Assembly (NCBI RefSeq): GCF_964188315.1
Contig: NC_135667.1
Span: forward strand, 24,862,001 to 24,926,000
Source of the DNA: Podarcis muralis
Lineage: Eukaryota
Reading direction: 5' to 3'
DNA length: 64,000 nucleotides
A program made the position numbers and the translations under genes. Below are positions 1 through 64,000 of this stretch, piece by piece. The notes under the pieces are model-generated. The model was not told the DNA's origin. It searched no databases and worked only from the letters and a program-made list of their open reading frames with translations. Positions within the stretch are counted from its first letter, which is position 1. The number at the start of each line of letters is the position of its first letter.

Positions 1-106
1 CCTAGTCCTAATACACTAAGAACTGGCCGTTTTCAGGTTGTAAATCCTAATATTTACTGAACCTAAGCATTGGTACCACAGATCTAGAACAATACTTAGA
101 GAGATT

Positions 107-1078
107 TCACCTTTTCAGAATAAGCCAGAAAGAGATATTAACAGAAGCTTGCCTGAAACCAAGTAATTTTGATAATGCATTTTTAATCTCTGTATTTCTC
201 ATACTGTAGATTATTGGATTGAACATGGGTGGAACAAAAGTATACATCAAAGTTAATGCAAAGTCCAGATCAGATGGAGTTTTAGATGGAGGCCTAAGGT
301 AAGCAAAACATCCTGTGAAACAAAATACGAAGAAGACAACAAGGTGGGGTATGCAAGTGGAGAAGGCCTTTTTCCTTCCCTGAACAGAAGGAATTTTCAG
401 GACAACAGTGAAGATGTGTACATAAGTGACAACAATGAAGACAAAGCAGCCAGTCACCATGATTACACTCACCACCAAAACTCCAATTTCTGTTAGGTAT
501 AAGTTTGAGCAGGCAAGTGTAAGTAAATGTGGGATCTCACAGAAGAACTGATTGACAATGTTTGAACAGAAAGGTGTAGCAAAGGTTGCACTAGTGTGCA
601 TGACTGCATTAAGAAATCCTGTGACCCACACACCACCAACCATTTGTATACAGGCTGCCCTGTTTATCACCATTTCATATTGGAATGGATTGCAAATGGC
701 AACATAGCGATCATATGCCATGACTGTAAGCAGGGCGGTATCAGATGATAAAAAGAAAACAAATGAGAGAACCTGAGCAACACATCCAGTATAAGAAATG
801 TGTCTGGTGTTCATGAGAGAATTGGCTATGGATTTGGGGATAGTGACTGAAACAGCAATTAGGTCCTGTATGGCCAAGTTCATCAGAAAGAAGTACATGG
901 GAGTGTGAAGGTGATGGTCAAAGGCTACTGCAGAGATAATGAGAAGATTCCCGAATACAGTTGCCAGGTACAATACCAAGAAGAGGAAGAAGTGTAGAAT
1001 CTGCATTTCTCGGATTGCTGAGAACTCCTGGAGTAGAAATTCAGAAACAGAGGATTCATTGCCTATTCTTGCATTCAT
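107..1078 (-). CDS. Olfactory receptor OR1 (class II, family-14-like), intact, 323 aa
   Basis: OR motifs [44 protein letters not shown]; N-glycosylation sequon NES; single coding exon. Confidence 0.96.
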   Translation of the reverse strand: MNARIGNESSVSEFLLQEFSAIREMQILHFFLFLVLYLATVFGNLLIISAVAFDHHLHTPMYFFLMNLAIQDLIAVSVTIPKSIANSLMNTRHISYTGCVAQVLSFVFFLSSDTALLTVMAYDRYVAICNPFQYEMVINRAACIQMVGGVWVTGFLNAVMHTSATFATPFCSNIVNQFFCEIPHLLTLACSNLYLTEIGVLVVSVIMVTGCFVFIVVTYVHIFTVVLKIPSVQGRKKAFSTCIPHLVVFFVFCFTGCFAYLRPPSKTPSDLDFALTLMYTFVPPMFNPIIYSMRNTEIKNALSKLLGFRQASVNISFWLILKR

Positions 1079-1098
1079 TACTATAATGCTTGCTGCCT

Positions 1099-1115
1099 CT
1101 GGAAAAACAAAAACA
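1099..1115 (-). promoter_or_regulatory. Probable splice acceptor ~20 nt upstream of the OR ATG (equivalent sites precede the other ORs)
   Basis: Minus strand TTTGTTTTTCCAG|AGG here, TGTTTTCTTCTAG| in A-type ORs, TGTTTTCTTCCAG| in B-type ORs; fits the usual OR layout of 5' noncoding exon(s) plus one coding exon. Confidence 0.65.
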
Positions 1116-2266
1116 CGACAACAGGAAGTTCAACATCAGTTGTTGTTTTTGAGCTTTATTGGCATAAACATTTAAACACTGCTTTAAATCCTCTTCTGAT
1201 AACAAATATTTAATACTTTGGAAGAGCTTTTGTGAGATATAGAAGGTAAGAGAAGGAAGTAGAGGAAAAAATCTAATAACAAATCTTCATCAAAGCAGGA
1301 GTTAGCTTTTAATTCTTTATCACTCATACACCATTATTTTAAAATAAGAAACTGCTATTTTAAAACTGGATGATGGTGCTGCTCTCAATCTCTGGAAAAT
1401 GAACAATGCCACTGCTGGGGATGTAACACAGGAGTCCTACCACAATCCTTGCCATACTTTCTTAGGGTTGCCTTATTTCAAAAAGTAAAAGCCAGAATGT
1501 CACCAAAATTGTTGAGCCAAAAAACCGTGATTTTTCGATTGACTTGTCTAAGATCCAGGACAAAGTGTCGCCTTTCGGAATTCCCCACCCCTCCAGATGT
1601 CAATTCCGCCTTTGAAATCCCAGTAATGTCCAGACATATGGCAGCCCTATACTCAGAGGGCAGGTGCCTCTTGCTATCATGTACATGTTTACAAAACGTA
1701 TCTTGAGAGCAAGATTCAGTATCAAAAATGATCTTGATAGTTGCTTCAGTTTTGATACTGAATTACAGCAACACTTAACTCTAGGAAGATGGTTCAAGCT
1801 TTTTGTATTAATTCCCTATGCCTGTCACAACTTGGGTGCTTAACAGCTTGATTCCTAATATAACTGTTTGATCAGTGAGGCCTTTGACTGAGTAACTGGT
1901 AGTGGTTCCATATGACTCAGACACATAGCTGATACTCACCAGCAGACATGCATTCAGTATTCTGGGCTCAATGCTTTGCAACTCCTTCCTAGTTGAGATC
2001 ACAGAAGTTTCAATTGTTTAATCTTGGTTGTGTGTTTCTAACCTTAATGTTTACTGTGCACAGACCACAGTCTTATGTATGTACAAATGTATAGGCTCTT
2101 GAAGAGAAGCTTATAACTGCTTTACTTGTCTTCACTCACAAGTAGCTGCAGTGAAGGTTTATTCTTGGTTGTAGCTCATGGCTGATGAGGAGAGAGGCTA
2201 ACCACTAGTCCTGCTTTGGATGATGTGCTAAATCAAATCCTGATATAGCTTAAGATAACAGTAAAA

Positions 2267-2641
2267 TGATGCGGGTGGCGCTGTGATCTAAACCACTGAG
2301 CCTCTTGGGCTTGCAGATCAGAAGATCAGTGGTTCAAATCTGCACAACAGGCTGAGCTCCTGTTGCTCAGTCACAGCTCCTGTCAACCTAACAGTTCAAA
2401 AGCACATCAAAGTGCAAGTAGATAAATAGCTACTGCTCTGGCGGGAAGGTAAATGGCATTTCCGTGCGTTGCTCTGGTTTTGGTGTTTCGTTGCGCCTAG
2501 TCATGCTGGCCACATAACCCGGAAAAACTGTCTGCGGGCGAACGCTGGCTTCCTCAGCCTGTAAAGTGAGATGAGCGCTGCAACCCCAGAGTCGTCTGCA
2601 ACTGGACTTAACTCCCAGGGGTCCTTTACCTTTACCTTTTT
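2267..2641 (+). mobile_element. Sauria-type SINE
   Basis: tRNA-like head (GTGGCGCTGTG box A, GGTTCAAATC box B), (ACCTTT)n tail, 11-bp TSD TAACAGTAAAA (2256-2266, 2642-2652); absent at the paralogous site near 60145. Confidence 0.85.
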
Positions 2642-2906
2642 TAACAGTAAAAAGGACCATGGAGGAGCAAACCTACTGTAATCGAGGAGGCTGCACATTT
2701 GTGTAATCTCACTAAATTAAGATTTGCAATTAGCTTGTCATGGAAACCAGGACATTGGGTATTCTATGTGCAGTCTATATAGGTTTCAGGAGAGACCACA
2801 TAACAAGCAGGATTTCATGTTCTACACAATACACAATAGTAGTATTGTCTGGACTTAACCCTCCAAAAACTACCCAGGTATCACTAAAGTTATAAAAATA
2901 TAAACA

Positions 2907-2912
2907 TCTTAC
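2907..2912 (-). promoter_or_regulatory. Putative splice donor of a 5' noncoding OR exon
   Basis: GTAAGA on the minus strand ~220 nt downstream of the O/E block; GT retained at the equivalent site in the OR2, OR3 and OR8 flanks checked (GTGAGA in OR8). Confidence 0.4.
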
Positions 2913-3122
2913 TCTTTTCCTTTATAGAAAATAGATTCCCAGAAGCAATTTCTTCATTACTTTAAGATGTTCTGTATTCTTCTAGCCACTCAAGGACGTA
3001 TTTTTTCAAAAAGATATCACCTGCTCATTGTCTTCTGTGAAAGCTAAAATGTTCCTATACTCCTACAGAAAGATGATTTTACTATGGGATGGGAATTTAT
3101 TATTATTATTATTATAGTTTTG

Positions 3123-3236
3123 TTCCTGGGAGTTTGGTCTCAAGAGCCTCAAATAAATCAGCAATTGTGTTCCTTGGACTCAGGAGTCCCACAAAAATTA
3201 GCAGCGGTGTTCATTAAGGCTTGGTCCCAGGAGTCC
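3123..3236. promoter_or_regulatory. Putative OR promoter block with Olf1/EBF-like sites (copies at ~7808-7930, 20810-20915, 26690-26815, 34240-34350, 40128-40250, 50715-50832, 60608-60730)
   Basis: GGTCTCAAGAGCC, palindromic GGACTC-AG-GAGTCC and GGTCCCAGGAGTCC with conserved spacing upstream of every OR. Confidence 0.55.
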
Positions 3237-4035
3237 AAAACGAATCATACAAAGTATGTAAACGTATGAACATACTTAAGCTAGAATAAACCACCAACAC
3301 TTAGATTTGTTTACATTTCTGTTTCTAAAAAGTATACTATGTAATACTATTAAAAATGATAATGTCAATGCCATATAAGTCTTTCTGGAAACTTCTTGTT
3401 TCAACTGGACCTTCACATACTCATTTCTGATAGTTGTGTGAGGTATAACAAGCTCAGTGTTGCACATGCAATTTCCCCTTACCCACTGTGTTCTCCCATT
3501 TAGGATATCTGGAGAAGATGCCGTTTATTACATTTAATATATATTCATCTGAGGTCTGTATTTTATATGGTCTGAGAGCTAGTTCTTCATTAACAACATC
3601 CCTATGTGTCCCTGAGATATCATCATGCATTCAACCCTCACCTTTGGTTGCAGAGGAGTCTATGCTCATAACCCTGTCCCATAATATCACTTCTGTCTCA
3701 GTATCTTATGTATCTGGGACTGGACACCTTGTGTTAAATCAGAGTTAAGGTGTTAACATGCATTGTAGCCTGGTCCTGAGTTTTCTATGAAACAAGAGTT
3801 CATCAGGGGAACTTGCCTGCTCTAAGGATGTGTCCCTGTAACTTTGAAATGCCATACAAGGATCCAAAGCCTTTTTTTAGCAAATACTTTATAATTTTCA
3901 AATACAAGGGCCAGCAGCTCTTTTTCTATTTGTGCATGGTTACTTTTGCGGTTGGTGAGACGCCGTGTAGCACATACCACTTGTCTCCGGAGTTTCCATA
4001 TGTATGTGGGACTTAAGGTCTATTAATGTAGACTT

Positions 4036-4555
4036 GTCCATGGAGTTTTCTTGGCAGGGATACTGGAGTGGGTTGCCGGTTCCTCCTCCAGGTGGATCAC
4101 GTTTGGTCAAAACTCTCCACTATGACCTGTTCATCTTGGGTGCCCTGCTCGGCATAGTTCATAGCTTCTCTGAGTTATTCAAGCCCCTTCGCCACGGCAA
4201 GGCAGTGATCCATGAAGGGGATCCCATGGACTGCAAGAAGATCAAACCTATCCATTCTTAAGGAAATCAGCCCTGAGTGCTCACTGGAAGGACAGATCGT
4301 GAAGCTGAGGCTCCAATACTTTGGCCACCTCATGAGAAGAGAAGACTCCCTGGAAAAGACCCTGATTTGGGGAAAGATGGAGGGCACAAGGAGAAGGGGA
4401 CGACAGAGGACGAGATGGTTGGATAGTGTTCTCGAAGCTGCCAGCATGAGTTTGACCAAACTGCGGGAGGCAGTGGAAGACAAAAATGCCTGGCGTTCTC
4501 TGGTCCATGGGGTCACGAAGAGTCGGATACGACTAAATGACTAAACAACAACAAC
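4036..4555 (+). mobile_element. BovB (RTE) LINE, 5'-inverted and internally deleted
   Basis: 4036-~4220 resembles the BovB 5' end in reverse; ~4221-4555 is the RT C-terminus (LQYFGHLMRREDSLEK) plus (CAA)n tail; 11-bp TSD AATGTAGACTT (4025-4035, 4556-4566). Confidence 0.85.
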
Positions 4556-6100
4556 AATGTAGACTTCTGTTGCTTAGGGCAAAATATAGTGACTGATAAT
4601 CTAATAAATAAATTAACCATTTAACAATTTTTTTAAAAAATATCCCTTCACTAAAGCAGTTCCTATGCCTTCTCTGGAGGCAACTATGGGCAATTCATAA
4701 TCAGAATATTGTGTTCAAATCTTTAGACTATGTTAGCATACCATGTCTACAGAACATGAAGTTCTTTTCATTTATTCATACAGATTCCATACATTTGAGT
4801 ACTTCCAGCCTTGTGAGGTCCAAAGGAATTTGCAAGGAACATGTGTCACTTGTCTTTTTGGCTATGTTATTTAGATGTTATATACATCGTTCACTTTGCC
4901 CATTCCTCCAAAAACATAAGGGTACATCTGTTCAACGTGAATGTATTTTGTTTGGCAAATTACGTGTCATCTTTCAATGAATCCCAGAGCATGACTAGTT
5001 TTTCTCTCTCCAAGCAATAGTTCTTTATTCCCATACACTATCACAAATAGGATGAACTCTATCAGTTCTGGGAAGCTTACCCCCAACTCCCTGTGTGGAA
5101 TTACTTTCCCTGTGTGAAACTCCAGTCTTATATTTTACGAAAGTATGTGGTTTTGTTTTTTAAGATTTTGAGAAATTGTGTCAGTGGCCACTGTGTCAAT
5201 TTCCCTAACTAAAGATGGGAGGTGGGAAACATGAACAACTTCCTGGGTTTTTAAAAGATACAGCTGTTTTAACTCTTTCTTGGTAAAAAAACAACAGCAC
5301 CAGCCAGGTGTTTCACTTATGGGAAGGATGCCCTGTGTCCACTTATGTGCCACCAAAGGTTCAAAGTAATGAGGAGACACTTCTGGAACAATTTTATATA
5401 CAGTATACAATGAGGATTCCAGCTTAATAGTCACTATGGTATGGTACAACACTTCATTTTAGAAATGTTACTTATGTGGGGCACAATAGTTTCAGGCAAA
5501 AATTCTTTACAGAGAACATTTAAGCCCCAGTTAGCACTCTTATTTAAAACTAGTTTCAGGATAGATTATTTCCATCTAAAATGGACATTTGTTAATTCTA
5601 GCAAGAATCTCACAGCCCCTTCTAGGCTTTTTTTCTCAGCCTCAGGAAAGCAAATTGGGTTGCCCTCTAAAACTAATCCCTAAACCCAATCAGAACAGGT
5701 CCTTCTCATCTGAAGTTCCTAAATGAGGGCTCATCCACACTTTTACTTCTTCCATAGTTAGAAACCAAGGATGTGAATAGGGTTGTTTTCTCCTTTCCCT
5801 ACTCATTTCCTCGGGAAAACCCATTTTAGCTTTAAATAAAAAGAAATGGCATTCTACGAAAAAGCTTGTTATCAGATGAATGCTGTTGGAGAAGAGAAAG
5901 GGTTAGACATGCACTAAATGATAAACAGTCCCTCTCTAAATGCATAATTAACAGGCTATGTGAACAGAGAAGCAACAATGTTAATGGTATATCTACGCTG
6001 GAGGTCCTTTTGACACCCAGCAGATTTTGAGTCTGCATATCAAAATGTATCTAGAAGCTGTAACTGGTCATGATATCTCCACAGTTTCTTATGCTTAGAC

Positions 6101-7087
6101 CTACAGAAAGAAATGTAACCTTTTCAGGATAAGTCTGGAAAAGATATTAATAGAAGAGTGCTTCACACCCAAGAGCTTTGATACAGCATTTTTAATCTCC
6201 TTATTTCTCATGCTGTAAATTATTGGATTGAACATGGGTGGTACAATGGTATACATCACAGTTATTGCAAAGTCGCCATTAGATGGAATTTTTGAGGGAG
6301 GCCTAAGGTAAGCAAAACATCCTGTGAAACAAAATAAGGAGAAGACAACCAGGTGTGGTATGCAAGTGGAGAAGGCTTTTTTCCTTCCCTGAATAGAAGG
6401 GAGTTTCACAACCACAGTAAAGATGTGTACATAAGTGACAACAATGAAGACAAAACATCCAGACGCAAGTATTACACTCACCACTATAGCTCCAATTTCC
6501 ATTAGGTAGAAGTTTGAGCAGGCAAGTGTAAGTAACTGTGGAATCTCACAGAAAAACTGATTGACAATGTTGGAGCAGAAAGGAGTTGCAAAAGTTGCAC
6601 TCGTGTGCATGACTGCATTAAGAATTCCAGCAACCCACACACCAGCAACCATTTGTTTGCAGACTGCCCTGTTCATCACTATTTCATATTGTAATGGATT
6701 GCAAATGGCAACATAGCGATCATATGCCATGAGTGTAAGAAGGGCAACATCAGATGATACAAAGAAAAAGAATAAAAGCACTTGAGAAATGCATCCAGCA
6801 TAAGAAATGTGTCTCATATTCATGAGGGAATTGGCCATCGATTTAGGGATGGTGACAGAAACAGCCCCTAGGTCCTGGATGGCCAAGTTCATCAGAAAGA
6901 AGTACATGGGAGTGTGAAGGTGGTGGTCAAAAGCTATGGCAGAGATGATGAGAAGATTCCCAAATACAATTATCATGTACAATACTAGGAACAGAGAGAA
7001 GTGTAGAATCTGCAGTTCACGTACAGCTGAAAACTCCAGGAGTAGAAATTCAGACACAGAGGATTCATTGGCTATCTTTGCATTCAT
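6101..7087 (-). CDS. Olfactory receptor OR2 (A-type, family-14-like), intact, 328 aa
   Basis: Full OR motif set; real ATG (MNAKIANESS) at 7087, downstream of the splice acceptor. Confidence 0.95.
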   Translation of the reverse strand: MNAKIANESSVSEFLLLEFSAVRELQILHFSLFLVLYMIIVFGNLLIISAIAFDHHLHTPMYFFLMNLAIQDLGAVSVTIPKSMANSLMNMRHISYAGCISQVLLFFFFVSSDVALLTLMAYDRYVAICNPLQYEIVMNRAVCKQMVAGVWVAGILNAVMHTSATFATPFCSNIVNQFFCEIPQLLTLACSNFYLMEIGAIVVSVILASGCFVFIVVTYVHIFTVVVKLPSIQGRKKAFSTCIPHLVVFSLFCFTGCFAYLRPPSKIPSNGDFAITVMYTIVPPMFNPIIYSMRNKEIKNAVSKLLGVKHSSINIFSRLILKRLHFFL

Positions 7088-8118
7088 TACTAAAATGACT
7101 GGTGCTTCTAGAAGAAAACAGGAAGATAAGTATAGGTTTAAGTCCTCTTCTGATAACTTATATTTGGCAACCAATACTGCTTTGGATGTGGCTTTTGTGG
7201 GAAATATTTTTAAAAGAAAGAAGTGAACAAAATAGTGTAATAATAAATCTTCATCTGAAGGAGAACTTAGCTTTCAGCTCCATATTGATACTGCACCATC
7301 GTCCTAAGATAAACTACTGCTAAGTAGTGCTTTTTCTTCTGGGAATTATAGGGGCAGAACTACCCAAACAGTATAGAAATTTATTCATGCATGTGACTAC
7401 AGCAGCAAGAAATTTGGCTTAGTTTGTCATGGAAACCAGGTCACTGGTTTTTCTATGTGCAGTCTATGTCAGGTTTCAGGAAAAATATAAAATGAGCACT
7501 ATTTCCCATTCTACACAATAGACTATAGTAGCATTGTCTGCATTTTGTTCTCCGAAAGCTATCCAGGTATAACTAATGTTATAAAATTAAACATCTTACT
7601 ATTTTTCTTTATAAAAAATAGATTTCCAGATGCAATTTCTTCATCACTTTAAGATGTTCTGTATTCTTCTAGCCGCTCGTGGATCTTTTTTTCTTTTTTA
7701 AAAATCTCTCCGTCCTTTTCTTCTGAGACAGTGAAAATGTTTGTATATACTTGCAGAACGATGATTTTACCATGGGGTGAAAAATTAGTACCATTATTAT
7801 ATTTATGTTCTTGGGAGCTTGGTCTCAAGAGCCCCAAACAAAATAGCAATTGTTTTCCTGGATGCTTGGACTCAAGAGTCCCACACGAAACAACCATGGT
7901 GTTTTTTTAAGACTTTGCCCCATGGGTCTAACACAAATACTGAAGATATGCAACTAAACCATCCTGTTTCAAAACAACTTACTATATATTTAAAATACTT
8001 GTGTGAGATATGACCAGCTCAGTATCCCCCCCCCCTGTATTCTTCCTACTTCTGCTATTCTTTCCTCCCTTTTATGATATCTGAACTAGATACTTTCTGT
8101 AGCATTTAAATACTTGAC

Positions 8119-8883
8119 TGTCAGGGGCTCAGGAGCAGAGGCACAGGAAAGGGAGGAAATAGAGAGCGAGGGGGAGGAATCCGAAGGAAATGTTAGCGAT
8201 GACAGCGGTCCGAGGTCTCTGAGTCTTTCCAGCGAATCGGAAGATTCACAGAAAGGGGCTCCCATGGTCAGAGCAAGGGGGGGTGCCTAGGGGGACACCC
8301 CAGGAAGATGGGGCCAGAGGGGACTCAGAGAGCAGCAGTTGGAAATCAGGACCAGCTTCCCCACCAGAGCGCAGTAGGGGGGAGGAGTCCCAGGTATCGG
8401 GACCAGGAGGCTCACCGCCAGCGGGAGGAGAGGAGTCAGGATTGGCCACGCCTCCATCGGAGAGCGAGGAAACGGTCAAGAGGAAGGTGGAAGGCTGGGC
8501 GCGCGCGCCAAGTTCAAATGTACAGGAGGGCGGCGCAGTTGGCAGCCCGGATAGGGAGCCAGGTCCCAAAGCCCGCCGAAAGGAGGGGGAGGAGTCAGGG
8601 GGGACAGCGTCAGCGTCAGAAGAGTCCAGAAAGGAGGAGACCCCGGGGGGCAGAAGGACCCAGAGGAGAAAGGAGAGACGGAAGAGGTGGAGTAAGGTTA
8701 GAGTCTTAAGCTGGTGTACAGGGGGTGGAGACTCAGATGGAGCTTCGCCGGTCTAGCCTCTAAGACGTAGAGCTGGGGCGCTGCGGCTTGGAAATGGAAA
8801 CTGTACTTCAATAAAGACTTTTGTACATTACTACCGGCTAGCGTGGGTCCTCTGTGAGCTGGGACCTGGAGCCAGCTCTGACA
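8119..8883 (+). repeat. 5' LTR (765 bp)
   Basis: TG...CA ends; AATAAA at 8810-8815; differs from the 3' LTR by 2 substitutions and one G-run indel on manual comparison. Confidence 0.97.
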
Positions 8884-8983
8884 GTAAGCTCCATCTCCCT
8901 TTTGCACCCAAAACCTCGCAACGTGAGTGGACGCAGCGAGGGGCGAAGATTGGTGTTTCGCGAGCTCACAAAAGTCAGGCAAG

Positions 8984-10060
8984 ATGACTGCCGAACAGCA
9001 AATAGCAGCCCTGCAAAATGCAGTGACACAACTCAACGCGGAGATACTCGCATCCAGGAAAAGGGAAGATGAAGCGGCTGCCGCCTACAGGGATCTCCAA
9101 ACCAGGTTGGAAGTGCTTACTAAGCAGGGGCAACCAGGACCCAAATCAGAGGGGATTGGGCTGGGGAAAAGAGGAGGCAACCTGGTCTCGCATTTCGATG
9201 GGAATTTACAGCAGTACCCTAACTTCCGAGCAGACGTGCTGTTTGCGCTGCAACTGCTGGATAAAGACTTTAGAGATGAGCAAGAGAAGGTGGGGTTTAT
9301 CTTATCCCATTTGTATGGAGATGCTAAAGCGTGGCTGCGCAATCTGTGGAGAGATAAGGATCCGGCACTCCGAAGTGCGGATGCATTCATTAAAGCGATG
9401 GATTCGTGTTTTTTATCTAATATAGACATTGATATCGCCAGAAAAGACATACATGGGTTGAAACAAGGAAGAGCCACTGTAAGGCAGTATCATTCTCGCT
9501 TTTTTGCATTGGTCAACGCGCTGGGTTGGGAGAAAGATTCTGCTCCAGTCAGAGACCTTTTTTGGGAAGGCTTGAATGCAAATGTTAAAGATGAAATTGC
9601 AAGGGGGGAGAGACCAAAGAGCACTCAGGAAGTTGTCCAGCGGGCGCTGACAATTGGGGTGCGTCTGGAAGAACGTCCATGGAGCAAAGATGAAGGGCGT
9701 TGGGGACGCACGCCAGCGAGAGCACCTCCCCTCTTTCCCAGGGATGCAGTGCGTGCGCAATCCACACCTCCGCAGGGAGGGGGAGAGGAACCGATGGAGA
9801 TTGGAGGCGCCAGGGCTCAGTCAGCAACCAGAGCCCTAACACCGGGAGCAGTCAAAGCGAAGCCTCCTAGAGGGAACAGGAAGTGCTACATCTGCGACAG
9901 TGCTCAGCACATGGCGAAAGAGTGTCCCCAGAGGCTCCACAAGCACACTGCGGCCTCCGCAACAGTAACAGAAACAACTCAGCAGAGAGAACCACAGCAG
10001 GGAAACGGCAGAGTCTGGCTGGAGGAAGAGGCACTGGGGCCCAGCCAGACAAGTCAGTGA
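8984..10060 (+). CDS. gag: Gag: coiled coil, retrotransposon capsid, CCHC zinc knuckle
   Basis: ATG at 8984 (MTAEQQIAAL); capsid-like KVGFILSHLYGDAKAW; CYICDSAQHMAKEC knuckle; uninterrupted. Confidence 0.92.
   Translation: MTAEQQIAALQNAVTQLNAEILASRKREDEAAAAYRDLQTRLEVLTKQGQPGPKSEGIGLGKRGGNLVSHFDGNLQQYPNFRADVLFALQLLDKDFRDEQEKVGFILSHLYGDAKAWLRNLWRDKDPALRSADAFIKAMDSCFLSNIDIDIARKDIHGLKQGRATVRQYHSRFFALVNALGWEKDSAPVRDLFWEGLNANVKDEIARGERPKSTQEVVQRALTIGVRLEERPWSKDEGRWGRTPARAPPLFPRDAVRAQSTPPQGGGEEPMEIGGARAQSATRALTPGAVKAKPPRGNRKCYICDSAQHMAKECPQRLHKHTAASATVTETTQQREPQQGNGRVWLEEEALGPSQTSQ
10000..10059 (+). promoter_or_regulatory. -1 programmed ribosomal frameshift signal (G GGA AAC plus H-type pseudoknot)
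   Basis: Slippery heptamer 10000-10006 in gag frame; stem 1 GTCTGGCTGG (10013-10022)/CCAGCCAGAC (10041-10050); stem 2 CACTG (10032-10036)/CAGTG (10055-10059); pol lies in the -1 frame. Confidence 0.88.
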
Positions 10061-13000
10061 AGCAGTCCCCAGAAATTTTGCAGCCCACAGACCCCCTCCC
10101 GCCCAAACCAGTGGTGCAGCTCACAGCATCGCTCCAACTACCCAATGGACTCACTATGGAAGTGCCAATTACCATTGACTCTGGTAGTAACACAGACTTT
10201 ATAGGACTGGATTTCATTCAACAGCACAACATAGCACTACTGCCAGCCACGCTGCCCCTGAAGGTTGTCACGGTGGATGGCAGGGAATTGCTGGGGGGGC
10301 AGGTGGTGCAGCAAACGCCTCCGATGGTGATGCAAATTGGGAATCACCGAGAAGTCATCAGCTTCAATGTCACCCAACTGTCGGACACGCCTGTAGTATT
10401 AGGCATGAGTTGGCTGCACAGGCACAGCCCAGCTTTGGCTTGGTACCAGCGCCAACTGACCTTCGGCTCCTCCTACTGTGCGGAACATTGCATTCTGCCT
10501 AGCCCGGAAGGGGAAGAGGATGACCCGCAGCTACAATTAGGCACGCTGCAAGCAGTGCCCCTCAAGTACGCAGCGTTTTTTGGAGTTTTTCTGCGAGAAG
10601 GAAGCAGACAAGCTACCTCCCCACAGGTCCTATGACTGCAAGATTGACCTCCTGCCGGGGGCGATGCTGCCAACTGGGAAACTGTATTCCATGTCTGAAG
10701 ACGAGCTGCAGGAACTCAGGGAGTTCATAGATCACAACTTGAAGCGCGGTTTCATCCGGGAGTCGAAGGCAGTGGGGGGGCAGTCCCGTATTCTTTGTGA
10801 AGAAAAAGGACACGCCCCAAAAAAGGCTGGTGGTGGACTATCGAATTTTGAACTCGAAAACCAAGCCCACAGCCTTTCCCATGCCCAAGATAGACGACCT
10901 GCTCGCGACGGTGAGGAAAGGACGCGTTTTCACCAAGTTGGATCTGCGAGGGGCGTACAACCTGATTCGCATACGGGAGGGCGACGAGTGGAAGACAGCC
11001 ATGTTCACGCCCCTGGGCACCTATGAATACAGAGTTATGCCCTTTGGATTAGAAAATGGCTCCCACTGTTTTCAAGCCTTCATGCATCACGTGTTAGCGG
11101 GTCTCCTCTACAAGAAGTGCGTCTGCTTCCTGGACGACATCCTGATATTTTCAGAATCGCAGGAGACTCACGAGAGAGACGACAAGGAAGTTCTGCAGAG
11201 ACTGCAGGAGCACAGACTGTACGCCAAGCTGGAGAAGTGCCAGTTCGACATGAAGGAGGTAGATTTCCTGGGCTACAAGTTGTCGGACAAGGGGCTCGCC
11301 ATGGACAGCGCCAAGGTTCACTCAGTGTTGGACTGGAAGAGCCCGCGCAATCGGAAGGAGGTCCAGCGGTTTGTCGGCTTTGCCAACTTTTACCGCAAGT
11401 TCATCAAGGGGTTCGCTATGCAGACGGCGGCCATTACCGACACGCTCAGCTCCAAGAAGAAGAAGTTCATCTGGATGGAGCAAGCGGAGCAGTCCTTTCA
11501 GAAACTCAAGCGTCTCTTCTCGTCCGAAGAGCAGCTACTGCATGTGAATCCCAGCAGACCGATGAGGGTTGAAACGGACGCCTCCGACAGGGCCGTGGGA
11601 GCAGTCCTGTTGCAGCAAGACCCGCATGGGGACTGGAGACCGTGCGCCTTCTACTCCAGGAAGCTCAGCAAGTCAGAGCAGAACTACACCATCTGGGACA
11701 GGGAGTTGCTAGCCATTCATGCAGCATTCAAGGCGTGGCGGCACTTCCTTATCGGAGCCAAACACACAGTGCAGGTCCGCACAGACCATAAGAACCTGGA
11801 GTACTGGCGCACGGCAAGGTTCCTGAACCAGAGGCACATACGATGGGCGGAGTTCTTTGCGGACTTCGACTTCAGGATAGAGTACATCCCAGGCGACAAC
11901 AACGTCATGGCGGATGCACTGTCCAGGAAGCCGCAATACCTCGAGGAGGCGGCACCAGCGGCGGCCAAGCACATTTTAGCACCGAAAGCGTGGGCGTGCG
12001 CTTCGGCAACCGTGGACCTGGATGCTGTACGTCGAGCGCTGCAGGAGGACCCCTTCGCACAAGCCAAGATGGAGGAGGTGCACAGGGGCACGGCGAAGGA
12101 CGACGAGTTCCAGATACGCGACGGATTGCTCATCCGCAAAGGGGCCCTCTACGTACTGGGAGACGACCTCCGCGCGAAAGTACTGCAGCAGTTGCATGAC
12201 GCACCCACCGCCGGGCACTTTGGCAAAGAGAAGACTGTATAATTAGTAGCCAGAGATTTTTGGTGGCCCAAGATGCGGGGGGAAGTCGCGGATTACGTCT
12301 CGAGGTGCGACACCTGCCAAAGGGCCAAGTCAGTGCACAAATCGCCGGCGGGACTGCTGGAACCGCTGCAGACACCGCTCGAACCGTGGGAGAGGGTGGC
12401 CCTGGACTTTGTCACGGATCTGCCCAGCTCGAGGGGCAAGACAGCAGTGCTAGTGGTGGTGGACATGTTCACCAAAATGGCCCACTTCATTCCGTGCGCG
12501 AAGGTGGCCACGGCGGAACAGACCGCCAAACTGTTCATAGACCACGTGTTCAGGGTTCACGGTCTACCACGGTCTATCCTGTCCGACCGGGGGCGACAGT
12601 TCATCTCGAACTTCTGGCAGAAGCTGATGGGCTTCCTGAACGTCAATATCAACCTAGCGTCGGCGAGACACCCGCAGACCAACGGACAAGCGGAGCGGGT
12701 CAACGCCATCATGCAGCAGTACCTGAGATGCTACGCAAATCAGCAGCCTGCAACATGGGTGGACTACCTGCCGCTCGCCGAGTTCGCCTACAACAACACG
12801 AAGCACGTGTCCACGGGGGTGACACCGTTCTTCGCCAACAACGGGAGGCATCCCAGAACCTTCCCGGGATTAGAGAGAGTGGGGGAGGGGGAGCCACAGG
12901 CAGCGGAAGCCTTAGCATCAGAGTTGCAGGAGGTCCACGAACAGCTTCGGAGGCAGTTAGAACTAGCAAAGCACGCATACAAACTGCAGGCTGACAGACA

Positions 13001-13900
13001 CAGAAGGGTTGGGGAAGACATACAGGTGGGAGACTGGGTTTGGTTAGCAGCCCAGGCAGTGCCGGCCAGATCGTTAGCGAAGAAGAAGCTCGGACATAAG
13101 CAGCTAGGGCCTTACCAAGTCGAGGCACAGGTCAATCCAGTGGCCTTCCGGTTGACACTTCCGGAAGGATCCAGAATGCACCCAGTTTTCCATAGATCAG
13201 TGCTCACGCCCTACAAAGCACCTCACAGATTTCAGGAGCCAGGCACGGCACCAGACCCGCTCAGGGAGATGCCCACAAGGGGGGGGGTCGCCAAGGGGGG
13301 AACCCATCAACGAGGTCACAGAGATTTTAGACTCGAGATGGGGGGAAGAGGGAGTAGAATATCTCCTCGCCAGAGAAGGTACCCCGGCCAACGCCAACAG
13401 TTGGGTGCCGGACTATGCTTTGGAGGAACCTCTGCTCAAAGACGAGTTTCATGCCCTTTTCCCACACAGACCCATGCCAGCCGAGTATTTCGACGACTGG
13501 CTTTTCACACCCACACTTTCAGCCAGCACATTCCAGGGGTTCGCCTCGGACGAGGAACCGGCACTAGACACACGTTCCCCGGAGGGATCACCCTCGGGGT
13601 CTGCCTCAGACCGCTCTTATTGGTGGGACGATCGACCAGAGGAGCAGTGGTGCAGGAAGTGGCTGGGGGGTCCTTGGCAGGCAACATCCCCAGAGGAGAA
13701 CGGGGGAGAGACGGACATGGACGTGTTGGGGGAGGACGTTGGGTTCGAGCACAGAGGCAAAGAGATGGAAGCAGAGGAGATCGACGTCGGCGAGAGCACG
13801 GAGAACGAGCCGGACTTATCCGGCTGGATGTACGCCACGGGGGACGAACTGTATCCGGCACTCACCCCCACAACGACGGAGCACCCAGTACCCACACCGG

Positions 13901-13943
13901 AAGGAGGGGAGGGGGGAAGGGGGGGCTTCGAGGGGGGGATGGA
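13901..13943 (+). other. Polypurine tract preceding the 3' LTR
   Basis: G/A-rich GGAAGGAGGGGAGGGGGGAAGGGGGGG...GAGGGGGGGATGGA directly before TGTCAG. Confidence 0.7.
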
Positions 13944-14707
13944 TGTCAGGGGCTCAGGAGCAGAGGCACAGGAAAGGGAGGAAATAGAGAGCGAGGGGGA
14001 GGAATCCGAAGGAAATGTTAGCGATGACAGCGGTCCGAGGTCTCTGAGTCTTTCCAGCGAATCGGAAGATTCACAGAAAGGGGCTCCCATGGTCAGAGCA
14101 AGGGGGGTGCCTAGGGGGACACCCCAGGAAGAAGGGGCCAGAGGGGACTCAGAGAGCAGCAGTTGGAAATCAGGACCAGCTTCCCCACCAGAGCGCAGTA
14201 GGGGGGAGGAGTCCCAGGTATCGGGACCAGGAGGCTCACCGCCAGCGGGAGGAGAGGAGTCAGGATTGGCCACGCCTCCATCGGAGAGCGAGGAAACGGT
14301 CAAGAGGAAGGTGGAAGGCTGGGCGCGCGCGCCAAGTTCAAATGTACAGGAGGGCGGCGCAGTTGGCAGCCCGGATAGGGAGCCAGGTCCCAAAGCCCGC
14401 CGAAAGGAGGGGGAGGAGTCAGGGGGGACAGCGTCAGTGTCAGAAGAGTCCAGAAAGGAGGAGACCCCGGGGGGCAGAAGGACCCAGAGGAGAAAGGAGA
14501 GACGGAAGAGGTGGAGTAAGGTTAGAGTCTTAAGCTGGTGTACAGGGGGTGGAGACTCAGATGGAGCTTCGCCGGTCTAGCCTCTAAGACGTAGAGCTGG
14601 GGCGCTGCGGCTTGGAAATGGAAACTGTACTTCAATAAAGACTTTTGTACATTACTACCGGCTAGCGTGGGTCCTCTGTGAGCTGGGACCTGGAGCCAGC
14701 TCTGACA
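13944..14707 (+). repeat. 3' LTR (764 bp)
   Basis: Copy of 8119-8883; followed by TSD TTGAC. Confidence 0.97.
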
Positions 14708-15632
14708 TTGACAGTCCGAGGTCTGAATTTGATATGATCTGGGAGTTACTTTCTGTTAAGAGTCCTACATGTCTATATGATACCATCATACCTTTTGACC
14801 GTCACCTTTGGTTGTAGTGGGATGTTTGTTCATAACCCTGTGCCATCATACATTTTTGTCTCTGTCTCTTTTGTATCTGAGACTGAACATCTTGTGTTAA
14901 GTCAGAGTTAATGTGTTCTGCATGTTGTAGTCTGGACCTGAGTTTTCTATTAAACTAGAGCTTAGCAGGGGATCTTCCTTTATTCGTTTATCTAGTTATG
15001 TGGCCCAGTCATTTTGTAATGCGAAATAAAGATCTGTTTTGAGTCTAAGGGTTTTTCCATAAATGCTTTATAATTTTTACTTTGCTTTCTGCCACCCCAC
15101 TAGTTCAGTGGCATGCAGTGAAATTTCTCATGGAGGAACAGTTAGGGCTAGAAGCACTAGCTTGCAAGGAGCATATATAACCATATGAAGAGTATTATTT
15201 TGCCCTATCTCAGTTCAGTGCATGCACTTGTAGGGACTGGCAATTTTTAAACTATCAGTTCACACATACCACCTCACAGTCAGTCTCACTGCTTATCTCA
15301 CTGTGCTAAAAGCTCTTGGTAATGCAAGAACCACCACTAAATTTCAACCAGGAAATACCATAAATTTAACCTGGAGGAAAAAAATACTTGGAGTGTTCTT
15401 GAGGCCCTTGCTTGCAATGGTGACTAAGGGTTTGTGGTTTGTCCTGCTTATATTGGTCTCCCATATAGAAAGGTGTGAATTGTTTTACATTCAGCACCTC
15501 TTTTTCTATTTGTGACTTGAACGTATTCAAAAACTTGCTGTAGTCATTCATCTGGTTCTGTGATAATACTACCACAAGCAAGGATTTAATATACATCTTA
15601 CTGCTATCAATTCCTTTAAAAATGTGATACAT

Positions 15633-16183
15633 TGTCTTGTTGGTGTAATATGAACAATAGGTTAAATTACAGAGTGCTTGGGCTCATGTCGTCTTAAGGT
15701 GCACATCCACCATGTCTGAATGTTCTGAGATAAGGTTGCCAGGTGCACTTTGTTACCATGGCAACACCAACGAGGTTGAGTATATGACTTACTGAGCCAT
15801 TGCTTCAGGAATTATGTCTACACATAGACAAAGGTATAATAATCTCCAGGGCTTTGCATTCATTATGGTTTTGTTGTGCACTTCCTGTTGCTGTCCTGCT
15901 TGCGTGTCAGGGCCTGAATCTGTGAGAGAAAGGGGAAGAGGTTGTAGGTTTTACAAAGCAGTATTAGCTAGCATGGTGATAGTGTTAGCAGATCTCTATA
16001 CATATATATCTTTGCTTCAAAGTCCAGAAGAACTGTACACATAGTAGTGTTTAAGTCTCTCTTGTGTCTGGAGACAATAAACACTTTGGTACTTTGAACT
16101 GTGTGGAAAAGGAGATTTTCCATTAACTGCAGACTCTGGAAGAAGCTGTTCTGATGGGAGCAGGAAATTTGTGAAGACTCTGC
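15633..16183 (+). mobile_element. Unclassified LTR-like insertion (truncated copies at ~27935-28340 and ~41375-41780)
   Basis: Flanked by 8-bp direct repeat TGATACAT (15625-15632, 16184-16191); internal AATAAA at 16076-16081, GATA and X-box motifs; no clear TIR or terminal CA. Confidence 0.35.
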
Positions 16184-16536
16184 TGATACATGCCACTAGA
16201 TGAGGAGTAGTGAACTACCAACTGACTGCCACAAGGCACCAAAAAGTCTTGTGGTGCACCTTGGAGGCAGATTTAATATGAAATATGTGCATAAACACAA
16301 GCTCTTTATGTGTAATGGTATTTTCCATTTAAATACAATGTTCACCTTGCCTATTCCTTAAAAGAAATAAGGATACCTCTGTTCAATATGAAGTCTTTTG
16401 TGTGGCTCATTGTGTGCCATCGTTCAATAAGTCCCAGAGCATGAAAAGTTTTTAGTCCTAGCAAAAATTCTGTATTTACATAATATTGTAAATGGGATGG
16501 CCTCCATCTGATCTTGAAAGCTGACCCTCAATTCTC

Positions 16537-16921
16537 TGTTGGCATACAACCAAGGAAGTGGGGGCAATTGGGAGGCCCCCAGCTGGCTCCATCCCACCAG
16601 CTGGTGTACTGGACAAACTCCAGTCCTTGGTGCCACATGAATCAGCGACCCGAACTTCAAAAGCTAGGACATGCTCTAATCAGTAGAGATAACGCTACGC
16701 AACAGAAGTATGTGTGAGCATATTTACAAGCAGTTTATTCAGCATAAATCAGGACAAAAGGAAAACATGTCTGATCCCCTTCATGTCCAAAGCAAGCAGC
16801 ATAAGCAATAGCTGTACACAAAATGAAAGTTCCCAGCAAGCTGTGCTGGAGTATAAACAGGCATGTGACATACAACAATTCCACACGTCTGTTCTTAAGG
16901 TGGAATGGAATTATGCCAACA
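16537..16921 (-). mobile_element. Solo LTR, 385 bp (copy 1)
   Basis: 10-bp terminal inverted repeats TGTTGGCATA...TATGCCAACA, TSD TTCTC (one extra T on the right), minus-strand AATAAA; absent from the homologous A-type spacer (~5090). Confidence 0.8.
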
Positions 16922-18327
16922 TTTCTCTGTGTGGAATTACTTCTCCAGTGTAAAACTACGGTCTAATATTTTGTTTCTAAAAGGACTAGGTTTTTGTTTT
17001 GTTTAAGATTCTGATACTTTGTGTCAGTGATCACTGTGTCAGACTCTCTCACTGAAGATAGGAACTGGATAGCATGACCAATTTTCTGTTTAAAAGAGAC
17101 AACTCTCCTTATTAACAACACTGGAGACTTCGGTTTCCTTACACTTAATGTAGGTTCCAGCTTTATGGTTATTCTTCAAAGGCACAACACTTCATTTAAT
17201 ACATGCATATTCATGTAAGGCACAGCATGTCGTTTCAGGCAGACACTCTTTACACTGAACTTTAAAACCCCAGTCAGCACTTTTCTTCAAACTTCTTCTC
17301 AGGATAGACTATTTCCACTTACAATGGGCATTTGTTTAACTGCCCTAGCAACTATATTACAACCCCTTCTAAGACTTTTAATTCCCCTTCAAGGAATCAA
17401 ATTGGTTATCCATGTTTAGCTACAGTAGTTCATAATGTGAATCAGAATAGGTCCTTCTCTCTCCAGGTTGCTGTCTAAATGACAAACAGTGCCTATTTAA
17501 CTGGCATACAATCCCAATTTGTTTGACAGCAAAGTTCTGTATTTTTTTACTCACCAGTTCTTCCAGATTGGTTGATGTTCTAACAAACTCTGACTGCTGC
17601 TGACTCAAGATCTGTCCATTGCAGTCACATTTATCTATGCTGCTATTCCATCACACTTCCATTTGTTTCTAAGGGAATTCCTCTGGTCCCTGTTCTGTTC
17701 TTGTTTCAGGAGTGATGTTAAAATCTACACTGGCGGGTGAGGAGGTGTCTCTCTTTTGTGTTTTCTCCTGAGCTTCCTTTAGATGGCAAAATGTTTTTGC
17801 AAAGAGGTTGTATTATTTTCCATGCATTCTGACACTTCCCTATCACAGGGCAGTGTTTGTGTTTCTGACTGCCTCCAACATGCATGTACTTTTTGCTGAG
17901 ATGTTAATTCAGATATGTGTGCGTGTGACATTCCAGTAAGTCTATGAAATCCAGGCAACGCCAAAAATCATTTCATCTAGGTGCTGTCACTCCTTTGAAA
18001 ACCTGAATACTCTGTTAAAATGGCTCTTTGCATGATGTGGGGTGACAGAGTAGACAGGAAACATGACCTGTTACTATCCATAAACCAGAGGATTAAGTGC
18101 TACTGAGATGTGTTCAGCCTGTTGTAGGCCACTTTGAAAACCATGCAAGTGAACAATGGGGTATAAACTTCAACATACATACATAAATGGATTATCAACA
18201 TGCCATGTAATCTGACAAGCAAAGGAATGCAAGATGACCATGTGACACAGGGCAGATGTTGAGTCTGCATATATGAATTTATCAGGAAGATTTAACTTGA
18301 AAGGATGCTATATTCCAGGAACTCCCT

Positions 18328-19305
18328 TTAATTACACCTTTTCAGAACAAGCCTGGAAAATATATCCAGAGGAGATTTCCTCAAACCCAACAGTTTTGAT
18401 AATGCATTTTTTATCTCCTTATTCCTCATGCTGTAGATTATTGGATTGAACATGGGTGGAACAAGACTATACATCACAGTTAATGCAAAGTCCCCATCAG
18501 ATGGAGTCTTAGAAGGAGGCCTAAGGTAAGCAAAACATGCAATGAAAAAAAATACAGAGAAGACAACAAGGTGAGGTATGCAAGTGGAGAACGCCTTTTT
18601 CCTTCCCTCAACAGAAGGGATTTTTAGAACTGCAGTAAAGATGTGCACATAAGTGACAACAATGAAGACAAAACATCCAGACACAAGTATTATAGTCACC
18701 ACTAAAGCTCCAATTTCCATTAGGTAGAAGTTTGAGCAGGCAAGTGTAAGTAACTGTGGGATCTCACAAAAGAACTGATTGACAATGTTGGAGCAGAAAG
18801 GGGTTGCAAAAGTTGCACTTGTGTGCATGACTGCATTGAGAAAGCCAGAGACCCACACACCAGCAACCATTTGTTTGCAGGCTGCCCTGTTCATCAACAT
18901 TTCATATTGTAATGGATTGCAAATGGCAACATAGCGATCATATGCCATGACTGTAAGAAGGGAAATATCAGATGATAAAAAGAAAACAAATAAAATAACT
19001 TGAGCAACGCATCCAGTGTAAGAAATGTGTCTGGTATTCATGAGAGAATTCACGATGGATTTGGGGATGGTGACTGAAACAGCCCCTAGGTCCTGGATGG
19101 CCAAGTTCATCAGAAAGAAGTACATGGGAGTGTGAAGGTGGTGGTCAAAAGCTATAGCAGAGATGATGAGAAGATTCCCAAATACAGTTGCCAGATACAA
19201 TGCCAGGAACAGAGAGAAGTGTAGAATCTGCAGTTTTCGTATTGCTGAGAACTCCAGGAGCAGAAATTCAGAGACAGAGGATTCATTACTTATTTTCTCC
19301 TTCAT
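18328..19305 (-). CDS. Olfactory receptor OR3 (B-type), intact, 325 aa
   Basis: Full OR motif set; real ATG MKEKISNESS at 19305. Confidence 0.95.
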   Translation of the reverse strand: MKEKISNESSVSEFLLLEFSAIRKLQILHFSLFLALYLATVFGNLLIISAIAFDHHLHTPMYFFLMNLAIQDLGAVSVTIPKSIVNSLMNTRHISYTGCVAQVILFVFFLSSDISLLTVMAYDRYVAICNPLQYEMLMNRAACKQMVAGVWVSGFLNAVMHTSATFATPFCSNIVNQFFCEIPQLLTLACSNFYLMEIGALVVTIILVSGCFVFIVVTYVHIFTAVLKIPSVEGRKKAFSTCIPHLVVFSVFFFIACFAYLRPPSKTPSDGDFALTVMYSLVPPMFNPIIYSMRNKEIKNALSKLLGLRKSPLDIFSRLVLKRCN

Positions 19306-20723
19306 TAATAAAAATCTTCCTGTCACTGGAAGAAAACAGGAAGATATGTATTGGTTTAAGTCCTCTAGTGATAACAAATATTTACTACTTTGGAAGAGGG
19401 TTTTTAGATGTTGAAGGTAAAAGAAAGAAGTGAACAAAAAAGGAGAAACAATTATTTTTTATTCAAATGAGAATTTAGCTATCAATTCCATATAGATATC
19501 ATTATTATTTTTTAAAAAAACTACTACTGTTTCAAAACGAGTGAATTGTGGTGTTCACAAGTTCTTGAAGTTGATTGAATTCTAGAGGAGGAACACAGGA
19601 GTCCTACTGCCATCATTTCCTTACTTGCTTTGTATGTGGAAATATGCTGAGAGCAGATGCACCTTGACAGAATCTCCATATTTACAAAACATATTTTGAT
19701 ATTTTAATCCCTGGTCAAAACTGAAGTAACTCTTAAATATAGGGGGATAACTTGCTGCCTATATGATGCAGATTCAAAATCAAGTTTCTTCTATTAAATT
19801 CCAATGTCCATAACAATCTGGGTCATGAACATGTTAAAAGCTTGATTCCTGATATCCCCATTCACTCAGTGAGTCTTTTGCAAGAGTAACGGATAATACT
19901 TCCATAAGACTCACACACTTGGCTCATACTCACCTGTATTCTGTATTCTAGGCCTAATGTTTAGTACTCCTTCTTAGTTAAGATCACACAAGTTTCAACT
20001 ATTTTTATCTTTGTTATATGTTTTCAACCTTAATGCATGCTGCACACAAACCACATTGTTTTGCATGTAAAATGTATAGGCTTACAACTGCTTTGCGCTT
20101 AGCCAGATATTTTGGCTGCCACATTATGCTAAGCCAAGACAAGGTTCTTCAGCTGCCTCCTCACTCACTTGGAGCGGTAATGAAGTTTTTTTCTTGGTTA
20201 ATATTCATGGTTGGTGAGGAGAGAGCCTAACCACTAGTCTTGGCTTGGATCATAGGCTAAAACAAAACTTGCTGTAGCTTGAGTTGAATGTAAATAGCAT
20301 TATGGAGGAGCAAAGCTACTGTACTCTTCTCTCCATGAGGTTCAACATTTGTGCAGTCTTCCTAAGATAAAATTTGGTTTAGCATGTCACGGAAGCCAGA
20401 TCATTGGGTATTCTACATGAGTCTAAATAAGTTTCAGGAACCACAACAAGCATGTTTCCCCATTCTACACAATACACCACAGAAGTATTGTCTGCGTTTA
20501 GTCCTCTGAAAACTACCCAGGTATCACAAAAGTTATAAACATATACCGGTAAATATCTTACTCTTTTCCTTAATAGAAAGTAGATTTCCAGATGCAATTT
20601 CTTCATCACTTTATTTTCATCTGTATTTTAGAAAATCACCCCATCCTTTTGTTCTGTAACATTGAACATATGGGTATACTCTTGCAGAATGAAGCTTTTA
20701 ACATGGAGTGGAAAATTATAACC

Positions 20724-20726
<3 letters not shown>

Positions 20727-20788
<62 letters not shown>
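20727..20788. repeat. (CT)n(AT)n microsatellite
   Basis: Directly visible; paralogous tracts at 34139-34222 and 50609-50697. Confidence 0.95.
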
Positions 20789-21036
20789 CTAATGCACTCC
20801 TCAGAGTTTGGTCTCAAGAGCCCAACACAAATTAGCCATTGTGTCTCTGGAAACTTGGACTCAGGAGTTCCACTAAAATAAAAGCAGTGTTTCTAAAGAC
20901 TTAGCCCCAGGAGTCTAACACAAATAATCAAGGTATGTAAAAAACAAAACAAAACTTCCAGTTTCTAAACAGCACACTTTCTAATATTTAAAATAATAAT
21001 ATTGCTACATAAGTCTGTCTGGAACCTTCTGGTTTC

Positions 21037-22878
21037 TTTTTTCTTTTTTAAATAATATTTATTAATAATTTCAGAATTACAGGGGAAAAAAGGATAAAGA
21101 ACAACTGCAATACATAAAAAGAAAAAAAGAAAAAAATGCAAAAATATAAAAACCAATACAACAATACGACAAAAAAGGAAATAAAAAAAACACAAATCCC
21201 GAATTACATATCTCCAACTTCCATTTGCTTGTTTCGTTGACCTCCTCACACCTCCCTTTTTGTATTCTAGTTTAGTTAGTTATTTCAGCAAATTCTTTCC
21301 ATCTTTCTCAATTTTTGTTAAATAATTTATCTCATCAATTTAACCTATTAATTGACTCAACAGATCCTTTCCATCTTTCCCCATATTCTGTTATTCAAAT
21401 TACCTTAATTTATTTAACCTTGTCTTACCATAAAATGCCCTAAGGCTTAAGACTTAATACTCAGTTATCCATAACTCCTGATATCATTTCTGCTAGAGTC
21501 ATATAGTTTCATTCCAACATTTCCCCTAATATTCATTCATTTTAGGCTATTTCCCCAAATAAGAAATTTTCGTTATAAATTTTATTCCAATCTTCATCCA
21601 ACGTCTCTTCTTCCTGGTCTCGGGTTGTGTCAGTCCTTACTGTCCATTCCATCTAGTCCATCAACCTGGAAGTCTTATGTCCGAGGCCCTTAAGTCTCTT
21701 CCATGCCCCTTCTGCAAATCTTCTTCTTTTTGTTTATACTTGCCCTTTTCCTTGTCTTTTGTTGGTCTCTTTCTTAATTTCTTCCCTTTCTCGTTGGGGA
21801 GCAGATCTCTGGGGAATTCCAACCCAAAATTGTCTCCATCTCCCTTCATCAAGGCCGCCCATTCCCCACAGTCCCACTCCCCACAGTCATTGGTGCAATC
21901 CAAAAGGTAATTAAAAGCATATTTCAAAGTCTCTCCAAAGTTAAGAACCTCCTCAGCTCCAGACTCCCCCTGGCCCACTCCAACTTCAATCTTCAATGAC
22001 AGCGGCTTATGCTCCTGTAGGGCCTCGGGTCTCTCCATTTGTATTGTTTGAGGTGCGACCGCATCCTCCTCCATTATCTTCTGCACTTGCCCAGTCGATA
22101 CAGGTTCATAGGTCGGTCCTTGAATGGTTTCTGTCTCAATATTCCCTGTTTGTCCACAGTTATTAACCACAACAGTCATCAAGTCCATTTTCTCATTCAT
22201 CAAATCCATCTTTTCGTGCATCTGTTCCAGCAAGGCACTTGTCTTGCATAAAGTAAGCACCCAAACTTCCTTCCAGCTCATACTTAGTCAAGGTCAAACA
22301 AGTCTGGTCCCACGATCTTAATCTGACAGCTGTTGAGTCCTCAAGTAGACTGTAGCAACAATTTAACAGGCTCCCTCTAGAGGAGACAATTTCTATTTGT
22401 ATCCATTTCTTTAAGGCAAGTCCAGCAAAGGAAAATTACTTTCATTTTTCGATATTTTGTTTCATTAGAATGCAAAAGGCAACATTGGAATCAGTTTATT
22501 TCTCTTCTTTAGTTATCTGTCAAAGTATTCCATTCACAGTCAATGAACCTCTCCGACTATTTCTGTCTCTGACACCCCGTTCCCAGGTTAGAGACGGTGG
22601 AAACTTCTTCACTCCCTCTCCTGCAGGGGTTAAACAAAGTCCCCCCCTTTTCTCCTGCTTCCAAGGGGGGTTCAGTAATTATAAATGAAGGAAATTAAGA
22701 CTTTTTTAACAACTTTCCTGGCTTTAGCTTACGCGGTTTTTGCTTTAGTCTATATACAAAAAGCGGAAGGCAGACTTCCTGTTTTGAACCTTCCCGCTTC
22801 GATGCCAAATTAAGATATTTCTTGATCCAATTTTCCGTTTCTACTCACGGGTACTTGTTTTAAATCCAATTGTTCACA
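21037..22878 (-). mobile_element. Poly(A)-tailed 1.84 kb retroelement with one short ORF (HAL1-like, probably L1-dependent), copy 1
   Basis: 16-bp TSD GGAACCTTCTGGTTTC (21021-21036, 22879-22894); A-rich tail and AATAAA on the minus strand; no RT; empty site at ~55330. Confidence 0.75.
21661..22281 (-). CDS. 206-aa ORF of the poly(A) element (coiled-coil-like N-terminus, acidic middle, basic C-terminus)
   Basis: ATG start; open and equal in length in both copies; homology unknown. Confidence 0.45.
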   Translation of the reverse strand: MSWKEVWVLTLCKTSALLEQMHEKMDLMNEKMDLMTVVVNNCGQTGNIETETIQGPTYEPVSTGQVQKIMEEDAVAPQTIQMERPEALQEHKPLSLKIEVGVGQGESGAEEVLNFGETLKYAFNYLLDCTNDCGEWDCGEWAALMKGDGDNFGLEFPRDLLPNEKGKKLRKRPTKDKEKGKYKQKEEDLQKGHGRDLRASDIRLPG

Positions 22879-24983
22879 GGAACCTTCTGGTTTCAACTGG
22901 ACGTTCTCAGACTCATTTCATTCTTTCTTTTTAAATAATGTTTTTATTTATTTTCATGGTACTAAGAGTTATATGACGTATGACTGGCTCAGTGTTCCCC
23001 ACTCCTTCTCCTCTCTCCCCCCCCCCCCCGCTGTGTTTTGGTCAGTGCTCAAAATTTCACCCAGGTGTTTATCTTGTGAACTGCCATGAGAGCTTGTGAT
23101 GAAGGTTGGTTTTAAAATCTAATAAGTAGTAAAATAATAATAATAACTCTAAGGAAATACTATATATTTCACCGGGGGGGGGGGGAATAGTTGGAAGGGT
23201 ATCCTTGAAACTACCATTTGCAATGCAGACATGGGGTTTTTCATCTGCTTCTGCTAATATTGGTCTCCAAATATAAATTTGTGGATTTTTTACATTCAAA
23301 TACAAGGGCCAGCACCTCTAATTCTATTTCTGTGTGGTTGCTTTTTGGGGTTGATGAGAGGGCGTGTAGCACATACTACTTGTCTCCAGAGTTTCCATAT
23401 CTATGTGAGATTTAATGTATATCAATGTTGACTTTGGTTGCCCTGGGCAAAATATAGTGACTGACATACGAATACATAAATTAACAACTTAACATTTGGT
23501 TGTTGTTTTTAAAAAAATCCATTATAAAAGCAGTTCCTATGCCTATTCTGGAGGCAACTATGGGCAATTCATAATCAGAATATTGTGTTCAAATCTTTAG
23601 ACTATGTTAGCATGCCATGTCTACAGAACATGAAGTTCTTTTCATTTATTCATAAAGATTCCACGCATTTGAGTACTTCCAGCCTTGTGAGGTCCAAAGG
23701 AACTTTGCAAGGAACATGTGTCACTTGTCTTTTTGGCTATAGTATTTAGATTTTATATACATCATTCACTTTGCCCATTCCTCCAAAAATATAAGGGTAC
23801 CTCTGTTCAATGTGAATGTCTTTTGTTTGGCAAATTGTGTGTCATCTTTCAGTGAATCCCAGAGCATGACTAGTTTTTTCTCCAAGCAATGGTTCTGTAT
23901 TCCCATACACTATCACAAATAGGATGAACACTATCTGTTCTGGGAAGCTGACGCCCAATTTCCTGTGTAGAATTACTTTCCCTGTGTGGATCTCATCTCT
24001 TACATTTTCCAAAAGGATGTGGTTTTGTTTTTTAAGATTTTGAGAAATTGTGTCAGTGGCCACTGTGTCAGATTCCCTCACTAAAGATGGGAGGTGGGAA
24101 GCATGACCAATTTCCTGGGTTTCTAAAAGATACAACTCTCCCTAGTAACAACACTGGAGACATTTTAACTCTTTGTCGGTAAAAAACAGCCAGGTGTTCT
24201 TATGGGAAGGATGCCCTGTGTCCACTTATCTCCACCAAAGGTGCAAAGTAATGAGGAGGCACTTCTGGAACAAAGATGGAATTTTATAGATTTACATTCA
24301 TTGAGGATTCAAACTTAATAGTCACTCTCTTAAGGCACAACACTTCATTTTAGAAATGTTACTTGGGGGGGCGCAAGTTTCAGGCAAAAACTCTTTACAC
24401 AGAAATTTTAAACCCCAGTCAAAACACTAGTTTAAAACTAGTCTCAGGATAGACTTTTCCCAACTAAAATGGATATTTGTGTCACTGCCTAGCAAGAATC
24501 TCACAGCCCCTTCTAGGGTTTTTTCCTTAGCCTCAAGGAAGCAAATTGGGTAGCCCTCTAAAACTAATCCCAAAATCCATTCAGAAAAGGTCCTTCTCAT
24601 CTGAAGTTCCTAAACAAGGGCTCATCCACATTTTTCCTTTTCCCATGGCTAGAAACCAAGGATGTGAGTAGGTTTTTTCCTCTCCTTTCTGTAGGAAAAC
24701 CCACTTTAGCTTTATATAAAAAGAAATGACAATCCCAGAAAAGCTGATTGCCAGATGAATGCACTGGGTCAGAAAGGGTACACATGCACTATATGACAGA
24801 CATTCCCTCTTTAAATGTATGATTAACAGGCTATGTGAACAGAGATGCAACATTGTTAATGGTACATCTAAGCTGGAGGAACACAAGATGTCATTGTGAC
24901 ACCTGGCAGATTTTGAGTCTGCATATCAAAATGTTTCTAGAAGCTGTAACTGGTCATATCTCCACAGATCCCAATGCTTATAC

Positions 24984-25961
24984 CTACAGAGAGAAGTGTA
25001 ATCGTTTCAGTATAAGTCTGGAAAAAATATTAATAGAAGACTGCTTCACACCCAAGAGCTTTGATACAGCATTTTTAATCTCCTTATTTCTCATGCTGTA
25101 AATCATTGGATTGAACATGGGTGGTACAATGGTATACATCACAGTTATTGCAAAGTCCCCATTAGATGGAATTTTTGAAGGAGGCCTAAGATAAGCAAAT
25201 GCTGCTGTGAAACAAAATACGGAGAAGACAACAAGGTGAGGTATGCAAGTGGAGAAGGCCTTTTTCCTTCCCTCAACAGAAGGAACTTTCAGAACCACAG
25301 TAAAGATGTGCACATAAGTGACAACAATGAAGACAAAACATCCAGACATAAGTATTACACTCACTACTATAGCTCCAATTTCCATTAGGTATATGTTAGA
25401 GCAGGCAAGTGTAAGTAACTGTGGAATCTCACAAAAGAACTGATTGACAATGTTTGAGCAGAAAGGAGTCACAAAAGTTGCACTAGTGTGCATGGCCGCA
25501 TTGAGAAAGCCAGAGACCCACACACCAGCAACCATTTGTTTGCAGGCTGCCCTGTTCATCACCATTTCATATTGTAATGGATGGCAAATGGCAACATAGC
25601 GATCGTATGCCATGACTGTAAGAAGGGAAACATCAGATGATGAGAAAAAGAAAAATGAAAGAACTTGAGCAATACATCCAGTGTAAGATATGTGTCTGAT
25701 ATTCATGAGGGAATTGGCCATCGATTTAGGGATGGTGACAGAAACAGCCCCTAGGTCCTGGATGGCCAAATTCATCAGAAAGAAGTACATGGGAGTGTGA
25801 AGGTGGTGGTCAAAAGCTATGGCAGAGATGATGAGAAGATTCCCAAGTACAATTACCATGTACAATACCAGGAACAGAGAGAAGTGTAGAATCTGCAGTT
25901 CCCGTACAGCTGAAAACTCCAGGAGTAGAAATTCAGAGACAGTGGATTCATTGGCATTCAT
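24984..25961 (-). CDS. Olfactory receptor OR4 (A-type), intact, 325 aa, 3-aa N-terminal deletion
   Basis: Full OR motifs; MNANEST versus MNAKIANESS in OR6. Confidence 0.95.
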   Translation of the reverse strand: MNANESTVSEFLLLEFSAVRELQILHFSLFLVLYMVIVLGNLLIISAIAFDHHLHTPMYFFLMNLAIQDLGAVSVTIPKSMANSLMNIRHISYTGCIAQVLSFFFFSSSDVSLLTVMAYDRYVAICHPLQYEMVMNRAACKQMVAGVWVSGFLNAAMHTSATFVTPFCSNIVNQFFCEIPQLLTLACSNIYLMEIGAIVVSVILMSGCFVFIVVTYVHIFTVVLKVPSVEGRKKAFSTCIPHLVVFSVFCFTAAFAYLRPPSKIPSNGDFAITVMYTIVPPMFNPMIYSMRNKEIKNAVSKLLGVKQSSINIFSRLILKRLHFSL

Positions 25962-28335
25962 TACTAAAATGATCGGTGCTTCTAGAAGAAAACAGGAAGA
26001 TAGGTATAGGTTTAAGTCCTCTTCTGATAACTTATATTTGGTAACCAATACTGCTTTGGATGTGGTTTTGTGGGAAATAGATTTAAAAGAAATAAGTGAA
26101 CAAAATAGTGTAATAATAAATCTTCATCAGAAGGAGAACTTAGCTTTCAGCTCCATATTGATACTGCACCATCGTCCTAAGATAAACTACTGCTAAGTAG
26201 TGCTTTTTCTTCTGGGAATTATAGGGGCAGAACTACCCAAACAGTATAGAAATTTATTCATGCATGTGACTACAGCAGCAAGAAATTTGGCTTAGCTTGT
26301 CATGGAAACCAGGTCACTGGTTTTTCTATGTGCAGTCTATGTCAGGTTTCAGGAAAAACCTAAAACAAGCACTATTTCCCATTCTACACAATAGACTATA
26401 GTAGCATTGTTTGCATTTTGTTCTCCGAAAGCTATCCAGGTATAACTAATGTTATAAAGTTAAACATCTTACTATTTTTCTTTATAAAAAATAGATTTCC
26501 AGATGCAATTTCTTCATCACTTTAAGATGTTCTGTATTCTTCTAGCCGCTCGTGGATCTTTTTTTCTTTTTTAAAAATCTCTCCGTCCTTTTCTTCTGAG
26601 ACAGTGAAAATGTTTGTATATATTTGCAGAACGATGATTTTACCATGGGGTGAAAAATTAATACCATTATTATATTTATGTTCTTGGGAGCTTGGTCTCA
26701 AGAGCCCCAAACAAAATAGCAATTGTTTTCCTGGATGCTTGGACTCAAGAGTCCCACACGAAACAACCATGGTGTTTTTTTAAGACTTTGCCCCATGGGT
26801 CTAACACAAATACTGAAGATATGCAACTAAACCATCCTGTTTCAAAACAACTTACTATATAATATTTAAAATACTTGTGTGAGATATGACCAGCTCAGTA
26901 TCCCCACCCCCACCCCCGCCGCTGTGTTCTTCCTACTTCTGCTATTCTTTCCTCCCTTTTATGATATCTGAACTAGATACGGTACTTTCTGTTGCATTTG
27001 AATATTTGACAATCCGAGGTCTGTATTTGATATGATCTGGGAGTTACTTTCTGTTAAGAGCCCTACATGTCTATATGATACCATCATACCTTTTGACCGT
27101 CACCTTTGGTTGTAGTGGGATGTATGTTCATAACCCTGTGCCATCATACATTTTTGCCTCTGTCTCTTTTGTATCTGAGACTGAACACCTTGTGTTAACT
27201 CAGAGTTAATGTGTTCTGCATGTTGTAGTCTGGACCTGAGTTTTCTATTAAACTAGAGCTCAGGAGGGGATCTTCGTTTATCTAGTTATGTGGCCCAGTC
27301 ATTTTGTAATGTGAAATAAAGATCTGTTTTGAGTCTAAGGGTTTTTCCATAAATGCTTTATAATTTTTACATTGCTTTCTGCCACCCCACTAGTTCAGTG
27401 GCATGCAGTGAAATTTCTCATGGAGGAACAGTTGGGGCTAGAGGCACTAGCTTGCAAGGAGCATATATAACCATCTGAAGAGTATTATTTTGCCCTATCT
27501 CAGTTCAGTGCATGCACTTGTAGGGACTGGCAATTTTTAAACTATCGGTTCACACATACCACCTCACAGTCAGTCTCACTGCTTATCTCACTGTGCTAAA
27601 AGCTCTGGGTAATGCAAGAGCCACCACTAAATTTCAACCAGGTGTAAACTCTAAGGAAATACCATGGATTTCACCTGGAGAAAAATAATACTTGGAGTGT
27701 TCTTGAGGCCCTTGCTTGCAAAGGTGACTAACAGTTTGTGGTTTGTCCTGCTTATATTGGTCTCCCACATAGAAAGGTGTGAATTGTTTTACATTCAGCA
27801 CCTCTTTTTTCTATTTGTGTCCTGAACATATTCAAAAACTTGCTGTAGTCATTCATCAGGTTCTGTGATAATACTACCACAAGCAAGGATTTCATGTATA
27901 TCTTACTGCTATCAATTCCTTTAAAAATGTGATACATTGTCTTGTTGGTGTAATATGAACAATAGGTTAAATTACAGAGTGCTTGGGCTCATGTCTTAAG
28001 GCGCACATCCACCATGTCTGAATGTTCTGAGATAAGGTTGCCAGGTGCACTTTGTTACCATGGCAACAGCAACGAGGTTGAGTATATGACTTACTGAGCC
28101 ATTGCTTCAGGAATTATGTCTACACATAGACAAAGGTATAATAATCTCCAGGGCTTTGCATTCATTATGGTTTTGTTGTGCACTTCCTGTTGCTGTCCTG
28201 CTTGCGTGTCAGGGCCTGAATGTGTGAGAGAAAGGGGAAGAGGTTGTAGGTTTTACAAAGCAGTATTAGCTAGCATGGTGATAGTGTTAGCAGATCTCTA
28301 TACATATATATCTTTACTTCAATGTCCAGAAGAAC

Positions 28336-29008
28336 TGTACACCGGAATCTCCGGAATGTAGCCTTATTGGAATTTACCAATTGGGTCAGCGTTGCTCCAG
28401 GACAGGAGGAAGGAAGTCAAACGACACCTGAGGTTGATTCAAAGAAAGAGTTTATTCTGCTGTCCGGATAGCAGAAGGCACTTGCGTGATCAAGTCCACA
28501 GCAAGTCCAAAGAACTGACAGGTTTCATGCAGTTTATATATCCTCCAGGCACCCTCTCACTCCTCCCCTAGGAGTCCAACCACGTCGGCCTACGTACACA
28601 GGTTGACATCAAATATGTTCCTGCTCTGGTACTCTCAACCATAAAAGGATCTTCCTTCCTGCACTCCTGACCATAAAAGGATCTTCCTCTTCCTACTCTT
28701 ATCTGGGAGAATAGGTCATCATCTGTGTGTACATGCTCTGGCGCTGTTCCCAGATTGGGTCTGCTCGTCTTTGTGGTCAGCACATAATATAAAGTTCTGA
28801 CGTGTCTTCTCTCTGTTCTGTTCTACTACTGGTACAGTGAAGGCCATAGTTGCCATCACAAGTGATAAAGGAGAGGGCTCTGTTCTTGTTATGGATTTAC
28901 TCAATGGCTTGAGTTTATGCATTTTAGCTAAGGAAAAATAGGGATTTTGGTGCAGTTTAAAAACTGCCTGCACAGTCAGTTTTTGGGTTTTGGAAACCCA
29001 TTCCTTCA
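28336..29008 (-). mobile_element. Probable ERV-like solo LTR, 673 bp (copy 1)
   Basis: Minus strand starts TGAAGG and ends GTACA; TATA (GATATATAAAC), downstream AATAAA, duplicated GGAAGATCCTTTTATGGT; no TSD found. Confidence 0.55.
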
Positions 29009-29810
29009 GGAAGAAATATCAACAACCTCAGATATGCAGATGACACAACCAGGATGGCAAAAAGTGAGGAGGAATTAAAGAACCTTTTAATGAGGGTGAA
29101 AGAGGAGAGCGCAAAATATGGTCTGAAGCTCAACATCAAAAAAACGAAAATCATGGCCACTGGGCCCATCACCTCCTGGCAAATGGAAGGGGAAGAAATG
29201 GAGGCAGTGAGAGATTTTACCTTCTTGGGTTCCTTGATCACTGCAGATGGTGACAGCAGCCACGAAATTAAAAGATGCCTGCTCCTTGGGAGAAAGGCGA
29301 TGGCAAACCTAGACAGCATCTTAAAAAGCAGAGACATCACCTTGCCAACCAAGGACCGTATAGTGAAAGCCATGGTTTTCCCAGTAGTGATGTATGGAAG
29401 TGAAAGCTGGACCATAAAGAAGGCTGATCGCCGAAGAATTGATGCTTTTGAATTATGGTGCTGGAGGAGACTCTTGAGAGTCCCATGGACTGCAAGAAGA
29501 TCAAACACATCCATTCTTAAGGAAATTAGCCCTGAGTGCTCATTGGAAGGACAGATCGTGAACCTGAGGCTCCAATACTTTGGCCACCTCATGAGAAGAG
29601 AAGACTCCCTGGAAAAGACCCTGATTTTGGGAAAGATGGAGGGCACAAGGAGAAGGGGACGACAGAGGACGAGATGGTTGGACAGTGTTTTCGAAGCTAC
29701 AAACATGAGTCTGACCAAACTGCGGGAGGCAGTGGAAGACAGGAGTGCCTGGCCTGCTCTGGTCCATGGAGTCACGAAGAGTTGGACATGACTAAACAAC
29801 TAAACAACAA
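29009..29810 (+). mobile_element. 5'-truncated BovB LINE (copy 1)
   Basis: NNLRYADDT RT motif, RTE C-terminus, CTAAACAAC tail. Confidence 0.92.
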
Positions 29811-30062
29811 ATGTGCATAAACACAAACTCTTTATGTGTATTGGTATTTTCCATTTAAATACAATGTTCACCTTGCCTATTCCTTAAAAGAAATAAGGAT
29901 ACCTCTGTTCAATATGAAGTCTTTTGTGTGGCTTATTGTGTGTCGTCTTTCAATAAGTCCCAGAGCATGAAAAGTTTTTAGTCCTAGCAAAAGTTCTGTA
30001 TTCACATAATATTGTAAATGGGATAGCCTCCATCTGATCTTGGAAGCTGACCCTCAATTCTC

Positions 30063-30447
30063 TGCTGGCATACAACCAAGGAAGCGGGGGCAATTGGGAG
30101 GCCCCCAGCTGGCTCCATCCCACCAGCTGGTGTACCGGACAAACTCCAGTCCTTGGTGCCACATGAATCAGCGGCCCAAACTTCAAAAGCTAGGGCATGC
30201 TCTAATCAGCAGAGATAACGCTGCACAACAGAAGTATGTGTGAGTATATTTACAAGCAGTTTATTCAGCATACATCAGGACAAAAGGAAAACATGTCTGA
30301 TCCCCTTCATGCCCAAAGCAAGCAGCATAAGCAATATCTATACACAAAACGAAAGTTCCCAGCAAGCTGCGCTAAAGTGTAAACAGGCATGTGACATACA
30401 ACAATTCCACACGTCTGTTCTTAAGGTGGAACGGAATTATGCCAACA
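30063..30447 (-). mobile_element. Solo LTR, 385 bp (copy 2)
   Basis: Same ends and TTCTC TSD as 16537-16921. Confidence 0.8.
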
Positions 30448-31738
30448 TTCTCTGTGTGGAATTACTTCTCCAGTGTAAAACTACAGTCTAATATTTTGTT
30501 TCTAAAAGGACTAGGTTTTTGTTTTGTTTTGTTGTTTAAGATTCTGATACTTTGTGTCAGTGATCACGGTGTCAGACTCTCTCACTGAAAATAGGAACTG
30601 GATAGCGTGAGCAATTTTCTGTTTAAAAGATACAACTCTCCTTATTAACAACACTGGAGACTTCAGTTTCCTTACACTTAATGTGGGTTCCAGCTTTATG
30701 GCTACTCTTCAAAGGCACAACACTTCATTTTATACATGCATATTTATGTAAGGCACAGCATGTAGTTTCAGGCAGACACTCTTTACATTGAACTTTAAAA
30801 CCCCAGTCAGCACTTTTCTTCAAACTTCTTCTCAGGATAGACTATTTCCACTTACAATGGGCATTTGTTTAACTGCCCTAGCAACTATATTACAACCCCT
30901 TCTAAGATTTTTAATTCCCCTTCAAGGAATCAAATTGGTTATCCATGTTTAGTTACAGTAGTTCCTAATCCAAATCAGAAAAGGTCCTTCTCTCTTCAGG
31001 TTGCTGTCTAAATGACAAACAGTGCCTATCAAACTGGCATACAATCCCAATCTGTTTGACAGCAAAGTTCTGTATTTTTTACTCACCAGTTCTTCCAGAT
31101 TGGTTGGCGTTCTAACAAACTCTGACTGCTGCTGACTCAAGATCTGTCCATTGCAGTCACATTTATCTATGCTGCTATTCCATCACACTTCCATTTCTTT
31201 CTAAGGGAATGGTGAATTCCTCTGGTCCCTGTTCTGTTCTTGTTTCAGGAGTGATATAAAAATCTGCACTGGCGGGTGATGAGGTGTGTCTCTTTTGTGT
31301 TTTCTCCTGAGCTTCCTTTAGATGGCAACATATTTTTGCAAAGAGGTTGTATTATTTCCCATGCATACTGACACTTCCCTATCACAGGGCAGTTTTTGTA
31401 TTTCTGACTGCCTCCAACATGCATGTACTTTTTGCTGAGATGTTAATTCAGATATGTGTGCGTGTGGCATTCCAGTAAATCTATGAAATCTAGGCAACGC
31501 CAAAAATCATTTCATCTAGCTGCTGTCACTCCTTTGAAAACCTGAATACTCTGTTAAAATGGCTCTTTGCATGATGTGGGGTGACAGAGTAGACAGGAAA
31601 CATGACCTGTTACTATCCATAAACCAGAGGATTAAGTGCTACTGAGATGTGTTCAGCCTGTTGTAGGCCACTTTGAAAACCATGCAAGTGAACAAGGAAG
31701 ATTTAACTTGAAATGATGCTATATTCCAGGAACTCCCT

Positions 31739-32716
31739 TTAATTACACCTTTTCAGAACATGCCTGGAAAATATATCCAGAGGAGATTTCCTCAAACCCA
31801 ACAGTTTTGATAATGCATTTTTTATCTCCTTATTTCTCATGCTGTAGATTATTGGATTGAACATGGGTGGAACAAGACTATACATCACAGTTAATGCAAA
31901 GTCCCCATCAGATGGAGTCTTAGAGGGAGGCCTAAGGTAAGCAAAACATGAAGTGAAACAAAATACGGAGAAGACAACAAGGTGAGGTATGCAAGTGGAG
32001 AAGGCCTTTTTCCTTCCCTCAACAGAAGGGATTTTTAGAACTGCAGTAAAGATGTGCACATAAGTGACAACAATGAAGACAAAACATCCAGACAGAAGTA
32101 TTACACTCACCACTATAGCTCCAATTTCCATTAGGTAGAAGTTTGAGCAGGCAAGTGTAAGTATCTGTGGGATCTCACAAAAGAACTGATTGACAATGTT
32201 GGAGCAGAAAGGAGTTGCAAAAGTTGCACTAGTGTGCATGACTGCATACAGAAGCCCAGCGACCCACACACCAGCAACCATTTGTTTGCAGGCTGCCCTG
32301 TTCATCAACATTTCATATTGTAATGGATTGCAAATGGCAACATAGCGATCGTATGCCATGACTGTAAGAAGGGAAAAATCAGATGTTACAAAGAAAACAA
32401 AGAAAAGAACTTGAGCAATGCATCCAGTGTAAGAAATGTGTCTGGTATTCATGAGAGAATTCACAATGGATTTGGGGATGGTGACTGAAACAGCCCCTAG
32501 GTCCTGGATGGCTAAATGCATCAGAAAGAAGTACATAGGAGTGTGAAGGTGGTGGTCAAAAGCTATAGCAGAGATGATGAGAAGATTCCCAAATACAGTT
32601 GCCAGATACAATGCCAGGAACAGAGAGAAGTGTAGAATCTGCAGTTCTCGTATTGCTGAGAACTCCAGGAGCAGAAATTCAGAGACAGAGGATTCATTAC
32701 TTATTTTCTCCTTCAT
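31739..32716 (-). CDS. Olfactory receptor OR5 (B-type), intact, 325 aa
   Basis: Full OR motifs; ATG at 32716. Confidence 0.95.
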   Translation of the reverse strand: MKEKISNESSVSEFLLLEFSAIRELQILHFSLFLALYLATVFGNLLIISAIAFDHHLHTPMYFFLMHLAIQDLGAVSVTIPKSIVNSLMNTRHISYTGCIAQVLFFVFFVTSDFSLLTVMAYDRYVAICNPLQYEMLMNRAACKQMVAGVWVAGLLYAVMHTSATFATPFCSNIVNQFFCEIPQILTLACSNFYLMEIGAIVVSVILLSGCFVFIVVTYVHIFTAVLKIPSVEGRKKAFSTCIPHLVVFSVFCFTSCFAYLRPPSKTPSDGDFALTVMYSLVPPMFNPIIYSMRNKEIKNALSKLLGLRKSPLDIFSRHVLKRCN

Positions 32717-34136
32717 TAATATAAATCCTCCTGTCACTGGAAGAAAACAGGAAGATAAACATTGGTTTAAGTCCTCTAGTGATAACAAATATTTACTACT
32801 TTGGAAGAGGGTTTTTAGATGTTGAAGGTAAAAGAAAGAAGTGAACAAAAAAGGAGAAACAATTATTTTTTATTCAAATGAGAATTTAGCTATCAATTCC
32901 ATATAGATATCATTATTATTATTTTTTTAAAAAAACTACTACTGTTTCAAAACGAGTAAATTGTGGTGTTCACAAGTTCTTGAAGTTGATTGAATTCTAG
33001 AGGAGGAAGACAGGAGTCCTACTGCCATCATTTCCTTACTTGCTTTGTATGTGGAAATATGCTGAGGGGAGATGCACCTTGAGAGAATCTCCATATTTAC
33101 AAAACATATTTTGATATTTTAATCCATGGTCAAAACTGATGTAACTCTTAAATATAGGGGGATAACTTGCTGCCTATATGATGCAACTTCAAAATCAAGT
33201 TTCTTCTATTAAATTCCAATGTCCATAACAATCTGGGTCATGAACATGTTAAAAGCTTGATTCCTGATATCCCCATTCACTCAGTGAGTCTTTTGCAAGA
33301 GTAACGGATAATAGTTCCATAAGACTCACACACTTGGCTCATACTCACCTGTATTCTGTATTCTAGGCCTAATGTTTAGTACTCCTTCTTAGTTAAGATC
33401 ACACAAGTTTCAACTATTTTTATCTTTGTTATATGTTTTCAACCTTAATGCATGCTGCACACAAACCACATTGTTTTGCATGTAAAATGTATAGGCTTAC
33501 AACTGCTTTGCGCTTACCCAGATATTTTGGCTGCCACATTATGCTAAGCCAAGACAAGGTTCTTCAGCTGCCTCCTCACTCACTTGGAGCGGTAATGAAG
33601 TTTTTTTCTTGGTTAATATTCATGGTTGGTGAGTAGAGAGCCTAACCACTAGTCTTGGCTTGGATCATAGGCTAAAACAAAACTTGCTGTAGCTTGAGTT
33701 GACTGTAAATAGCATTATGGAGGAGCAATGCTACTATACTCTTCTCTCCATGAGGTTCAACATTTGTGCAGTCTTCCTAAGATAAAATTTGGTTTAGCAT
33801 GTCACGGAAGCCAGATCATTGGGTATTCTACATGAGTCTAAATAAGTTTCAGGAACCACAACAAGCACGTTTTCCCATTCTACACAATACAGTATAGAAG
33901 TATTGTCTGCTTTAGTCCTCTGAAAACTACCCAGGTGTCACAAAAGTTATAAACATATACCGGTAAATATCTTACTCTTTTCCTTAATAGAAAGTAGATT
34001 TCCAGATGCAATTTCTTCATCACTTTATTTTCATCTGTATTTTAGAAAATCACCCCATCCTTTTGTTCTGTAACATTGAACATATGGGTATACTCTTGCA
34101 GAATGAAGCTTTTAACATGGAGTGGAAAATTATAAC

Positions 34137-34138
<2 letters not shown>

Positions 34139-34222
<84 letters not shown>
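34139..34222. repeat. (CT)n(AT)n microsatellite
   Basis: Directly visible; longer than the OR3 copy. Confidence 0.95.
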
Positions 34223-34225
<3 letters not shown>

Positions 34226-34470
34226 ATGCACTCCTCAGAGTTTGGTCTCAAGAGCCCAACACAAATTAGCCATTGTGTCTCTGGAAACTTGGACTCAGGA
34301 GTTCCACTAAAATAAAAGCAGTGTTTCTAAAGACTTAGCCACAGGAGTCTAACACAAATAATCAAGGTATGTAAAAAACAAAACAAAACTTCCAGTTTCT
34401 AAACAGCACACTTTCCAATATTTAAAATAATAATATTGCTACATAAGTCTGTCTGGAACCTTCTGGTTTC

Positions 34471-36315
34471 TTTTTTCTTTTTTAAATAATATTTATTAAT
34501 AATTTCAGAATTACAGGGAAAAAAAGGATAAAGAACAACTGCAATACATAAAAATAAAAAAATAAAAAAATGCAAAAACATAAAAACCAATACAACAATA
34601 TGACAAAAAAGGAAATAAAAAAAACACAAATCCTGAATTACATATCTCCAACTTCCATTTGCTTGTTTCGTTGACCTCCTCACACCTCCCTTTTTGTATT
34701 CTAGTTTAGTTAGTTATTTCAGCAAATTCTTTCCATCTTTCTCAATTTTTGTTAAATAATTTATCTCATCAATTTAACCTATTAATTGACTCAACAGGTC
34801 CTTTCCATCTTTCCCCATATTCTGTTATTCAAATTACCTTAATTTATTTAACCTTGTCTTACCATAAAATGCCCTAAGGCTTAAGACTTAATACTCAGTT
34901 ATCCATAACTCCTGATATCATTTCTGCTAGAGTCATATAGTTTCATTCCAACATTTTCCCTAATATTCATTCATTTTAGGCTAATTCCCCAAATAAAAAA
35001 AATTCTTTATAAATTTTCTTCCAATCTTCATCCAGCGTCTCTTCTTCCTGGTCTCGGGTTGTGTCAGTCCTTACTGTCCATTCCATCTAGTCCATCAACC
35101 TGGAAGTCTTATGTCCGAGGCCCTTAAGTCTCTTCCATGCCCCTTCTGCAAATCTTCTTCTTTTTGTTTATACTTGCCCTTTTCCTTGTCTTTTGTTGGT
35201 CTCTTTCTTAATTTCTTCCCTTTCTCGTTGGGGAGCAGATTTCTGGGGAATTCCAATCCAAAATTGTCTCCATCTCCCTTCATCAAAGCTGCCCATTCCC
35301 CACAGTCCCACTCCCCACAGTCATCGGTGTAATCCAAAAGGTAATTAAAAGCATATTTCAAAGTCTCTCCAAAGTTAAGAACCTCCTCAGCTCCTGACTC
35401 CCCCTGGCCCACTCCAACTTCAATCTTCAATGACAGCGGCTTATGCTCCTGTAGGGCCTCGGGTCTCTCCATTTGTATTGTTTGAGGTGCGACCGCATCC
35501 TCCTCCATTATCTTCTGCACTTGCCCAGTCGATACAGGTTCATAGGTCGGTCCTTGAATGGTTTCTGTCTCAATATTCCCTGTTTGTCCACAGTTATTAA
35601 CCACAACAGTCATCAAGTCCTTTTTCTCATTCATCAAATCCATCTTTTCGTGCATCTGTTCCAGCAAGGCACTTGTCTTGCATAAAGCAAGCACCCAAAC
35701 TTCCTTCCAGCTCATACTTAGTCAAGGTCAAACACGTCTGGTCCCACGATCTTAATCTGACAGCTGTTGAGTCCTCAAGTAGACTGTAGCAACAATTTAA
35801 CAGGCTCCCTCTAGAGGAGACAATTTCTATTTGTATCCATTTCTTTAAGGCAAGTCCAGCAAAGGAAAATTACTTTCATTTTTCAGATATTTTGTTTCAT
35901 TAGAATGCAAAAGGCAACATTGGAATCAGTTTATTTCTCTTCTTTAGTTATCTGTCAAAGTATTCCATTCACAGTCAATGAACCTCTCCGACTATTTCTG
36001 TCTCTGACACCCCGTTCCCAGGTTAGAGACGGTGGAAACTTCTTCACTCCCTCTCCTGCAGGGGTTAAACAAAGTCCCCCCCCCCTTTCTCTTGCTTCCA
36101 AGGGGGTTTCGGTAATTATAAATGAAGGAAATTAAGACTTTTTAAATGACTTTCCTGGCTTTAGCTTACGCGGTTTTTGCTTTAGTCTATATACAAAAAG
36201 CGGAAGGCGGACTTCCTGTTTTGAACCTTCCTGCTTCGATGCCAAATTAAGATATTTCTTGATCCAATTTTCCGTTTCTACTCACGGGTACTTGTTTTAA
36301 ATCCAATTGTCCACA
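34471..36315 (-). mobile_element. Poly(A)-tailed HAL1-like element, copy 2 (ORF 35095-35715)
   Basis: Same 16-bp TSD (34455-34470, 36316-36331); duplicated with the segment. Confidence 0.75.
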
Positions 36316-38422
36316 GGAACCTTCTGGTTTCAACTGGACGTTCTCAGACTCATTTCATTCTTTCTTTTTAAATAATGTTTTTATTTATTTTCATGCTACT
36401 GAGAGTTATATGATGTATGACTGGCTCAGTGTTCCCCACACCTTCTCTCCCCCCCCCCCACTGTGTTTTGGTCAATGCTCAAAATTTCACCCAGGTGTTT
36501 ATCTTGTGAACTGCCATGAGAGCTTGTGATGAAGGTTGGTTTTTAAATCTAATAAGTAGTAAAATAATAATAATAACTTTAAGGAAATACTATAGTATTC
36601 CACTAGGGGGGAAAATAGTTGGAAGGGTATCCTTGAAACTACCATTTGCAATGCAGACATGGGGTTTTTCATCTGCTTCTGCTAATATTGGTCTCCAAAG
36701 ATAAATTTGTGGATTTTTTTTACATTCAAATACAAGGGCCAACACCTCTAATTCTATTTCTGTGTGGTTGCTTTTTGGGGTTGATGAGAGGGCGTGTAGC
36801 ACATACTACTTGTCTCCAGAGTTTCCATATCTATGTGAGATTTAATGTGTATCACTGTTGATTTTGGTTGCCCTGGGCAAAATATAGTGACTGACATACG
36901 AATACATAAATTAACAAGTTAACATTTGGTTGTTGTTTTGTTTTTTTTTAAAAAAATCCATTATAAAAGCAGTTCCTATGCCTACTCTGGAGGTAACTAT
37001 GGACAATTCATAATCAGAATATTGTGTTCAAATCTTTAGACTATGTTAGAATGCCATATCTGCAGAACATGAAGTTCTTTTCATTTATGCATAAAGATTC
37101 CACACATTTGAGTACTTCCAGCCTTGTGAGGTCCAAAGGAACTTTGCAAGGAACATGTGTCACTTGTCTTTTTGGCTATAGTATTTAGATTTTATATACA
37201 TCGTTCACTTTGCCCATTCCTCCAAAAATATAAGGGTACCTCTGTTCAATGTGAATGTCTTTTGTTTGGCAAATTGTGTGTCATCTTTCAGTGAATCCCA
37301 GAGCATGACTAGTTTTTTCTCCAAGCAATGGTTCTGTATTCCCATACACTATCACAAATAGGATGAACACTATCTGTTCTGGGAAGCTGATGCCCAATTT
37401 CCTGTGTAGAATTACTTTCCCTGTGTGGATCTCATCTCTTACATTTTCCAAAAGGATGTGGTTTTGTTTTTTAAGATTTTGAGAAATTGTGTCAGTAGCC
37501 ACTGTGTCAGATTCCCTCACTAAAGATGGGAGGTGGGAAGCATGACCAATTCCCTGGTTTCTAAAAGATACAACTCTCCCTAGTAACAACACTGGAGACA
37601 TTTTAACTCTTTGTCGGTAAAAAACAGCCAGGTGTTCTTATGGGAAGGATGCCCTGTGTCCACTTATCTGCCACCAAAGGTGCAAAGTAATGAGGAGGCA
37701 CTTCTGGAACAAAGATAAAATTTTATAGATTTACATTCATTGAGGATTCAAACTTAATAGTCACTCTCTTAAGGCACAACACTTCATTTTAGAAATGCTA
37801 CTTGAGGGGGCGCAAGTTTCAGGCAAAAACTCTTTACACAGAACTTTTAAACCCCAGTCAAAACACTAGTTTAAAACTAGTCTCAGGATAGACTTTTCCC
37901 AACTAAAATGGATATTTGTGTCACTGCCTACCAAGAATCTCACAGCCCCTTCTAGGGTTTTTTCCTTAGCCTCAAGGAAGCAAATTGGGTAGCCCTCTAA
38001 AACTAATCCCAAAATCCATTCAGAACAGGTCCTTCTCATCTGAAGTTCCTAAACAAGGGCTCATCCACATTTTTCCTTTTCCCATGGCTAGAAACCAAGG
38101 ATGTGAGTAGGTTTTTTCCTCTCCTTTCTGTGGGAAAACCCACTTTAGCTTTATATAAAAAGAAATGACAATCCCAGAAAAGCTGATTGCCAGATGAATG
38201 CACTGGGTAAGAAAGGGTACACATGCACTATATGACAGACATTCCCTCTTTAAATGTATGATTAACAGGCTATGTGAACAGAGATGCAACATTGTTAATG
38301 GTACATCTAAGATGGAGGAACACAAGATGTCATTGTGACACCTGGCAGATTTTGAGTCTGCATATCAAAATGTTTCTAGAAGCTGTAACTGGTCATATCT
38401 CCACAGATCCCAATGCTTATAC

Positions 38423-39409
38423 CTACAGAGAGAAGTGTAATCGTTTCAGTATAAGTCTGGAAAAAATATTAATAGAAGAGTGCTTCACACCCAAGAGCTT
38501 TGATACAGCATTTTTAATCTCCTTATTTCTCATGCTGTAAATCATTGGATTGAACATGGGTGGTACAATGGTATACATCACAGTTATTGCAAAGTCCCCA
38601 TTAGATGGAATTTTTGAGGGAGGCCTAAGATAAGCAAATGCTGCTGTGAAACAAAATACGGAGAAGACAACAAGGTGAGGTATGCAAGTGGAGAAGGCCT
38701 TTTTCCTTCCCTCAACAGAAGGAACTTTCAGAACCACAGTAAAGATGTGTACATAAGTGACAACAATGAAGACAAAACATCCAGACATAAGTATTACACT
38801 CACTACTATAGCTCCAATTTCCATTAGGTATATGTTAGAGCAGGCAAGTGTAAGTAACTGTGGAATCTCACAAAAGAACTGATTGACAATGTTTGAGCAG
38901 AAAGGAGTCACAAAAGTTGCACTAGTGTGCATGGCTGCATTGAGAAAGCCAGAGACCCACACACCAGCAACCATTTGTTTGCAGGCTGACCTGTTCATCA
39001 CCATTTCATATTGTAATGGATGGCAAATGGCAACATAGCGATCGTATGCCATGACTGTAAGAAGGGAAACATCAGATGATGAGAAAAAGAAAAATGAAAG
39101 AACTTGAGCAATACATCCAGTGTAAGATATGTGTCTGATATTCATGAGGGAATTGGTCATCGATTTAGGGATGGTGACAGAAACAGCCCCTAGGTCCTGG
39201 ATGGCTAAGTTCATCAGAAAGAAGTACATGGGAGTGTGAAGGTGGTGGTCAAAAGCTATAGCAGAGATGATGAGAAGATTCCCAAATACAATTACCATGT
39301 ACAATACCAGGAACAGAGAGAAGTGTAGAATCTGCAGTTCCCGTACAGCTGAAAACTCCAGGAGTAGAAATTCAGAGACAGAGGATTCATTGGCTATCTT
39401 TGCATTCAT
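38423..39409 (-). CDS. Olfactory receptor OR6 (A-type), intact, 328 aa
   Basis: Full OR motifs; nearly identical to OR4. Confidence 0.95.
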   Translation of the reverse strand: MNAKIANESSVSEFLLLEFSAVRELQILHFSLFLVLYMVIVFGNLLIISAIAFDHHLHTPMYFFLMNLAIQDLGAVSVTIPKSMTNSLMNIRHISYTGCIAQVLSFFFFSSSDVSLLTVMAYDRYVAICHPLQYEMVMNRSACKQMVAGVWVSGFLNAAMHTSATFVTPFCSNIVNQFFCEIPQLLTLACSNIYLMEIGAIVVSVILMSGCFVFIVVTYVHIFTVVLKVPSVEGRKKAFSTCIPHLVVFSVFCFTAAFAYLRPPSKIPSNGDFAITVMYTIVPPMFNPMIYSMRNKEIKNAVSKLLGVKHSSINIFSRLILKRLHFSL

Positions 39410-41776
39410 TACTAAAATGACTGGTGCTTCTAGAAGAAAACAGGAAGATAAGTATAGGTTTAAGTCCTCTTCTGATAACTTATATTTGGTAACCAATACT
39501 GCTTTGGATGTGGTTTTTGTGGGAAATAGATTTAAAAGAAAGAAGTGAACAAAATAGTGTAATAATAAATCTTCATCTGAAGGAGAACTTAGCTTTCTGC
39601 TCCATATTGATACTGCACCATCATCCTAAGATAAACTACTGCTAAGTAGTGCTTTTTCTTCTGGGAATTATAGGGGCAGAACTACCCAAACAGTATAGAA
39701 ATTTATTCATGCATGTGACTACAGCAGCAAGAAATTTGGCTTAGCTTGTCATGAAACCAGGTCACTGGTTTTTCTATGTGCAGTCTATGTCAGGTTTCAG
39801 GAAAAATATAAAATGAGCACTATTTCCCATTCTACACAATAGACTATAGTAGCATTGTCTGCATTTTGTTCTCCGAAAGCTATCCAGGTATAACTAATGT
39901 TATAAAGTTAAACATCTTACTATTTTTCTTTATAAAAAATAGATTTCCAGATGCAATTTCTTCATCACTTTAAGATGTTCTGTATTCTTCTAGCCGCTCG
40001 TGGATCTTTTTTTCTTTTTTAAAAATCTCTCCGTCCTTTTCTTCTGAGACAGTGAAAATGTTTGTATATACTTGCAGAACGATGATTTTACCATGGGGTG
40101 AAAAATTAATACCATTATTATATTTATGTTCTTGGGAGCTTGGTCTCAAGAGCCCCAAACAAAATAGCAATTGTTTTCCTGGATGCTTGGACTCAAGAGT
40201 CCCACACGAAACAACCATGGTGTTTTTTTAAGACTTTGCCCCATGGGTCTAACACAAATACTGAAGATATGCAACTAAACCATCCTGTTTCAAAACAACT
40301 TACTATATAATATTTAAAATACTTGTGTGAGATATGACCAGCTCAGTATCCCCCCCCCTCGCCGCTGTGTTCTTCCTACTTCTACTATTCTTTCCTCCCT
40401 TTTATGATATCTGAACTAGATACTTTCTGTTGCATTTGAATATTTGACAATCCGAGGTCTGTATTTGATATGATCTGGGAGTTACTTTCTGTTAAGAGCC
40501 CTACATGTCTATATGATACCATCATACCTTTTGACCGTCACCTTTGGTTGTAGTGGGATGTATGTTCATAACCCTGTGCCATCATACATTTTTGTCTCTG
40601 TCTCTTTTGTATCTGAGACTGAACACCTTGTGTTAAGTCAGAGTTAATGTGTTCTGCATGTTGTAGTCTGGACCTGAGTTTTCTATTAAACTAGAGCTCA
40701 GCAGGGGATCTTCGTTTATCTAGTTATGTGGCCCAGTCATTTTGTAATGCGAAATAAAGATCTGTTTTGAGTCTAAGGGTTTTTCCATAAATGCTTTATA
40801 ATTTTTACTTTGCTTTCTGCCACCCCACTAGTTCAGTGGCATGCAGTGAAATTTCTCATGGAGGAACAGTTGGGGCTAGAGGCACTAGCTTGCAAGGAGC
40901 ATATATAACCATCTGAAGAGTATTATTTTGCCCTATCTCAGTTCAGTGCATGCACTTGTAGGGACTGGCAATTTTTAAACTATCGGTTCACACATACCAC
41001 CTCACAGTCAGTCTCACTGCTTATCTCACTGTGATAAAAGCTCTGGGTAATGCAAGAACCACCACTAAATTTCAACCAGGTGTAAACTCAAAGGAAATAC
41101 CATAGATTTCACCTGGAGAAAAATAATACTTGGAGTGTTCTTGAGGCCCTTGCTTGCAAAGGTGACTAACAGTTTGTGGTTTGTCCTGCTTATATTGGTC
41201 TCCCACATAGAAAGGTGTGAATTGTTTTACATTCAGCACCTCTTTTTTCTATTTGTGTCCTGAACATATTCAAAAACTTGCTGTAGTCATTCATCAGGTT
41301 CTGTGATAATACTACCACAAGCAAGGATTTCATGTATATCTTACTGCTATCAATTCCTTTAAAAATGTGATACATTGTCTTGTTGGTGTAATATGAACAA
41401 TAGGTTAAATTACAGAGTGCTTGGGCTCATGTCGTCTTAAGGTGCATATCCACCATGTCTGAATGTTCTGAGATAAGGTTGTCAGGTGCACTTTGTTACC
41501 ATGGCAACACCAACGAGGTTGAGTATATGACTTACTGAGCCATTGCTTCAGGAATTATGTCTACACATAGCCAAAGGTATAATAATCTCCAGGGCTTTGC
41601 ATTCATTATGGTTTTGTTGTGCACTTCCTGTTGCTGTCCTGCTTGCGTGTCAGGGCCTGAATCTGTGAGAGAAAGGGGAAGAGGTTGTAGGTTTTACAAA
41701 GCAGTATTAGCTAGCATGGTGATAGTGTTAGCAGATCTCTATACATATATATCTTTACTTCAATGTACAGAAGAAC

Positions 41777-42449
41777 TGTACACCGGAATCTCCGGAATGT
41801 AGCCTTATTGGAATTCACCAATTGGGTCAGCGTTGCTCCGGGACAGGAGGAAGGAAGTCAAACGACACCTGAGGTTGATTCAAAGAAATAGTTTATTCTG
41901 CTGTCCGGATAGCAGAAGGCACTTGCGTGATCAAGTCCACAGCAAGTCCAAAGAAATGACAGGTTTCATGCAGTTTATATATCCTCCAGGCACCCTCTCA
42001 CTCCTCCCCTAGGAGCCCAACCACGTTGGCCTACGTACACAGGTTGACATCAAATATGTTCCGGCTCTGGTACTCTCAACCATAAAAGGATCTTCCTTCC
42101 TGCACTCCTGACCATAAAAGCATCTTCCTCTTCCTACTCTTATCTGGGAGAATAGGTCATCATCTGCAGGAACATGCTCTGGCGCTGTTCCCAGATTGGG
42201 TCTGCGCGTCTTTGTGGTCAGCACATAAGATAAAGTTCTGACGTGTCTTCTCTCTGTTCTGTTCTCCTACTGGTACAGTGAAGGCCATAGTTGCCGTCAC
42301 AACTGATAAAGGAGAGGGCTCTGTTCTTGTTATGGATTTACTCAACGGCTTGAGTTTATGCATTTAAGCTAAGGAAAAATAGGGATTTTGGTGCAGTTTA
42401 AAAACTGCCTGCACAGTCAGTTTTTGGGTTTTGGAAACCCATTCCTTCA
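41777..42449 (-). mobile_element. Probable ERV-like solo LTR (copy 2)
   Basis: Paralog of 28336-29008. Confidence 0.55.
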
Positions 42450-43251
42450 GGAAGAAATATCAACAACCTCAGATATGCAGATGACACAACCATGATGGCA
42501 AAAAGTGAGGAGGAATTAAAGAACCTTTTAATGAGGGTGAAAGAGGAGAGCGCAAAATATGGTCTGAAGCTCAACATCAAAAAAACGAAGATCATGGCCA
42601 CTGGGCCCATCACCTCCTGGCAAATAGAAGGGGAAGAAATGGAGGCAGTGAGAGATTTTACCTTCTTGGGCTCCATGATCACTGCAGATGGTGACAGCAG
42701 CCACGAAATTAAAAGACGCCTGCTCCTTGGGAGAAAGGCGATGGCAAACCTAGACAGCATCTTAAAAAGTAGAGACATCACCTTGCCAACAAAGGTCCGT
42801 ATAGTGAAAGCCATGGTTTTCCCAGTAGTGATGTATGGAAGTGAAAGCTGGACCATAAAGAAGGCTGATCGCCGAAGAATTGATGCTTTTGAATTATGGT
42901 GCTGGAGGAGACTCTTGAGAGTCCCATGGACTGCAAGAAGATCAAACGCATCCATTCTTAAGGAAATTAGCCCTGAGTGCTCATTGGAAGGACAGATCGT
43001 GAAGCTGAGGCTCCAATACTTTGGCCACCTCATGAGAAGAGAAGTCTCCCTGGAAAAGACCCTGATGTTGGAAAAGATTGAGGGCACAAGGAGAAGGGGA
43101 CGACAGAGGACGAGATGGTTGGACAGTGTTTTCGAAGCTACAAACATGAGTCTGACCAAACTGCGGGAGGCAGTGGAAGACAGGAGTGCCTGGCCTGCTC
43201 TGGTCCATGGAGTCACGAAGAGTTGGACACGACTAAACGACTAAACAACAA
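42450..43251 (+). mobile_element. 5'-truncated BovB LINE (copy 2)
   Basis: Paralog of 29009-29810; YADD motif and tail. Confidence 0.92.
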
Positions 43252-43471
43252 ATGTGCCTAAACACAAACTCTTTATGCGTATTGGTATTTTCCATTTAAA
43301 TACAATGTTCACCTTGCCTATTCCTTAAAAGAAATAAGGTTCAAAAGGATTTTGCATCCAGGTTTCTTGGAGCAGGATGATCTTGAATTGTGATACGTAG
43401 GTTAGAACGTCTTTGTCCATTGTTTTCGATTGCCATCCAGCAACGTTCCAGGATAGTAGTAGAGGTGAGAG

Positions 43472-45442
43472 TCATTTTGTCTCTTCAATAGCATCCAGGG
43501 CTTTCCCGGGGTCGTGGAAGATGCATCCATTGGATGGTGAAGTCTCCGATAATGTGACTAGGGGCGCCACAGAGATTTCGGCGTGGATTTCAGTTGGGCA
43601 GAGTAGGGGTGTGTGTTCTGACATGACCTGAGGAGATTCATATCCCATTTTTCGCTCCAAGTTAGGTGGAGTATTTGCCTCTTTTGTGGGCGCTAGGTCT
43701 TCAGAGTTGCGGAGATAGAGTAATAACTCATCTAGTCTGTCCGTTATCTCTGTTTGTTCGGCTTTTGGCAGATGGGAGAAGGAAACAAGTAACTCCTGCT
43801 CCATCGAATTCTCTAGATGAGTAGCCTTTGATAGGAGGGGCATGGGGGTCTCTGTCCAACTAATTAAGTCTGAGGGTGGAGAGGTAGAGCTCGTAGTAGG
43901 TAGGGTGCCCTCATTTTTAATTGCTTTCCTTTTAGCTGGAGAGTAGGGTATAAGAGGGCAAATCTTAGTGTTGATAAAAACTCTTGTAATAAAAATTCCA
44001 TAATTGGTCAAGTAGCTTCGTAGGGACATCATATAAGTTGGAAACTTTTTAGATTCGAAGGTGAGCAGTATCCTCTGCATGGGTGGCTTGCTGTAAATGT
44101 GGACAGTGGATTTCAGATCGATGGAAAGGGGATTTACGCCCAAAAGCTCAGCTAGATGCCTTCTTGCGACATGTATAGACGACCAGTTAACAACCTGACC
44201 TTTGAAGGGGAGGATAATTAAACAAAGTCTAGTGGCTTGTAGTGAAAGATTGTAGGAAGATATGGTGTGTAGATCTTCCATAGTTTGTTCATTTTCAAAT
44301 TTGCAGCCAGTCTGCGAAGTTGAGCGCAGTAGGACAGGTACTCTAGGTGTTGGTTTGGCCCTATCCTCCGGTGAAGCATCTACGGGGCTGACATTGACTT
44401 TTGGGGATACAAAGGATATAATCTTCTCTAGGGAGCCTTTGATGTCTCTTATGTATTTAAAGATATAGTCCACGGTTTTAGCCACTAGGTCTAACGTGGT
44501 AGAGTGTTCAAGTAGTAATTCAGAAAGATGGTTTTCTTGTTCTCTGATGCAGTCTTCCGCCTGAAGGGGCATAGTTGGAACTTTTTTGGGACCTTTTGGT
44601 TTTGTGGTGGTGTTGTTTAAGGGGTTAGTGGGTTGTTTAGTGGATAGTTCCTTTGGTGTAGTTTCCTTATCTATTATCTCTGCTAATGGAGAGAAGCTAT
44701 TCGAGGTCGGAATATTAAAAGTATCCTTTGTTTTTCCATAAAAGAATTCACTGATTTTGGTTTGCTTGGTCCAATCTCCGCTTGCAATTGGATCATTCCT
44801 CTGCGTAACTAGATGGGCACTTGGGATCGCAGGTGGAACAGGGGGTACCCGGCTAGGTGTTTTTCCCTTTATTATGGGAACAGAAGGAGGAAACGAGCGT
44901 TCATTGCCGGTTAAGATGTTGGCAAAAAGAGGTTTAACATTTGTGTCCTTAAAGACGCTTGTTGTTACAATCTCCCAGGGTGCCAGCCGATCTTTTTGTC
45001 TTGCAAGAAGAAGTGGGATCCTTGCAGACTGGAAGGAGAGCATAAATTTCCTTGGCCAGGGCGTGGCATTTAGGGGTACTACAGATATAAGATCTATCTG
45101 GAAAAAAGGAATATTTAGCAAATCACGTAGGTACCCTTTAGCCATCCTCAGGTTATTCCACCTAAGTCTGGGGGCGTCACAGGAAAAAATGGATAGACAT
45201 ATTTTATTAGGTTGAAAAATCAAGGATTGCTTATTCCTTTGGGGCAGTGGCAACCTGCATCTTGAGCCCTTAGGGTGAGATATCTGGTCAAGTTGTCTCT
45301 TTAAGGCACTTACAAGCTGCACAGGAGATTGATGCAAATTAGATAGCTCAGTTGAAGAAGGTAAATGAGCCAGAAGGGCCCGTGAAAGTTTATTCAATGA
45401 CAAAGAAATCCCCTCCAATTTCTTGAAAAATTGCTTGGTCAT
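43472..45442 (-). CDS. LINE ORF1 protein, 656 aa (may be 5'-truncated), with two copies of a 92-aa domain
   Basis: Uninterrupted; directly upstream of an APE-coding frame; central coiled-coil-like segment. Confidence 0.75.
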   Translation of the reverse strand: MTKQFFKKLEGISLSLNKLSRALLAHLPSSTELSNLHQSPVQLVSALKRQLDQISHPKGSRCRLPLPQRNKQSLIFQPNKICLSIFSCDAPRLRWNNLRMAKGYLRDLLNIPFFQIDLISVVPLNATPWPRKFMLSFQSARIPLLLARQKDRLAPWEIVTTSVFKDTNVKPLFANILTGNERSFPPSVPIIKGKTPSRVPPVPPAIPSAHLVTQRNDPIASGDWTKQTKISEFFYGKTKDTFNIPTSNSFSPLAEIIDKETTPKELSTKQPTNPLNNTTTKPKGPKKVPTMPLQAEDCIREQENHLSELLLEHSTTLDLVAKTVDYIFKYIRDIKGSLEKIISFVSPKVNVSPVDASPEDRAKPTPRVPVLLRSTSQTGCKFENEQTMEDLHTISSYNLSLQATRLCLIILPFKGQVVNWSSIHVARRHLAELLGVNPLSIDLKSTVHIYSKPPMQRILLTFESKKFPTYMMSLRSYLTNYGIFITRVFINTKICPLIPYSPAKRKAIKNEGTLPTTSSTSPPSDLISWTETPMPLLSKATHLENSMEQELLVSFSHLPKAEQTEITDRLDELLLYLRNSEDLAPTKEANTPPNLERKMGYESPQVMSEHTPLLCPTEIHAEISVAPLVTLSETSPSNGCIFHDPGKALDAIEETK

Positions 45443-45444
45443 TA

Positions 45445-46062
45445 TTTGCTACCCCAAAGTGTACACCTAATGCAGTCCTAAGGCAAGAGGCAGGACTGCC
45501 CAGAGTGGAATTAAAAGTCTGGGAGCAAGCAATATCCCTCTGGCTGAAAATCCATTACAATCCTAAGGGACTGTTACCTTGCTTCCTGGCCGCAGTTCCC
45601 TATCCTCCTTGGCTTATTGAAATAACTAATAAGATCAAACAAATTGGCCTAAACCCAGAAAATCTTTTTATTGGAACTCTGAACAAGGCAAAAGCAATTA
45701 TCACTCAGAGACTTTACAATGTCGAATTACAACAAGAAGAAGACGCCCTACTCCCGGAGACGTATAGATGTTTAAAAGCTTGGCCTAATTTTGCAGCTGC
45801 CCCTTATTTAACTAACATCACTAACGAAGCTTATAGATGGGCTTTCTCTAGAGCCCGCTTTGAGACAATGCCCTCAGCAGTGCTGTACGGCAAATTCACG
45901 CGGGTACCAATGCATGCGCGTCTTTGCCCCTGTATGTCTAATAAGGTAGAATCTGTCACACACATCCTTCTATTTTATACCCCTACAACATTATTTGGAA
46001 TCCTCCCCCGAAATTCTACGAAAATACCTTCTGGAAGATTCCTCAAGCTCAATATCATATGA
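45445..46062 (+). pseudogene. 3' fragment of LINE ORF2 (C-terminal domain with zinc-knuckle-like motif)
   Basis: PKCTPNAVLRQEAGL...ARFETMPS...RLCPC...ESVTHILL. Confidence 0.65.
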
Positions 46063-46415
46063 GGTGGCCAAATTCTGCACTTTAGTAATCAGGAAGTGTA
46101 AATCTCCTCTGTTGAATGGCACACTCTGAAGTTCCCTTGTGTAGTCCTTTTTTTTCTTCTTCTGATGTTGTTGTTGATTTCTTTTTGTTTGATCTTGTGG
46201 TGTTTAGTGTCACTGGCTTTTGCCGCAATAAAACTTGGAAAAGAAATAAGGATACCTCTGTTCAATATGAAGTCTTTTGTGTGGCTTATTGTGTGTCATC
46301 TTTCAATAAGTCCCAGAGCATGAAAAGGTTTTAGTCCTGGCAAAAGTTCTGTATTCACATAATATTGTAAATGGGATAGCCTCCATCTGATCTTGGAAGC
46401 TGACCCTCAATTCTC

Positions 46416-46800
46416 TGTTGGCATACAACCAAGGAAGCGGGGGCAATTGGGAGGCCCCCAGCTGGCTCCATCCCACCAGCTGGTGTACCGGACAAACTCC
46501 AGTCCTTGGTGCCACATGAATCAGCGGCCCAAACTTCAAAAGCTAGGGCATGCTCTAATCAGCAGAGATAACGCTACGCAACAGAAGTATGTGTGAGCAT
46601 ATTTACAAGCAGTTTATTCAGCATACATCAGGACAAAAGGAAAACATGTCTGATCCCCTTCATGTCCAAAGCAAGCAGCATAAGCAATAGCTATACACAA
46701 AACGAAAGTTCCCAGCAAGCTGTGCTGAAGTGTAAACAGGCATGTGACATACAACAATTCCACACGTCTGTTCTTAAGGTGGAACGGAATTATGCCAACA
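46416..46800 (-). mobile_element. Solo LTR, 385 bp (copy 3)
   Basis: TGTTGGCATA...TATGCCAACA with TTCTC TSD. Confidence 0.8.
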
Positions 46801-48220
46801 TTCTCTGTGTGGAATTACTTCTCCAGTGTAAAATGATGGTCTAATATTTTGTTTCTAAAAGGACTAGGTTTTTGTTTTGTTTTGTTGTTTAAGATTCTGA
46901 TACTTTGTGTCAGTGATCATGGTGTCAGACTCTCTAAACTGAAAATGGGAACTGGATAGCATGACCAATTTTCTGTTTAAAAGAGACAACTCTCCTTATT
47001 AACAACACTGGAGACTTTGGTTTCCTTACACTTAATGTAGGTTCCAGCTTTATGGTTATTCTTCAAAGGCACAACACTTCATTTAATACATGCATATTCA
47101 TGTAAGGCACAGCATGTCGTTTCAGGCAGACACTCTTTACACTGAACTTTAAAACCCCAGTCAGCACTTTTCTTCAAACTTCTTCTCAGGATAGACTATT
47201 TCCACTTACAAAGGGCATTTGTTTCACTGCCCTAGAAACTATATTACAACCCCTTCTAAGACTTTTAATTCCCCTTCAAGGAATCAAATTGGTTATCCAT
47301 GTTTAGCTACAGTAGTTCCTAATCCCAATCAGAATAGGTCCTACTCTCTCCAGGTTGCTGTCTAAATGACAAACAGTGCCTATCAAACTGACATACAATC
47401 CCAATCTGTTTGACAGCAAAGTTCTGTATTTTTTACTCACCAGTTCTTCCAGACTGGTTGGTGTTCTAACAAACTCTGACTGCTGCTGACTCAAGATCTG
47501 TCCATTGCAGTCATATTTATCTATGCTGCTATTCCATCACACTTCCATTTCTTTCTAAGGGAATGGTGAATTCCTCTGGTCCCTGTTCTGTTCTTGTTTC
47601 AGGAGTGATATAAAAATCTAGACTGGCGGGTGAGGAGGTGTGACTCTTTTGTGTTTTCTCCTGAGCTTCCTTTAGATGGCAACATATTTTTGCAAAGAGG
47701 TTGTATTATTTCCCATGCATACTGACACTTCCCTATCACAGGGCAGTTTTTGTATTTCTGACTGCCTCCAACATGCATGTACTTTTTGCTGAGATGTTAA
47801 TTCAGATATGTGCGCATGTGACATTCCAGTAAATCTATGAAATCCAGGCAACGCCAAAAATCATTTCATCTAGGTGCTGTCACTCCTTTGAAAACCTGAA
47901 TTGTCTGTTAAAATGGCTCTTTGCATGATGTGGGGTGACAGAGTAGACAGGAAACATGACCTGTTACTATCTATAAACCAGAGGATTAAGCGCTACTGAG
48001 ATGTGTTCAGCCTGTTGTAGGCCACTTTGAAAACTATGCAAGTGAACAATGGGGTATAAACTTCAACATACATACATAAATGGATTATCAACATGCCATG
48101 TAATCTGACAAGTGAAATAATGCAAGATGACCATGTGACACAGGGCAGATGTAGAGTCTGCATATATAAATTTATCAGGAAGATTTAACTTAAAATGATG
48201 CTATATTCCAGGAACTCCCT

Positions 48221-49198
48221 TTAATTACACCTTTTCAGAACAAGCCTGGAAAATATATCCAGAGGAGATTTCCTCAAACCCAACAGTTTTGATAATGCAT
48301 TTTTTATCTCCTTATTCCTCATGCTGTAGATTATTGGATTGAACATGGGTGGAACAAGACTATACATCACAGTTCATACAAAGTCCCCATCAGATGGAGT
48401 CTTAGAAGGAGGCCTAAGGTAAGCAAAACATGAAGTGAAACAAAATACGGAGAAGACAACAAGGTGAGGTATGCAAGTGGAGAAGGCCTTTTTCCTTCCC
48501 TCAACAGAAGGGATTTTTAGAACTGCAGTAAAGATGTGCACATAAGTGACAACAATGAAGACAAAACATCCAGACAGAAATATTACACTCACCACTATAG
48601 CTCCAATTTCCATTAGGTAGAAGTTTGAGCAGGCAAGTGTAAGTATCTGTGGGATCTCACAAAAGAACTGATTGACAATGTTTGAGCAGAAAGGAGTTGC
48701 AAAAGTTGCACTCGTGTGCATGACTGCATACAGAAGGCCAGCAACCCACACGCCAGCAACCATTTGTTTGCAGGCTGCCTTGTTCATCAACATTTCATAT
48801 TGTAATGGATTGCAAATGGCAACATAGCGATCGTATGCCATGACTGTAAGAAGGGAAAAATCAGATGTTACAAAGAAAACAAAGAAAAGAACTTGAGCAA
48901 TGCATCCAGTGTAAGAAATGTGTCTGGTATTCATGAGAGAATTCACGATGGATTTGGGGATGGTGACTGAAACAGCCCCTAGGTCCTGGATGGCCAAGTT
49001 CATCAGAAAGAAGTACATGGGAGTGTGAAGGTGGTGGTCAAAAGCTACAGCAGAGATGATGAGAAGATTCCCAAATACAGTTGCCAGATACAATGCCAGG
49101 AACAGAGATAAGTGTAGAATCTGCAGTTCTCGTATTGCTGAGAACTCCAGGAGCAGAAATTCAGAGACAGAGGATTCATTACTTATTTTCTCCTTCAT
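48221..49198 (-). pseudogene. Olfactory receptor OR7 (B-type) with single nonsense codon L275*
   Basis: TTA>TGA at 48374-48376 at the start of TM7; the frame continues to the normal stop at 48221; same length (978 nt) as OR3 and OR5. Confidence 0.9.
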
Positions 49199-50608
49199 TA
49201 ATAAAAATCTTCCTGTCACTGGAAGAAAACAGAAAGATAAACATTGGTTTAAGTCCTCTTGTGATAACAAATATTTACTACTTTGGAAGAGGATTTTTGG
49301 ATGTTGAAGGTAAAAGAAAGAAGTGAACAAAAAAGGAGAAACAATTATTTTTTATCCAAATGAGAATTTAGCTTTCAATTCCATATAGATATCATTATTT
49401 TTTTTAAAAAAACCTACTACTGTTTCAAAACTCGTAGATTGTGGTGTTCACAAGTTCTTGAAGTTGATTGAATTCTAGAGGAGGAACACAGGAGTCCTAC
49501 TGCCATCATTTCTTTACTTGCTTTGTATGTGGAAATATGCTGAGGGCAGATGCACCTTGAGAGAATCCCCATGTTTACAAAACATATTTTGATATTGTAA
49601 TTCATGGTCAAAACTGATGTAACTCTTAAATATAGGGCAATAACTTGCTGCCTATATAATGCAAATTCAAAGTCAAGTTTCTTCTATTAAATTCCAATGT
49701 CCATAAGATTTGGGTCATGGACATGTTAAAAGCTTGATTCCTGATATCCCCATTCACTCAGTGAGTCTTTTGCAAGAGTAACGGATAATAGTTCCATAAG
49801 ACTCACACACTTGGCTCATACTCACCTGTATTTTGTATTCTAGGCCTAATGTTTAGTACTCCTTCTTAGTTAAGATCACACAGGTTTCAACTATTTTTTA
49901 TCTTTGTTATATGCTTTCAACCTTAATGCATGCTGCACACAAACCACATTGTTTTGCATGTAAAATGTCTAGGCTCACAGCTGCTTTGCATTTCCCAGAT
50001 ATTTTGGCTGCCACATTATGCTAAGCCAAGACAAGGTTCTTCAGCTCCCTCCTCGCTCACTTGGAGCGGTAATGAAGTTTTTTTCTTGGTTAATATTCAT
50101 GGTTGGTGAGGAGAGAGTCTAACCACTAGTCTTGGCTTGGATGATAGGCTAAAACAAAACTTGGTGTAGCTTGAGCTGACCGTAAAAAGCATCATGGAGG
50201 AGCAAAGCTACTGTACTCTTCTCTCCATGAGATTCAGTGAAGTCTTCCTAAGATAAGATTTGGTTTAGCATGTCATGGAAGTCAGATCATTGGGTATTCT
50301 ACGTGAGTCTAAACAAGTTCCAGGAACCACAACAAGCACGTTTTCCCATTCTACACAATACAGTATAGAAGTATTGTCTGCTTTAGTCCTCTGAAAACTA
50401 CCCAGGTGTCACAAAAGTTATAAACATATACTGGTAAATATCTTACTCTTTTCCTTAATAGAAAGTAGATTTCCAGATGCAAGTTCTTCATCACTTCATT
50501 TTCATCTGTATTTTAGAAAATCACCCCATCCTTTTGTTCTCTAACATTGAACATATTATACTCTTGCAGAATGAAGCTTTTAACATGGAGTGGAAAATTA
50601 TAACCTAC

Positions 50609-50639
<31 letters not shown>

Positions 50640-50656
50640 ACTGTGTGTATGTGTAT

Positions 50657-50689
<33 letters not shown>

Positions 50690-50697
50690 TATATATA
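50609..50697. repeat. Compound (CT)n(GT)n(AC)n(AT)n microsatellite
   Basis: Directly visible. Confidence 0.9.
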
Positions 50698-51167
50698 ATG
50701 CACTCCTCAGAGTTTGGTCTCAAGAGCCCAAAACAAATTAGCTATTGTAGCTATTGTGTCTCTGGAAACTTGGACTCAGGAGTTCCACCAGAATAAAAGC
50801 AGTGTTTCTAAAGACTTAGCCCCAGGAGTCTAACACAAATAATCAATGTATGTAAAAACTGTTTTAAAAAAGTTTTAAAACTGTTTTAAAAAAGTTTTTA
50901 AACTGTTTTAAAAACTGTTTTAAAAACTGTTTTAAAAAAGCTGTTTAGCTGCTCTCTCTGGGCAAAGGTCAGAGGGGGCAGGGCTTCTGTTGAGGTAGGT
51001 GATTAGCTGTGGGAGGAGCTTATCAGAGCTTTAGGGCAGCGGCGCGCGCCTAGCGGCGCGCACAGTTTGATCCATATTTTAGATTTAGGGGAGCTAGTCT
51101 CAAACATTTGTTGGGGGAGACCTAGGTTTTTTGGGAGGGATTTATTTGTCCTGTCTCCACACTTTTT

Positions 51168-52241
51168 ATGATAGAGGACCACTGTAGTCACCCCCAACGA
51201 CACGTTCCCAAGATGGAGGGTGAGGGAACAGCTGCAGTCGCCTGTGGTTCCTGCGCAATGTTTGCCATCTTGCCAAAGGTTGCAGGCAGCTTTACCTGCA
51301 GCAATTGCATGTTGATTGCCCTCTTAAAAGACAAAGTCCAGCAACTGGAGGAACGTGTAGCTACGCTCCAAAGAATTAGAGAGCTGGAACTCTTCTTGGA
51401 AGCAACAGAGCACACCGTCTCCACCAAGGAAGAGACAGGGGACTCCCCTGAGAAGGTGGCTAGTTCACCAACACAGGAGCCAGATATATGGAGAAACGTG
51501 ACTCAAAGAAGTAGGAGGCCCAGGGTTCGCTCTGATTGTTTAGAAATACACAATCGCTTTGAGGTCCTTTCCCCTAGCATGGAAGACGAAGAGCAGACTC
51601 CATTTGAGGATCTCTCCCTCATTACAGTCGATCAGGTATATGAAGACAAGGAGCAAAGGCAGTCCTCTGGGAATGTCCAGGCGACCTTGGAACCGACAGC
51701 TCACAGAAGAACCCCGACCAGACCTAAGAGGAGGCGTGTAGTGGTGATAGGGGATTCCCTACTGAGGGGAACAGAAGCAGTGATCTGTGGGCCTGACAAG
51801 ATGTCTTGGGAAGTGTGCTGTCTCCCCGGGGCTAAGATCCAAGATGTAACTGGATGACTGCAAGGAATCATAAAACCCACTGACAAATACCCCTTCCTCT
51901 TGGTTCATGTGGGAACCAATGACACTGCAAGCAATAGCCTCCAGAAGATCAAAAGAGATTACAAGGCTCTGGGCAGGAAATTGAAGCAATTAAATGCACA
52001 AATTGTCATCTCATCTGTCCTCCCAGTTGAACGACGTGGCCCAGGGAGAGAGGGAAAAATAGTGGAAGTGAACAACTGGCTTCGCAAATGGTGCAAACAG
52101 GAACGGTTTGGATTCTTAGATCACGGACTGCAGTTTCTTGAAGATGGACTTCTGGCAAGCGATGGGCTGCACCTCACAACGGTTGGGAGGAATGTTTTTG
52201 CAAAAAATCTCAGAAACCTCATCAGGAGGGCTTTAAACTGA
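51168..52241 (+). pseudogene. CR1 ORF1 (zinc finger, leucine zipper, SGNH esterase) with one in-frame TGA at 51855-51857
   Basis: CGSC...CSNC, LEERVATL, GDSL, HVGTND, DGLHL motifs; both ORF-track pieces share one frame. Confidence 0.9.
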
Positions 52242-52246
52242 CTAAT

Positions 52247-55159
52247 GTGGGGGAGGGAGACAGTGCTCCTGAAGGTAGGAGTCTATCAATTGATGAAGAT
52301 GATCATCCAAATGTCATAGACCGAATGGAGCAAAGAGCATGCAGACCTAGTGGTGGGAGGAGAAAATCCTTAAATAAGAGACACGGGGGAATGATTAATG
52401 GACTTCAATGTCTGTACACTAATGCGCAAAGCATGGGAAATAAACAAGATGAGCTTGAGCTCCTGGTACAGCAAACTAAATATGACATAATAGGAATCAC
52501 TGAAACCTGGTGGGATAAATCCCACGATTGGAATGTAATAATGGAGGGATGCAATCTATTTCAAAGAAACAGACCAGACAAGAAAGGAGGAGGAGTGGCG
52601 TTATATGTCAGGGATGTGTATACCTGTGAAGAGATCCAAGATTTAGAACCTCAAAGTGAAAGCATTTGGGTCAAAATTAAGGGAGAGAAGAATAACAGAG
52701 ACCTCATTGTGGGAGTTTACTATAGATCCCCAAGCCAAACGGAGGACATAGATGATGCCTTCCTGGAACAGATGGCCAAGCATGCAAAAGGAAGGGAGAT
52801 AGTAGTAATGGGGGACTTCAATTACCCGGATATTTGTTGGATGTCAAACTCAGCCAAGAGCATAAGGTCAAACAGATTCCTCACTGCCCTTGCAGACAAC
52901 TTCATTGTCCAGAAAGTGGGAGAAGCAACAAGAGGAACAGCCATTTTAGATCTGGTCCTAACCAATGTTGATGACCTGGTTAGTGGGGTAGAAGTGGAAG
53001 GATCATTAGGCGCGAGTGATCATGCTCTTCTGAAGTTTACTATACAGCGGAAAGGAGCAGCCAAGCATACTAGGACTCAATTTCTTGACTTTAAGAAAGC
53101 CGACTTCATAAAGCTTAGGGAAGTGCTGGGTGAGATCCCATGGACAGTAATACTAAAAGGAAAGGGAGTTCATGATGGCTGGGAGTTTGTTAAGAGGGAG
53201 ATAGTAAAAGCACAACTTCAGGCAATACCAATGAGACGGAAACATGGAAGGTGCCTAAAGAAGCCAGGGTGGCTATCTAAAGAACTTTTAACTGAGTTAA
53301 GATTAAAAAAGGATGTGTACAAAAAATGGAAAAGGGGGGAAACCACCAAAGAGGAATTCAAACAAATAGCCAGCACGTGTAGACACAAAGTCAGAAAAGC
53401 TAAAGCACAAAATGAACTCAGGCTTGCTAGAGAGGTTAAAAGCAACAAAAAAGGCTTTTATGGGTATGTTCGTAGCAAAAGGAAGAACAAAGAAACCGTG
53501 GGGTCACTCAGAGAAGATGGTGAAATGCAAACAGGGGACACAGAAAGGGCTGAACTCCTCAATGCCTTCTTTGCCTCAGTCTTCTCCGATAAAGAAAACA
53601 ATGCCCGACCTGAAGAATTTGGAGCAAATGATTCAGCAGAGGAAACACAGCCCAGAATAACTAAGGAGATAGTACAAGAATACTTGGCTAGTCTAGATGT
53701 ATTCAAGTCTCCAGGGCCAGATGAACTGCATCCAAGAGTATTAAAAGAACTGGCAGATGTGATTTCAGAACCACTGGCAGTCATCTTTGAGAATTCCTGG
53801 AGAACAGGTGAAGTCCCGGCAGACTGGAGGAGGGCAAATGTTGTCCCTATTTTCAAAAAGGGGAAAAGAGAGGACCCAAATAATTACCGCCCAGTCAGTC
53901 TGACATCAATACCAGGGAAGATTCTGGAGCAGATCATTAAGCAAACAGTCTGTGAGCACCTAGAAAGGAATGCTGTGATCACCAATAGTCAGCATGGATT
54001 TCTGAAAAATAAGTCATGTCAGACTAACCTGATCTCGTTTTTTGACAGAATTACAAGCCTGGTAGATGAAGGGAACGCAGTGGATGTAGTCTACCTTGAT
54101 TTCAGCAAGGCATTTGACAAGGTGCCCCATGATATTCTTGTAAAGAAGCTGGTAAAATGTGGTCTTGACTATGCTACCACTCAGTGGATTTGTAACTGGC
54201 TGACTGAGCGAACCCAAAGGGTGCTCATCAATGGTTCCTCTTCATCCTGGAGAAGAGTGACTAGTGGGGTGCCACAGGGTTCTGTCTTGGGCCCGGTCTT
54301 ATTCAACATCTTTATCAACGACTTGGATGATGGACTTAAGGGCATCCTGATCAAATTTGCAGATGACACCAAACTGGGAGGGGTGGCTAACACCACAGAG
54401 GACAGGATCACACTTCAAAACGACCTTGACAGATTAGAGAACTGGGCCAAAACAAACAAGATGAATTTTAACAGGGAGAAATGTAAAGTATTGCACTTGG
54501 GCAAAAAAAATGAGAGGCACAAATACAAGATGGGTGACACCTGGCTTGAGAGCAGTACATGTGAAAAGGATCTAGGAGTCTTGGTTGACCACAAACTTGA
54601 CATGAGCCAACAGTGTGACGCGGCAGCTAAAAAAGCCAATGCAATTCTGGGCCTCATCAATAGGAGTATAGCATCTAGATCAAGGGAAGTAATAGTGCCA
54701 CTGTATTCTGCTCTGGTCAGACCTCACCTGGAGTACTGTGTCCAGTTCTGGGCACCACAGTTCAAGAAGGACACTGACAAACTGGAACGTGTCCAGAGGA
54801 GGGCAACCAAAATGGTCAAAGGCCTGGAAATGATGCCTTATGAGGAACGGCTAAGGGAGCTGGGCATGTTTAGCCTGGAGAAGAGGAGGTTAAGGGGTGA
54901 TATGATAGCCATGTTCAAATATATAAAAGGATGTCACATAGAGGAGGGAGAAAGGCTGTTTTCTGCTGCTCCAGAGAAGCGGACACGGAGCAATGGATCC
55001 AAACTACAAGAAAGAAGATTCCACCTAAACATTAGGAAGAACTTCCTGACAGTAAGAGCTGTTCGACAGTGGAATTTGCTGCCAAGGAGTGTGGTGGAGT
55101 CTCCTTCTTTGGAGGTCTTTAAGCAGAGGCTTGACAACCATATGTCAGGAGTGCTCTGA
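52247..55159 (+). CDS. CR1 ORF2 (APE endonuclease + reverse transcriptase), intact, 970 aa
   Basis: LYTNAQS, ITETWW, MGDFN, SDH, QGSVLGP, FADD; no stops; no ATG at its 5' end. Confidence 0.95.
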
Positions 55160-57461
55160 TGGTGTTTCCTGCTTGGCAGGGGGTTGGACTCGATGGCCCT
55201 TGTGGTCTCTTCCAACTCTATGATTCTATGATTCTATGATTCTATGATTCTATTCTAAAAACTTCCAGTTTCTAGACAGCACACTTTCTAATATTTAAAA
55301 TAATAATACTGCTACATAAGTCTGTCTGGAAGCTTCTGGTTTCACCTGGACTTTCTCAGACTCATTTCTTTCTTTCTTTTAAAAAAATGTTTTTATTTAA
55401 AAAATGTTTTTATTTATTTTCATGGTACTGAGTTGTATGACGTATGACTGGCTCAGTGTTCCCCGCACCTTCTCTCTCCCCTCCCCCCCCCCCCCGTGTT
55501 TTGGTCAATGCTCTAAATTTCACCCAGGTGTTTATCTTGTGAACTGCCATGAGAGCTTGTGATGAAGGTTGGTTTTAAAATCTAGTAAGTAGTAAAATAA
55601 TAATAATAACTCTAAGGAAATACTATATATTTCACCGGGGGGGGGGGATAGTTGGAAGGGTATCCTTGAAACTACCATTTGCAATGCAGACATGGGGTTT
55701 CTCATCTGCTTCTGCTAATATTGGTCTCCAAATATAAATTTGTGGATTTTTTACATTCAAATACAAGGGCCAGCACCTCTAATTCTATTTCTGTGTGGTT
55801 GCTTTTTGGGGTTGATGAGAGGGCGTGTAGCACATACTACTTGTCTCCAGAGTTTCCATATCTATGTGAGATTTAATGTGTATCACTGTTGATTTTGGTT
55901 GCCCTGGGCAAAATATAGTGACTGACATACGAATACATAAATTAACAAGTTAACATTTGGTTGTTGTTGGTTTTTTTTAAAAAAATCCATTATAAAAGCA
56001 GTTCCTATGCCTACTCTGGAGGTAACTATGGACAATTCATAATCAGAATATTGTGTTCAAATCTTTAGACTATGTTAGAATGCCATATCTGCAGAACATG
56101 AAGTTCTTTTCATTTATTCATAAAGATTCCACACATTTGAGTACTTCCAGCCTTGTGAGGTCCAAAGGAACTTTGCAAGGAACATGTGTCACTTGTCTTT
56201 TTGGCTATAGTATTTAGATTTTATATACATCGTTCACTTTGCCCATTCCTCAAAAAATATAAGGGTACCTCTGTTCAATGTGAATGTCTTTTGTTTGGCA
56301 AATTGTGTGTCATCTTTCAGTGAATCCCAGAGCATGACTAGTTTTTTCTCCAAGCAATGGTTCTGTATTCCCATGCACTATCACAAATAGGATGAACACT
56401 ATCTGTTCTGTGAAGCTGACGCCCAATTTCCTGTGTAGAATTACTTTCCCTGTGTGGATCTCATCTCTTACATTTTCCAAAAGGATGTGGTTTTGTTTTT
56501 TAAGATTTTGAGAAATTGTGTCAGTGGCCACTGTGTCAGATTCCCTCACTAAAGATGGGAGGTGGGAAGCATGACCAATTTCCTGGGTTTCTAAAAGATA
56601 CAACTCTCCCTAGTAACAACACTGGAGACATTTTAACTCTTTGTCGGTAAAAAAAAAATCCAGGTGTTCTTCTTACGGGAAGGATTCCCTGTGTCCACTT
56701 ATCTGCCACCAAAGGTGCAAAGTAATGAGGAGGCACTTCTGGAACAAAGATAGAATTTTATAGATTTACATTCATTGAGGATTCAAACTTAATAGGCACT
56801 CTCTTAAGGCACAACACTTCATTTTAGAAATGTTACTTGAGGGGGCGCAAGTTTCAGGCAAAAACTCTTTACACAGAACTTTTAAACCCCAGTCAAAACA
56901 CTAGTTTAAAACTAGTCTCAGGATAGACTTTTCCCAACTAAAATGGATATTTGTGTCACTGCCTACCAAGAATCTCACAGACCCTTCTAGGGTTTTTTCC
57001 TTAGCCTCAAGGAAGCAAATTGGGTAGCCCTCTAAAACTAATCCCAAAATCCATTCAGAACAGGTCCTTCTCATCTGAAGTTCCTAAACAAGGGTTTATC
57101 CGCATTTTTCCTTTTCCCATGGCTAGAAACCAAGGATGTGAGTGGGGTATTTTTTCTCCTTTCTGTAGGAAAACCCACTTTAGCTTTAAATAAAAAGAAA
57201 TGACAATCCACAGAAAATCTGATTGCCAGATGAATGCACTGGGTCAGAAAGAGTACACATGCACTATATGACAGACATTCCCTCTCTAAATGTACGATTA
57301 ACAGGCTATGTGAACAGAGATGCAACATTGTTAATGGTACATCTATGCTGGAGGAACACAAGATGTCCTTGTGACACCTGGCAGATTTTGAGTCTGCATA
57401 TCAACATGTTTCTAGAGGCTGTAACTGGTCATGATATCTCCACAGATCCCAATGCTTATAC

Positions 57462-58448
57462 CTACAGAGAGAAGTGTAACCGTTTCAGTATAAGTCTGGA
57501 AAAGATATTAATAGAAGAGTGCTTCACACCCAAGAGCTTTGATACAACATTTTTAATCTCCTTATTTCTCATGCTGTAAATTATTGGATTGAACATGGGT
57601 GGTACAATGGTATACATCACAGTTATTGCAAAGTCGCCATTAGATGGAATTTTTGAGGGAGGCCTAAGGTAAGCAAAACATCCTGTGAAACAAAATAAGG
57701 AGAAGACAACCAGGTGTGGTATGCAAGTGGAGAAGGCCTTTTTCCTTCCCTCAACAGAAGGAACTTTCAGAACCACAGTAAATATGTGTACATAAGTGAC
57801 AACAATGAAGACAAAACATCCAGACGTAAGTATTACACTCACTACTGTAGCTCCAATTTCCATTAGGTATATGTTAGAGCAGGCAAGTGTAAGTAACTCT
57901 GGGACCTCACAGAAGAACTGATTGACAATGTTTGAGCAGAAAGGAGTCACAAAAGTTGCACTAGTGTGCATGGCTGCATTGAGAAAGCCAGAGACCCACA
58001 CACCAGCAACCATTTGTTTGCAGGCTGCCCTGTTCATCACCATTTCATATTGTAATGGATGGCAAATGGCAACATAGCGATCGTATGCCATGACTGTAAG
58101 AAGGGAAACATCAGATGTTACAAAGAAAACAAAGAAAAGAACTTGAGCAATGCATCCAGTGTAAGAAATGTGTCTGGTATTCATGAGAGAATTGGCCATC
58201 GATTTAGGGATAGTGACAGAAACAGCCCCTAGGTCCTGTATGGCCAAGTTCACCAGAAAGAAGTACATGGGAGTGTGAAGATGGTGGTCAAAAGCTATGG
58301 CAGAGATGATGAGAAGATTCCCAGATACAATTACCATGTACAATACCAGGAACAGAGAGAAGTGTAGAATCTGCAGTTCCCGTACAGCTGAAAACTCCAG
58401 GAGTAGAAATTCAGAGATAGAGGATTCATTGCCTATCTTTGCATTCAT
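57462..58448 (-). CDS. Olfactory receptor OR8 (A-like, mosaic), intact, 328 aa
   Basis: Full OR motifs; ATG MNAKIGNESS. Confidence 0.96.
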   Translation of the reverse strand: MNAKIGNESSISEFLLLEFSAVRELQILHFSLFLVLYMVIVSGNLLIISAIAFDHHLHTPMYFFLVNLAIQDLGAVSVTIPKSMANSLMNTRHISYTGCIAQVLFFVFFVTSDVSLLTVMAYDRYVAICHPLQYEMVMNRAACKQMVAGVWVSGFLNAAMHTSATFVTPFCSNIVNQFFCEVPELLTLACSNIYLMEIGATVVSVILTSGCFVFIVVTYVHIFTVVLKVPSVEGRKKAFSTCIPHLVVFSLFCFTGCFAYLRPPSKIPSNGDFAITVMYTIVPPMFNPIIYSMRNKEIKNVVSKLLGVKHSSINIFSRLILKRLHFSL

Positions 58449-58674
58449 TACTAAAGTGACTGGTTCTTCTAGAAGAAATCAGGAAGATAAGCACAGGTTT
58501 AAGTCCTCTTCTAATAATCAATATTTGTTATCCAATATTGCTTCAGATATGATTTTTGTGGGATATAGATTTTTTAAAAAGTAGTGAACAAAATAGTGTA
58601 ATAATAAATCTTCATCTAAAGGAGATGTTAGCTTTCAACTCCATATATGTTAAAATAAATTACTCCTAAGTAGT

Positions 58675-59211
58675 CTTTATGTATGCTACTAAAACGGCAA
58701 GAAAGTTATTTGCCCAAAAATTGAAAGAAAAAGAAGAATCGAAAAAAGAAGAATGGATACAAAAACTTATGCACTATACAGAAGTGGCAAAATGTACTGG
58801 AAAAACAAGAAATCAAGCTAACAAACATTTTCTTAAAGAATGGACTGAGGTAGGCGGAGACCTCCAGGTATCCCACCTGGGGGGAGGCGAAGCCAAGCCT
58901 GTGGTAATGGTGCCACATAGGGTCCAGGGGGCTGCACATGACTACGCAAAGGGCGCCCCCCATTTAATGTGGGGAGCGGTCATTATTGAATATTTATGAA
59001 CAAATTGTTGTACTAAGCTGCAGTTTCATAAGAGTATATAATTAAAGTAGATGAATGAAAGAATCCATTAAGATAATTTAGAATATGCTGGAAATGAAAA
59101 TAAAAATAAAAAATAAGGAACCACGGAATGTGTCGAGTTTTGAAATGATAAAATAATTGTAAAACTATTGAAATGTATATAACTGACAACCATAAATAAA
59201 AATAAATAAAC
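58675..59211 (+). mobile_element. L1-like 3' fragment with an internal ~140 bp foreign insert
   Basis: YATKTARKLFAQK...EEWIQKLMHY...KEW resembles squamate L1 ORF2 C-termini; A-rich tail AAATAAATAAA. Confidence 0.6.
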
Positions 59212-61368
59212 TGGAGCTGTTTCAAAACTAGTAGATGGTGCTGCTCACAAACTGGATCATCTTAAAGGATGGTCCTGGTTGCAGGGAGTCCCACAACACA
59301 GTTCCCCCACCCCTGGTATGGGGGGAGTGATGCCCTTTACGCCAGAGTGGCATCACGATCACCCCAGGCCTCTTTTGGCCAATTGCGATTGAGTGGGGTG
59401 GATGCTGCCACTTCTGTAGTTCTATGTCCATCTTTGGCATATTTTCTGTCTATGTGGAAGTCTGCAGAAACAACGTGGAGAGGGGAGATGCCTCTTGCCA
59501 TCATCTCCATATTTACAACACACATTTTGATAATTACTTAGAATTACAGTAATACTTAAATATAGGAGGATGATTAGGTGCCCATATAATGGAGACTAAA
59601 ATTTGTGGGTTTTGTGTTAATTTCCAGTGCAATGCCCATCACAACTTGAGTGTACAATACCTTAACAGCTTGTTTCCTAACATCCCTGTTTGATCAGTGA
59701 GGTCTTTGACTGAATCACTGGTAGTGGTTCCACATGGCTCAGACACAGAGCACATACTTCCCAGGAGGCATGTATTCAGTATTCTGGGCTCAATGCTTTG
59801 CAACTCCTTCCTAGTTGAGACCACAGAGGTTTCAAGTGTTGTAATGTTTGTTGTATGTTTTTAATCTTGATGTGCACTGTGGACAGACCACAGTCTTATA
59901 AATGTACAAATGTATAGACTCTTGGAGAGAAGCTTCCAGCTGCTTTGCTGCTCCCCAGATCTTTTTGTTGCCACAAAATGACAAGACAAGACAAGACAAG
60001 CAAAGTGCTAAAACTCTCTCCTAACTCACTAGGAGCTGCAGTGAAGGTTTGTTCTTGGTTGCAGCTCATGGTTGGTGAGGAGAGAGGCTAACCACTAGTC
60101 CTGCTTTGGATGGTGTGCAAGTCAAAATATGGAGTAGCCTAAGATGACAGCAAAAAGGAGCACGGAGGAGCAAAGCTCCTGTAATCTTCTTTCCAGGACA
60201 TTGCACATTTGTGAAGTCTCACTAAGTTAAGATTTGGCTTAGGTTATCATGGAAACCAGGTCACTGGGTTTTCTATGTGCAGTCTATATAGGTTTCAGGA
60301 GAGACCACATAACAAGCAGGATTTCACATTCTACGCAATACACAATAGTTGGTTTAACCCTCCAAAAACTACACAGGTACCACTAAAGTTATGAAAATAG
60401 AAACATCTCACTCTTTTCCTTTAAATAAATTTTCCAGATGAAATTTCTTTATCACTTTAAGATGTTTTGTATTCTTCTAGCCACCCATGGATTTTTCTTC
60501 TTCTTTTAATCTCTTCCTCCTTTTTTTCTGAGGCAGTGAAAATGTTTCTATACTCTTGCAGAATGAAGAGTTTACCATGGGAATTTATTACTATTGTTAC
60601 AGTTATGTTCCTAGGAGTTTGGTCTCAAGAGCCTCAATCAAATCAGCAATTGTGTTCCTTGTTGGTTGGACTCAGGAGCCCCACAAAAAGCAGCAGCAGT
60701 GTTTGTTAAGCCTTGGTCCCAGGAGTCCAACACAAATCCATCAGAGTATATAAACTTCCATCTTAAACATTGCTCATGAAAATTTTAAAGCAAGAATAAA
60801 CCACAGACACTTAGATTTATTTATGTTCCTGTTTCTAAAAAAAACCACCATATTATTTAATACTAATAATAGTGATGATGTTAATGCCATATAAGTCTTT
60901 CTGGAACCTTCTTGTTTCAACTGGACCTTCTCAGACTCATTTCTGATAGTTGTGAGAGGTCTAACTAACTCAGTGTTCCCCATGTACAATAATTTCCCCT
61001 TACCCATTGTGTTCTCCCATTTAGGATATCTGAAGGAGATGCTGTTTATTGCATTTTACTATATGTTCATCTGAGGTCTGTATTTTATACTGTCTGAGAG
61101 CTACTTCTTCATTAGCAACATCCCTATGTGTCCCTGAGATACCATCACACATTCAACTCTCACCTTTGGTTGCAGAGGAGTCTGTGCTCATAACCCTGTT
61201 TCATAATATCACCTTTGTCTCAGTATCTTATGTATCTGGGACTGGACACCTTGTGTTAAATCACAGTTAAGGTGTTAACACACATGGTATTCTGGTCCTG
61301 AGTTTTCTATGAAACAAGAGCTCATCAAGGGAGCTTCCCTGCTCTAAGGATGTGGCCCTGTAATTGTG

Positions 61369-61843
61369 TGTCAAGGCCCCTAAGGCATCCCCAAGAGAAA
61401 TAAAGACACAAGGACACAGCATTTTAGGTTAATGTTAGTTTAGGCCACAACTTTATTTGTTACAGAATGTGAGCGGTATTGGCTTAGGCATTGGCAAGAA
61501 CAGACTACACTCCTGCCTGCCTTGCAGGAAGTCTGTAAGAGTAAACCACCAGCAGGGGGAGCCCTGCTGATGCGGATCAACTTGAGCATCCCCTGGATTC
61601 CTGAAGGGATCTTGGCATGGCCCTAGCCCCTCCACAGGCTTTGGATGAGATGCATATCCCCAAATTCCTTTAACGGAATACCCTTAAGCATGGAGGGGCA
61701 GGTGATGGCTGCACCTTCACTCCCCCACACAATACTATTCCAGTGCCTAAGCACCACACGAGCCCAAAGCTCACCACCAATACCCTCACAACTGCAGCCC
61801 ATCTCTTATGCCTTTGATAATATCGGCCAACCAAACATTAATT
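61369..61843 (-). mobile_element. Solo LTR (family related to 62341-62840)
   Basis: Minus-strand AATAAAGTTGTGGCC; candidate TSD TTGTG; ends uncertain by a few bases. Confidence 0.55.
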
Positions 61844-62340
61844 TTGTGATGCCAAATAAGGATCTGTTTTGAGTCCAAGGTCTGTCCATCCGTCTGCCCC
61901 CCCCCCCCAATACTGTATAATCTTTACTTCACTTTCTGCCTGTCCACTAGAGTGGGACTTTTTGAGACTAGAAGTAACATGAAAAAATTTCTTAAGTACC
62001 TGTGATGCAAAATTACGGCCCATGCCTGGGGGAGAAATAGCTCTCAAGTGTGACTATTTCAGGATTCTTTTGATTGAGTTAGCACAATGGTTATTTCTCC
62101 AAGCACATTAAAACTTAACTGGATTCCCTGTAAAAATACTTCAGCTAGAACAAATCATAGACACTTAGCTTGGAAAATATGTGAAGATATTTACTCATAG
62201 AATTTCAAACCTTACAGCAAGCAAGTCTCTATCCATTGGCAGTACAAAAATTAAAGAAGTAAATGTGATCTCAAAAAGTGACTCGAAAAGAAAAGAGCTT
62301 CATTTTCTTGCAAAAAGGAACATGCAATCTTTTGGTTGCA

Positions 62341-62840
62341 TGTTAAGATCCCCAGGAGCTTCCCAATAATAAAGACACAATTGACAAGGAATTTAGCTTT
62401 AGGTTATTGGCAAATTTTTGGCCACAATTTTATTGATTACAGATAGTGAGTGGTTTGTTTAGGCGTTGGTTCCTGACTAGCTGCACCTGACCTCAGCAGG
62501 ACAAGACTGACGACTTGGCCCCACCATATCGTCAGTACAGGTAAACACCATGGGGGAGCATTGTTATGGTCATGTGACTCAAGTTCCCCAAAATGCTCCC
62601 AGGGACTCTTGCGTGGTCCTACCCCCCCCCAAAGGTGTCGACAAAAGCATTAGGAGTCCATGGATTCCTTTAACGGAATACCTGTTGCGCATTGGAGGGG
62701 CCAGGTTATCTGACCTCCCCTCCAGACCACCTTGAACCAATGCCTAACCGCCACAAAAGCACCTGCGCTCACCGCCAAAAATTACTCACACCTGCAACCA
62801 AACCTTTAACCCCGCTGACACTTTAGTCAGCCAAACATCA
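62341..62840 (-). mobile_element. Solo LTR, 500 bp
   Basis: TG...CA ends, 5-bp TSD TTGCA (62336-62340, 62841-62845), AATAAAATTGTGGCC on the minus strand. Confidence 0.75.
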
Positions 62841-62845
62841 TTGCA

Positions 62846-63300
62846 TGGACAGGCGGAGTCCCCCAAACCCTGGGTGGCCCCCTTGTGGAATAACGACTCA
62901 AGACAACGTGCTATGGGATTAAAATTGGCCACAACTTAATTATGTTTCAGTTATGGGTAGACCTTGGCTTAGGCATTGGGCATTTATCCCTCCCAGTCCC
63001 CTGCCGGGGATATGGGAAACATCAGGGTTGGGGGGGGGGGAGAGATGGGCTGGCTCTGGAGAACATAGGTTCAATCAGAGAGAGCCCGCCCCTGTTAAGC
63101 TGCCATCGCAGGGGAGAGCAATGGCAACCTCTAGGCATACGGCCAAAGCCTCCCCCCAAACAACCACTTTAACGGGGAACCCTGGGATCGCCGCCGCAAA
63201 GAGGAGGGGGCGTGGGTCACCGCTGCACCCCCCCATTTAGGGAAGATAGATTAAAGGATTCCGCCCAAGGCCTGATACCGCCAAGGTTGTGATGTTTTGC
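62846..63300 (-). mobile_element. Third related LTR-like segment
   Basis: Shares TTGGCCACAAC and TTGGCTTAGGCATTGG blocks with 61369-61843; boundaries approximate. Confidence 0.4.
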
Positions 63301-63559
63301 TACAGGAAAGGCAAACATGCCAATGCAGGAGAATTCTTTCCAGCCCTCAACAGCAACCTTGACGTTGCAGTGCCCGCGTACCTGTGGAGAAAAGGTTAAC
63401 CTGCAGAAGAAGTCTTAACTGAGGATGGGTAGGGTGGGAGAAGCTCTGGAGCCAACTGACGATTCCCAGGTAAGATCCTCCCCCTATTGTGTGGGCAGGT
63501 AGTCCCTCTCCCTACCTGGTCTGATCACCTTGGCAACGCCTCCCCAGGCAGGATTGGGC

Positions 63560-64000
63560 AACTGGCTGAGGTAGGTGGAGACCTCCAGGTATCCCACCTG
63601 GAAAAGGCGAAGCCAAGCCTGTGCTAATGGTGCCGCATAGGGTCCAGGGGGTTGTGCACGACCACGCAAAGGGTGCCTCCCATTTAATGAGGTGAGTGGT
63701 CATTTCCAGAATCAGAAAGATGTACTCCATCTGACCTGTACAAAACCCCATCTTTGAAGGAAATGCCTGCATGGTGGATAACCGCACCTCCCAAGGCTAG
63801 GACCTTCTTGGCCGCTGCACCATCCATGCACTTTCTTGCCTTCTCGGTGGCAGCTGGGCAGTGGCTGCCGTGTCACACATGTCGCTGAAGCAATTGCAAC
63901 CAAAATATTTTGAGTTCAGGGAGAGCTGCCATCAACTCATCCAAGTCCTCTTGCACGCTGGAACGCAAACTTATGCTGAGGGAAGACGGCAAACCTTTTT
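63560..64000 (-). mobile_element. Degenerate SGNH-hydrolase-coding retroelement fragment (probably Ngaro/DIRS), runs off the window
   Basis: Minus frame from 63998: LPELKIFWLQLLQRHV*HG...GGAVIHH...LYRSDGVHLSDSGND. Confidence 0.55.

What the first reader, a model, noticed from the sequence alone, without database searches (positions are those of the whole stretch)
13288..14580. Pol continues through a degenerate chromodomain into a ~380-aa acidic tail, 212 codons of it encoded inside the LTR
Seen: after correcting the G9 run, integrase continues into EVTEILDSRWGEEGVEYLLAREGTPANANSWVP, a chromodomain-like motif lacking the usual aromatic-cage residues. The frame then stays open through Trp-rich blocks (YWWDDRPEEQWCRKWLGGPW; WMYATGDELYP), the PPT and all of U3, with an E/D/S/G-rich stretch and a basic NLS-like RRTQRRKERRKRW, stopping ~20 nt into the predicted R. 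Known: chromoviral IN normally ends soon after the chromodomain, and U3-overlapping ORFs are a feature of retroviral accessory genes (nef, MMTV sag). Inference: the unusually long U3 is protein-coding and gives integrase an acidic, possibly histone-chaperone-like or targeting, tail. This is the most novel-looking system in the window. Caveat: the LTR plus strand is T-poor, so stop codons are rare by composition.
Basis: partly seen in the sequence, partly recalled or inferred. Interest (0 to 1): 0.78.

Follow-up and report, generated by a model that had tools for sequence, protein, structure and literature searches.

The report
Integrase tail coded inside the LTR
In this lizard jumping-gene family the integrase reading frame runs about 210 codons into the element's own terminal repeat and is under protein-level selection there, and just behind a chromodomain that has lost its histone-reading residues it carries a short motif that likely mimics host proteins docking on the chromatin tether LEDGF (binding untested).

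Summary
Observation confirmed. 8119-14707 is a young, broken copy of a self-priming Ty3/gypsy chromovirus of a lacertid lizard. In natural copies Pol reads through the chromodomain, the PPT and all of U3 and stops 19 nt into R (25 of 150 best hits have a 1530+ aa frame). U3 is under protein-level selection: shared-versus-private N/S ratio 0.38 (p=2.6e-4); dN/dS 0.21-0.25 between subfamilies with RT-like dS; inherited indels in frame inside U3 but single-base just past the stop. The cage-less chromodomain is the most constrained region (0.06). Three sister families share the layout. All carry helix-(8/9 aa)-FxGF behind the chromodomain, absent from 92 of 92 outside integrases, resembling LEDGF/HRP2-binding TIM motifs; the window's family lacks the acidic linker, and one of two profile searches missed. 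Best reading: disordered tether plus terminal NLS, not a histone chaperone or nef-like gene. Pol running into the LTR is known from plant CRM chromoviruses; I found no TIM-bearing retrotransposon integrase in print. The scan noted integrase tails and LTR-coded genes in other genomes, not this family.

The parts
8114..8118 (+). 5-bp target-site duplication TTGAC (second copy 14708-14712)
8119..8883 (+). 5' LTR (765 bp, TG..CA); the tail frame is broken in this LTR copy
8886..8896 (+). [quoted passage not shown]
   Evidence: pairing kept through changes on both sides in subfamilies and in family C
8984..10060 (+). gag (capsid, zinc knuckle); pol overlaps it in the -1 frame, GGGAAAC at 10000-10006 (role as slippery site recalled, untested)
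10061..13287 (+). protease, RT, RNase H, integrase core and SH3; broken in this copy (frame changes near 10580-10630, 10780 and 13279-13287; stop at 12240)
13312..13458 (+). chromodomain fold without the three aromatic cage residues, under strong purifying selection
13480..13557 (+). TIM-like motif: predicted helix (13480-13503), 8-aa Ser/Thr linker, FQGF (13531-13542), acidic SDEE
   Evidence: (F, Q, G, F unchanged in 88 of 88 copies)
13558..13895 (+). acidic, Trp-containing disordered region; frame kept, amino acids weakly constrained
   Evidence: ratio 0.97 for 13477-13890; dN/dS 0.25-0.34 between subfamilies
13896..13943 (+). polypurine tract and G runs, read as codons; recurrent slippage site
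13944..14707 (+). 3' LTR: U3 13944-14558, R from 14559, AATAAA 14634-14639
13945..14580 (+). 211 LTR-encoded codons of the Pol tail; stop 14578-14580
14476..14514 (+). terminal basic cluster, likely nuclear localisation signal (inferred)
   Evidence: basic cluster near the end in all four families

Best explanation
This is a broken young copy of a lizard Ty3/gypsy chromovirus whose Pol, in other copies, continues past a cage-less chromodomain into a selected 375-aa tail that ends inside R, and the tail likely works as a disordered tether that links integrase to host chromatin proteins, most likely LEDGF/HRP2-type TND domains through its helix-linker-FxGF motif, with a terminal basic cluster predicted to be a nuclear localisation signal. 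Shown: the read-through, selection on U3 codons and on the chromodomain, conservation of the motif across a deep clade (about 0.95). Inferred: that the tail stays on integrase and binds a host protein (about 0.6); that the partner is LEDGF or HRP2, and that Ser/Thr phosphorylation stands in for the missing acidic linker in this family (about 0.35). U3 would then serve as promoter and coding sequence at once, which explains its length (615 bp against 279-354 in family C).
For: Read-through: 28 of 105 copies run from integrase to the 14578 stop and 78 of 105 have the U3 frame open to it. Selection: U3 variants shared by 6+ of 88 independent copies are 49 N/52 S/0 stops against 111/48/7 for singletons, ratio 0.38, p=2.6e-4; 57 of 101 at third positions; the other two sense frames give 1.57 and 0.75. 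Subfamily pairs: U3 dN/dS 0.21-0.25 with dS 0.93-1.08, like RT's 0.81-1.13. The only U3 indel in 3+ copies is 6 nt (36 copies); five 1-nt indels just past the stop are carried by 4-36 copies. PPT frameshifts (31 of 82 tips) are not clustered on the tree (28 steps vs 25.2 shuffled). Motif F-x8/9-[FLM]xGF: in 15 of 15 tails tested, twice in 10, by chance in 23-129 of 20000 shuffles, in 0 of 92 outside integrases; the carriers form one starred clade (100/99). TIM anatomy (helix, 8-16 aa acidic or phospho-S/T linker, FxGF; D/ExExFxGF) is from PMC9987994 and PMC8022399; families D and E fit that consensus. One motif profile returned only 2 PDB sequences at E<=10, both the MLL1 LEDGF-binding motif. 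A helix is predicted at the right place.
Against: The window's family has no D/E in the linker and does not fit D/ExExFxGF. The MLL1 match is not significant (E 0.2 and 5.7) and a second motif profile found 0 sequences. LEDGF tethering predicts gene bodies, which I could not test; copies are instead enriched at chromosome ends and on C20 and this copy lies between olfactory-receptor genes. Within the family the pre-LTR region looks neutral at the amino-acid level (0.97). Frame breaks are common: 22 of 105 U3 copies in family A, 14 of 25 in subfamily B, mostly at G runs. No protein evidence; Pol processing could remove the tail.
Confidence: 0.45

Rival explanations
1. The tail is translated but is mainly a spacer: selection keeps the frame and composition so that the terminal basic NLS stays attached; the FxGF motif binds something other than a TND (or the element's own proteins).
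For: Outside relatives often end in a short basic stretch right after the chromodomain; tail length varies from about 140 to 375 aa among families; pre-LTR ratio 0.97.
Against: dN/dS of 0.2-0.3 through all three thirds of U3; motif duplicated in families C and E with both copies conserved.
Confidence: 0.27
2. The acidic tail acts as a histone chaperone or nucleosome binder that eases integration.
For: 20% D/E overall; acidic stretches in all families.
Against: U3 part nearly charge-balanced; no family match beyond the chromodomain in Pfam, no usable Atlas hit; conservation concentrates on aromatic motif residues, not on charge runs.
Confidence: 0.1
3. The U3-coded part works as a separate accessory protein (nef/sag-like), released by the protease or made from a spliced RNA.
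For: It lies where nef and sag lie (recalled); it is under its own selection.
Against: Always in frame with Pol; no GT..AG joint into the tail listed in 4 RNA runs, though internal depth was low.
Confidence: 0.1
4. Selection acts on the 319-aa antisense ORF (13617-14576) or on promoter DNA, and the sense frame is a by-product.
For: The antisense frame shares third positions and gives the same ratio (0.40); the L-x-W codons near the end overlap a TATA-like site about 30 nt before R.
Against: The antisense frame holds a stop in L105, L179 and L180, whose sense frame is open; dS in U3 is as high as in RT; the sense stop sits 19-22 nt into R in two distant families.
Confidence: 0.06
5. The open frame is a compositional accident of a T-poor LTR.
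For: U3 is 11% T.
Against: 89 of 20000 shuffles; codon-position and indel patterns.
Confidence: 0.02

Closest known systems
Tf1/sushi-group (V-clade) chromoviruses, Ty3/gypsy (PMC6317226, passages read)
   Same: Domain order, chromodomain at the integrase end, self-priming without tRNA, TG..CA LTRs.
   Different: Most relatives retrieved stop within about 30 aa of the chromodomain; here 375 aa follow, 211 in the LTR, and all three cage residues are gone.
Plant CRM group A centromeric chromoviruses with CR motif (PMC3059260, PMC3605345, passages read)
   Same: Polyprotein frame extends into the 3' LTR and the extension is linked to targeting.
   Different: CRM lacks a true chromodomain and has the CR motif inside the LTR; here the chromodomain fold is kept, the conserved motif lies upstream of the PPT, and priming differs (tRNA-Met in CRM).
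TND-interacting motifs (TIM/IBM) of MLL1, IWS1, JPO2, JIL-1 that bind LEDGF/HRP2 (PMC9987994, PMC8022399, 10.1101/624023, passages read)
   Same: Short helix with hydrophobic anchors, 8-9 aa linker, FxGF, in a disordered acidic setting; two motifs in some families.
   Different: Encoded by a retrotransposon; the window family's linker is Ser/Thr-rich, not acidic; binding not tested at the bench. Lentiviral integrases use the same host domain (PMC9987994) but, from recall, through the folded core.
Ty1 integrase disordered C-terminal module with Pol III-targeting segment (PMC8487063, PMC10050235; search listing and abstract start only)
   Same: Long disordered integrase tail carrying a short host-binding targeting motif.
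   Different: Copia element, other host partner, tail not in the LTR.
HIV nef / MMTV sag (recalled)
   Same: Coding sequence overlapping U3.
   Different: Those are separate genes; this one is the end of Pol.

Membership tests
Tf1/sushi-type chromovirus | gag, then PR-RT-RNaseH-IN between LTRs with TSD | tested here: met
Tf1/sushi-type chromovirus | chromodomain at the integrase C-terminus | tested here: met
   fold; Pfam below cut-off; sister families score PF00385
Tf1/sushi-type chromovirus | self-priming PBS complementary to the transcript start | tested here: met
   covariation across families
Tf1/sushi-type chromovirus | RT phylogeny with named reference elements (Sushi-ichi, Tf1) | not tested
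   one search is an integrase tree with database proteins, no named references
Type I (methyl-lysine reading) chromodomain | three aromatic cage residues | tested here: not met
   alignment; positions read N, R, T
Plant CRM group A | polyprotein frame extends into 3' LTR | tested here: met
Plant CRM group A | CR motif in place of a chromodomain, tRNA-Met PBS | tested here: not met
   chromodomain fold present; self-primer
TIM/IBM (LEDGF/HRP2-binding motif) | FxGF | tested here: met
TIM/IBM (LEDGF/HRP2-binding motif) | short helix with hydrophobic anchors 8-16 aa away | tested here: inconclusive
   helix predicted at moderate confidence (pLDDT about 66); invariant Phe 8-9 aa upstream
TIM/IBM (LEDGF/HRP2-binding motif) | acidic linker, D/ExExFxGF | tested here: not met
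   window family linker has no D/E (Ser/Thr-rich); met in families D and E, partly in C
TIM/IBM (LEDGF/HRP2-binding motif) | binds a TND domain | not testable with these tools
   needs a binding assay
Acidic histone chaperone | histone binding or deposition | not testable with these tools
   composition only
Retroviral U3 accessory gene (nef, sag) | separate ORF on its own spliced RNA | tested here: inconclusive
   ORF is fused to Pol; no splice joint listed at low depth

The most novel reading that the evidence does not exclude
A clade of lizard chromoviruses has copied the host's LEDGF/HRP2 docking motif (TIM) onto integrase and so reaches the same chromatin tether that lentiviruses use, by linear-motif mimicry; in this family the chromodomain has dropped methyl-lysine reading for another conserved job, and the whole U3 promoter doubles as coding sequence.
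Probability: 0.35. Interest if true: 0.87.

Novelty: new variant of a known kind. Interest (0 to 1): 0.68.

Why it matters
How vertebrate chromoviruses choose integration sites is largely open. This clade offers a short, testable candidate motif and natural contrasts in one genome (one or two motifs, acidic or Ser/Thr linker, cage Trp kept or lost, dispersed or end-biased copies). If the motif binds LEDGF/HRP2 it would be an independent capture of the lentiviral tether by a retrotransposon. Even without that, a 615-bp U3 that is coding throughout is a clear case of promoter and protein sharing one sequence, and LTRs of such families should not be treated as non-coding.

Tried and rejected
Complex prediction of the lizard LEDGF IBD with the motif peptide gave no answer (score 0.01; alignments not used; peptides untested by the tool). 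Single-sequence PDB search with the motif gave only chance hits; second motif profile gave 0. Single-sequence fold of the whole tail was unusable (pLDDT 44). ESM Atlas: no usable hit. Run search: no RNA holder listed. Raw RNA reads (4 runs, 6-12% read): internal depth about 0-30 on both strands; LTR depth up to about 400, with loose ends at both LTR borders suggesting mostly solo LTRs inside other transcripts; inconclusive for full-length expression. Subtelomeric targeting as the tail's function was considered and not adopted: 48 of 71 independent full-length copies lie within 1.5 Mb of an end against 14 of 103 for family C, but LTR starts of all kinds on C1-C5 give only 26 of 84 (2.5% expected) and short-tailed family D also looks end-biased, so retention is not excluded. 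Inherited tail-less lineages: frame changes at 13279 cluster on the tree (15 steps vs 21.9), but they fall in lineages with an uninterrupted G run and have mixed lengths, which fits repeated slippage. The dN/dS pair for family C was not computed (script error).

Full report
Element. Window 8119-14707 is a 6.6-kb LTR retrotransposon with a TTGAC target duplication and LTRs differing by 2 substitutions and 1 indel. Pfam gives capsid, zinc knuckle, protease, RT, RNase H, integrase core, SH3 and a sub-threshold chromodomain. Its integrase is 86-97% identical to Podarcis muralis proteins, so the host is a lacertid (inference). The PBS is complementary to an 11-nt site in the LTR, and the pairing is kept through changes on both sides in subfamilies and in a distant family: self-priming as described for the Tf1/Sushi group (PMC6317226, passages). 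This fixes R at 14559. The copy is broken at several places, including a frame change at the G run near 13279-13287.

Observation. The tail frame is open from 13156 to 14580; 211 whole codons lie in the LTR and the stop is 19 nt into R. Composition does not explain it: 89 of 20000 dinucleotide shuffles keep the U3 frame open, 5 of 20000 the whole tail. Of the 150 best genomic hits to the pre-LTR tail, 25 lie in frames of 1530 aa or more. I examined 105 copies: 25 of the 30 loci (5 dropped as refetched) plus 80 taken as two of every three rows of ranks 31-150, so the set leans to close relatives. 28 read from integrase to 14578, 78 have U3 open to that stop, 22 are broken in U3 and 5 are truncated.

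Selection. After dropping 17 copies with shared flanks (88 left), variants carried by 6 or more copies were compared with singletons. Ratios: RT-RNase H 0.20, integrase 0.15, gag 0.32, chromodomain 0.06, U3 0.38 (p=2.6e-4; 0.42, p=2.7e-3 without CpG changes), pre-LTR tail 0.97, past the stop 3.19 (p=0.18). In U3, 57 of 101 shared variants are at third positions and none is a stop. Pairs of open-frame natural copies from subfamilies A and B give dN/dS 0.21-0.25 in U3, 0.25-0.34 before the LTR, 0.08-0.14 in the chromodomain and 0.05 in RT, with U3 dS equal to RT dS, so the constraint is on protein rather than promoter DNA. The only U3 indel in three or more copies is 6 nt; 14 frameshifting U3 indels occur in 1-2 copies each; five single-base indels just past the stop occur in 4-36 copies. 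Gaps between A and B in U3 fall into groups that sum to multiples of three. Against: breaks at G runs are frequent (PPT: 31 of 82 tips; subfamily B: only 4 of 25 read from the chromodomain to the family stop, 11 of 25 open in U3). PPT shifts are scattered on the tree; those at 13279 cluster, but with mixed lengths in lineages with an uninterrupted run. The antisense ORF shares third positions (0.40) but carries a stop in three copies whose sense frame is open.

Relatives. Three more families in the same genome repeat the layout chromodomain, motif, PPT, LTR-coded acidic then basic end: C (20 of 25 read to a common stop by my count; stop 22 nt into R), D (6 of 8) and E (7 of 8) (LTR borders of D and E inferred from the PPT-TG register, not from LTR pairs). 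With P0008 they form one starred integrase clade (100/99); family A/B sits on a long branch. Named members come only from Podarcis, but annotation of elements elsewhere is thin. Most other chromoviruses retrieved end soon after the chromodomain.

Chromodomain and motif. The model has the chromodomain fold but none of the three cage residues; type II domains lack the first and usually the last (PMC3059260, Background section read), and sister families keep the Trp. Its strong constraint implies another, unknown role. Directly behind it lies F-x8/9-[FLM]xGF, in 15 of 15 tails tested, duplicated in 10, rare in shuffles and absent from 92 of 92 outside integrases (pattern defined after seeing the data). 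In the window family the four FQGF residues are unchanged in 88 of 88 copies. TIMs are a helix, an 8-16 aa acidic or phosphorylated linker and FxGF, the last essential for LEDGF and HRP2 binding (PMC9987994, section 6 and passages; consensus D/ExExFxGF in PMC8022399, passages; conserved to flies, 10.1101/624023, passages). D and E fit the consensus; the window family has a Ser/Thr linker and does not. One motif profile retrieved only the MLL1 LEDGF-binding motif from the PDB (E 0.2, 5.7); a second retrieved nothing. The lizard has LEDGF-domain loci.

Mechanism. Likely: Pol is made by a -1 shift from gag (slippery site recalled); integrase keeps a disordered tail (no confident fold) whose motif docks on a TND protein and whose basic end imports the complex. 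Shown are read-through, selection and motif conservation; partner, phosphorylation, NLS and effect on site choice are inferred. Genomic placement does not yet test this: full-length copies are end-biased, LTRs of all kinds less so, and annotation was not available. RNA reads were inconclusive.

Known and new. Polyprotein extension into the 3' LTR is described for plant CRM and some beet chromoviruses (PMC3059260, PMC3605345, passages). I found no report of a vertebrate chromovirus with a coding U3 or a TIM-like integrase motif in searches (listings; open-access library only; Repbase notes, supplements and the primary TIM papers were not seen). The scan's own notes held no match to this sequence but list integrase tails and an LTR-coded gene in other genomes (unchecked). 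Verdict: a real, selected feature; new variant of a known kind; interest 0.68; novel case probability 0.35.

Noticed in passing
window 100-58000: The element sits in an array of 8 olfactory-receptor-like genes on the minus strand (repeats; ORFs; identity as ORs read from the translations, not searched).
   Followed up: no
G000, all chromosomes: Full-length copies crowd at chromosome ends (48 of 71 independent, non-C20) and on C20 (28 of 150; 2% expected), probably a W chromosome (inferred); 17 of 105 copies share a flank with another copy, i.e. segmental duplicates.
   Followed up: partly
window 13279-13287 and copies: Several lineages have the G run interrupted by an A at different positions, and those lineages rarely slip; possibly selection for frame stability.
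   Followed up: partly
P0016, P0018 (Anolis carolinensis): A sister-lineage Pol also has a tail of about 110 aa past the chromodomain, ending in an RRSAR stretch that resembles the HMGN nucleosome-binding core (resemblance recalled).
   Followed up: no
L161-L167 (family C LTR): A 75-nt in-frame tandem duplication is polymorphic inside the coding U3 (LTR 408 vs 483 bp).
   Followed up: partly
L041, 5' LTR: One element's 5' LTR differs from its 3' LTR at 160 of 721 positions and looks like subfamily B, suggesting a recombinant or nested copy.
   Followed up: no
window 13944-14707 (RNA): One or a few solo LTRs appear to be strongly transcribed as part of host transcripts in two bulk RNA runs.
   Followed up: no
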